This document shows, piece after piece, positions 1 through 32,000 of a DNA stretch of 32,000 nucleotides (positions are counted from its first letter, which is position 1; every line of letters begins with the position of its first letter). Below the pieces are notes generated by a model. It made no database searches. It saw only the letters and a list, made by a program, of their open reading frames with translations, and was not told where the DNA came from. The DNA lies in assembly GCA_003144275.1 (NCBI GenBank), contig NJBF01000028.1, forward strand, positions 1 through 32,000, read 5' to 3'. The DNA is from Candidatus Heimdallarchaeota archaeon B3_Heim. Lineage in GTDB: Archaea > Asgardarchaeota > Heimdallarchaeia > Hodarchaeales > Hodarchaeaceae. The translations under genes and the position numbers were made by a program.

Positions 1-188
1 TAAATACCAATAGTGACGCTATAGAACAAGAAAATTAAAAAAATCAACAACTGCCCAAACCAATATACAGTATTTAGCTTATTGAGAGATCCTTTTTTCT
101 TGGAAGATTTTATTCTAGTGATATCTTCTTGATCTAAACCAACTGACTTGGCCAGAGAGTCAAATTTGGTGTCCTCTAATTCCCTCAC
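1..188 (-). CDS. Small membrane protein, paralog of 210..623; 3' end runs off the window (not in the ORF track)
   Basis: GTG at 188 preceded by AGAGGA. The frame is open for 62 codons to the edge: MRELEDTKFDSLAKSVGLDQEDITRIKSSKKKGSLNKLNTVYWFGQLLIFLIFLFYSVTIGI. It shares A-x2-VGL-x3-DI-x2-I-x3-KK-x3-L with the neighbouring ORF, followed by a hydrophobic helix. Confidence 0.8.
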   Translation of the reverse strand, partial: MRELEDTKFDSLAKSVGLDQEDITRIKSSKKKGSLNKLNTVYWFGQLLIFLIFLFYSVTIGI

Positions 189-209
189 GATCCTCTCATT
201 GTATTATTG

Positions 210-623
210 TTAATCATAAGAATAAACCCCATATTTCACTGGTGGACCCTCAGAAGGTGCAGAGGTAAAATTGAAAAGTTGTCCAGCAACATTGCCAATA
301 ATAAAACCAATGATAAAAACAAAAAGCGTAACAGTGATTAATCTAAGTAAGGATTTTCTTTTAACTAATTCCGAAAGAACAGAAAAATTACCAAAGAGGA
401 TAGTTGGTCCAAATGGATAATTACTATCTACATCTATTACTTTAATTGGAACTAGAGCATATCCAATCAAAAATGATGATACGCCGATGATCGATTCAAC
501 AAATAGAAATATAGAATTGGATAATTTTTTCCTTTTTTTAGCGTTCTGAATTGTATTAATATCACTAGCAGTCAAGCCAACCTTATCTGCGATTTTAAGA
601 ACATCAGAATCAGATTTGGTCAT
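210..623 (-). CDS. Small membrane protein with a C-terminal KYG motif; candidate radical-SAM (splicease) substrate/precursor
   Basis: 137 aa with a conserved N-terminal leader, KKRKK, 2-3 hydrophobic segments and tail SAPSEGPPVKYGVYSYD (KYG codons at 228..236). Divergent from the rSAM gene. Confidence 0.75.
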   Translation of the reverse strand: MTKSDSDVLKIADKVGLTASDINTIQNAKKRKKLSNSIFLFVESIIGVSSFLIGYALVPIKVIDVDSNYPFGPTILFGNFSVLSELVKRKSLLRLITVTLFVFIIGFIIGNVAGQLFNFTSAPSEGPPVKYGVYSYD

Positions 624-801
624 AAAATCAACCAGAGACGTTTTAATAGAACTCTTGTATTTAAATTTAATTCCATAAAGTAAGGATTACTCCTTAAATC
701 CTCTAATCTAATAGGAAGATGATTTATAAAATTATGCAGAAATGCAAACCTAGATCATTCAAGTATCAAATTAAAAACGAACTTGTCAAGTTCAAGGAGA
801 A

Positions 802-1821
802 ATGAAGCTGCAATCACTTGAATGTGCAGTGTGGGAAATAACACTAGGTTGTAATCTGAAATGTTCTCACTGCGGATCCTCTGCAGGAAAAAAACGGGAA
901 AATGAACTTACAACGCTTGAAAGTATTGAAATCTGTGAACAATTAGCCGATTTGAACTGTGCTAATGTTGCACTGATGGGAGGCGAACCTTTCTTAAAAA
1001 AAGGTTGGGAAAAGATTGCCCAATGTATAGTAGATCTAGGGATGAAATTAAATATCGTATCCAATGGATTCATACTAGACCAACACCTAGAAGAATTGAT
1101 TAGATTGCAACCAACAGTAGTAGGTATAAGTCTAGATGGATTACGAAAAACTCATGATGCAATACGAGGAATGAAGGGATCATTTGATCAGGTAGTAAAC
1201 GCCATAAATCTACTAAGAAAAAATAATATCCAAACAACTGTTATATCAACAGTTAGCAAAATTAATTTTGAAGAACTTTCTAAAATACAGAAGTTCATAT
1301 TTAACAAGGGAATAAATTGGCAAATTCAGATAGCAGCTCCATTTGGAAATTTTACAAAGGAAGACATGCTTTCTTATGAAGAATTTTATGCAGTAGGCTT
1401 ATTGATAGCTGCATGGAGAGCAAAACATCATTTTCAAAATATGCCAGTAATAGGAGCCCATTGCATGGGGTACCACTCAGAAATCATGGAGAATTTTGTC
1501 TGGGATGGCTGTACAGCGGGAAGAACAACAATTGGGATTACTTGTGAAGGAAATGTAGTAGGCTGTTTAGCAATGGGAAATGATCGACTAATTGAAGGAA
1601 ATCTTCGTGAACAGAGTTTAGAAGCAATATGGAATAACAGAGATGCATTTTCCTATAATAGAAAGTTTTCAAGTAAAAAATTGGGAGATTACTGTACGAA
1701 CTGTGAGTTTGGAGAAAACTGTAAGGGAGGATGTAATTCCATGTCGTTAAGTACAACAAATAAATTCCATAATGATCCATTTTGCTTTCATAGAATTGAA
1801 AGAGAGATCATCAAGAAGTAA
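802..1821 (+). CDS. Radical SAM/SPASM peptide-modifying enzyme, splicease-like (resembles the Y_X(10)_GDL-associated/PlpX group)
   Basis: VWEITLGCNLKCSHCGSSAG (CxxxCxxC), GGEPFL, SLDG, WQIQIAAPFGN. SPASM cysteines: GCTAG..GC, CTNCEFGENCKGGC, NDPFCFHR. rSAM/SPASM is certain; the subfamily is recalled from motifs. Confidence 0.9.
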   Translation: MKLQSLECAVWEITLGCNLKCSHCGSSAGKKRENELTTLESIEICEQLADLNCANVALMGGEPFLKKGWEKIAQCIVDLGMKLNIVSNGFILDQHLEELIRLQPTVVGISLDGLRKTHDAIRGMKGSFDQVVNAINLLRKNNIQTTVISTVSKINFEELSKIQKFIFNKGINWQIQIAAPFGNFTKEDMLSYEEFYAVGLLIAAWRAKHHFQNMPVIGAHCMGYHSEIMENFVWDGCTAGRTTIGITCEGNVVGCLAMGNDRLIEGNLREQSLEAIWNNRDAFSYNRKFSSKKLGDYCTNCEFGENCKGGCNSMSLSTTNKFHNDPFCFHRIEREIIKK

Positions 1822-1835
1822 AGGTATGCCGACAG

Positions 1836-3152
1836 ATGAGTAATGAAAAAATCATCAATAAAATTAACTTACATGTAGGGTGTGGAGAAAATTATTATCC
1901 AGAATACCTAAATATAGACATCAATGAAAAATCAATAGCTGACATAATTGCTCATGCCATTTGCCTGCCAATAAAGGAAGAGAGTATCGTTTCAATAAAA
2001 GCATACCATGTGATAGAGCATTTTGATTGGGTAGACATACATTTTTTACTCAATGAGTGGTATAGAGTATTGATAAGGGGTGGAGAAGTAACCATAGAAG
2101 TACCCGATATAGAAAAGGGGATAAAAGAACTAAAAAGAAAGAAAACGTTAAAAGAGCAAGTAAAAAGCATTCAATGGATGTTTGGAATAGATACCCCAGG
2201 AATGCAGCATAAATCAGGAACCGCCTTTGAAGTAATCAGGAATATACTACACGAATTAGGGTATGAAAATATCACGAGAAAAAAACCAAAAACCCATTTA
2301 TATGGGGAAGGATTGAGAATGAGTTGTAATAAACCAGAGGGAGAGAGTCTAGAAAAAATAACAAGTAAAAGCAGCTATAGGACTAGAGTTTACAAATATC
2401 TGTCAGCTAATCCCTCAACAGAAAAGACTCTTTTAGAATTAAATCATTTGAACAAAATTTATGAGATGTTAGGATCTTTAGATAAGATAATAGAGGAAAA
2501 ACAACAAATAGATACAATTCTGGATTTAACAATAGCTAATCCAACCTTGGCACTAGAACTACTAGATGTATTAACAGAAGAAGACATTACAACTTCGGTA
2601 ACAAGTAAAAAATGTAAAGATTTACTAAAATATCTAGAGAAAATATCATTTCAAAAGAAAATAATCACCTTATGGAAAAAAAGACGAAAAACCCCAGGAA
2701 AATTCAATGAGGAGTTTCATCGATTCATTCAAGAAATCAAAATTAAATTATTTAGTAGTTTACGGAATAGCAATAGTATTGAGAAAAATTTCTCTTATTT
2801 ATCGAAATTAGAAGACGGAAATCTGCTCTTTTTTGATAAATACTTCATCTTACACAATGCGATGGTAAATTTCAACTTAGGCCTACGCTATTTTTACAGA
2901 GAGGAGTACACCAAAGCTTTAAACACCTTGCAAGAGAGTTTGCGATATTGTAAGGACAATTTTCTAGTGTACTGGAATATAGCAAGACTACTAGCTCTAA
3001 GAGATGATACTCAAGTAGAACAGTATTATAAAACTGCATATGATTTAATACAAGATAAAAACAGGAAAATAACCCTAAAGAAGGAAATGAAAGAGGTTGT
3101 AGTGGAGAAGAATGATTTAGAGTATAGAAACCCATATTCGATAACTGATTAG
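1836..3152 (+). CDS. Class I SAM-dependent methyltransferase domain fused to a helical/TPR-like C-terminus
   Basis: LHVGCGENYYPEYLNIDI, LPIKEESI, HVIEHF and LIRGG motifs. C-terminal TPR-like helices (FNLGLRYFYREEYTKALNTLQESL...YWNIARL). Starts 14 bp after the rSAM stop. Confidence 0.8.
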   Translation: MSNEKIINKINLHVGCGENYYPEYLNIDINEKSIADIIAHAICLPIKEESIVSIKAYHVIEHFDWVDIHFLLNEWYRVLIRGGEVTIEVPDIEKGIKELKRKKTLKEQVKSIQWMFGIDTPGMQHKSGTAFEVIRNILHELGYENITRKKPKTHLYGEGLRMSCNKPEGESLEKITSKSSYRTRVYKYLSANPSTEKTLLELNHLNKIYEMLGSLDKIIEEKQQIDTILDLTIANPTLALELLDVLTEEDITTSVTSKKCKDLLKYLEKISFQKKIITLWKKRRKTPGKFNEEFHRFIQEIKIKLFSSLRNSNSIEKNFSYLSKLEDGNLLFFDKYFILHNAMVNFNLGLRYFYREEYTKALNTLQESLRYCKDNFLVYWNIARLLALRDDTQVEQYYKTAYDLIQDKNRKITLKKEMKEVVVEKNDLEYRNPYSITD

Positions 3153-3161
3153 AAAATTACC

Positions 3162-3213
3162 TATGTAGAGCAGTGATCTATCAAGATCAACTAAACCCCC
3201 AACACTCTACATA
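3162..3213. other. Inverted repeat / two-stem hairpin just after the methyltransferase stop (possible terminator or boundary element)
   Basis: Perfect 9-bp arms TATGTAGAG (3162-3170) and CTCTACATA (3205-3213), with an inner stem TGATCT/AGATCA (3174-3179/3184-3189). Confidence 0.4.
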
Positions 3214-3343
3214 TCGCTCATCTCGAGGAAAGAAGGAAGTAGTAAGGAATAAAACTCCAAGACATGTTATTTGAGGAATTATTTAGGGGGAAGGAATTTT
3301 TTTTATTTTGAACTTCTGAATTAACTTCTATGGATTCGGACTC

Positions 3344-5608
3344 TTGGATCAGTTTCTCCTTTTTCTAAATGATTTTCATGAGCAAATAAAGCCTCTCGCA
3401 ATCAGGCCTAAGAAGCAGAATCCGAGGTCAGAATCGCGAATGGTCGATGTGCCAAAAGTCTTTTATTTTAAGCATATCCCATTAAACGTCGATAAAAAAA
3501 GTATCAAGGTCTTCCTCCACTCCAAAGATACTTTTTCATTGGAATACAGTATTTTTGAACCGAAAACGGTGCATGTGACTATGGCGCCTGTCTGTGGCCG
3601 TTGGTTTCGGCAAAAAAAGACCGACCGAGCCTTGGCCTCCATTCAGCAATTTGCCTCCACTATGGGCTTACATTCTGATTTTCATCAATTCAAACCTTCA
3701 CCGATTCATCGGCTCCTGAAAATGTTCCGTCCTTCCTTTCATTTATATGCCGATGATCCCACCAGTCCCAGTTTTTCCTCGGGTGGAATCTTAGCAGTTA
3801 CAGGGGATAAAGCACCGCCTTTGACAAGTGTGGAGAACTTCATTGATGATTTATTAGAAATTCTTACAGATTTTCCGACCTTTGCGTTGGTGCAACTGGT
3901 TTTCAAACCGATAGGTATTCCTCGGAAATTTCGCTTAGATGAGGAAGGCCAAGAGCGGCAAAAAACCCAGCTACGTTTTGATATTCAACAGGGCCAAGTC
4001 CAGCAACGGTTTACCTCGTCGATTAGTACAATTATGGAGGAAGCGGGGTGTTTTCATTTCTCACCGAGGGTGTTGATTGTCGAAACCAATCCTGACACGT
4101 TAAAAACCAAACTCAATCGAATCTCAGCATTATTTCGTTCGCATGGTTTGAAAGTACGGAAATATCCCTCTTTCTGGCGTCGTTTTCGGTCATTTATGGC
4201 TCAATGTCAATCCCATAAACTCGCTTCACCCATTGTATTGGATGGATATTCCCTTATGGGGTTTATTTCTCCTCCCAAACGTCAATTTGCCAGTGTGGGC
4301 TATTCTTTGGTGCCTCATAAAGAGGACTATCTTCTTTCCTCAGGGATCGATCGACATTCGGATCCCTCTGCGATTAATGTCGGGATTCCGATTATTAGTG
4401 GGCGTACTGTTGATGATCCGCTATTGATTCGTGGTCAGGACTTCAATCGGCATATGGCTGTCTTCGGTATGACGGGTGAGGGGAAAAGTCGTTTTATCTA
4501 TGGTCTCATTGCTGAATTTTATCGTCAGCAGGTGAAGTTTGTCATTTTTGATCCCAAAGGGGAATATCTTCATCCTGTGCGGTCATTTTGTCAAGATGTC
4601 ATCTATCTTAAACCGGGTTCGCAGGATCTTCCCTGGGGCATTAACATTTTTCACATTCCTCGGAATGCCTCGGGGGACTTTCTCATTCCTCTCGAAGACC
4701 ATATTCAATTTATCATGTCCCTTCTTGAACATATCTTTGATGAATCAGATGCTTTATCCCCTCAAATGCGTCGCTTATTGCATCTCGCGATTATTCAGAC
4801 TGTCAAGGAACAGGGTGATTTTCGTCGTTTCCTGTACTGGCTTGACAATCCTGGGCAACTCGGCATTAAGGGCAGTTATCTTGAAAATACGGCTGCAGGC
4901 ATTCTTAATCGGATCGAGAAACTTTTCTTTGGGAATACGGGCCGCTGCTTTACTGTCTCGCAGACCACCTTTGAAATTGCCTCGTTACTCGACCAGAATG
5001 CCATTATTGATCTATCTGCCTTTGAAGTCATGGAGGACCGATCGGGGCGACAAATGTTTCTGGAGGTCATCTTTCAGTATCTGTATTATTTTGCCCGAAG
5101 TTTTCGTCCTCCCTTTAAAGAAGAAGGTCTGCCTCAGAATATTTTTATCTTGGATGAAATTCAGAAGATTCTCACTCCCCAGAAATCCCGTTTTAAAGCC
5201 TCTGAGTCGATTATTAGTAAAGGTCCCTGGACCTTACGCTCGTATGATATTTCTATGATTTTCATTGGTACCGATCCTGTCATTGATCAACCCATTCTCA
5301 CCAATATGGGTATTTTTTCCATCTTTTATTCCAAATACGACCCCTATGCCATTGCTACCTTGCTTGGTATTCCCAAAACTGATTACGAACAGCTTCGTAC
5401 GCTCTTGAAGGTCAATCCTGATACACGCAATTGCTTGATCTCGGTCAATGCGCAGCTGTCGTTATTACGGACGAATGAGTTTCCTTTGGACTTATCTGCT
5501 CCTTTTGATCTTTCTGCTCTTCAAGCTCTCCCCCGTCAACGACAACTGCAGGAATCCTACGCAAAGTATGCCTTTGACCCCATTGATGAAATTATTTCAC
5601 AGAACTAA
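3344..5608 (+). CDS. HerA/FtsK/VirB4-superfamily P-loop ATPase (DUF87-like) with an uncharacterised N-terminal region
   Basis: RHMAVFGMTGEGKS (Walker A), VIFDPKGEY, IFILDEIQK (Walker B), LRSY (Arg-finger region). TTG start. Confidence 0.85.
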   Translation: MDQFLLFLNDFHEQIKPLAIRPKKQNPRSESRMVDVPKVFYFKHIPLNVDKKSIKVFLHSKDTFSLEYSIFEPKTVHVTMAPVCGRWFRQKKTDRALASIQQFASTMGLHSDFHQFKPSPIHRLLKMFRPSFHLYADDPTSPSFSSGGILAVTGDKAPPLTSVENFIDDLLEILTDFPTFALVQLVFKPIGIPRKFRLDEEGQERQKTQLRFDIQQGQVQQRFTSSISTIMEEAGCFHFSPRVLIVETNPDTLKTKLNRISALFRSHGLKVRKYPSFWRRFRSFMAQCQSHKLASPIVLDGYSLMGFISPPKRQFASVGYSLVPHKEDYLLSSGIDRHSDPSAINVGIPIISGRTVDDPLLIRGQDFNRHMAVFGMTGEGKSRFIYGLIAEFYRQQVKFVIFDPKGEYLHPVRSFCQDVIYLKPGSQDLPWGINIFHIPRNASGDFLIPLEDHIQFIMSLLEHIFDESDALSPQMRRLLHLAIIQTVKEQGDFRRFLYWLDNPGQLGIKGSYLENTAAGILNRIEKLFFGNTGRCFTVSQTTFEIASLLDQNAIIDLSAFEVMEDRSGRQMFLEVIFQYLYYFARSFRPPFKEEGLPQNIFILDEIQKILTPQKSRFKASESIISKGPWTLRSYDISMIFIGTDPVIDQPILTNMGIFSIFYSKYDPYAIATLLGIPKTDYEQLRTLLKVNPDTRNCLISVNAQLSLLRTNEFPLDLSAPFDLSALQALPRQRQLQESYAKYAFDPIDEIISQN

Positions 5609-5803
5609 GGAATAATTCCGATCAAAATTAGTCTCCTTTTTTTTCTTATCTTGTTAAAAAACACCAGTAAATCTTCTTATTCTCTCTTTTGCTCTTTATT
5701 CTTCTTCTTCTGGTGTTTTATTCGTCAAAGGATAAAAATTCACTTTAAGAATTTTGTAAAATCTTCTCCATTCCTATAAATAATATTTATAAGTCTTATT
5801 TAT

Positions 5804-7222
5804 CTCGAATGATGAGTAAGTCACCATCGGGGAGTAATGACGGAGCTGACCCATAAGCATTTAACTTCTGAGCCAAATGTTTTTCTATGATAGCGAATCA
5901 AGAAATACACTCGTTAGAAAACGGACTCCGTCACTATCCCTCACGGACAGTCCAAGTTTTTAAAACTACCCATCTGACCCGTATTCTCAGAAAACACATT
6001 CACGAGACAGATGCCGACAAAAATCGGAAAGAATTTAGCTGCGAACAGTGGATTAAAGGTCTTTCCTTGATGCAGATTCAGAAATTCGAAGCGGTACGAC
6101 CCTTTGTGCGACAGCTAGAGCAAAATAGATCCTGGCAAGCTATTTGTGGTTATCAAGGAAACGTACCCACTCAAGGACAGTATTCCCGAAAAATTCTTGA
6201 TAAAAGGATTCAGGAGGTGTTAGTACGTACGTTTCAGACCTATCAACACTTAATTCCTTTGACACAAGGGAAATTACCCAATACTCCTTCAAGTGCTCAA
6301 TTTACTCTCCTTCAACAAGGTTATTATCCATTTCGGATAGATTGTACCAGTTTAAAGTTGTCTCCAGATCGGTATCCCTATGTCACATGGGGGTATGTTG
6401 CCAGTAAGAAACAGACCTTCCCTAGTGCGCGAATACACACAGTTCAGGAAGGAATCCACGGATTCATTGCTAATTACGGACCATCGGGAGGTCATGAACA
6501 CGAATCTCCCGTAGCTGAAGTACTATTGAATGAAACCGAAGAAATCAATAGTTGGTTGTCCGCAAATTCCATTATAGATCAACCACGACCATATATAATA
6601 TTTGATCGGGGATACTGGAAATTAGATCGTTTTCAAGATTTAGATACTCGTGGATGGGGGTGGAGTATTCCTTGGAAGAAACGAACTCTAATTGGAGTTC
6701 AAATGGAAATAATAAAGTTTCCTCAAGCTGAGAATAGCCCTTTGGAAATTCTGGTCTGGGGATCAAAAACAGAAAAACCATGGCGTCGTATTATTGGTAA
6801 GCTGGATTCATCCAACGATAGTTTTTGGAACGTACTTACCAATAATTTATCTCTACCTCCCTTAACGGTGCTTCAACTCCAAAAGGAACGCTGGGAGATC
6901 GAAACCTTGTTTCAATGGATTAAACAACACACCACAATTAAACGTCCATTGGGGAAATCTTGGATGAGTTTTGTCACCCATTGCTTGTTAGTAACTTTAT
7001 TACAAATCATCCTCTTTTATTATCTTCTCCTTCTCGGTTTTACTCGTTGGCAAGATCAGTTAACATCATTACTTGAAAATTTACGTTATTCGGACTTGGA
7101 ACCGTGGCCTAACTCTTACTTGATAGCGGAAAGGTTATTTTAAAGGTCAGGTGATAAAAATGTGATGAACTAATCCATTAGACTTAAAAAGGCCAGTGAA
7201 TTGAAGTTACTCATCGATCGAG
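5804..7222 (+). mobile_element. IS4-family insertion sequence (~1.42 kb)
   Basis: A transposase flanked by imperfect 16-bp inverted repeats: CTCGAATGATGAGTAA (5804-5819) and TTACTCATCGATCGAG (7207-7222), 14/16 match. No clear target-site duplication. Confidence 0.75.
5887..7143 (+). CDS. IS4-family DDE transposase
   Basis: RIDCT (D), IFDRGYW (D) and ERWEIETLFQWIKQ (E in the R-W-x-I-E-x2-F-x3-KQ signature); 418 aa, intact. Confidence 0.9.
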   Translation: MIANQEIHSLENGLRHYPSRTVQVFKTTHLTRILRKHIHETDADKNRKEFSCEQWIKGLSLMQIQKFEAVRPFVRQLEQNRSWQAICGYQGNVPTQGQYSRKILDKRIQEVLVRTFQTYQHLIPLTQGKLPNTPSSAQFTLLQQGYYPFRIDCTSLKLSPDRYPYVTWGYVASKKQTFPSARIHTVQEGIHGFIANYGPSGGHEHESPVAEVLLNETEEINSWLSANSIIDQPRPYIIFDRGYWKLDRFQDLDTRGWGWSIPWKKRTLIGVQMEIIKFPQAENSPLEILVWGSKTEKPWRRIIGKLDSSNDSFWNVLTNNLSLPPLTVLQLQKERWEIETLFQWIKQHTTIKRPLGKSWMSFVTHCLLVTLLQIILFYYLLLLGFTRWQDQLTSLLENLRYSDLEPWPNSYLIAERLF

Positions 7223-7417
7223 TTTTATATTATTTTTTTATGATATAAAATAACAATTTATTAGCTTGTTAGAAGAAAATGACAATTTATGGTTCCATTT
7301 CACTCAATTAGGTCACTCATTTTTTAAAAATGTCTTTAGGATCTCCTGAAAAAGAAGAGTAATCTTAAAAAGTTATTAATTCGGGAAACTTTTCTATAAC
7401 AACTAGGAGTAAGTTCT

Positions 7418-8821
7418 TTGTTATTTATTATCGATCAGAATGGTGTATCGCATACCATTCCTTTAGTAGATTTTCACACCCATATTGGGCGAGTAAAGAT
7501 AGCTACGACAAAAGGCTCTTCACAACGAATTAATCAACCTCAGGATATCTTGAATCTATACGCAAAACTACAGTATGAGTTAGTTGAAAGAATAAATAAG
7601 AAACCTGATCAATATTGGGTAACTCTCCCCAAGGTTGAAGAATTTGCCCAGCCACTCTTCCCATCAGTAAAAACCATATATTCTGTGAACGAAACAAAAA
7701 CAAGAGGCTGGTTAGTAGATAAAATTGTGACTTTTCCTTTCAATGACATCTTTCACACTCAAACACAGCCAAAATTCATTAAAAGTAATCGTTATGTTCG
7801 TCATCAAGTTCATACCTTCGATAATTGTTTTCGATTTACCCCGTTTTGTCGTGTTGATCCCACTGATTCTGAATCAGACCAAGAAGTCTTAGATTCTATT
7901 GAACAAGGAATGAATGGCCTTAAATTACATCCTCTTTCTCAGGGCTGGATTAAGGATATAGTATCTCCTGAAACAAAACAAATCTTGAATGAAGCAGGAG
8001 ATTTGAGGATTCCAGTTATATTCGATGTACCTAATAAAGGAGTTGCCGCTGATATTACAGAAATTACACAGGAAGCAAGAAATGAACAAGAAAATCCAGT
8101 TAATGTTGTATTGGGACATTCTGGATTTGATTATGATTCACCAGAAATTTTCGAATGTCTTGCTGAAGATGGAATGTATGCTGAAACTAGTGGTATGAGA
8201 GGTAAAGATGTAGAAATTTTCTTTGATAATTTAATTAAGTTAGTTCCTAACTGGGAGAATAAAATTGTCTTTGGAACCGATCACAATTATTTCAGCGTGC
8301 TTCAAGCTGCTGATATAATTACCTATTTATTCTCAAACACTTTTCTTAATCTATTAAATGAACAGGAGCAATCAGTAGATCCTATATGTGCGATTTCAAA
8401 CATTCTAGGGGGGAACGCACTAAATCTTATACCTATTTCTTGGAATACAATGGAGGGAAAAACTAAATCAAGAAAATATAGGATAAAATTAGGTGATTTC
8501 CAGAAAATCATCAAGAAATTCATTTCAAATAAAGGCAAATTTATCAAAATTGATCTGGGGGAGAATGTGAAGAGAAATCAGATTCTACAAATTATAACGT
8601 TCGGTGAGAAGGAAGCACGATTAACTTACTCTCTTCAAGAAATAGCTTCAGGGGAAGAGGTAATTTTAAGATCAATTACCCAAGAAATTCAAAAAGTGGA
8701 ATTCTCGTGTACAATGACTCCTCTACAGATCGAGAAGATCACAAAGCCAACGAGAGGGGATAAAAAGATTAAAGAAGAGAAGTTTAAAGAATTACTATTT
8801 GAGGGAACTTCCCAGGATTGA
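7418..8821 (+). CDS. Amidohydrolase-superfamily metallohydrolase (TIM barrel) with an extra C-terminal domain
   Basis: DFHTHIG (HxH), GLKLHP, VLGHSG and FGTDH metal-ligand motifs. The stop overlaps the next gene's TTG start. Confidence 0.85.
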   Translation: MLFIIDQNGVSHTIPLVDFHTHIGRVKIATTKGSSQRINQPQDILNLYAKLQYELVERINKKPDQYWVTLPKVEEFAQPLFPSVKTIYSVNETKTRGWLVDKIVTFPFNDIFHTQTQPKFIKSNRYVRHQVHTFDNCFRFTPFCRVDPTDSESDQEVLDSIEQGMNGLKLHPLSQGWIKDIVSPETKQILNEAGDLRIPVIFDVPNKGVAADITEITQEARNEQENPVNVVLGHSGFDYDSPEIFECLAEDGMYAETSGMRGKDVEIFFDNLIKLVPNWENKIVFGTDHNYFSVLQAADIITYLFSNTFLNLLNEQEQSVDPICAISNILGGNALNLIPISWNTMEGKTKSRKYRIKLGDFQKIIKKFISNKGKFIKIDLGENVKRNQILQIITFGEKEARLTYSLQEIASGEEVILRSITQEIQKVEFSCTMTPLQIEKITKPTRGDKKIKEEKFKELLFEGTSQD

Positions 8822-11800
8822 GTGATATGGTTTCAGGAAATTATATTATGGAAACACCGTTATTTTTCTCGCACGGTATTGAGATTGAAAACCATCTAGT
8901 TGCAGCTCAAACAGGTGAGGTCTTAGTGGGCAATGATCTTCTATCAACATGGGAAGACATATTTTCTAATGCTTTTGAGTATTTAAAGAAAATTAAAAAA
9001 GATAAAAAGACCCCGAGGATTATAGCAAAGAAAATTGTCAAAATAGAGCTGAAAGAAGAAACTAAACGTGAAAAAAGGCTTAGCTTCATCTTTGTACATT
9101 ATAAGCTTGGGAAAAAGACTATTAAAATAAATGTCTTTGGACCAGATCCGAATATCTCACAAATCACTTGGCTCTTGGAACTAGTAACTCCACCATGTGA
9201 GTATCTTGAAGAATTGTCATTTTGGATAGATACTCTTTACGCTGCAGCTTTACATGGTTTATCAAAAACAAAAACAAAATCTGCCCTTTTACCAATGGGA
9301 TTAAACCCGATGGAACAAAGAGTACGAAGTGGACTCACATGTGGAGAACACCATCATATAGGAATTCCATCTTTTATTCGAGCACCTGTATATAACATGC
9401 TCCGTAACTACATTCCCCACTTAATCGCATTAAGCTCCACTTCACCGTTTTTGAACCAAAATACAAGTAGTAAAGTTATTATTAAAGAAAAAAATGGTAA
9501 AAAACAAGTAATTAGTCGAGGTACTCATTCATTTCGACTGGCTAACAATACAGGTCAAATGGGGCCCAATATACCTCAATATTTGCCCATTATAGAGGAT
9601 ATGACTTCACGAGAAGATTTTGCACGATTAATAAAGAAAGTACCACCCGAAGACCGCATGATAGATCTTTTTCCCTATACAGATTATTCAACTATAGAGC
9701 TTAGGTTCTTTGATGCACAACCTTGGAAAGAAAATCGCTTAGCTATGGTATTACTTATACAGGCACTGGCCCAAAAAACAAAAACACTGATAAAGCAAAA
9801 GAACCCAGTTCCCACTGTATCATCTCAGAGTTTGTATAAAAATCGTCGAAAAGCTATTCAATTTGGTTTACTTGCTCAATTTACCAGAGATGAGACTTTA
9901 ACAGGGGAGTTTGCATGGTTCTACAATTATGATATCGAAAAAGGAGTTAAAGCATCTAAATTAATGCATTCAGTTTTAGCTTTACTAATCTACATCGAAG
10001 ATGAGTTACTTGAATTTAACTCAAACTACATCGACCAAGTCCTCTTACCTGTGTTAGGGTCGAAAAAATTTGCCCCTCCATTTTCTGTATGCGATTACCT
10101 TTTCAAACTCTATGCAGAAAAGAATCAAAAAGTACCTGAGTTTCTTAATGAACTATATTATAGCGAAAAACTTATTTATCCGCCCCAAGTGGCAGGTGAT
10201 TTTTCATCCTTTCTTGTTGAGAATCCTCCTGATTCCTTTTTGGAGGTAAATAAACAACAACAGAATTTAACCCAGCTCCTACAACAAGATATTGCAACTC
10301 GGGAAGTTTTCAAGAGCAGATCTGAATTAAAACCAAAAAAGCAGAAGAAAAAGAAACCTGTGGTAGCTAAAGAGAAAGTCATCAAAGATAAAACGAAAAA
10401 AATTCCTGCTACCACTCCTGAAAAACCTCTAACAAAGAAAAAAGCGCCGACTAAAAAGCAGCGGCCTCCTGAAACCCCAAAACCGAAAAAAATGGTTGAG
10501 GTAAAAACTCCAAGACAAAGAGAGAAAAAGAAACCAACCCCCGAAACAAAACCTATAGCAAAGCGAGAACCTATTCAGGTAATCTCTGCTTTCGATGAAA
10601 ACGAGGATCTGGAAATTTATTCCCCCATGATTGAGATTGAACCAAAATATCAGAAAATTAATTCCAAAATCGCAAATATCATGCGTACACGTCGTCAAGA
10701 AATCGAAGCTAAGCGGGTTGTGTTTTTCCAAGAACATCTGAAAGAGGAAGAGTCCGATTTCAAGCCATTTCCCAAAAAACAAACTGCTGTTTTTCCAGCT
10801 CTAATTTCTGGGCCCGAACTGTTCGGGTATATCGTACTCTCTTTTAGTGACATTAAAAAGGTCATGTACCAATTTCGGAATAATCCTATAACCTTGAAGT
10901 TTTATGATAATCAAACAAACAATATAATTAGTACACTAAGGACTTTTTTGGATATATCTCGAATTGAAAAGCACCAAACGGTACGAATTCCTTGTTCTAT
11001 TGACTTAGGGGAAATATACGGAAAACTAAAAATTCGAGTGGAAGCAATTACTTCAACAAATCATAGATTACTACCTAAGAAATTTGTCTTTGCAGTGGAA
11101 CGAAAAGACCAAATTAGTATTTCACCCAAAGAATTCTATATCACTAGTAATTTTGGAACTGTTGAGTGTGTGTACAAAGCAACTAACGACTCTAAGAAAG
11201 AAGAAAGAGGAGAACTAACGTTACTCTTAGCAACACAGTCGTCATCAACACCTATTGTAATTTATGAAGAAAAATTTAATCTAAAACCTCATGCATCTTT
11301 TGAATTAGCTCGAAGCATAGATTTATCTATAGATTATCAGCATAGCTCCTTTTATATTCTCGCTCGCGTCACAACGGGTCTTCTAAAGAAAAACCGATCT
11401 TTCAAGAGTATTCATGTCCCCGTTCTACGCGAAATTGTTGTTGATTGGTCATTTGTAACACGACCTGGGTCAAAAAATGACTTATGGCAAGGAGTAGAAC
11501 CAAAAACACATTACGCAGTTGATTTTGTTTTTCATTTCCTTCAATCATTGCCTCCTGTTGCCATCTCAATTTATGTCAACACATTTCCCCAAGGAGAAAC
11601 TAAGAAATTAACGTCTTTACGTTTAAAAAGGTACATAGATAAAGGTGATGAGTTTATTGCGCCACCTGTCAAATTTAAAACTCCTAAAAAATGTGGATAC
11701 TTAATCTTTGATGTTCAAATTCGTACAGAAAAGGGCATTCTTCCCATGCACCTAATATCCGAACCAATTGGAGTGTATAGTCTAACAACAAAAACTACTT

Positions 11801-11829
11801 TTGAAAAGAGGCGTGACTTGGATCTTTGA
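8818..11829 (+). CDS. GCS2/YbdK-type carboxylate-amine (glutamate-cysteine ligase family) domain + Lys/Pro-rich linker + beta-rich C-terminal domains
   Basis: SHGIEIENHLV, LLELVTPPC, CGEHHHIG, LIALSSTSPF and TIELRFFD match the GCS2 motifs. Low-complexity K/P/T linker around aa 500-590. The last ~350 aa show an alternating beta-strand pattern. Confidence 0.8.
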   Translation: MSDMVSGNYIMETPLFFSHGIEIENHLVAAQTGEVLVGNDLLSTWEDIFSNAFEYLKKIKKDKKTPRIIAKKIVKIELKEETKREKRLSFIFVHYKLGKKTIKINVFGPDPNISQITWLLELVTPPCEYLEELSFWIDTLYAAALHGLSKTKTKSALLPMGLNPMEQRVRSGLTCGEHHHIGIPSFIRAPVYNMLRNYIPHLIALSSTSPFLNQNTSSKVIIKEKNGKKQVISRGTHSFRLANNTGQMGPNIPQYLPIIEDMTSREDFARLIKKVPPEDRMIDLFPYTDYSTIELRFFDAQPWKENRLAMVLLIQALAQKTKTLIKQKNPVPTVSSQSLYKNRRKAIQFGLLAQFTRDETLTGEFAWFYNYDIEKGVKASKLMHSVLALLIYIEDELLEFNSNYIDQVLLPVLGSKKFAPPFSVCDYLFKLYAEKNQKVPEFLNELYYSEKLIYPPQVAGDFSSFLVENPPDSFLEVNKQQQNLTQLLQQDIATREVFKSRSELKPKKQKKKKPVVAKEKVIKDKTKKIPATTPEKPLTKKKAPTKKQRPPETPKPKKMVEVKTPRQREKKKPTPETKPIAKREPIQVISAFDENEDLEIYSPMIEIEPKYQKINSKIANIMRTRRQEIEAKRVVFFQEHLKEEESDFKPFPKKQTAVFPALISGPELFGYIVLSFSDIKKVMYQFRNNPITLKFYDNQTNNIISTLRTFLDISRIEKHQTVRIPCSIDLGEIYGKLKIRVEAITSTNHRLLPKKFVFAVERKDQISISPKEFYITSNFGTVECVYKATNDSKKEERGELTLLLATQSSSTPIVIYEEKFNLKPHASFELARSIDLSIDYQHSSFYILARVTTGLLKKNRSFKSIHVPVLREIVVDWSFVTRPGSKNDLWQGVEPKTHYAVDFVFHFLQSLPPVAISIYVNTFPQGETKKLTSLRLKRYIDKGDEFIAPPVKFKTPKKCGYLIFDVQIRTEKGILPMHLISEPIGVYSLTTKTTFEKRRDLDL

Positions 11830-11941
11830 ACAAAGATATCTAACATTCTTTTATCTCAAAGGATTTAATTTTTAAAGGGAATAACAATCTAGACTGAAAT
11901 AATAAAGAATAAACTTGACGTTCATACAAGGAGACAATAAG

Positions 11942-13234
11942 ATGACCAAAATATCGTTGAATGTTGTAAATGTAGGTAATATTGAAGGACGAGCGTACCT
12001 CCACACCCAAGATATAGAAAAACTGGCTATAAATGAATTTGATTATGTTAAAATGGTAACAGAATGGGAAGATTGGGGCGCAGTGCAAATTCTTTCTTCA
12101 GATGAAGTGGAACAGGGAACTATTGCTGTAGATGCTAGTGTACTATCATCAGCAAATATTTCCGATGGTGATGCTGTGGAAGTAGAACCGGTTAATAATG
12201 CTGCAGCAGGTATCAAATCAATTAAATTGGGTATAGAACCTCTTGCTGGTCAAGAAGTTGAAGAAGCCATTTTATGGATTGCTACAGAATTTGAACAGCT
12301 TTCTACTCTGCTCAAAAATCGACCTGTGTTCAACAATCTTCAAATTGCCTGGGAAGATTGTCCAATTGGCAATATTACGGTGAGATTCCTTGGAGCTGAT
12401 CCTCCAATTCCAGATGGTGATATAGGGATTGTAGATCCAACAGGTCGTGAAGTGGAGATAAACATAATTCCATTTACCGAAATGAGTTTCAATGCAGTAT
12501 TAGTTCTTGATGTATCAGGAAGTATGTCTAAAAAGGATATGAAGGTCAAAAATATCAGTGGTGCATTGGAAGGACTAAAAAAAGGATTAGATGAGTCAGA
12601 TGAACTTAACTTGTTCATTGAAAAATTCCAAGATGGTAAAAAAGTGTCTAGGGTCGATGCAGCGGCTATGGCTATTATGTTATTTATGTCACTAAAAATT
12701 GCCAAAGGGTGGGGAGAACAAATTCAGTTACTGACATTCTCTGGCGAAGTAGAGAGATATTCACTAGGAGACACAAATGTCATTTCTTGTGTGGGTGAGA
12801 CAAAAAAAGCGGGAATCGAAAGTATTATTGATCATGTTGTCCAAAAGACCTCAGAAAGTACTGGTTTAACATTTCTGAGTGGGGCGTTAGATCAAGCATA
12901 CAAAAGTATTGACAGTTTTGATGAAAACCCTACAATCCAGAAGAAAAATCCAACCATGATTATTGTTCTCACAGATGGAAACCCGAACAAAGGAAATGGA
13001 CTTGGAGTAAACCCCATTCCAATCGTAAAACAATATGTGGAGCAACATCCCGAAGTAGTCCTCTATGCGATCGGATTAGGAGAAGCAGATCGCTTAATGT
13101 TGCGAAAAATTGGTGAAATGGGTCGGGGTGGCTCATTGATGGCAGATGATTTGGAAACTCTGATTGATTTCTATGATTCATTGGCTCAAAACTTCCAGAT
13201 GGTCGTTAAAATGAAGAAAGAACCAGAGGAATAA
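11942..13234 (+). CDS. Cdc48/VAT N-domain (double-psi barrel + CDC48_2-like) fused to a von Willebrand A domain; no AAA module
   Basis: Start reassigned to ATG 11942 (AGGAGA at 11929-11934). GRAYLHTQDIEKLAINEFDYV..GTIAVDASVLSSANISDGDAVEVEP resembles CDC48_N; LKNRPV..VRFLGADP resembles CDC48_2. The VWA has MIDAS DVSGS, T and LTDG, plus LYAIGLG. Confidence 0.8.
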   Translation: MTKISLNVVNVGNIEGRAYLHTQDIEKLAINEFDYVKMVTEWEDWGAVQILSSDEVEQGTIAVDASVLSSANISDGDAVEVEPVNNAAAGIKSIKLGIEPLAGQEVEEAILWIATEFEQLSTLLKNRPVFNNLQIAWEDCPIGNITVRFLGADPPIPDGDIGIVDPTGREVEINIIPFTEMSFNAVLVLDVSGSMSKKDMKVKNISGALEGLKKGLDESDELNLFIEKFQDGKKVSRVDAAAMAIMLFMSLKIAKGWGEQIQLLTFSGEVERYSLGDTNVISCVGETKKAGIESIIDHVVQKTSESTGLTFLSGALDQAYKSIDSFDENPTIQKKNPTMIIVLTDGNPNKGNGLGVNPIPIVKQYVEQHPEVVLYAIGLGEADRLMLRKIGEMGRGGSLMADDLETLIDFYDSLAQNFQMVVKMKKEPEE

Positions 13235-13482
13235 TCCAAACTTCATCCTTTGTACCTTTATATTTGATTCCTACCGTCTATATCCCTTAAAACTACCTTT
13301 AATTGGTTTTTGATTATGGTGACTACTCATCAAGGTATAACTCCATTATGATAAGTCAGAAATCAACCTAAATCCAAAAAAGGTCTCCTGAAAAAAGACT
13401 AAATATTTATACTTAGACGAAGAGTGCATAGTCCCCATCTTGCAAAAGGGGATATCTTGGGAACTAGATCAAAGGTGAATAT

Positions 13483-15006
13483 ATGCCAGAATACAAAGTC
13501 GTAACTTCTAAAATTGACCCAAAAGATGCCGTGATTGTTTCCGCGGAGAATAATCAACATATAGTTACACAAGCGAAATTTGCTTTATCCTTTAAAGGAA
13601 AAGAGGCAAAAGTCGGACAAGTATTCAAATTTAAGTGCTTTTTAGAAGAAAACGAAGTGGGATTATCCCAAGTCATGATGAATAAACTGGGAGTTACAGA
13701 AGGAGAGATGGTGACACTTCAATCAGTGGGTAGAACTATCTCTAAGAGTTTCTCCTTGATTAAGCAACGAATAGCCCAACCTGGAAAAGTATTCACTAAA
13801 AATGAAATAGATCATATTATCAGCGACATCACACTTGATAACATGACCCCGCTTGAGGAGTCTGTATTTTTAACCTCTCAAATGCTTCAAGAGTGGAATA
13901 TTGGAGAAATTGAATGTCTAACTAACGCAATAGCCCATTCTGGACAAATAATCAACTGGGGTGAAACTGTGATCTTTGACAAGCATTCTCTCGGTGGTGT
14001 TCCGGGTAATAAGGTAACTCTTCTAGTTGTTCCTATCATTGCCGCTGCAGGGTTGACAATTCCGAAAACTTCATCACGTGCTATCACCAGCCCTTCTGGT
14101 ACCGCAGATACTATGGAAGCTCTAGGGTGTGACATTGAATTCACCATCGATGAGATGGTAGACATTGCTCAAAATATTGGTGGATTAATTGCTTGGACTG
14201 GTGGTTTGAATATTGTTCCAGCTGATGAAAAGATTATACGTGATGTTCAGTATCCCCTGGGTATCGATCCTGAACCAATGATGATGGCTTCTGTCATTTC
14301 CAAAAAAATCGCGATGGGCGTCAAGTTCCTTGTCTTAGACATTCCATGCGGTTATGGAACTAAAGTGGCTAATTTAGATACTGGCAAACGCCTTGCTCAT
14401 CGATTTTCTGAATTAGGACGTCTAGTCGGAATTCGTATCGAAAGTGGTATAACCTACGGGAGCTCACCTGTTGGTAATGCTGTTGGTCCTGCATTAGAGG
14501 CTAGAGAGGCTCTACTTAGTTTAAAAAAACCTTTAGAGGCTCCTCATTCTTTAGTTGGAAAAAGTACCTCCTTAGCGGGTATTCTACTTGAGATGGCTGG
14601 GAAAGCAATTACAGGTACAGGTCAAGAATTAGCGTATGAGATTTTAAATTCGGGTAACGCGTATAAAAAGTTCCAAGAAATCTTAGAGGCTCAGAACGCT
14701 GATCCACTCTTAAAACCTTCAGATATAGAAATTGGATCTGCTACCTATGAATATTTGGCACCTCAAAGTGGTTATGTTGTTGAAATTGATAACAAAGTCA
14801 TAGGTCGAGCTGCACGTGCTGCAGGCGCGCCAATGGATAAGCGAGCCGGAGTTTATTTCCATAAAAAGAAGGATTCTGTTAAACGAGGTGAAACCTTGTT
14901 TACATTATATTCATCTAATGAGAAAAAGCTAGCAGCAGCAGAAGCTGAATTAGTAAAAGGTGATTTACCAGTTACTATTGAAGGAATGCTTCTCGCACGT
15001 GAATGA
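13483..15006 (+). CDS. deoA: AMP phosphorylase (archaeal thymidine phosphorylase family)
   Basis: DKHSLGGVPGNK, IPKTSSRAITSPSGTADTME, ASVISKKIAMG and GAPMDKRAGV motifs; 507 aa. Confidence 0.93.
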   Translation: MPEYKVVTSKIDPKDAVIVSAENNQHIVTQAKFALSFKGKEAKVGQVFKFKCFLEENEVGLSQVMMNKLGVTEGEMVTLQSVGRTISKSFSLIKQRIAQPGKVFTKNEIDHIISDITLDNMTPLEESVFLTSQMLQEWNIGEIECLTNAIAHSGQIINWGETVIFDKHSLGGVPGNKVTLLVVPIIAAAGLTIPKTSSRAITSPSGTADTMEALGCDIEFTIDEMVDIAQNIGGLIAWTGGLNIVPADEKIIRDVQYPLGIDPEPMMMASVISKKIAMGVKFLVLDIPCGYGTKVANLDTGKRLAHRFSELGRLVGIRIESGITYGSSPVGNAVGPALEAREALLSLKKPLEAPHSLVGKSTSLAGILLEMAGKAITGTGQELAYEILNSGNAYKKFQEILEAQNADPLLKPSDIEIGSATYEYLAPQSGYVVEIDNKVIGRAARAAGAPMDKRAGVYFHKKKDSVKRGETLFTLYSSNEKKLAAAEAELVKGDLPVTIEGMLLARE

Positions 15007-15467
15007 CGAAATTTAAGATAATGAAACCGTCAACTAATCTTCCTCTTGGCATATTAATTCAATTTGTTGAGTATTGCAACGCGATCAGGGAACCAGTTGT
15101 TCTTATCGTTGAAGGAAAACGAGATATTGAAGCATTAGAAGCTATTGGAATCAAGCTAATTAACGGAAAAATTTTGGCTAGAAAGGGTTTGTCTCTGAGC
15201 AAACTTGCAGATCAAATTTATCCTGTTTCAATAATCATACTTCTTCTGGACTTTGATAAGGAGGGGAAGCATATGCGAAGTGATTTGAAGAAGGAACTCC
15301 AAAAACGTAAAGGTCACGGGCTTATTGATCCTTACCCTAGACAATTATTGTATAAATTTTTCCGTGCAGCGAGAATCAATGAAATTGAAGAGGTAAAACA
15401 GTTTAGTTCAATTATTCCAAAAATAGAAGATACATTTAAGAATACGAATACTCACTATTCCAAATGA
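15003..15467 (+). CDS. Small TOPRIM-domain protein (archaeal UPF0292/RNase M5-like)
   Basis: LIVEGKRDIEAL and LLDFDKEG TOPRIM motifs; ATGA overlap with the AMP phosphorylase gene. Confidence 0.85.
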   Translation: MTKFKIMKPSTNLPLGILIQFVEYCNAIREPVVLIVEGKRDIEALEAIGIKLINGKILARKGLSLSKLADQIYPVSIIILLLDFDKEGKHMRSDLKKELQKRKGHGLIDPYPRQLLYKFFRAARINEIEEVKQFSSIIPKIEDTFKNTNTHYSK

Positions 15468-15516
15468 AAAATAGATATCTACCTCTCCTTTTGTCCACTT
15501 AATATCGGAGTTTACC

Positions 15517-16380
15517 TTGATGGAGAAAATGTGTCATAAATCACATTTATTAGACGAACAATTGTTTCTCCCCAAGCGTACCACAATTGCCAGCTTTCCT
15601 GGAGGTAAAAGTGATAAGAAAAAACATCTTCCACTTTATTTGTCCATTCCTAAACATATAGAATATTTTGTTGAACCATTTGCTGGCTTAGCCAATGTTT
15701 TCATTGCCTTATCTCCCCGAATTTCGCGAGTATGGTTAAATGATAAAGATCCAGAAATATTTTCATTGCTAAGCTGTATGCAGGATTCAACTTTATTACA
15801 ACAACTCATAGAATCCATAAAATCGTTAGAGCCAGTCACAAGGGATGATTACTATCACTGGAAACAATTTAATCCCTCCAAAACATTGGATCGTGCAATA
15901 AGAAGATTGGTAATTCTCAATTGCTCTCCAAATGGAGCTGGAGGTGGATATAGCCATGAGAAAGCCCATCGAAAATGGTATCAGAATAAACCAAAAATGT
16001 GGAGTAAGATTCATCAGATATTTGAAAATAAAAAGGTACGAATCACTAATTTTGATTATGAAAAGGTTTTAGCTTCGCTCTCTCCAGATGATGACTTAAT
16101 AGATTATTTTCTTTATTTGGATCCCCCATATTATGATGTTGCACAAAAAGGCTCATTATATGGGAAAAATTATAATCAAATTGATATAAATAAGTTGAAA
16201 GATCTCCTAACATCTTTACCGATTCATTGGCTTTTATCAAATAGAGATACTTCTGTTATCAGAAAAATCTTTCGTCAATTCTCCACATTAGGTTATAATA
16301 CATATAACGATATGAACAATACTCAGAAGGGTAATCCTGAGCTCCTCATTAGCAACAATCCCTTATTTGAGGAAAGATGA
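15517..16380 (+). CDS. Dam/D12-class N6-adenine DNA methyltransferase, orphan
   Basis: FPGGK, FVEPFAG, LNDKD and YLDPPYY motifs. No nuclease gene is adjacent. Confidence 0.9.
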   Translation: MMEKMCHKSHLLDEQLFLPKRTTIASFPGGKSDKKKHLPLYLSIPKHIEYFVEPFAGLANVFIALSPRISRVWLNDKDPEIFSLLSCMQDSTLLQQLIESIKSLEPVTRDDYYHWKQFNPSKTLDRAIRRLVILNCSPNGAGGGYSHEKAHRKWYQNKPKMWSKIHQIFENKKVRITNFDYEKVLASLSPDDDLIDYFLYLDPPYYDVAQKGSLYGKNYNQIDINKLKDLLTSLPIHWLLSNRDTSVIRKIFRQFSTLGYNTYNDMNNTQKGNPELLISNNPLFEER

Positions 16381-16405
16381 ATTTTAAAAAATCTTGAATG
16401 TTAGA

Positions 16406-16797
16406 TTAGGCCTTTCTGTAACCACATGCTGGACAAGTGTGGGTTCCAATTTCTAGTTCTAATCCACACTTTTCACAAGGGATGTGCCCTGGTCGTTCGA
16501 ATTCTTCTTTGTCTTTGAAAGCAACATCAATCAATCTACATTTGGAACATCTCCTTAGACCTTCTTCAAAACTTGCACCACAACTTGGGCAATATTCATT
16601 TTCTAAATCTGGTAACCTATACACTCTTCCACTTTCTTTTAGATTTCGTAAAACCTGTTTTTCGGCATATAATTGGGTGTAACCGCACATTAGACAGGTT
16701 AAAGCAAAAAAATATTCCAAAGAGAAGAATAATGAAATTTATGAGGGCTACCGATTTCTGTACTTCCACAAACTGGACATTCTTGTGTAAATCTCAT
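16406..16797 (-). CDS. Multi zinc-ribbon protein split by a single-base frameshift (true start 16797; the ORF track shows only the 3' part)
   Basis: ATG 16797 has a strong RBS (GGAGAGGAGAG) and encodes MRFTQECPVCGSTEI... to a TAA at 16699. The -1 frame continues FFALTCLMCGYTQLY with four more CxxC pairs. The frames join across a T7 run (A7 at 16706-16712). Confidence 0.7.
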
Positions 16798-16954
16798 AGT
16801 TACTCTCCTCTCCAGTTCCGTATTCGTGTTAATAAAACTTAGTATTTCCCAATTATGCAAATTATATTGAGAATCATCTTAAGGAGATTAAATTAGCAAG
16901 TTTACAATTGTCACTAGATCCTAGGATATGAGAGAGAAAGTTCAAAATTAGACA

Positions 16955-17182
16955 TGACTAAATTTGTCAGACAACTATTTGAAAAATAGTTCTGGACAGG
17001 ATGAGTCACACATCCACTATCCGGCAGGTTAGCAACAAGAGAATTGTTGCCTTCCATTGGGACTACTTGCATCAGATCTTCTGGCGACATCCCAAACACC
17101 AGTACTTTTCGACCAGTCTGGGTCATTCTTCTCTTGCCTTTGACGGGTAACTCGTCTAACGAAGTTACAAGGGAATATGACC
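16955..17182. ncRNA. Candidate structured non-coding RNA (multi-hairpin), partly reminiscent of HEARO/IscB omegaRNA on the minus strand
   Basis: Stems: AACTATTT/AAATAGTT (16973-16991), GGATG/CATCC (16999-17015), GCAACAA/TTGTTGC (17032-17050), TTGGGA/TCCCAA (17057-17095), GGTCAT/ATGACC (17121-17182) enclosing TTCTCTTG/CAAGGGAA and GTAACT/AGTTAC. Confidence 0.5.
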
Positions 17183-17280
17183 TAAGAGCTAAGTAAATTT
17201 TTTTGTCATCACCTCGGCGTTGATGAAGTACAGGAGGGACGCCTTTTAAGTTTGTAAGGGAGAGAGAGAGGTCAGCGAAT

Positions 17281-18435
17281 ATGAGAACTAGGGAATTTTC
17301 GGATAAAAATGATCATGTCAAATACCTTACAAGCAAGCTTTTGGAGATTGATAAGACGATGCAAGCCATTATGAAGACTAAGGAAGAAAAAGGATTTGAA
17401 ATCCGAGAAGTTCCAGAACCTGCAATTCAACATGGGAATGAGGTAAAACTCAAGATCGACGTTGCTTCAATCTGTGGTACCGACCACCACATGTGGGTAT
17501 ACGACCAATGGGCTCAAAAACGACTCCCTCCAGCTATTCCTTTTATTGCTGGACATGAAGCTGGTCTAGAGGTTGTTGAAATAGGCTGTGATGTAAAAAA
17601 TCTTCAGATAGGTGATAAAGTCTCCATGGAGTGTCATGAGGCATGTGGGACGTGTTATCAGTGTAGAAGTGATCGGATGCATATCTGCAGCAATACCAAG
17701 ATCTTTGGTATAGACAAGAACGGCATTTTTGCTGAATATGCAGTTATTCCTGAGTTAAATGCCGTCAAGAACGATAATGAACTTGATCCAGCCATAGCAT
17801 CTCTTCAAGACCCTCTAGGAAATGCAGTTCATTCCATATTACCAAAGGATAATATTGAAGATATTGCGGGTAAAAATATTCTCATCACTGGTGCTGGCCC
17901 TATTGGTCTCATGGCCATCCCAGTAGTAAAAATGCTCGGGGCCGGGCAAGTGTTCATTACAGCTGGTGGAAATAATTTACTGAGGTTAGAAACTGCAAAA
18001 AAGCTAGGTGCAGATATGGTTCTTTCTGCCCGAGAGGAAGGGGAGAAAATTCCGAAAATTATTAAAGATGCAACAGATGGAGTTGGAGTTGATGTTCTTC
18101 TTGAAATGGCAGGGAATATTTATGCTCTCAAACACGGTTTAGAATCATTAACGTATGGTGGTCGTGTTTCTTTACTAGGGTTCTTTCCAGGATCAATTGA
18201 ATTTGATATTAATTCATTAATGATTAGTAAGGGAGCATCAGTTTATGGAATTGCTGGCCGACGTATGTTTCAAACTTGGCAAGTAATGAAAGGGCTCTTA
18301 AGGTCAAAAAATTTGCAGGATAAGCTTAAGAATCACATTATCACGCATCGTGTAAATATGACTGATTGGGAAAAAGGGATGACTGAAATCCATGAGAAAA
18401 AGGCAATTAAAGTCGTAATGGATCCATTTAATTAG
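17281..18435 (+). CDS. tdh: Zn-dependent (MDR) L-threonine 3-dehydrogenase; alternative start ATG 17359 (MQAIMK)
   Basis: ICGTDHHMWVYDQWAQKR, GHE, structural Zn CGTCYQCRSDRMHIC, DPLGNAVH, GAGPIG and GIAGRRMFQTW. Confidence 0.9.
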   Translation: MRTREFSDKNDHVKYLTSKLLEIDKTMQAIMKTKEEKGFEIREVPEPAIQHGNEVKLKIDVASICGTDHHMWVYDQWAQKRLPPAIPFIAGHEAGLEVVEIGCDVKNLQIGDKVSMECHEACGTCYQCRSDRMHICSNTKIFGIDKNGIFAEYAVIPELNAVKNDNELDPAIASLQDPLGNAVHSILPKDNIEDIAGKNILITGAGPIGLMAIPVVKMLGAGQVFITAGGNNLLRLETAKKLGADMVLSAREEGEKIPKIIKDATDGVGVDVLLEMAGNIYALKHGLESLTYGGRVSLLGFFPGSIEFDINSLMISKGASVYGIAGRRMFQTWQVMKGLLRSKNLQDKLKNHIITHRVNMTDWEKGMTEIHEKKAIKVVMDPFN

Positions 18436-18575
18436 GTTAATTTAATTTTCCTTACTATCTTACTACTCTTTTCCTTCGTTTCGAGGTTCTCTCCTCTATA
18501 TTTTTAGATGAATGGGATAAGAAATCAAATAACTATTGAAGTATAAAATCTGATTAAGGCCTGAAGGGAATTTTT

Positions 18576-19538
18576 ATGAAGAATATACTTGTTACTGGTG
18601 CTGCTGGGCAAATAGGTACTGAATTAGTGACGGCTCTACGTCAACACTATGGGAAAGATGCTGTAGTTATTGCTACAGGTCGACGTACACAACTTCCAGC
18701 TTATATTAAGAACAGTGGCCCATTTTGTTACCTGAATGTTATGGATCGTAATCAATTAGAAGAAACTGCTTTTGAGAATAATGTTGACACGATTTATCAT
18801 ATGGCATCCATCTTAAGTGCTGTTGGGGAACAAAAACCACAGTTAGCTTGGGATATTAACATGAATGGGTTATACAATGTCTTAGAGGTCGCTCGTACGT
18901 ACGATATTAGCGTTATGTGGCCATCATCTATTGCGGTGTTTGGACCGGATACCCCGAAGGTGAATACACCGAATGACACGATTTTACGACCAACCACAAT
19001 TTATGGGGTCACAAAAGTCGCAGGAGAACTTCTTGCGAATTATTACTATCATAAATATGGGGTGGATGTTCGCTCTGTCAGATATCCTGGCATCATTAGC
19101 AGTGAAACACCTCCAGGTGGAGGAACCACCGATTATGCTGTTGCTATTTATTATGATGCAGTCCAACAAGGGTCATACACGTGTTTTGTTCGGGAAGATA
19201 CTGTTTTACCTATGATGTACATGCCAGATGCCATAAAAGGATTGATTGATTTAGCTGAAGCTGATAATGCCAAGTTAAAGCACAGAATATTTAATATTGG
19301 CTCTATGAGTTTTAGTGTAGGAACCCTTGCTCAATCTATCAAAGAAATCATTCCAGACTTTACCATTGATTATAAGCCCGACTTTCGGCAAGCAATTGCG
19401 GATTCTTGGCCTCAGTCAGTTGATGATTCAGTTGCACGGGCAGAATGGAATTGGGATCCCGAGTATGATCTCGCCAAAATGACGAAAGACATGATAGAAA
19501 AGTTACGGGAAAAATTTACCAAGGATACGGGATTCTAA
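18576..19538 (+). CDS. SDR/GalE-like NAD-dependent epimerase family, L-threonine 3-dehydrogenase type
   Basis: ILVTGAAGQIG, LSAVGEQKP, PSSIAVFG, YGVTK (YxxxK), PGGGTTDYAV and RQAIADSWP, typical of SDR-type TDH. Confidence 0.85.
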   Translation: MKNILVTGAAGQIGTELVTALRQHYGKDAVVIATGRRTQLPAYIKNSGPFCYLNVMDRNQLEETAFENNVDTIYHMASILSAVGEQKPQLAWDINMNGLYNVLEVARTYDISVMWPSSIAVFGPDTPKVNTPNDTILRPTTIYGVTKVAGELLANYYYHKYGVDVRSVRYPGIISSETPPGGGTTDYAVAIYYDAVQQGSYTCFVREDTVLPMMYMPDAIKGLIDLAEADNAKLKHRIFNIGSMSFSVGTLAQSIKEIIPDFTIDYKPDFRQAIADSWPQSVDDSVARAEWNWDPEYDLAKMTKDMIEKLREKFTKDTGF

Positions 19539-19831
19539 CGACCAAATATCCGTTCTTTCCAGCCCTTTTTCTTGAAGTGTTTATGCCACTGTCGTAATAT
19601 TTCATCTGCACAATCATATGGCCCAGTAAGAGCATAAAATTCAATGCCTACATTAATTGCGACCTTATGTAAGTATTGACGATCGATTTGAGCCTCGGAA
19701 ATATGGATTGTTTTTATTCTTGTGATAGCTTGGTAGAATATCAGCTCGTACCCGTACTCTATTCTTTTCATTTCACAAAAATAATTTCGACTGGAAGGTA
19801 ATTGAAAGCGTATTTTCTCAGTGGATACCAA
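19535..19831 (-). CDS. Hypothetical protein (98 aa)
   Basis: TTG start and protein-like composition. It fills the space convergent to the SDR gene with overlapping stops. No motif recognised. Confidence 0.55.
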   Translation of the reverse strand: MVSTEKIRFQLPSSRNYFCEMKRIEYGYELIFYQAITRIKTIHISEAQIDRQYLHKVAINVGIEFYALTGPYDCADEILRQWHKHFKKKGWKERIFGR

Positions 19832-20197
19832 ATAAATCCCAATTAAAAAATCCTTTTTCTTTTTATAACATTTTCTTTTATATGATTCAAATAATAAATT
19901 TCAACAACGAGAACGTTATTTTTTTATCTATCTTGTTAACTTGGGAAAAAAAAGAGGATAAGGTGTTGGAAACAGCATTTTATGTTGTTTTGTTCTTCTT
20001 TTCTTCCATTAATGGGTATTTCCGAAACATATAGGCCCCGAGAATAAGTATAATTCCAGCTACGGGCCCAACTAAAAGCAACCCAGCTGGCCCAGTGTTT
20101 AATAGACCAGATGGGAGTAAGTAAGAAAAATGGTTTTCTTCTCCCAAATCTTGTTCTTATATTATCGGAAAATCGAGCTACAGGCACGTTGATTAAG

Positions 20198-20390
20198 CCG
20201 TTCTGAAAGACTTACCCAAAGAGGACCGCTAGGAATAATTGGGAAAAACTATTCGTAACTATCATTGGAGCTGTTCTTCCTGATTCAGCGACGCGAGCCG
20301 GCATTAATGCAGGTCTTACCGCCTCTCCACAGGCGTTTAATGTCTCCGCAGAACTCTCGGCGACAGGAAAGACACATGACTTTCCTGATT
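20198..20390 (-). ncRNA. Putative TnpB omegaRNA/reRNA scaffold (right end of the element); boundaries approximate
   Basis: GC-rich stretch ...AACGCCTGTGGAGAGGCGGTAAGACC...GCGTCGCTGAATCAGGAAG..., typical of tnpB 3' ends that overlap the omegaRNA. It abuts the right junction. Confidence 0.55.
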
Positions 20391-20601
20391 GATTAGTAGC
20401 TTTTCTTCTTATAAACCTATTAAGCCCTGTAATCTAAAACAAATTTGCTTGTTTCCCGTTATTCTAATATCAAGAAGTTACTCAGCGCGTCATTTTAGGT
20501 ATAATCCCATGAGATCGGTTGAACACGCTGTTAATCATGTTTATTAATCTCTACTCCCTTCTCCTAAGATATCCTGCCTTCTATTTCTCTTCATTCCGTA
20601 A

Positions 20602-20642
20602 TGTCATCTTGTCCTAGTTGTCTATAAATGTCCATATCTGTC
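20602..20642 (-). repeat. Five phased GACA direct repeats in the left end of the IS607-like element
   Basis: TGTC on the + strand at 20602, 20610, 20619, 20629 and 20639 (8-10 bp spacing). This is consistent with the repeated TnpA-binding motifs described for IS607-family left ends. Confidence 0.7.
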
Positions 20643-20918
20643 AACCTATCCAACAACAGTATTGACCCTCACTGAGCTTTGCTGAATAAGTAACCATGGT
20701 TACAAATAATGCATCAAAGTTGGAAGGTTCTACAAGCACTTCTTTTAAATAGAAAGCAATGACGAAAACATTAAGGATATTCGCCATAATAGAGCTGCCA
20801 AAATTACCAAAAGCCCATGGGAAACCCTGAAAACGTCGTGGTCTATATTCTGTAGCAGCCATTTTTAGTTCACCAGTTTTACGATAGAGTAAATATGTGT
20901 TTTACTCGTTTAAGTTAA

Positions 20919-21062
20919 ATAAATTTTCACCAATTCATAGATTTTTATGATTGTACAGCAATCACTTTTTTTATCATCTTAGGTGAAGTATTATCCTTTA
21001 TTGGAGTTCTAGGGGCTATTTTAATTTCCCTCGCTATGATTATTTCACGAGAATACAATTAA
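20919..21062 (+). pseudogene. C-terminal fragment of an EamA/DMT-like transporter (no start codon)
   Basis: The open frame reads ...TAITFFIILGEVLSFIGVLGAILISLAMIISREYN*, resembling the EamA terminal LGE-x-L-x5-GAILI motif. An upstream in-frame TAA lies at 20916. Confidence 0.5.
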
Positions 21063-21083
21063 TTCCCTCCTCAATCTCAATAT

Positions 21084-21626
21084 ATGAGGAGAATGAAATT
21101 TCAACAAATTGTAGACCTGTTGAAACAATGTAATATTCAGGGAGGACTATGGGTAGATGCTGGCTGTGGGAATGGAACTTATACATTTCCCCTTGCAACT
21201 TTTGCTGGTCAAGTGATTGCGATTGACAGGAATATAAACAATCTGAGCTATTTAAAATCGAAGATTTCAACAGAGAAGAATATAATCACACAACAAATCG
21301 ATTTTAATAAACCAATATGGTATAACCAGCTGGTAGATGGAATACTATTTGGTTTTTCCCTTCACTACCATCCTGTTCCTCAAATTGCTTTAACGAATGC
21401 TTTTAACCAACTAATAACTGGAGGAACAATAATAATCATTGAATATGCCTCAGAAAACCCCGTTTCATGGGTTCCACATCCTTTATCCATGAAAAAACTG
21501 ATTTCTCTATTGAAAGAAATATCCTTCACCAACATACAGCCTGTAGAAATACTTCCTTCCCGAAGAATGAGTGCTTATTGGGATAACGCCTCATATATTC
21601 TTAAAGCAGAGAAAAACTTATCCTGA
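21084..21626 (+). CDS. Class I SAM-dependent methyltransferase
   Basis: WVDAGCGNG, VIAIDRN, QIDF, GILFGFSLHY and LITGGTIIIIEY motifs. Confidence 0.88.
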   Translation: MRRMKFQQIVDLLKQCNIQGGLWVDAGCGNGTYTFPLATFAGQVIAIDRNINNLSYLKSKISTEKNIITQQIDFNKPIWYNQLVDGILFGFSLHYHPVPQIALTNAFNQLITGGTIIIIEYASENPVSWVPHPLSMKKLISLLKEISFTNIQPVEILPSRRMSAYWDNASYILKAEKNLS

Positions 21627-21785
21627 AGTATTTTTCCTTAATGCGTATCATTCGAATTCCCTCCTGTAAATATCTACCATTGATAGATTAGATTATTATT
21701 CCTATAGGTAGATATTCACAATTATCCTTTTTGAATCAACATCAATCTCTAAGCTTATCATTCATCATGTACTGGAGAAATAATC

Positions 21786-23903
21786 TTGAGTCGCCTTCCT
21801 GATCGTATTAAACGTTTGCAAGATTTAGCAGAAAATCTCATCTGGGTGTGGAAACCGAATGCACGTGAATTATTCAAAATTTTAGATCATCCCACCTGGA
21901 ATTCCACGGGACATAACCCAGTTCATATGTTGCAGATTATTCCCCAAGAACGTCTTGATGCGGCAGCCAAGAATCCTTCATTTTTAAAAAAATATGATTC
22001 TATGATTCATACTTTGCAAGATATCCTCGAAACTAAAAATACTTGGTTCACAAGGAAGTATCCAGAATATAAAGGTAAGATTGCTTACCTTTCAACTGAA
22101 TATGGATTACACCAATCCTTACCAATATATTCGGGGGGTTTAGGAATTCTCAGTGGTGACCATGTTAAAGAAAGTAGTGATCTTGGATTACCATTTGTTG
22201 GTGTGGGATTTGTGTATCCACAAGGATATTTTAAGCAAACAATTTCGAGAGATGGTTGGCAACAGGCAGAATATGAAAATATTAATTTCTCAAAATCTCC
22301 AATCAAACCTGCTCCTTCAAATGGTGAAACCCAACTTACAATTGAGCTCCAATATCCAACTTCACTTTTTTTACGTGTTTGGACTATGAAGGTAGGCCGT
22401 ACTCCACTTTATTTAATGGATACAGATATCGAGCAGAACCAACCCTGGGATCGAGGATTATCAGCTCGTTTGTATGGGGGAGATCAAGAAATGCGTATCA
22501 GACAGGAAATTGTCTTGGGGTTCGGAGCACTCAAAATTCTTTCTCATTTTGGTCATAATCCCGATGTATTTCATCTTAATGAAGGTCATACGTCATTTGC
22601 TGCATTAGAACTCCTTCGACGTGAAATGCTTGACAATGGATTAAATTTTGAAGAGGCTAAAGAAGAAGTTAGGAAAAAAATTGTATTTACGACTCACACT
22701 CCAGTTAGCGCAGGACACGATCAGTTTTCGTTCGAACTTGTTTCAAAATACTTTCAAACATACTGGGAATCCTTAGGAATAAGTCGTGAAGACTTTTTAT
22801 CCCTTGGAGCATTTGATTGGGGCGAAGGAGCAGGACCGAGATTCAATATGACCACCTTAGGTATCCGTCTCAGTCGCTATCAAAACGCTGTTTCAAAATT
22901 AAATGGTGATGTTAGTCGGGAAATGTGGAAGAATCTATATTCTAGCGCAGAATTTCAAACACGTTCTCCCTTAACATATGTGACAAATGGTGTTCACGTC
23001 CCTACTTGGGTGAGTGGGCCTTTTCAGAGTCTCTATAAGAAATATTTAGGCAAAAACTGGTTACGCCAACAAGATAATCCTGACATTTGGGAACGAGTAG
23101 ATGACATCCCTAATATAGAATTATGGAATGCCCGACATGCAGCACGTCAGCATATGTTTTCTTTTTTACGAGAAAAAACCCGACTTCATCGGATTGAAGG
23201 GGATCGTGATTCACGATTAACTCTTGCTGCTGGAGCATTGCTTGATCCAGAAGCATTAACCATCGGATTTGCACGACGGTTTGCCACCTATAAACGAGCG
23301 GATCTGCTATTCCACGATCTCGAACGAATCAAAGCAAACTTGCTTGATCCATATACTCCTATACAAATCATTTTTGCAGGCAAGGCCCATCCACAAGATG
23401 ATCCCGGTAAGCATGTGCTGCAACGGATTTTCCAGAAAGTTGTCTCTGCTGAATATGGAGGGAGAATTGCATTCATTGAAGACTACGATATGCAAATTGG
23501 GCGGTATCTTGTTCAAGGCTGTGATGTTTGGCTCAATACACCTCAAAAGCCCATGGAGGCCTCGGGAACTTCTGGTATGAAAGCTGCAATTAATGGAGTT
23601 GTCAACTTCTCCATTTTAGATGGCTGGTGGCCGGAAGGCTATCAAGGAAGCAACGGATATGTTATAGGAGGACAAGATTTTCCAAATCAGAAAGAACAAA
23701 ACCGCAATGATGCCGAAAGTATGTATAATATATTGGAAACGGAAATTCGACCATTATTCTACAAACGGAATGCAGAAAATATTCCTATTGAATGGTGTGA
23801 AGTGATAAAAAACTCGATTAAAACAGTTACTCCAGAGTTCTCGGCCAGAAGAATGCTTAAACAGTACGTCCAAAATGCCTATTTACCAACAGAATCAAAG
23901 TAG
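21786..23903 (+). CDS. glgP: Alpha-glucan (glycogen/maltodextrin) phosphorylase
   Basis: TEYGL..LPIYSGGLGILSGD, HLNEGH, FTTHTP, GFARRFATYKR and the PLP site EASGTSGMKAAING. Confidence 0.95.
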   Translation: MSRLPDRIKRLQDLAENLIWVWKPNARELFKILDHPTWNSTGHNPVHMLQIIPQERLDAAAKNPSFLKKYDSMIHTLQDILETKNTWFTRKYPEYKGKIAYLSTEYGLHQSLPIYSGGLGILSGDHVKESSDLGLPFVGVGFVYPQGYFKQTISRDGWQQAEYENINFSKSPIKPAPSNGETQLTIELQYPTSLFLRVWTMKVGRTPLYLMDTDIEQNQPWDRGLSARLYGGDQEMRIRQEIVLGFGALKILSHFGHNPDVFHLNEGHTSFAALELLRREMLDNGLNFEEAKEEVRKKIVFTTHTPVSAGHDQFSFELVSKYFQTYWESLGISREDFLSLGAFDWGEGAGPRFNMTTLGIRLSRYQNAVSKLNGDVSREMWKNLYSSAEFQTRSPLTYVTNGVHVPTWVSGPFQSLYKKYLGKNWLRQQDNPDIWERVDDIPNIELWNARHAARQHMFSFLREKTRLHRIEGDRDSRLTLAAGALLDPEALTIGFARRFATYKRADLLFHDLERIKANLLDPYTPIQIIFAGKAHPQDDPGKHVLQRIFQKVVSAEYGGRIAFIEDYDMQIGRYLVQGCDVWLNTPQKPMEASGTSGMKAAINGVVNFSILDGWWPEGYQGSNGYVIGGQDFPNQKEQNRNDAESMYNILETEIRPLFYKRNAENIPIEWCEVIKNSIKTVTPEFSARRMLKQYVQNAYLPTESK

Positions 23904-23923
23904 GTATAAGATGGGAATATTCT

Positions 23924-24511
23924 TTAATCTAGCAAGGCAAGAGCATTATCTTGCCAAGTCTTAATTTGTGCGTCAGATTTTCGACCAATTAGTGTTGCAA
24001 TTTCTTGGCTATGTTTTCCCAGCAGTTCATCTATTGTGTTTATTCCTGCAGTGGTTAATTTATCAAAAGCTGCTTTGCCTATACCTTTTACTTCTGAAAC
24101 CGAAGTTTCTTTGGTAAACTTAGGTGTAGCTTTAGTGACAGGCTTCACTTCAGGCACGGGAACTGGTTCAGGTTCCAGAACTTTTGGTTTAACAACCTTT
24201 TTCGAAACGACTTTTTTCTTTGGTTTAACAGCTGTAACTGGTTTCTCTTTACGTGGTTTAGGCTTTGGGATAACTAATACCGATGGAGCTTTTGTAAGGA
24301 TTTGACCTGTTTCCATACAGATCCAGATATGCTGCATTTTATTAGCACTCGGTAAAAAACGCTCTCCTATATCGTAGATTGCACCTGGGCATGATGATTC
24401 TTTGTGATTTGGTTTAGAAACTCTATATTTTTTAGGAATATGTTTCTTAAGCCATCTTTTCCCAATTATAAACTCCTCACCGGGACTACCAAGCGTTTGT
24501 TTCCATGACAT
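23924..24511 (-). CDS. Hypothetical protein with a Lys/Pro/Val-rich linker and a C-terminal helix-hairpin-helix domain
   Basis: VKGIGKAAFDKLTTAGINTIDELL is HhH-like. The N-terminal domain was not recognised. Confidence 0.7.
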   Translation of the reverse strand: MSWKQTLGSPGEEFIIGKRWLKKHIPKKYRVSKPNHKESSCPGAIYDIGERFLPSANKMQHIWICMETGQILTKAPSVLVIPKPKPRKEKPVTAVKPKKKVVSKKVVKPKVLEPEPVPVPEVKPVTKATPKFTKETSVSEVKGIGKAAFDKLTTAGINTIDELLGKHSQEIATLIGRKSDAQIKTWQDNALALLD

Positions 24512-24700
24512 AATATCAAATCCAATGAAATGAAATAAGTAGCGGTTTTTACTTAAACCAACCTTATTTAAAGCTTAAATCCTTTCATTTAAAAGAAAAA
24601 CGATTTTTCTTTTAAGCTCTGGAGATATTTTTTAATTAAGACAGCTCTGACAGTGAAATCAGAAAAGAGCAAGAGAATTACTTTATAGGAAGCTGATAAT

Positions 24701-25684
24701 ATGCCTAGAAGGAAAAAAATCGGAGTTCTATGCAGCGGAGGCGATGCACCAGGAATGAATGCTGCATTACGATCCATAGTCCGAAGGGGGATTGCCCAAG
24801 GATTGAATATTGTTGCGATTCATAGAGGGTACAAAGGAATTTTTGATGAAGCATTTGAGAAGATGATACCACGCTCAGTGGGAAATATAATCCAGACAGG
24901 CGGGACAGTTATCAAAACTGCACGATGTGAGCGATTTTACAAAAAGGAAGGAGTAAGAGTAGCAGCTAAAATACTAAAAAGTAATAATTTTGATGGATTA
25001 ATTGCTATTGGAGGAGATGGAACATTTCGAGGATTATTAGAATTACAAAAGTACTGGGATGGTCAAATAATTGGAGTTCCAGGTACTATCGATAATGATA
25101 TTTATGGAACTGACTATACGATCGGTTTTGATACTGCACTAGATACTGCTATTCAGGCCCTTGATCGTATTCGTGATACCGCAGATTCTCATGAACGAGT
25201 TTTCATTGTTGAGGTCATGGGCCGGAATTCAGGTTTTATTGCACTAAAAGTTGGAATTGGAAGTGGAGCAGAGGAAATACTTATCCCAGAAGATGAACCT
25301 ATTGATTTGACTGCTGTAGCCACACGTATAAAAGCTGCACGAGATCGGGGGAAAACTAGTCTAATAATTATTGTGGCAGAAGGAGTTAGTCAACCAGACA
25401 TTTTCTCTTTCTGCAAGAAATTAACAAGTCAACCTGGTCTAGAATTTTCAACCCATATTTCAATTCTCGGTCATTTACAACGGGGTGGATCCCCTAGTGC
25501 AGTAGATCGGTGGAACGCGACTCGTATGGGAGCTTATGCCGTAGACTGTATCTCAGAGGGGGAATCTGGAATCATGGTTGGAGAGCAAAATCTCAGTCTT
25601 GTTAAAGTACCATTAGCAGATACTCAAAAGAAAAAATCGATAGACCGGTACGCTCACTCTTTAATTCACGATTTAGCTATCTAG
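24701..25684 (+). CDS. pfkA: ATP-dependent 6-phosphofructokinase (bacterial-type PfkA)
   Basis: SGGDAPGMNA, IGGDGTFRG, GVPGTIDND, VEVMGRNSG and ILGHLQRGG. Confidence 0.95.
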   Translation: MPRRKKIGVLCSGGDAPGMNAALRSIVRRGIAQGLNIVAIHRGYKGIFDEAFEKMIPRSVGNIIQTGGTVIKTARCERFYKKEGVRVAAKILKSNNFDGLIAIGGDGTFRGLLELQKYWDGQIIGVPGTIDNDIYGTDYTIGFDTALDTAIQALDRIRDTADSHERVFIVEVMGRNSGFIALKVGIGSGAEEILIPEDEPIDLTAVATRIKAARDRGKTSLIIIVAEGVSQPDIFSFCKKLTSQPGLEFSTHISILGHLQRGGSPSAVDRWNATRMGAYAVDCISEGESGIMVGEQNLSLVKVPLADTQKKKSIDRYAHSLIHDLAI

Positions 25685-25726
25685 TTGTGTACCAATTCTA
25701 TGTACCTATCTTTGTAGGTTTAGTTC

Positions 25727-26452
25727 CTAGGAGTTATTAATCGTACTAACTTTTTTTATCCCCAAATAATGTTCTTGAATCTTTTGAGAACTTAAGAGAT
25801 CACGGGATGGGCCTTCATGAACTTTCTTGCCAATAGCAAGAACATATCCCCGATCACTAATTTTCAGGCTTTGTTTGGCATTCTGCTCTATGAGAAGAAT
25901 TGTCGTTCCGCTTTCTCGTATTTCAATCAATTTATTCAGGATTTCTCGAACCAATTTAGGGGCCAACGCCGCTGTGGGTTCATCAAGACATAATAAAGCT
26001 GGTTTATTGACCATAGCGCGAGCCAATGCCAGCATTTGACGTTCTCCACCAGAGAGATTTTTCGCTTTTTCAGCTTCACGACCTTTTATTGCAGGAAAAA
26101 GGTCATACAGTTCAGAATAGGAATATCTGTCTTTAGAAGGGAGATAAGCACCCATTTCTAAATTTTCATGAATAGTCAAGGAACTAAAGACGTTATTCAA
26201 TTGAGGGACGTAACCAATACCTAATTTTGCGATCTTATTTGGTGATTTTTTATCAATTCGCTTATTATCAAAGATTATTTGACCAGAAAATGGTTTTAGG
26301 AACCCCACGATTGTTTTCATTAGTGTGCTTTTGCCACTACCGTTTGGACCGATGATAGAGACAAACTCTTTTCTTTCTACCTCAATCGAAATATCATGAA
26401 TTACTTCTGCTTTTTCATATCCACCTGTTACATTAGTTACTTCCAACATCAT
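25727..26452 (-). CDS. livF: Branched-chain amino acid-type ABC transporter ATPase
   Basis: GPNGSGKST, LSGGERQML, LDEPTAALAP and IEQNA. Confidence 0.9.
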   Translation of the reverse strand: MMLEVTNVTGGYEKAEVIHDISIEVERKEFVSIIGPNGSGKSTLMKTIVGFLKPFSGQIIFDNKRIDKKSPNKIAKLGIGYVPQLNNVFSSLTIHENLEMGAYLPSKDRYSYSELYDLFPAIKGREAEKAKNLSGGERQMLALARAMVNKPALLCLDEPTAALAPKLVREILNKLIEIRESGTTILLIEQNAKQSLKISDRGYVLAIGKKVHEGPSRDLLSSQKIQEHYLGIKKVSTINNS

Positions 26453-26494
26453 CCTATGAGCCTCAGATTACGTATCCATTTTTGCTATTATGAT

Positions 26495-27307
26495 TTAATC
26501 CTTCTCAATATTACCGAGGTAGGCATCTAGTACTTTGGGATCGTCTTGAATTTCAGATGGAGACCCATGAGCAATTATCTCACCTTTACTCAAAACGAAA
26601 ATTTCGTCACTTGAGTTCATTATAACATCCATATTGTGTTCAACAATAAAGAAAGTTGTATCATCTTTACGAATTTCATCAATTTTTTCAAAAATTTGAT
26701 TACTCAGGGTGGGATTCACTCCAGCTACTGGTTCATCTAGTAGGATAACCTTCCCAACAGTCATTAATGCACGTCCCAAAGCAAGTAATTTCCTTTGACC
26801 CCCACTGAGAACTTCTGCTTTCTCAAGAGCCAGATGATCTATTTCTAAATATCGTAAAATTTCTAATGCTGACTCAGCAAACTGTTTCTCACTTGCTTCC
26901 CACGTAAATCTTTTAAAAAGTCTTTTAATGAGATCTATTAGGACAACACTCAAATTTTCTCCTGGATGTGATTGAGCTCCTAATAACATATTTTCTAAAA
27001 CGGTTAGCATCGGAAAAATCTGAGTGATTTGGAAAGTGCGAACTAAACCCTCACGAACCAACTCATGTGTTTTTTTATGGTTAGTTGTCTTCCCATTTAA
27101 GTATATTTGGCCTGAATCACCTTCATCCTGCGGAATGATGCCTGTAATCACGTTAAATAACGTACTCTTACCTGATCCATTTGGTCCTATTAATCCGACT
27201 ATCTTTTGCTTTTTTAGCTTAACATTAACATTTCTTAATGCCTGTAATCCGCTAAAATTCTTATTTACGTCTTGTGCTTCCAATACGTTGATTTTTAACA
27301 CCTTCAT
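26495..27307 (-). CDS. livG: Branched-chain amino acid-type ABC transporter ATPase (start reassigned to ATG 27307)
   Basis: GPNGSGKST, RTFQ, LSGGQRKLL, LDEPVAGVNP, VEHNM and DPKVLDAYLG. The longer ORF start overlaps livM. Confidence 0.9.
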   Translation of the reverse strand: MKVLKINVLEAQDVNKNFSGLQALRNVNVKLKKQKIVGLIGPNGSGKSTLFNVITGIIPQDEGDSGQIYLNGKTTNHKKTHELVREGLVRTFQITQIFPMLTVLENMLLGAQSHPGENLSVVLIDLIKRLFKRFTWEASEKQFAESALEILRYLEIDHLALEKAEVLSGGQRKLLALGRALMTVGKVILLDEPVAGVNPTLSNQIFEKIDEIRKDDTTFFIVEHNMDVIMNSSDEIFVLSKGEIIAHGSPSEIQDDPKVLDAYLGNIEKD

Positions 27308-27317
27308 ATCAGATTTG

Positions 27318-28619
27318 TTATTGATTATCGTCTTTTTCAGAAGATAAGTTCTTCTCTTTCGAATCCTCCAATAGTGCAATATCTGCAACAGTTTTGATCG
27401 GACGTTCAGGAAATACCCCCTTTGGCCTATATATCAAAAATAATATCAATAATATTCCAAAGACAAATTGAGGATAATATTCAGGAGGATTTATTATTAT
27501 TAAACTCTGAAAAAATGAAATAGGGTCTAAAGATGCAATGAATTCCCCTACAAACGGAATTAAGGAGAATATTTGCCGGTACAAATCGCTAATAGGATTT
27601 AAATACTTCGTGAATTGACCTACGAAGGTAGGTATATCCGAAGTCAATACTCGAGCTAAGTATTCGATACCCCATATAAAAAGACTTCCAAAGATTACTC
27701 CTCGATTATTACCTAAACCCCCAATGATTATGACTATCCACAGGAAAAAAGTATAATATGGAGGGAATCCACCTGGAGAGAAAGCAACAATATAAAGTGC
27801 CCAAACGCCCCCCGCGAGACCGGCAAGGACGCTACTCAATACAAACGCTTTTATTCGATATGAAACGATGTTTTTGCCTAAACTTTCCGCAGCCAACTCG
27901 TTATCTCGAATAGATTTTAATACACGACCAAATGGTGAATTATACAAAACCTCTAGGAACAAATAAACTAGGAGGAAGATAACCGTAATTACAATAAGAA
28001 ACATGAGATCAGCAACATGAGAAGCAAGAATTACTATATCACCAATAACCAGATCCGTAGTTATAGAAGATCGAAAGATATTTTCTATCGTTAGACCTAA
28101 TACCCCTCCTGATGTTTGTCTGTTCTGTGGCCATGCAATCCAGGTTTCTGCTCTCAAAACTGTTCGTAATGTTTCACCAACAGCAATAGTAACTATCGCT
28201 AAATAGTCTTCCCGAAGTTTAAGTGTGGGAATCGCTAATAAATAGCCAAAGAAGCCTGTTACAAGCATTCCAATAGGTATTGCGATAAAAATAGGATACC
28301 TAAACAAAAAAGCAAGACCAGTAGCATAACAACCTATCATAAAAAAGCCAATTTTTCCAAAATTAGAAATTCCAGTTACTCCTACTTCGAGATTCAGTGA
28401 AAGAGCCGCGATCCCAAAAATTCCTGCATAAGAAAACAAGGGGAGAGTAACATCAAGAGGCTTTGGAACAACCGTATCTAATATTGGAATATAAAGGTCA
28501 ATGTCAAAAGGAATGGCATCGAATGATAAAAATACTGTTAGTAAGATGAAAGAGCTAATCCAGGCAATCAGAATCAAAAGGATTTTATGCCCTTTGAAAA
28601 ATATGTTGACTTTTTGCAT
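27318..28619 (-). CDS. livM: Branched-chain amino acid-type ABC permease
   Basis: LNLEVGVTGISNFG, LKLREDYLAIVT, SPFGRVLKSIRDNELAAESLG and IIGGLGN. Confidence 0.9.
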   Translation of the reverse strand: MQKVNIFFKGHKILLILIAWISSFILLTVFLSFDAIPFDIDLYIPILDTVVPKPLDVTLPLFSYAGIFGIAALSLNLEVGVTGISNFGKIGFFMIGCYATGLAFLFRYPIFIAIPIGMLVTGFFGYLLAIPTLKLREDYLAIVTIAVGETLRTVLRAETWIAWPQNRQTSGGVLGLTIENIFRSSITTDLVIGDIVILASHVADLMFLIVITVIFLLVYLFLEVLYNSPFGRVLKSIRDNELAAESLGKNIVSYRIKAFVLSSVLAGLAGGVWALYIVAFSPGGFPPYYTFFLWIVIIIGGLGNNRGVIFGSLFIWGIEYLARVLTSDIPTFVGQFTKYLNPISDLYRQIFSLIPFVGEFIASLDPISFFQSLIIINPPEYYPQFVFGILLILFLIYRPKGVFPERPIKTVADIALLEDSKEKNLSSEKDDNQ

Positions 28620-28631
28620 GTTTATTTCCTC

Positions 28632-31001
28632 CTATCGATCCTTGGCCAAATCTTCTCCAAAAATTCCTGTGGGTTTTATTAATAATACACAGATTAAAAT
28701 AATGAATCCTATAGCATTTTGATATAGCTCACCCGCCAAACTAGGTTCAATTTTAAAAGTTTGAATAGATAAATCACCAAGAATTATAGGAATCTCCATT
28801 CTCAACTGTTCAAAAGTTGTATCTCGCAAGCTTGAGATTAAAAATGCACCAAAACTTTCAGCGAATCCAATGATATACGCTGCGACAATGGCACCACGAT
28901 AACTCCCAATGCCACCTAAAATAACGACCGCAAATATGGGAAGTAGGAGTAAAAAACCTTTATCTGGATAAAATGGTGTGTTTGCTAAGAATCGTAAGAC
29001 CCCTCCCATCCCTGCAAAACCGGCACCTAAAATCCAGACGATTGCAACTACGTACCCCTTTGAAATCCCAGACGTTTGAGCTAAATTGGGATTATCGGCC
29101 ATAGCACGTATAGCTTTTCCAAGTTTTGTACGTGTGATTAATAGATCTAGGAAAATTACAAATACTAGTCCCAAAACAATGATAACCACATGGAGATCGT
29201 ACAATCTCGGTTGACCAACGATTTGCAAAGATTTCGATAAGTTTGTATATGTATCTGTTAATATCACACGTATTACAAATGATACACCAATGCTGGCAAT
29301 CATTAGCGTACTTGGTGCTGCTTTCCTAGCTCGCAAAGGTCGAAAAACGATGAAATCAACAATTAAAGCTAAAATAGCACTTGCTATGAAGGCTGTGATC
29401 AAAATAATCCCCAATAGAGGTAGAAAAGGGATAATTACTAGATTAATACCTAATGCTTTACTTATAAAACCTTCAAGAATTGTAATTAGTCCAGAGATCA
29501 ATGGTTCTAAGCCAGAAAATATATTAACAAATATTTCATTTGACAAGAAACCTTCTAATAATGCAATAAAAGGTGGTAAGCTAAATACAACAATGTAAGG
29601 GCCATAAACAACAAATTCGCCATGACTAAAGTTAGCAAAACCCAAACTTTTATACGTTAATGAGAGTCCTACCCCAAGAAGTACGTAAATGCTTCCAATA
29701 AAAGCTGAACTTCTCAATGTAATTATTAATATATCGATACCAACTTCACCAAATCCACCATATTCGAAGAAAAGCAAATATGATCGGAGAAATAATATTA
29801 GCATTAATGGGAAGGCAAAAACGGCGAATTTCCATAGTGCAAACTCTTTTATTTTTTGGAGGAAATTATAGATACTAATTTTTCGAATAGACCATATAAG
29901 GATCAAAGGCCCTGATAGGAGTTCGAGAAAGATCCGAATATTGAGATTAGATATTGTTGGAAATGAAAAATCCAATCCACCAAATGAAATAGATTGCCAA
30001 GTAATCGATACTTTGGATGCTAAGAATTCTAATGGGATTATCAGAGTTAATCCTATACCAATAAGGAATATTAAAGTAACAACGATTTGAGGGAGATTAT
30101 ACTCTTCAAGAAATGGCGCCTTTTGAGTTAAAATTCGTGAAAATCTGTCTTTCAAATTTTTACGCCAGACAAACAGGAGATAAACCAGTCCGAAAACTAG
30201 AAAAAAGACGGTAAAAGGAGTACCCAAAATTCCGAATATAGGAACGTTAAATACTGAGCTGATGAAACCCAGACTCCCAATGAGTAGGAAAATAATGCTC
30301 CAACTAGTTGATAATATCATTGATAGTCGGTGGAGATCAACTTCAGGTTTAATTTGAGATAAAGACCTTATCACGAATAGAGATCCGAAGAATATTTCTA
30401 GAAAAGCGATTGAGACTTCGTGCCAAAATAGTTCGAATGGTACCAATACTAGCAACCCTATTCCAGGGATGAGTACAATTAAATTTCTAGTCCTTCGTGA
30501 AAGTAATGATATTAATGAATTGGTTTTGCGTGATAAAGTTAAGTATATGCTTGGGAGATCTTCTCGCCAGACATAAAGAAGGAAAACAAAACCATAAACA
30601 AATGTGAAATAAGTTATCAAATTATCAGAGATACCGAATAGAGATATCCCAAGAACAGAGCTGAAAACCCCGATACTCCCAAATATTATGAATATAACGC
30701 TCCAAATGACGGTTAGAAGTTTTATTATAGTATTAGTCAAGTAGTAAGGTTTAATTTTCTGGATTGCCCACAAGGCAATATAGGGACCAAATAACAGCTC
30801 AAAAATTAGACGTAAATTGAAATTCTTAATTACAGGATAAGGAAAATTAATATTACCAAGTAGTGTGTGGCTCCAAGTAACAGTGATTCCTGAGGTAATC
30901 AAGTCAAAAGGAATTGCTAAGATAACTATGCATCCAAGAAACAATACGAAAAAACGTACTATTAACGATTCTGAAGGTGAGGTTAACGTATTTGAAGACA
31001 T
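28632..31001 (-). CDS. livH: Branched-chain amino acid-type ABC permease with a ~420-aa internally repeated N-terminal membrane extension
   Basis: The core has GLSLTYKSLGFANFSHGE, TKLGKAIRAMADNPNLAQTSGI and VILGGIGS. The extension contains about 2.5 copies of a hydrophobic module. Confidence 0.85.
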   Translation of the reverse strand: MSSNTLTSPSESLIVRFFVLFLGCIVILAIPFDLITSGITVTWSHTLLGNINFPYPVIKNFNLRLIFELLFGPYIALWAIQKIKPYYLTNTIIKLLTVIWSVIFIIFGSIGVFSSVLGISLFGISDNLITYFTFVYGFVFLLYVWREDLPSIYLTLSRKTNSLISLLSRRTRNLIVLIPGIGLLVLVPFELFWHEVSIAFLEIFFGSLFVIRSLSQIKPEVDLHRLSMILSTSWSIIFLLIGSLGFISSVFNVPIFGILGTPFTVFFLVFGLVYLLFVWRKNLKDRFSRILTQKAPFLEEYNLPQIVVTLIFLIGIGLTLIIPLEFLASKVSITWQSISFGGLDFSFPTISNLNIRIFLELLSGPLILIWSIRKISIYNFLQKIKEFALWKFAVFAFPLMLILFLRSYLLFFEYGGFGEVGIDILIITLRSSAFIGSIYVLLGVGLSLTYKSLGFANFSHGEFVVYGPYIVVFSLPPFIALLEGFLSNEIFVNIFSGLEPLISGLITILEGFISKALGINLVIIPFLPLLGIILITAFIASAILALIVDFIVFRPLRARKAAPSTLMIASIGVSFVIRVILTDTYTNLSKSLQIVGQPRLYDLHVVIIVLGLVFVIFLDLLITRTKLGKAIRAMADNPNLAQTSGISKGYVVAIVWILGAGFAGMGGVLRFLANTPFYPDKGFLLLLPIFAVVILGGIGSYRGAIVAAYIIGFAESFGAFLISSLRDTTFEQLRMEIPIILGDLSIQTFKIEPSLAGELYQNAIGFIILICVLLIKPTGIFGEDLAKDR

Positions 31002-31110
31002 TGTTATATCACAACAGTGTTAAAACTCATACCCTGAGTTCTATTCGCTATAATAAACTTCCTAAATAGGTACAATAAAAGATTTTTTGATTAAAAAAAA
31101 AAAAGAAGGA

Positions 31111-32000
31111 TTACTTCTTAGTACGTTTCTTATAGAAGAGGAGGATTGCCACTCCGGCTAGACCGAATAAGATGGAAAATCCAGGTGCGGTGGTTTTCAA
31201 TTCGAAGTCCTCTGGATCGACAAAATTGCTGAATAATTCAACACCATCAGCAGACGACCAACTACCAACCGCTTTTACTGTACCATCTTGGAATTGCCAA
31301 ACGTCATATGTTGACTGGGTAACATCTCCAAGGCTAGAGAATGTTTTATTCCCTGTAGCTCCTATGTAACCTTTTCCTACTGCAGCGATTTCAGCATTAA
31401 CTAATTCACCATCATAGGCTCCAGCTTCTTCAATAGCAAGACATCCAACCATCATCGCGTCATATGCGAAATCTGAAAATAAACTGATCTTGCCACCAAA
31501 ATAAGCTAAGCCTGCAGCTTCTAAAGCTTGTAAGCTTGCGTTGAAATCATCAAACTTTCCTTCACCTGTTCCAAAGGAATGAGGTCGTGTCCCTAGAGTA
31601 TATTGAGCATCTTCCACTATGGTAGCTGTTGTTTCACTGGCATTAAGAATTGATGCATCGGCAATACCATCTGTTCCGAAAATGGGTAAATCTATACCTG
31701 CATTACGAACTTCAGTGATGAATGAACCTCCGTCTATAACGTAAGAAATCATTGCTATTGCTTCAGCATTAACTGCTGCTTTAATACTTGATACTGTGAC
31801 TGAAAAATCAGTAGTACCAGGGAAATAGCTAATTTGAGACGAAACATTACTTCCTAATCCACGGAATTCGGTTTTGAGACTATCTCCAAATCCAGTTCCA
31901 TAATCATCACCACGATGTACGATGACAATGTCTGTATAGCCTACTTCGTCTATTAATTCGGCCAATCCTTCAGCTTGTAACGAATCTTTTGGAACTGTTC
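31111..32000 (-). CDS. livK: LivK-like (type I) substrate-binding protein, 5' end outside the window, with a PGF-CTERM-like C-terminal anchor
   Basis: The frame is open to the edge (RTVPKDSLQAEGLA...), with DDYGTG, FAYDAM and GATG motifs. Tail TTAPGFSILFGLAGVAILLFYKKRTKK is PGF + TM helix + basic residues. Confidence 0.88.
   Translation of the reverse strand, partial: TVPKDSLQAEGLAELIDEVGYTDIVIVHRGDDYGTGFGDSLKTEFRGLGSNVSSQISYFPGTTDFSVTVSSIKAAVNAEAIAMISYVIDGGSFITEVRNAGIDLPIFGTDGIADASILNASETTATIVEDAQYTLGTRPHSFGTGEGKFDDFNASLQALEAAGLAYFGGKISLFSDFAYDAMMVGCLAIEEAGAYDGELVNAEIAAVGKGYIGATGNKTFSSLGDVTQSTYDVWQFQDGTVKAVGSWSSADGVELFSNFVDPEDFELKTTAPGFSILFGLAGVAILLFYKKRTKK

Follow-up and report, generated by a model that had tools for sequence, protein, structure and literature searches.

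The question raised by the locus at the start of the window (the whole 32,000-nucleotide stretch of DNA that was analysed) is whether an archaeal radical SAM (rSAM)/SPASM enzyme removes a tyrosine from the tail of a small membrane-type protein encoded next to it. Spliceases excise a tyramine equivalent at X-Y-G sites, the residue before the Tyr becoming a beta-amino acid, and to our knowledge no other enzymes remove a residue from within a completed protein backbone, with a reactive beta-amino ketoamide left behind. In the literature examined they are described as bacterial enzymes whose peptide or protein substrates are soluble; one report loosely mentions "bacterial and archaeal genomes" (PMC11626197). 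The initial annotation had described an rSAM/SPASM gene divergent from a 137-aa membrane-type protein with a KYG tail, in a probable Asgard archaeon. Both ORFs and their orientation were reproduced (Table 1), and the best matches of the genome are indeed Asgard. The 137-aa protein ends in ...SEGPPVKYGVYSYD*. An ORF of 438 aa (1836..3152, plus strand), which starts 14 bp downstream of the rSAM gene, encodes a methyltransferase fused to a helical-repeat domain (MT-TPR). A second precursor gene, cut by the contig start, had been overlooked. Its product matches the precursor profile (E 6.3e-9) and shares the N-terminal leader motif and first hydrophobic segment, and its full-length orthologues in loci L037 and L038 have 152–155 aa and end in ...YYGVFDAEDS... 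and ...RYSVFNTFD...

Table 1. Features of the cassette locus, with positions in the window and the evidence for each.
Feature	Position	Strand	Evidence
Candidate precursor/substrate, small hydrophobic protein of 137 aa	210..623	-	ORF list, alignment A1, AF2
Second, paralogous precursor gene, 5' part (62 aa), cut by contig start	3..188	-	Profile match
Leader-like N-terminal motif of the precursor, aa 3-32	528..617	-	Iterative HMM, complex prediction
Proposed modification site K130-Y131-G132-V133-Y134	222..236	-	Alignment A1 (24 sequences)
Spacer of 178 bp between the divergent precursor and enzyme genes; presumed divergent promoter region	624..801	.	Gene arrangement
rSAM/SPASM enzyme, 339 aa	802..1821	+	Pfam, NCBIfam, tree
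Class I SAM-dependent methyltransferase domain of MT-TPR protein, aa ~1-165	1836..2330	+	Pfam, AF2, Foldseek
Helical-repeat (TPR-like) domain of MT-TPR protein, aa ~171-423, and short C-terminal tail	2346..3152	+	Pfam, AF2

The rSAM enzyme, the MT-TPR protein and the small proteins with a tail Tyr form a conserved three-component maturation cassette. The rSAM family was found in 103 of 400 Asgard genomes, including 7 of 21 of the same genus. The cassette occurs in roughly one in four of the searched Asgard genomes, and also in a few MAGs that carry the label Thermoplasmatota or Chloroflexi. In the genome studied here, all three parts lie at this locus alone. Small precursor-like genes, one to seven in tandem and almost all coding for hydrophobic proteins, adjoin the rSAM gene in essentially all of the 40 Asgard loci. 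The MT-TPR fusion adjoins it in 37 of the 40 extended loci, and the remaining three are cut by contig ends. The co-encoded methyltransferase, initially regarded as a possible tailoring extra, is thus present as a constant partner rather than an optional one. No conserved genes for a protease, leader protease or exporter were found among the neighbours of the cassette loci, so the mature product probably remains a membrane-anchored protein. Literature searches on Asgard radical SAM RiPPs, archaeal spliceotides and TIGR03913/DUF1843 found no description of the cassette.

Judged by profile scores and tree position, the enzyme is a splicease relative in a distinct lineage of proteins of about 340 aa, outside the clade of true members. 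It matches the Pfam Radical_SAM and SPASM models at 88.8 and 43 bits, respectively; the radical SAM CX3CX2C motif (C17, C21, C24) and the full SPASM cysteine set (C237, C255, C298, C301, C307, C311, C328) are invariant in 80 sequences. The motifs which had been quoted as splicease-like, VWEITLGCNLKC (aa 10–21), WQIQ (aa 173–176) and NDPFCFHR (aa 324–331), are all present, and true TIGR04103 and TIGR03913 members, 31–34% identical to the enzyme, have VWEITLxCNLxCxHCGS, WQIQ and GN(D/N)P(F/Y)CxHR in common with it. When the enzyme was scored against SPASM families, the splicease models stood above all others at about 205 bits (NCBIfam TIGR04103, 205.7 bits; TIGR03913, 202.2 bits; next family, 139 bits), and neither of their cut-offs (725 and 591.75 bits, respectively) was reached. 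The 70–150-aa C-terminal extension of true members is also missing. The proposal that the enzyme is a splicease is therefore borne out by the top-scoring curated families, but not by scores far below the cut-offs and a position outside the true-member clade.

That position comes from an IQ-TREE tree of 155 rows, in which the reference members were Nostoc TIGR04103, Azospirillum TIGR03913 and Burkholderia TIGR03913, the experimentally tested enzymes PlpX and RhaX being absent. TIGR04103 and TIGR03913 together make up a single tight clade (support 100) within a clade of 34 representatives (support 96); the Asgard family lies outside the latter, in the half of the tree made up of short proteins, where backbone support is weak. 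None of 20 sampled representatives of the wider rSAM radiation scored above either splicease cut-off, so that most of this radiation is uncharacterised. Matches in a PDB sequence search with the enzyme were limited to SkfB and two cytosylglucuronate decarboxylase chains, all distant rSAM enzymes, and an ESM Atlas feature search returned just generic rSAM/SPASM clusters.

Several other identities were rejected. The heme-pathway enzymes, a grouping with which would have told against the initial proposal, score 112.1–128.7 bits as against about 205 for the splicease models (AhbD, 128.7 bits with a cut-off of 500; NirJ, 116.1 with 515; AhbC, 112.1 with 650), and a PqqE-like reading failed on scores as well. 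The model of the mycofactocin maturase MftC (TIGR03962) scores 121.1 bits with a cut-off of 265, and the substrate Tyr of the cassette is not at the extreme C-terminus. MftA ends in Gly-Val-Tyr, and MftC needs its Tyr at the very C-terminus. The two systems are alike in that a SPASM rSAM enzyme faces a Tyr in a C-terminal G-V-Y context, the tail in the window having Y-G-V-Y. However, the invariant Tyr of the cassette is the first one, with further residues after it, and the second aromatic residue is missing in other clades. No genes for MftB, MftD or MftE are present with the cassette.

The small proteins next to the enzyme are its putative substrates. An iterative HMM using the N-terminal motif unites 72 of them from 41 loci, and the tail Tyr is visible in all 72. 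In the Asgard loci they share an N-terminal L..IG..LGL motif (consensus of aa 3–32, L..I...LG....D). The 137-aa protein has hydrophobic helices at about aa 37–65 and 90–117 and a YPF loop motif with invariant Y69 and P70; its AF2 model has helices at 3–15, 19–57 and 89–121 and a disordered tail (122–137). In alignment A1, with 24 homologous neighbours, Y131 and V133 never vary, and conservation of G132 reaches at least 90%. Among the ORFs of at least 50 aa from the 41 loci, 47 of 1357 carry the pattern Y[GSA][VILMF][YFW] within their last 35 aa, and nearly all of these are adjacent small proteins. The tail motif is more than chance, because Y131 and V133 are invariant at a mean column identity of 26% and the pattern is nearly confined to these proteins. 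The x-Y-G site, whose loss from homologous neighbours would have told against the initial proposal, is therefore kept in the window's clade.

Across the family, the motif is looser. It reads x-Y-G-V-[YF] in the window's clade and Y-[G/A/S] in other clades, whole clades having Y-S or Y-A in place of Y-G. The residue after the Tyr (+1) is G in about 43 of the 72 members and S, N, A or D in about 29 (about 40%), with T in one or two rows as parsed; the next residue (+2) is V in 40, S in 15 and T in 10, while the other 7 rows, mostly mis-parsed, have A or I. The Tyr is followed by 5–38 further residues as parsed. The residue before it is hypervariable among paralogues; L, R, M and K are the commonest, and D, A and others occur as well. 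Of the KYG site as first proposed, which is Lys-Tyr-Gly here, the Tyr thus holds throughout, whereas the Gly is often replaced and the Lys position varies widely. Locus L043 encodes two soluble Pro/Lys-rich versions of 54 and 65 aa, ending in PPSYGVYSRK and PPRYGVYKLD, between the methyltransferase and rSAM genes. Soluble Pro-rich proteins with xYG repeats also lie beside distant rSAM relatives: the protein next to one relative of about 350 aa (P0128) has six such motifs, of which five are xYG and one is xYS, and next to another (P0138) lie a methyltransferase, a TPR protein and a 113-aa protein in which xYG[LI] occurs three times. At L086, a distant locus, the methyltransferase and the TPR protein are encoded by two genes rather than one. 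Near a further relative (P0133) are a TPR protein and a 74-aa peptide containing V-Y-S, which is no more than suggestive.

Prediction of the complex between enzyme and precursor gave an ipSAE of 0.80 (three runs, 0.82, 0.80 and 0.72) as against 0.00 for the best control; of the solved complexes 58 of 80 attained this mark, and of the mismatched pairs 2 of 110. The runs agreed in at least 93% of contacts, with a partner pLDDT of at least 61, and placed precursor aa 3–32 on rSAM aa 156–160, 193–208, 228–230 and 337–339. The Tyr tail in the rSAM active site is not among the confident contacts of the model. The PDB sequence search with the enzyme yielded no solved complex of like kind. The activating helix of spliceases, from the leader (RhaA) or the Y protein (PlpY), is described as lying on the enzyme, and no experimental spliceotide-protein structure is reported there (PMC11414181). 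The docking predicted here for the N-terminal helix would parallel that of the spliceotide leader or Y-protein helix.

Known spliceotide systems comprise PlpX/PcpX with PlpY (type I; TIGR04103), the binary RhaX/RhaA, RcsX and RasX, and the GDL-motif group (TIGR03913) with DUF1842/DUF1843 proteins. Besides the signature motifs of the enzyme, the cassette shares with them adjacent, often multi-copy precursors with x-Y-G (x-Y-G-V in TIGR03913 substrates) and a variable residue before the Tyr. A helix on the enzyme is reported for RhaA and PlpY and predicted for the cassette leader. A Nostoc Nif11 splicease substrate ends in ...ALYGLPPELF, with xYG like the tail in the window, and DUF1842/DUF1843 proteins beside TIGR03913 enzymes bear [PM]YGV, which gives x-Y-G-V as in cassette tails. 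In contrast to these systems, the cassette has a short enzyme of separate lineage, has no Y protein, and acts on putative substrates which are membrane-type hydrophobic proteins and not Nif11, NHLP or DUF1843; the position after the Tyr frequently has S, A, N or D instead of Gly. It also differs in its obligate MT-TPR partner and its archaeal hosts, and its chemistry is putative. No methyltransferase partner for spliceotides is described in the literature examined.

The MT domain of this partner is, by its modelled fold and intact SAM-binding motifs, a class I SAM-dependent methyltransferase, with a Rossmann-type fold, a GxG motif and an acidic residue following strand 2. The protein matches Methyltransf_11 (PF08241; 22.7 bits, cut-off 21.2) and also TPR_11 and TPR_2, and the residues G15 and G17 of the GxG motif, N26, D28, D36, E61 and H62 are invariant. 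In the AF2 model (pLDDT 89.7), the helical-repeat domain has 13 helices and is presumably the peptide-binding or scaffolding part. Top Foldseek matches of the model are all class I methyltransferases, the second best being the RiPP methyltransferase LahSB (PDB 6uak); they are generic, with no specific substrate class emerging. The likeness of the MT domain to LahSB and the Methyltransf_11 enzymes is one of fold alone (12–19% identity), and unlike MT-TPR these enzymes have neither a fused 13-helix TPR-like domain nor a constant pairing with a splicease-like rSAM enzyme.

We consider it likely that the rSAM enzyme modifies the tail Tyr under guidance of the leader. The small hydrophobic proteins would be RiPP-precursor-like substrates, each combining a leader helix at the N-terminus with a membrane segment and a short tail that is disordered; the enzyme is predicted to dock on the leader helix and would then act on the invariant Tyr of the x-Y-G-V-[YF] tail (K-Y-G-V-Y here). 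Whether the reaction is tyramine excision of the splicease type is an evenly balanced matter, and this would be the leading candidate: a tyramine equivalent (C8H9NO, -135.07 Da) would be removed and the carbonyls of X and Tyr joined, giving an alpha-keto-beta-amino amide, here derived from Lys130. The MT-TPR protein may act alongside; its part may be to methylate the substrate or product, or to hold the peptide via its TPR domain. As a whole, the proposal that the backbone of small membrane proteins is spliced in this way by the Asgard archaea, and some other anaerobes, which make them, with leader-guided loss of the Tyr as tyramine, a ketoamide tail and further processing by MT-TPR, is put forward tentatively.

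The same cassette and substrates could serve other chemistry at the tail Tyr, which we rate as rather unlikely: a three-residue cyclophane or other C-C or C-O cross-link from Tyr to the +2 residue (Y-x-[V/T/S]), functionalisation at the beta carbon, or epimerisation, with methylation by the MT as a later or a coupled step. A family outside the true-splicease clade and far below the cut-offs would suit such a reaction, as would a methyltransferase partner without counterpart in described spliceotide systems. SPASM enzymes make many peptide cross-links, and the WgkB, DynA, SkfB and PqqE models match the enzyme at 87–111 bits; however, such families reach 90–120 bits as against about 205 for the splicease models. 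With +2 limited to V, T and S and +1 taken by any of G, S, N, A and D, an omega-x-x cross-link fits as well as a splice site, but x-Y-G-V is the exact motif of TIGR03913 substrates, xYG repeats adjoin distant rSAM members, and the hypervariable residue before the Tyr recalls spliceotides.

On the splicease reading of the chemistry, the initial annotation had further placed a Lys-derived ketoamide warhead on a surface or membrane tail, as a tethered serine/cysteine protease inhibitor. Characterised spliceotides inhibit proteases, for which the ketoamide is required (PMC11626197). Tandem paralogues differ in what would be the P1 residue, as would suit a panel of specificities, and with no leader protease or exporter conserved the product may remain anchored. 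The role nevertheless seems improbable, hinging as it does on unproven splicing chemistry, and no protease gene is a conserved neighbour. Exposure of the tail at the surface found no support either: positive-inside analysis gave no consistent topology, because the N-terminal region, middle loop and tail of the precursor are all net basic, and the AF2 model, with two confident hydrophobic helices only, would place both ends in the cytoplasm.

Least probable of all, to a degree that we give it very little weight, is that the small proteins are membrane anchors or regulators recruiting both enzymes to a lipid, quinone or other membrane-bound molecule: archaeal lipid-modifying enzymes do include rSAM proteins, a methyltransferase would suit small-molecule tailoring and the N-terminal helix alone, not the Tyr tail, is confidently docked, but several paralogous copies that diverge fast around a single invariant short motif typify precursors rather than anchors, the L043 versions are soluble and without a hydrophobic segment, soluble Pro-rich xYG-repeat proteins adjoin distant relatives, and the nearest families of the enzyme are all peptide maturases.

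If the splicing proposal is true, the cassette would represent the first case of backbone splicing from archaea, the first on membrane-protein substrates and the first coupled to a methyltransferase, and each paralogue would carry its own reactive warhead, set by the variable residue before the Tyr. Possible biological roles are protease inhibition, covalent anchoring or signalling through the tail. A different chemistry would amount to a new radical SAM reaction directed at Tyr. With a widespread archaeal lineage of this kind, splicease chemistry would reach the prokaryotes most closely related to eukaryotes, take in substrates anchored in the membrane and become part of a pathway of two enzymes in which the methyltransferase is a fixed partner.

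The small hydrophobic proteins encoded next to this rSAM/SPASM gene are likely to be substrates that are modified at an invariant Tyr by the rSAM enzyme together with the MT-TPR protein, a methyltransferase fused to a helical-repeat (TPR-like) domain. The source genome is an Asgard MAG (3.95-Mb, 94% complete) in which the three cassette parts are present only at this locus; base 1 of the window is base 1 of its contig, C54. ORF and Pfam analysis found the 137-aa protein divergent from the rSAM/SPASM gene, with the methyltransferase co-encoded, as described in the initial annotation, and the enzyme motifs quoted there are all present.

Features of the cassette, of the adjoining part of the window and of related loci
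Feature	Position	Strand	Evidence
Second precursor candidate, truncated at the contig end, paralogous to the 137-aa protein	3..188	-	ORF + similarity
Precursor candidate, 137 aa, C-terminal end ...SEGPPVKYGVYSYD	210..623	-	ORF
rSAM/SPASM enzyme, 339-aa, divergent from the 137-aa gene	802..1821	+	Pfam Radical_SAM, SPASM
MT-TPR protein, 438-aa, 14 bp after the rSAM gene	1836..3152	+	Pfam Methyltransf_11 (weak, above threshold), TPR
ATPase and transposase segment, directly 3' of cassette	3344-7143		
Three large co-directional ORFs (467-aa, 1003-aa, 439-aa)	7418-13234		
Two soluble precursors between MT-TPR and rSAM genes	L043:7009-7407	-	
Pro-rich neighbours of ~350 aa metagenome rSAMs, with 3-6 repeated x-Y-G (one x-Y-S)	L081:3270-3983, L086:2385-5653		

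By its sequence, the window enzyme is a member of a large, mostly uncharacterised radiation whose curated members are spliceases only. Searched exhaustively, 1.84 billion representatives yielded 458 clusters at E 1e-30 or better. Its top NCBIfam models by hmmsearch were TIGR04103 (nif11-class maturase 3, PlpX type; 205.7 bits) and TIGR03913 (GDL-motif maturase; 202.2 bits), followed by TIGR04133 (139 bits), AhbD (129), MftC (121) and NirJ (116). Since the splicease models outrank AhbD, MftC and NirJ, the enzyme does not group with AhbC/AhbD or NirJ. However, the scores are far under the curated cut-offs of 725 (TIGR04103) and 592 bits (TIGR03913). The placement in this radiation follows from 20 representatives taken from across the 458 clusters, for which the best match was one of the two splicease models, or none at a 1e-60 threshold, and none of which reached the cut-off of either model. 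Certain members of the radiation, P0121 (731 aa) and P0160 (938 aa), each align to the query in two stretches and are therefore read as tandem fusions of two rSAM/SPASM modules.

The window enzyme was also compared with true members of the two families from annotated plasmids (Nostoc for TIGR04103; Azospirillum and Burkholderia for TIGR03913). It is 31–34% identical to these and 27% identical to a TIGR04133 protein. The motifs VWEITLxCNLxCxHCGS, WQIQ and GN(D/N)P(F/Y)CxHR are common to the window enzyme and the true members, whereas the 70–150-aa C-terminal extension of the latter is missing from the former. An IQ-TREE phylogeny (155 rows) unites the true members in a single clade (support 100), nested among longer proteins in a wider clade with support 96. 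The Asgard rSAM family (support 99) lies in the opposite half of the tree, which consists of proteins of ~340 aa and has a weakly supported backbone. On these comparisons, the enzyme is related to the characterised spliceases but falls outside their clade. The splicease identity proposed in the initial annotation is supported by the nearest curated models and shared motifs, and not by the cut-offs and the tree.

Proteins with xYG motifs adjoin both true spliceases and distant short relatives of the window enzyme. The Nif11 precursor adjoining the true Nostoc TIGR04103 enzyme ends in ...ALYGLPPELF, and [PM]YGV is found upstream of GDL in the DUF1842/DUF1843 proteins adjoining TIGR03913 enzymes. 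The neighbour of one distant relative, P0128, is a 237-aa protein with five xYG and one xYS in its Pro-rich half; that of another, P0138, is a 113-aa protein containing MYGL, RYGL and KYGI, and at this metagenome locus (L086) the rSAM is flanked by a PrmA/PRMT-like methyltransferase and a TPR protein, the same parts in unfused form. The xYG association, and even that with methyltransferase and TPR partners, therefore extends through the radiation into both halves of the tree. This reach is taken as the best argument that the reaction is aimed at the Tyr, and a chemistry common to the radiation becomes plausible.

An iterative profile united 72 small proteins by an N-terminal motif, L..IG..LGL...E/D, and all 72 have the tail Tyr motif. 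In the window clade the tail reads x-Y-G-V-[YF], with Y131 and V133 invariant and G132 at least 90% conserved (mean column identity 26%), so that the YG of the initial annotation is indeed kept in homologous neighbours. The second clade has Y.PGT.Y[GA][ST]I.P[KR]DF; the third, of 82–106-aa proteins with one hydrophobic segment, has YP.G..YS[ST][VI]..[KN][DE]F. Across the family the residue preceding the Tyr is hypervariable (commonest L, R, M or K), and the following one is G in about 43 of the 72; the remainder have S, N, A or D, or, in one or two rows as parsed, T. An alignment of 24 homologous small neighbours shows another invariant motif, Y-P-[FY] (Y69-P70 of the 137-aa protein), in the loop that follows the first hydrophobic helix. 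Because the other two clades have Y-P or Y-x-P 4–6 residues ahead of the target Tyr (YP.G..YS, Y.PGT.YG), the window clade looks as though an insertion of ~60 residues, with a hydrophobic helix among them, had split a single motif in two. Two Pro/Lys-rich proteins at locus L043 (54- and 65-aa; tails PPSYGVYSRK and PPRYGVYKLD), which have neither a hydrophobic segment nor the N-terminal leader motif, are natural soluble candidate substrates.

As to the reaction at the tail Tyr, tyramine excision has about an even chance. Another radical reaction directed at Tyr is possible instead, but less likely.

The rSAM family is accessory, being carried by 103 of 400 phylum genomes and by 7 of the 21 in the window's genus. 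Among 40 extended loci, the MT-TPR gene adjoins the rSAM gene in 37, and the other three stop at contig edges where it is expected. One to seven tandem small genes occur in essentially all loci, flanking the rSAM gene or separating it from the MT-TPR gene. MAGs labelled as Chloroflexi (L082) or as Thermoplasmatota (L083) carry the three-part set too. No description of the cassette was found in the literature searched. Directly after the cassette, the segment encoding a 754-aa HerA/FtsK-like ATPase (DUF87, TrwB_AAD_bind) and a DDE transposase (PF01609) has a G+C content of 0.39–0.445 vs ~0.33 in the cassette and is probably a mobile insertion that does not belong to the module. The three large ORFs that follow may form an uncharacterised system; the 467-aa ORF has no Pfam match, the 1003-aa ORF a weak GCS2 stretch only, and the 439-aa ORF CDC48_N plus VWA.

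The AF2 model of MT-TPR (pLDDT 89.7) has a Rossmann methyltransferase domain (~aa 1–165) and 13 helices (aa 171–423). Foldseek matched it to generic class I methyltransferases, among them the RiPP enzyme LahSB, and the SAM-binding residues are invariant. The precursor model has helices 3–15, 19–57 and 89–121 and a low-confidence loop 58–88 with the invariant YPF in it; its tail, 122–137, is disordered. Complex prediction supports binding of the precursor to the rSAM enzyme, with an ipSAE of 0.80 (runs 0.82, 0.80, 0.72) where three controls scored 0.00 at best; of 80 solved complexes 58 attained that mark, as did 2 of 110 mismatched pairs. Contacts agree between the runs to at least 93%, and partner pLDDT is at least 61. 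Precursor aa 3–32 are confidently predicted to lie on rSAM aa 156–160, 193–208, 228–230 and 337–339, a region with nearly invariant E193, Y196, F201, I202 and R206; the Tyr tail has no confident placement in this model. The predicted docking is analogous to that of the RhaA leader helix, which binds and activates a splicease, as Y proteins do (PMC11414181). PMC11414181 reports no experimental spliceotide-protein structure, and as no splicease complex has been determined by experiment, the docking score is unlikely to reflect a solved structure already learnt by the predictor.

Surface display of the tail, as initially suggested, found no support. The N-terminal region, middle loop and tail are all net basic among the 72 members and the short clade's single hydrophobic stretch spans some 30 residues, so that charges do not single out one topology; for the same reasons the precursors might insert as hairpins (monotopic), with both ends in the cytoplasm. 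The two confident helices of the model would likewise leave both ends there, alongside the enzymes. It is very improbable that the small proteins are anchors and not substrates. Overall, what the initial annotation observed is confirmed and its interpretation partly supported. No neighbouring protease or exporter is conserved in the extended loci, and the product of the modified substrates therefore probably remains membrane-anchored. Protease inhibition has been demonstrated for bacterial spliceotides (PMC11626197), and by analogy only, the Asgard product may act in the same way.

Follow-up and report, generated by a model that had tools for sequence, protein, structure and literature searches.

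A co-inherited ligase, TIM-barrel hydrolase and Cdc48N-VWA gene unit of Asgard archaea

Three neighbouring genes of Candidatus Heimdallarchaeota archaeon B3_Heim, encoding a hydrolase, a ligase and a Cdc48N-VWA protein, make up a unit whose members have been retained, duplicated and inherited jointly across Asgard archaea; no published description of the trio was found in the literature searched. The window, that is, the whole 32,000-nucleotide stretch of DNA that was analysed, comprises positions 1-32,000 of contig NJBF01000028.1 (assembly GCA_003144275.1), and the three genes are open reading frames on its + strand at 7418-13234, co-oriented as the original prediction had described them. Here we infer the chemistry of the trio, its substrate and the mutual opposition of its ligase and hydrolase; the unit, taken with a predicted clamp of the VWA protein on the hydrolase, points to reversible protein modification. 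The features assigned to the locus, with their basis where one applies, are as follows:

7418-8821, + strand: Amidohydro_2-type mononuclear-metal TIM-barrel enzyme, 467 aa (open reading frame, translation)
8818-11829, + strand: giant YbdK/GCS2-type carboxylate-amine ligase, 1003 aa as counted from TTG 8818
8833-10239, + strand: GCS2 catalytic domain of the ligase, residues 6-474 (profile, NCBIfam, fold matches, conserved residues)
10240-10665, + strand: disordered Lys/Pro/Glu-rich arm of the ligase, residues 475-616 (pLDDT, composition of the translation)
10666-11787, + strand: helix of the ligase, residues 617-644, and three Ig/macroglobulin-like beta-sandwich domains, residues 650-990 (model, Foldseek)
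11830-11941, no strand: AT-rich spacer, 112 nt (sequence)
11942-13234, + strand: Cdc48N-VWA protein, 430 aa, ATG start
11942-12481, + strand: Cdc48N-like domain of the VWA protein, residues 1-180, comprising a double-psi barrel and a second lobe
12482-13234, + strand: VWA domain with an intact MIDAS and a short acidic C-terminal tail (Pfam, invariant residues)

The hydrolase gene begins with TTG and is preceded by AGGAG at 7405-7409, 8 nt upstream, and the same motif stands 8 nt upstream of the VWA gene's ATG at 11942. The hydrolase and ligase genes had been described as coupled by a TTGA overlap; those letters are present (TTG 8818-8820, TGA 8819-8821), but the ligase probably starts instead at the in-frame ATG 8827, 5 nt past the hydrolase stop, because close homologues begin at that position. 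With this start, the coupling of the two genes would still be tight, though across a 5-nt gap and without overlap. Most other lineages have the ligase and VWA genes in convergent orientation, and in a sister genome the spacer accommodates a 470-nt insertion, at the position equivalent to 11875-11879. Because of both observations, the earlier caveat that the VWA gene may be transcribed separately is probably right, and the 112-nt spacer probably holds the gene's own promoter.

The proposal that conservation of the neighbourhood be checked was followed up in 301 Asgard genomes spanning 30 families and 70 genera. Of these genomes, 174 had the ligase, 172 the hydrolase and 161 the VWA protein, and all three occurred in the same 10 families (34 genera each), with none of them found in the other 20. 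Linkage of the trio survives at least five gene orders, among them hydrolase, ligase, VWA; hydrolase and VWA facing the ligase; ligase followed, 8 kb away, by VWA and hydrolase; and ligase followed by hydrolase. Two families each carry two complete, co-localised paralogous trios, and the ligase, hydrolase and VWA gene trees have their major clades in common, with supports of 90 to 100, mostly 99-100. When open reading frames of 60 aa or more within 8 kb were clustered at 94 loci, the only partners recurring across ligase clades were the VWA gene (9 of 10 clades) and the hydrolase gene (8 of 10); no fourth component or small tag gene recurred across the clades in this range, and the short recurrent frames that were checked near the ligase proved to be opposite-strand shadows of the trio genes. 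None of the three proteins matched a PADLOC defence system. A chance neighbourhood of genes with unrelated functions is very improbable: nothing favours it beyond the 112-nt spacer and the occurrence of separate transcription units in some lineages, whereas the family-level phyletic patterns are identical, the linkage persists in at least five orders, the duplications are paired and the trees have their major clades in common. The trio is a single functional unit, nearly confined to Asgard archaea.

The 1003-aa protein is, as judged from its sequence and structural model, a ligase that uses ATP to couple a carboxylate with an amine. It scored 28.1 bits against PF04107 (GCS2; cut-off 21), in a single-sequence alignment covering residues 169-213 only, and a profile of 62 ligase homologues matched YbdK (1r8g) in the PDB at E 6e-10, with 1tt4 likewise matched. 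The GCS2 catalytic motifs were kept, as had been predicted: the GhExE motif (G20, E22, E24), H178, H180, E294 and R296 are all conserved in the 62 homologues, either fully or to at least 90%, GhExE being a metal/ATP motif (PMC2588565). In the model, the GCS2 domain (residues 6-474) is followed by disorder at 475-616, amounting to ∼140 Lys/Pro-rich residues with pLDDT <50 at 475-484, 500-586 and 595-616, and then by the helix and three beta-sandwich domains (617-990), modelled at a pLDDT of ∼90. These ∼530 residues beyond the catalytic domain account for the ∼500 extra residues remarked on earlier. In Foldseek searches the catalytic fold matched 1tt4 and 1r8g (E 4e-12 to 9e-12, TM by target 0.74) and plant GCL 2gwc (TM by target 0.54), and the Ig-like region matched complement and alpha-2-macroglobulin MG arrays and transglutaminase beta-barrels; a language-model atlas look-up of the C-terminal part returned generic CARDB/Ig-like leads only.

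The window ligase therefore shares the fold and catalytic motifs of its residues 6-474 with E. coli YbdK (1r8g), its Salmonella counterpart (1tt4) and plant glutamate-cysteine ligase (2gwc), but differs from these enzymes in three respects: it falls far below every NCBIfam equivalog cut-off (59 bits versus at least 176), adds a basic disordered arm and three Ig-like domains, and is encoded by a gene obligatorily linked to those of the hydrolase and VWA protein. The best NCBIfam score, 59.2 bits, missed the glutamate-cysteine ligase equivalog level at 176.4, and the remaining equivalogs scored 27-56 bits against cut-offs of 332-437. A conserved open reading frame of 600-649 aa upstream of the short ligases in families f14 and f27 was considered as the other half of a split ligase and rejected, its alignment to the ligase C-terminal region reaching an hhalign probability of only 0.2; a Pfam search with it gave no informative match.

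The 467-aa protein is, again by sequence and model, a single-metal TIM-barrel enzyme of the Amidohydro_2 family. The window protein itself had no Pfam match at E 0.01 or better, and PF04909 (Amidohydro_2) was matched by more distant orthologues. In 46 sequences H171, H234 and D288 are invariant and H20 and H22 at least 90% conserved, and this His-x-His/His/His/Asp metal and catalytic set sits on the barrel strands of a model (pLDDT 92) in which the barrel, residues 1-345 with an N-terminal hairpin/helix elaboration, precedes an extra alpha/beta domain at 353-467. Foldseek and VIA comparisons with Amidohydro_2 structures (4dlf, 3cjp, 2dvu, 4i6k, ACMSD and IDCase) gave Z 20-22 and rmsd 2.5-3.3 A over 226-259 residues. 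The barrel and the metal/catalytic set are the same as in ACMSD (2hbv), gamma-resorcylate decarboxylase (2dvu) and a LigI-type lactonase (4i6k), and likewise in the COG3618 lactonase (4dlf), IDCase (4hk5) and LigW (4l6d); the window enzyme differs from these in its extra N-terminal hairpin and helix, its 115-residue C-terminal domain and a predicted capacity to bind a protein over its active-site face. The closest solved relatives are lactonases and decarboxylases, not amidases, which sits awkwardly with the amidohydrolase "eraser" of the original prediction. An atlas look-up of the C-terminal domain gave no usable match, and the nearest sequence relatives outside the trio, archaeal proteins of ∼245 aa such as one in Methanopyrus kandleri, are uncharacterised or labelled generically as "amidohydrolase family", an annotation with no clue to substrate.

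The third gene was correctly recognised from the outset as encoding a Cdc48N-VWA protein. Pfam VWA and VWA_2 matched above cut-off, residues 181-420 constituting the VWA domain, and CDC48_N (PF02359), at 28.3 bits under its 35.1 cut-off in the window protein, was matched by all 29 aligned orthologues (best E 9e-11). The MIDAS residues D190, S192, S194, T310 and D345 are invariant in the 29 orthologues and kept in divergent paralogues, and the Cdc48N-like domain bears a conserved acidic loop, E41-D44 (E-x-E/D-D-W). The acidic C-terminal tail is absent from the Loki and Sigyn orthologues. An atlas look-up returned VWA clusters only, and Pfam found no AAA+ domain in the 430-aa protein. In family f27 the VWA protein has a 350-residue N-terminal extension of additional Cdc48N-like barrels and a Pro-rich linker; this extension is not the Ig-like region of the ligase, and a domain transfer between the partners was rejected. 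The double-psi-barrel N domain and intact MIDAS VWA are shared with the N domains of Cdc48 and VAT and with VWA-MIDAS proteins such as Rpn10 and the partners of MoxR ATPases. The window protein nevertheless differs from Cdc48/p97/VAT in having neither an AAA+ ring nor a linked AAA+ gene, from Rpn10 in the absence of a UIM counterpart, and from Cdc48/VAT N domains in that its own is predicted to bind an enzyme.

This enzyme would be the hydrolase, with which the VWA protein is predicted to form a tight heterodimer. Co-folding, which had been suggested as a check, was run for the pair with alignments built for the present analysis and gave ipSAE values of 0.82, 0.83 and 0.82, against 0.00 for the best control; 58 of 80 solved complexes attain this mark, as do 2 of 110 mismatched pairs. 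At least 85% of the contacts are common to the runs, and the partner has a pLDDT of 88. The hydrolase contributes the loops after most of its barrel strands (following residues 22, 107, 171, 203, 234, 256 and 288) and the VWA protein a surface that includes Cdc48N residues 42-43, 69-76, 100-103 and 131-146, such that in the predicted pose both domains of the VWA protein clamp the catalytic face of the hydrolase and leave the MIDAS metal site free. Conservation at the interface was not significantly above average (0.61 versus 0.54, p 0.09; 0.60 versus 0.56, p 0.26).

The complex bears directly on the model first put forward for the locus, in which client proteins are tagged by the ligase and untagged by the amidohydrolase, and a free Cdc48N-VWA adaptor hands clients to Cdc48, PAN or the proteasome. 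Co-conservation of the trio accords with that model, as do the ubiquitin-linked VWA paralogues described below and the MIDAS site, which is free in the predicted complex and could read a carboxylate. However, the VWA protein is predicted to pair with the hydrolase itself, so that the adaptor would not be free; the 8-kb surroundings of the 94 loci hold no recurrent gene for Cdc48, PAN or the proteasome; and a Cdc48 N domain normally binds Cdc48 cofactors, not Cdc48. In this form the model is distinctly unlikely.

A further link came from a paralogous Cdc48N-VWA subfamily, 36-38% identical to the VWA protein of the trio, whose members carry a C-terminal ubiquitin-like domain ending at or just after a Gly. 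On one Hodarchaeota and one Lokiarchaeota contig these Cdc48N-VWA-UBL genes adjoin genes for a ThiF E1, a UQ_con E2 and a JAB protein; the Cdc48N-VWA module is thus wired to a known writer/eraser set, and the protein-level reading of the trio gains support. The archaeal ubiquitin-like operons (ubiquitin, ThiF E1, UQ_con E2, JAB) resemble the trio in placing a Cdc48N-VWA architecture beside a writer and a metallo-eraser, but they use E1/E2 as writer and JAB as eraser, with a coiled-coil protein as neighbour and a VWA protein that itself ends in a ubiquitin-like domain, a part lacking from the window protein. The coiled-coil neighbour, encoded by a 370-aa open reading frame upstream of the Cdc48N-VWA-UBL genes, had been considered as a hydrolase homologue partnering the paralogue and was rejected. 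With the window VWA protein as query, no such paralogue was found in the window's own genome.

Taken together, the predicted hydrolase-VWA complex, which by itself also lends support to action at the protein level, and the ubiquitin-linked paralogues favour a protein-level write/erase unit, a reading that we hold tentatively. The ligase would write an amide-linked group on a protein and the hydrolase, clamped by the Cdc48N-VWA protein, would remove it; the latter may itself carry the modification, by way of its conserved acidic loop or its acidic tail, or may alternatively be a subunit that delivers a modified substrate to the hydrolase. A GCS2-like ligase able to act on proteins is known in PafA (PMC2588565). 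Counting against this reading, the YbdK-type ligases whose activity is known produce small molecules, the closest solved relatives of the hydrolase are not amidases, there is no small conserved open reading frame near the trio, the acidic tail is missing in Loki and Sigyn, and the conservation of the interface is unexceptional. A more specific version, an Asgard-own protein conjugation or amidation system in which the ligase attaches and the hydrolase detaches an amide link involving the Cdc48N-VWA protein as a carrier or large tag, through its acidic loop or tail and in parallel to the ubiquitin-type set with its UBL paralogue, is unlikely.

The main competitor is a small-molecule pathway, in which the ligase makes a gamma-glutamyl-type or similar metabolite amide, the Amidohydro_2 enzyme hydrolyses, decarboxylates or delactonises an intermediate and the VWA protein gates the hydrolase as its regulatory or scaffolding subunit. 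Characterised YbdK/GCS2 members and all of the nearest solved Amidohydro_2 structures act on small molecules, the metal site of the hydrolase is intact, a cap over its catalytic face would also fit an inhibitor or gate, and the 8-kb survey of 94 loci yielded no tag gene. Such a pathway has, however, no obvious need for a very strongly conserved, co-duplicating, MIDAS-bearing partner whose fold is tied to ubiquitin conjugation genes in its paralogues, nor for Ig-like arrays on a disordered arm, and no further pathway genes recur near the trio; we regard it as somewhat unlikely.

Two known systems offer parallels for the protein-level write/erase reading. Pupylation (PafA, Dop and Pup, in Actinobacteria) pairs a GCS2-related, ATP-dependent ligase of the same superfamily as that of the trio with an opposing hydrolase (PMC2588565). 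In the trio, by contrast, the hydrolase is an unrelated Amidohydro_2 TIM barrel, whereas Dop is a homologue of its ligase; the 8 kb around the ligase at the 94 loci show no recurrent gene for a small disordered tag; and no proteasome ATPase is linked, the constant third member being the 430-aa Cdc48N-VWA protein. The LysW/LysX/LysK system uses an acidic carrier protein: a compound is joined to a Glu side chain of the carrier by a ligase and later set free by a metal hydrolase. There the enzymes are of the ATP-grasp and M20 families, and the carrier is a small zinc-ribbon protein modified at its C-terminal Glu. By analogy, the trio may work alike, the acidic E-x-E/D-D-W loop of the VWA protein lying at the predicted contact with the hydrolase, although its enzymes belong to other families and it is not accompanied by biosynthetic genes.

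In eukaryotic DEPDC5, an NSF/Cdc48-N-like NTD is described as being followed by a Sec23-trunk-like SABA domain (PMC8534245). The VWA protein might be mainly a signalling scaffold, fold-related to the N-terminal half of DEPDC5/Iml1, with the two enzymes as its metabolite sensors or effectors, and in Heimdall-type loci small GTPase genes do lie between the VWA and enzyme genes. These GTPase neighbours are specific to some lineages, however, and no sequence-level similarity was seen: Pfam IML1 (PF12257) did not match the VWA gene, its own genome giving two sub-threshold hits elsewhere, and a PDB profile search with the VWA protein returned no DEPDC5/Iml1 chain at E 10 or better. A scaffold of this kind is highly unlikely.

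No known archaea are closer to eukaryotes than the Asgard archaea, whose protein-handling systems (ubiquitin, ESCRT, small GTPases) attract study as antecedents of those in eukaryotic cells. If the protein-level write/erase reading is true, these organisms would possess a third chemistry for the reversible marking of proteins, beside ubiquitin-type and Pup-type tagging. If the trio instead makes or senses a metabolite, it would show the Cdc48 N domain in a new role, that of capping an enzyme.

The three genes of the trio are co-oriented, as originally predicted, and lie between a transposase gene and an AMP phosphorylase gene:

5887-7143, IS4-family transposase gene, upstream of the trio
7418-8821, + strand, hydrolase ORF (Amidohydro_2-type), 467 aa, TTG start with AGGAG 8 nt upstream
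8818-11829, + strand, ligase ORF (YbdK/GCS2), 1003 aa
11942-13234, + strand, VWA protein ORF (Cdc48N-VWA), 430 aa, ATG start with AGGAG 8 nt upstream
13483-15006, AMP phosphorylase gene, downstream of the trio

The TTGA overlap proposed to couple the first two genes is present in the sequence; however, close ligase homologs begin at the position of an in-frame ATG (8827), so that a gap of 5 nt probably separates the hydrolase and ligase genes, with no overlap. Farther upstream, before the transposase gene, window 3344-5608 encodes a 754-aa HerA/FtsK/VirB4-like ATPase (DUF87; weak matches to CedD and TraD), which may belong to a mobile region or to one involved in DNA transfer.

Among 301 Asgard genomes, the ligase was present in 174 (threshold 1e-20), the hydrolase in 172 (1e-20), and the VWA protein in 161 (1e-60). 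Each occurred in 34 of 70 genera and in the same 10 of 30 Asgard families, and no trio member was found in the other 20 families (e.g., 0/29, 0/19, and 0/11). Linkage outlasted rearrangement, with five gene orders observed:

Window genus: hydrolase, ligase, VWA gene
Heimdall-type genomes: hydrolase, ligase, with the VWA gene ∼7 kb off and divergent
Asgard families f10, f12, and f23: hydrolase, VWA gene, with the ligase convergent
Thor-type genomes: ligase, ∼8 kb, then VWA gene and hydrolase
Asgard families f14 and f27: ligase, hydrolase

In the Frey and Jord families, two complete trios are present, each co-localized separately. When maximum-likelihood trees were built for each of the three proteins at 27 loci, the same major clades were recovered (supports 90 to 100, mostly 99-100); in each tree, Hod, Heimdall, and the first Frey/Jord trio clustered together and the second Frey/Jord trio formed a separate clade, and therefore the trio was duplicated and inherited as a set. 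The co-conservation across Asgard archaea on which the original prediction depended was thus borne out by shared families, linkage, and shared clades; the three genes are one unit.

In a survey of 94 loci with flanks up to 8 kb (10 kb at some loci), the only ORF families recurring across ligase clades were those of the VWA protein (9/10) and the hydrolase (8/10), and no further recurrent partner was found; the short recurrent ORFs examined are antisense ORFs within the trio genes. A chance neighborhood of three genes is excluded for practical purposes. No Cdc48 or proteasome gene recurs near the trio either, and the model originally proposed, with the VWA protein as an adaptor to Cdc48 or the proteasome, is accordingly unlikely. 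Heimdall- and Frey-type loci contain small GTPase genes of the Ras/Arf type next to trio members or between them (L013 3729-5003, L017 4476-5498, and L014 7561-8106), joined by a small HTH gene in Heimdall-type loci; this GTPase neighborhood is not a recurrent feature across ligase clades. In a scan of 185,579 species, each represented by one genome, 107 relatives were recovered, the best 80 of which were Asgard-labeled or came from a few MAGs labeled Bathyarchaeia, Thermoproteota, or Thermoplasmata. One 115-kb contig labeled as an uncultured Thermoplasmata MAG (L107 4787-14131) holds a long-branch trio in the order VWA gene, ligase, and then hydrolase; going by the record's own label, the trio may extend beyond Asgard archaea. 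A full-text literature search found no description of the trio as a module.

Comparison with sister genome G013 (locus L034) revealed a ∼470-nt insertion in the ligase-VWA spacer (L034 7390-7860), at the site corresponding to window 11875-11879. The insertion is 93% identical to window 20198-20668, and the element is thus mobile within the genus; the adjacent VWA gene is intact, its product 98% identical to that of the window. The VWA gene is probably driven by a promoter of its own, and the separate transcription that had been raised as a possibility is, with the gene intact beside an interrupted spacer, probable. DNA identity between the two genomes is 93-95% over 8849-16000 and 70% over hydrolase positions 7466-8337; as proteins, the hydrolases share 57% identity, the ligases 94%, and the VWA proteins 98%. 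This pattern points to a putative recombination breakpoint close to where the hydrolase and ligase genes meet, adjacent to the transposase gene at 5887-7143.

The ligase exceeded the Pfam GCS2 cut-off and matched several YbdK-family NCBIfam models far under their equivalog cut-offs. The catalytic motifs are retained as predicted: in an alignment of 62 homologs, the GhExE motif (G20, E22, and E24), H178, H180, E294, and R296 were invariant or nearly so. GhExE is part of the Mg/ATP site common to GCS2 and the Pup ligase PafA (Iyer and co-workers, PMC2588565). In the AlphaFold model (mean pLDDT 82), a confident catalytic domain (residues 6-474) is followed by a disordered stretch of ∼140 residues rich in Lys, Pro, and Glu, then by a long helix, and finally by three beta-sandwich domains (650-990). 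Foldseek matched the catalytic domain to the YbdK structures 1tt4 and 1r8g (TM by target 0.74) as well as to plant glutamate-cysteine ligase, and the C-terminal part to arrays of macroglobulin/Ig-like domains. The ligases of f14 and f27 are short (570-600 aa), lack the Ig-like domains (L031 1341-5120 and L032 4548-12131), and are preceded by a conserved 600-649-aa ORF of unknown family.

Pfam gave no match for the window hydrolase itself; PF04909 is present in more distant orthologs. Across 46 sequences H171, H234, and D288 are invariant and H20 and H22 at least 90% conserved, which is the residue pattern of single-metal Amidohydro_2 enzymes. The confident model (pLDDT 92, pTM 0.91) comprises a barrel (1-345), elaborated by an N-terminal hairpin and helix, and an extra domain (353-467). 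The barrel aligned at Z 20-22 with lactonases (4dlf and 4i6k), non-oxidative decarboxylases (2dvu, LigW, ACMSD, and IDCase), and uncharacterized Amidohydro_2 members; none of the aligned structures is an amidase, and the name "amidohydrolase" is therefore a poor guide to the bond cleaved. An exhaustive profile search yielded 73 cluster representatives at E 1e-30 or better, past which scores were much weaker and the proteins mostly shorter (∼245-300 aa); among ten proteins checked, the sole named small protein was a generic "amidohydrolase family protein" (Methanopyrus).

The VWA protein is the best conserved member, with 41-48% identity between Asgard classes vs. ∼30-40% for the two enzymes. 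CDC48_N and VWA were matched by all 29 aligned orthologs, the protein has no ATPase domain, and the MIDAS ligands D190, S192, S194, T310, and D345 are invariant and retained in the most divergent paralogs. A role as a DEPDC5-like signaling scaffold lacks sequence support and was placed last of the four readings ranked. In the f14 and f27 loci (L031 and L032), the protein has 764 aa and includes a Pro-rich linker as well as three Cdc48N-like barrels. Its N-terminal domain (window 11942-12260) weakly matched that of archaeal AMP phosphorylase (TIGR03327 positions 4-105, E 1e-4; PDB 4ga5, E 0.29), the product of the next gene downstream, and both domains may be Cdc48N-like barrels.

When the hydrolase and VWA protein were co-folded with their own alignments, ipSAE scores were 0.83, 0.82, and 0.82, vs. 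0.00 in the highest-scoring of three controls. Among solved complexes, 58 of 80 attained the same mark, and among mismatched pairs, 2 of 110; these counts are only approximate here because our own alignments were used. At least 85% of contacts were common to the runs and partner pLDDT was 88, and the prediction supports binding of the hydrolase to the VWA protein. The hydrolase would contribute loops after most barrel strands (24-25, 111-112, 173, 205-209, 239-240, 261-264, and 293-295) along with its hairpin and helix at the N terminus; the VWA protein would contribute Cdc48N-like loops (42-43, 69-76, 100-103, and 131-146) and VWA-domain stretches (208-215, 250-256, and 284-286), with the MIDAS residues outside the interface. 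Residues 42-43 fall within a conserved acidic loop (E41, E/D43, and invariant D44). Interface positions overall are just slightly more conserved than average, which speaks neither for nor against the model. With this interface, the hydrolase would be capped on its catalytic face by the VWA protein, as would suit a role for the latter as bound substrate, substrate-presenting subunit, or gate. A small-molecule pathway with such a regulatory cap is possible, and was ranked second among the readings, ahead of the adaptor and scaffold models.

A paralogous Cdc48N-VWA subfamily (36-38% identical) shares both domains and adds a C-terminal ubiquitin-like domain terminating at Gly, or at Gly-Gly plus a few residues; ubiquitin precursors likewise end in Gly-Gly followed by a few residues. 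In one Hodarchaeota and one Lokiarchaeota contig (L024 4362-11764 and L114 1076-7366), the paralog gene adjoins ubiquitin, ThiF E1, UQ_con E2, and JAB genes, together with a gene whose 366-379-aa product has a weak RING-like match; directly upstream of the paralog lies a coiled-coil gene (292 to 372 aa across four loci, three of them at 370-372 aa). In these neighborhoods the Cdc48N-VWA module is coupled to a known set of protein writers and erasers, in place of the ligase/hydrolase pair of the trio, and by analogy this coupling is the best argument that the trio would also act on proteins. Ranked first, if tentatively, is a reversible amide-type modification at the protein level, in which the VWA protein would be the bound partner of the hydrolase.
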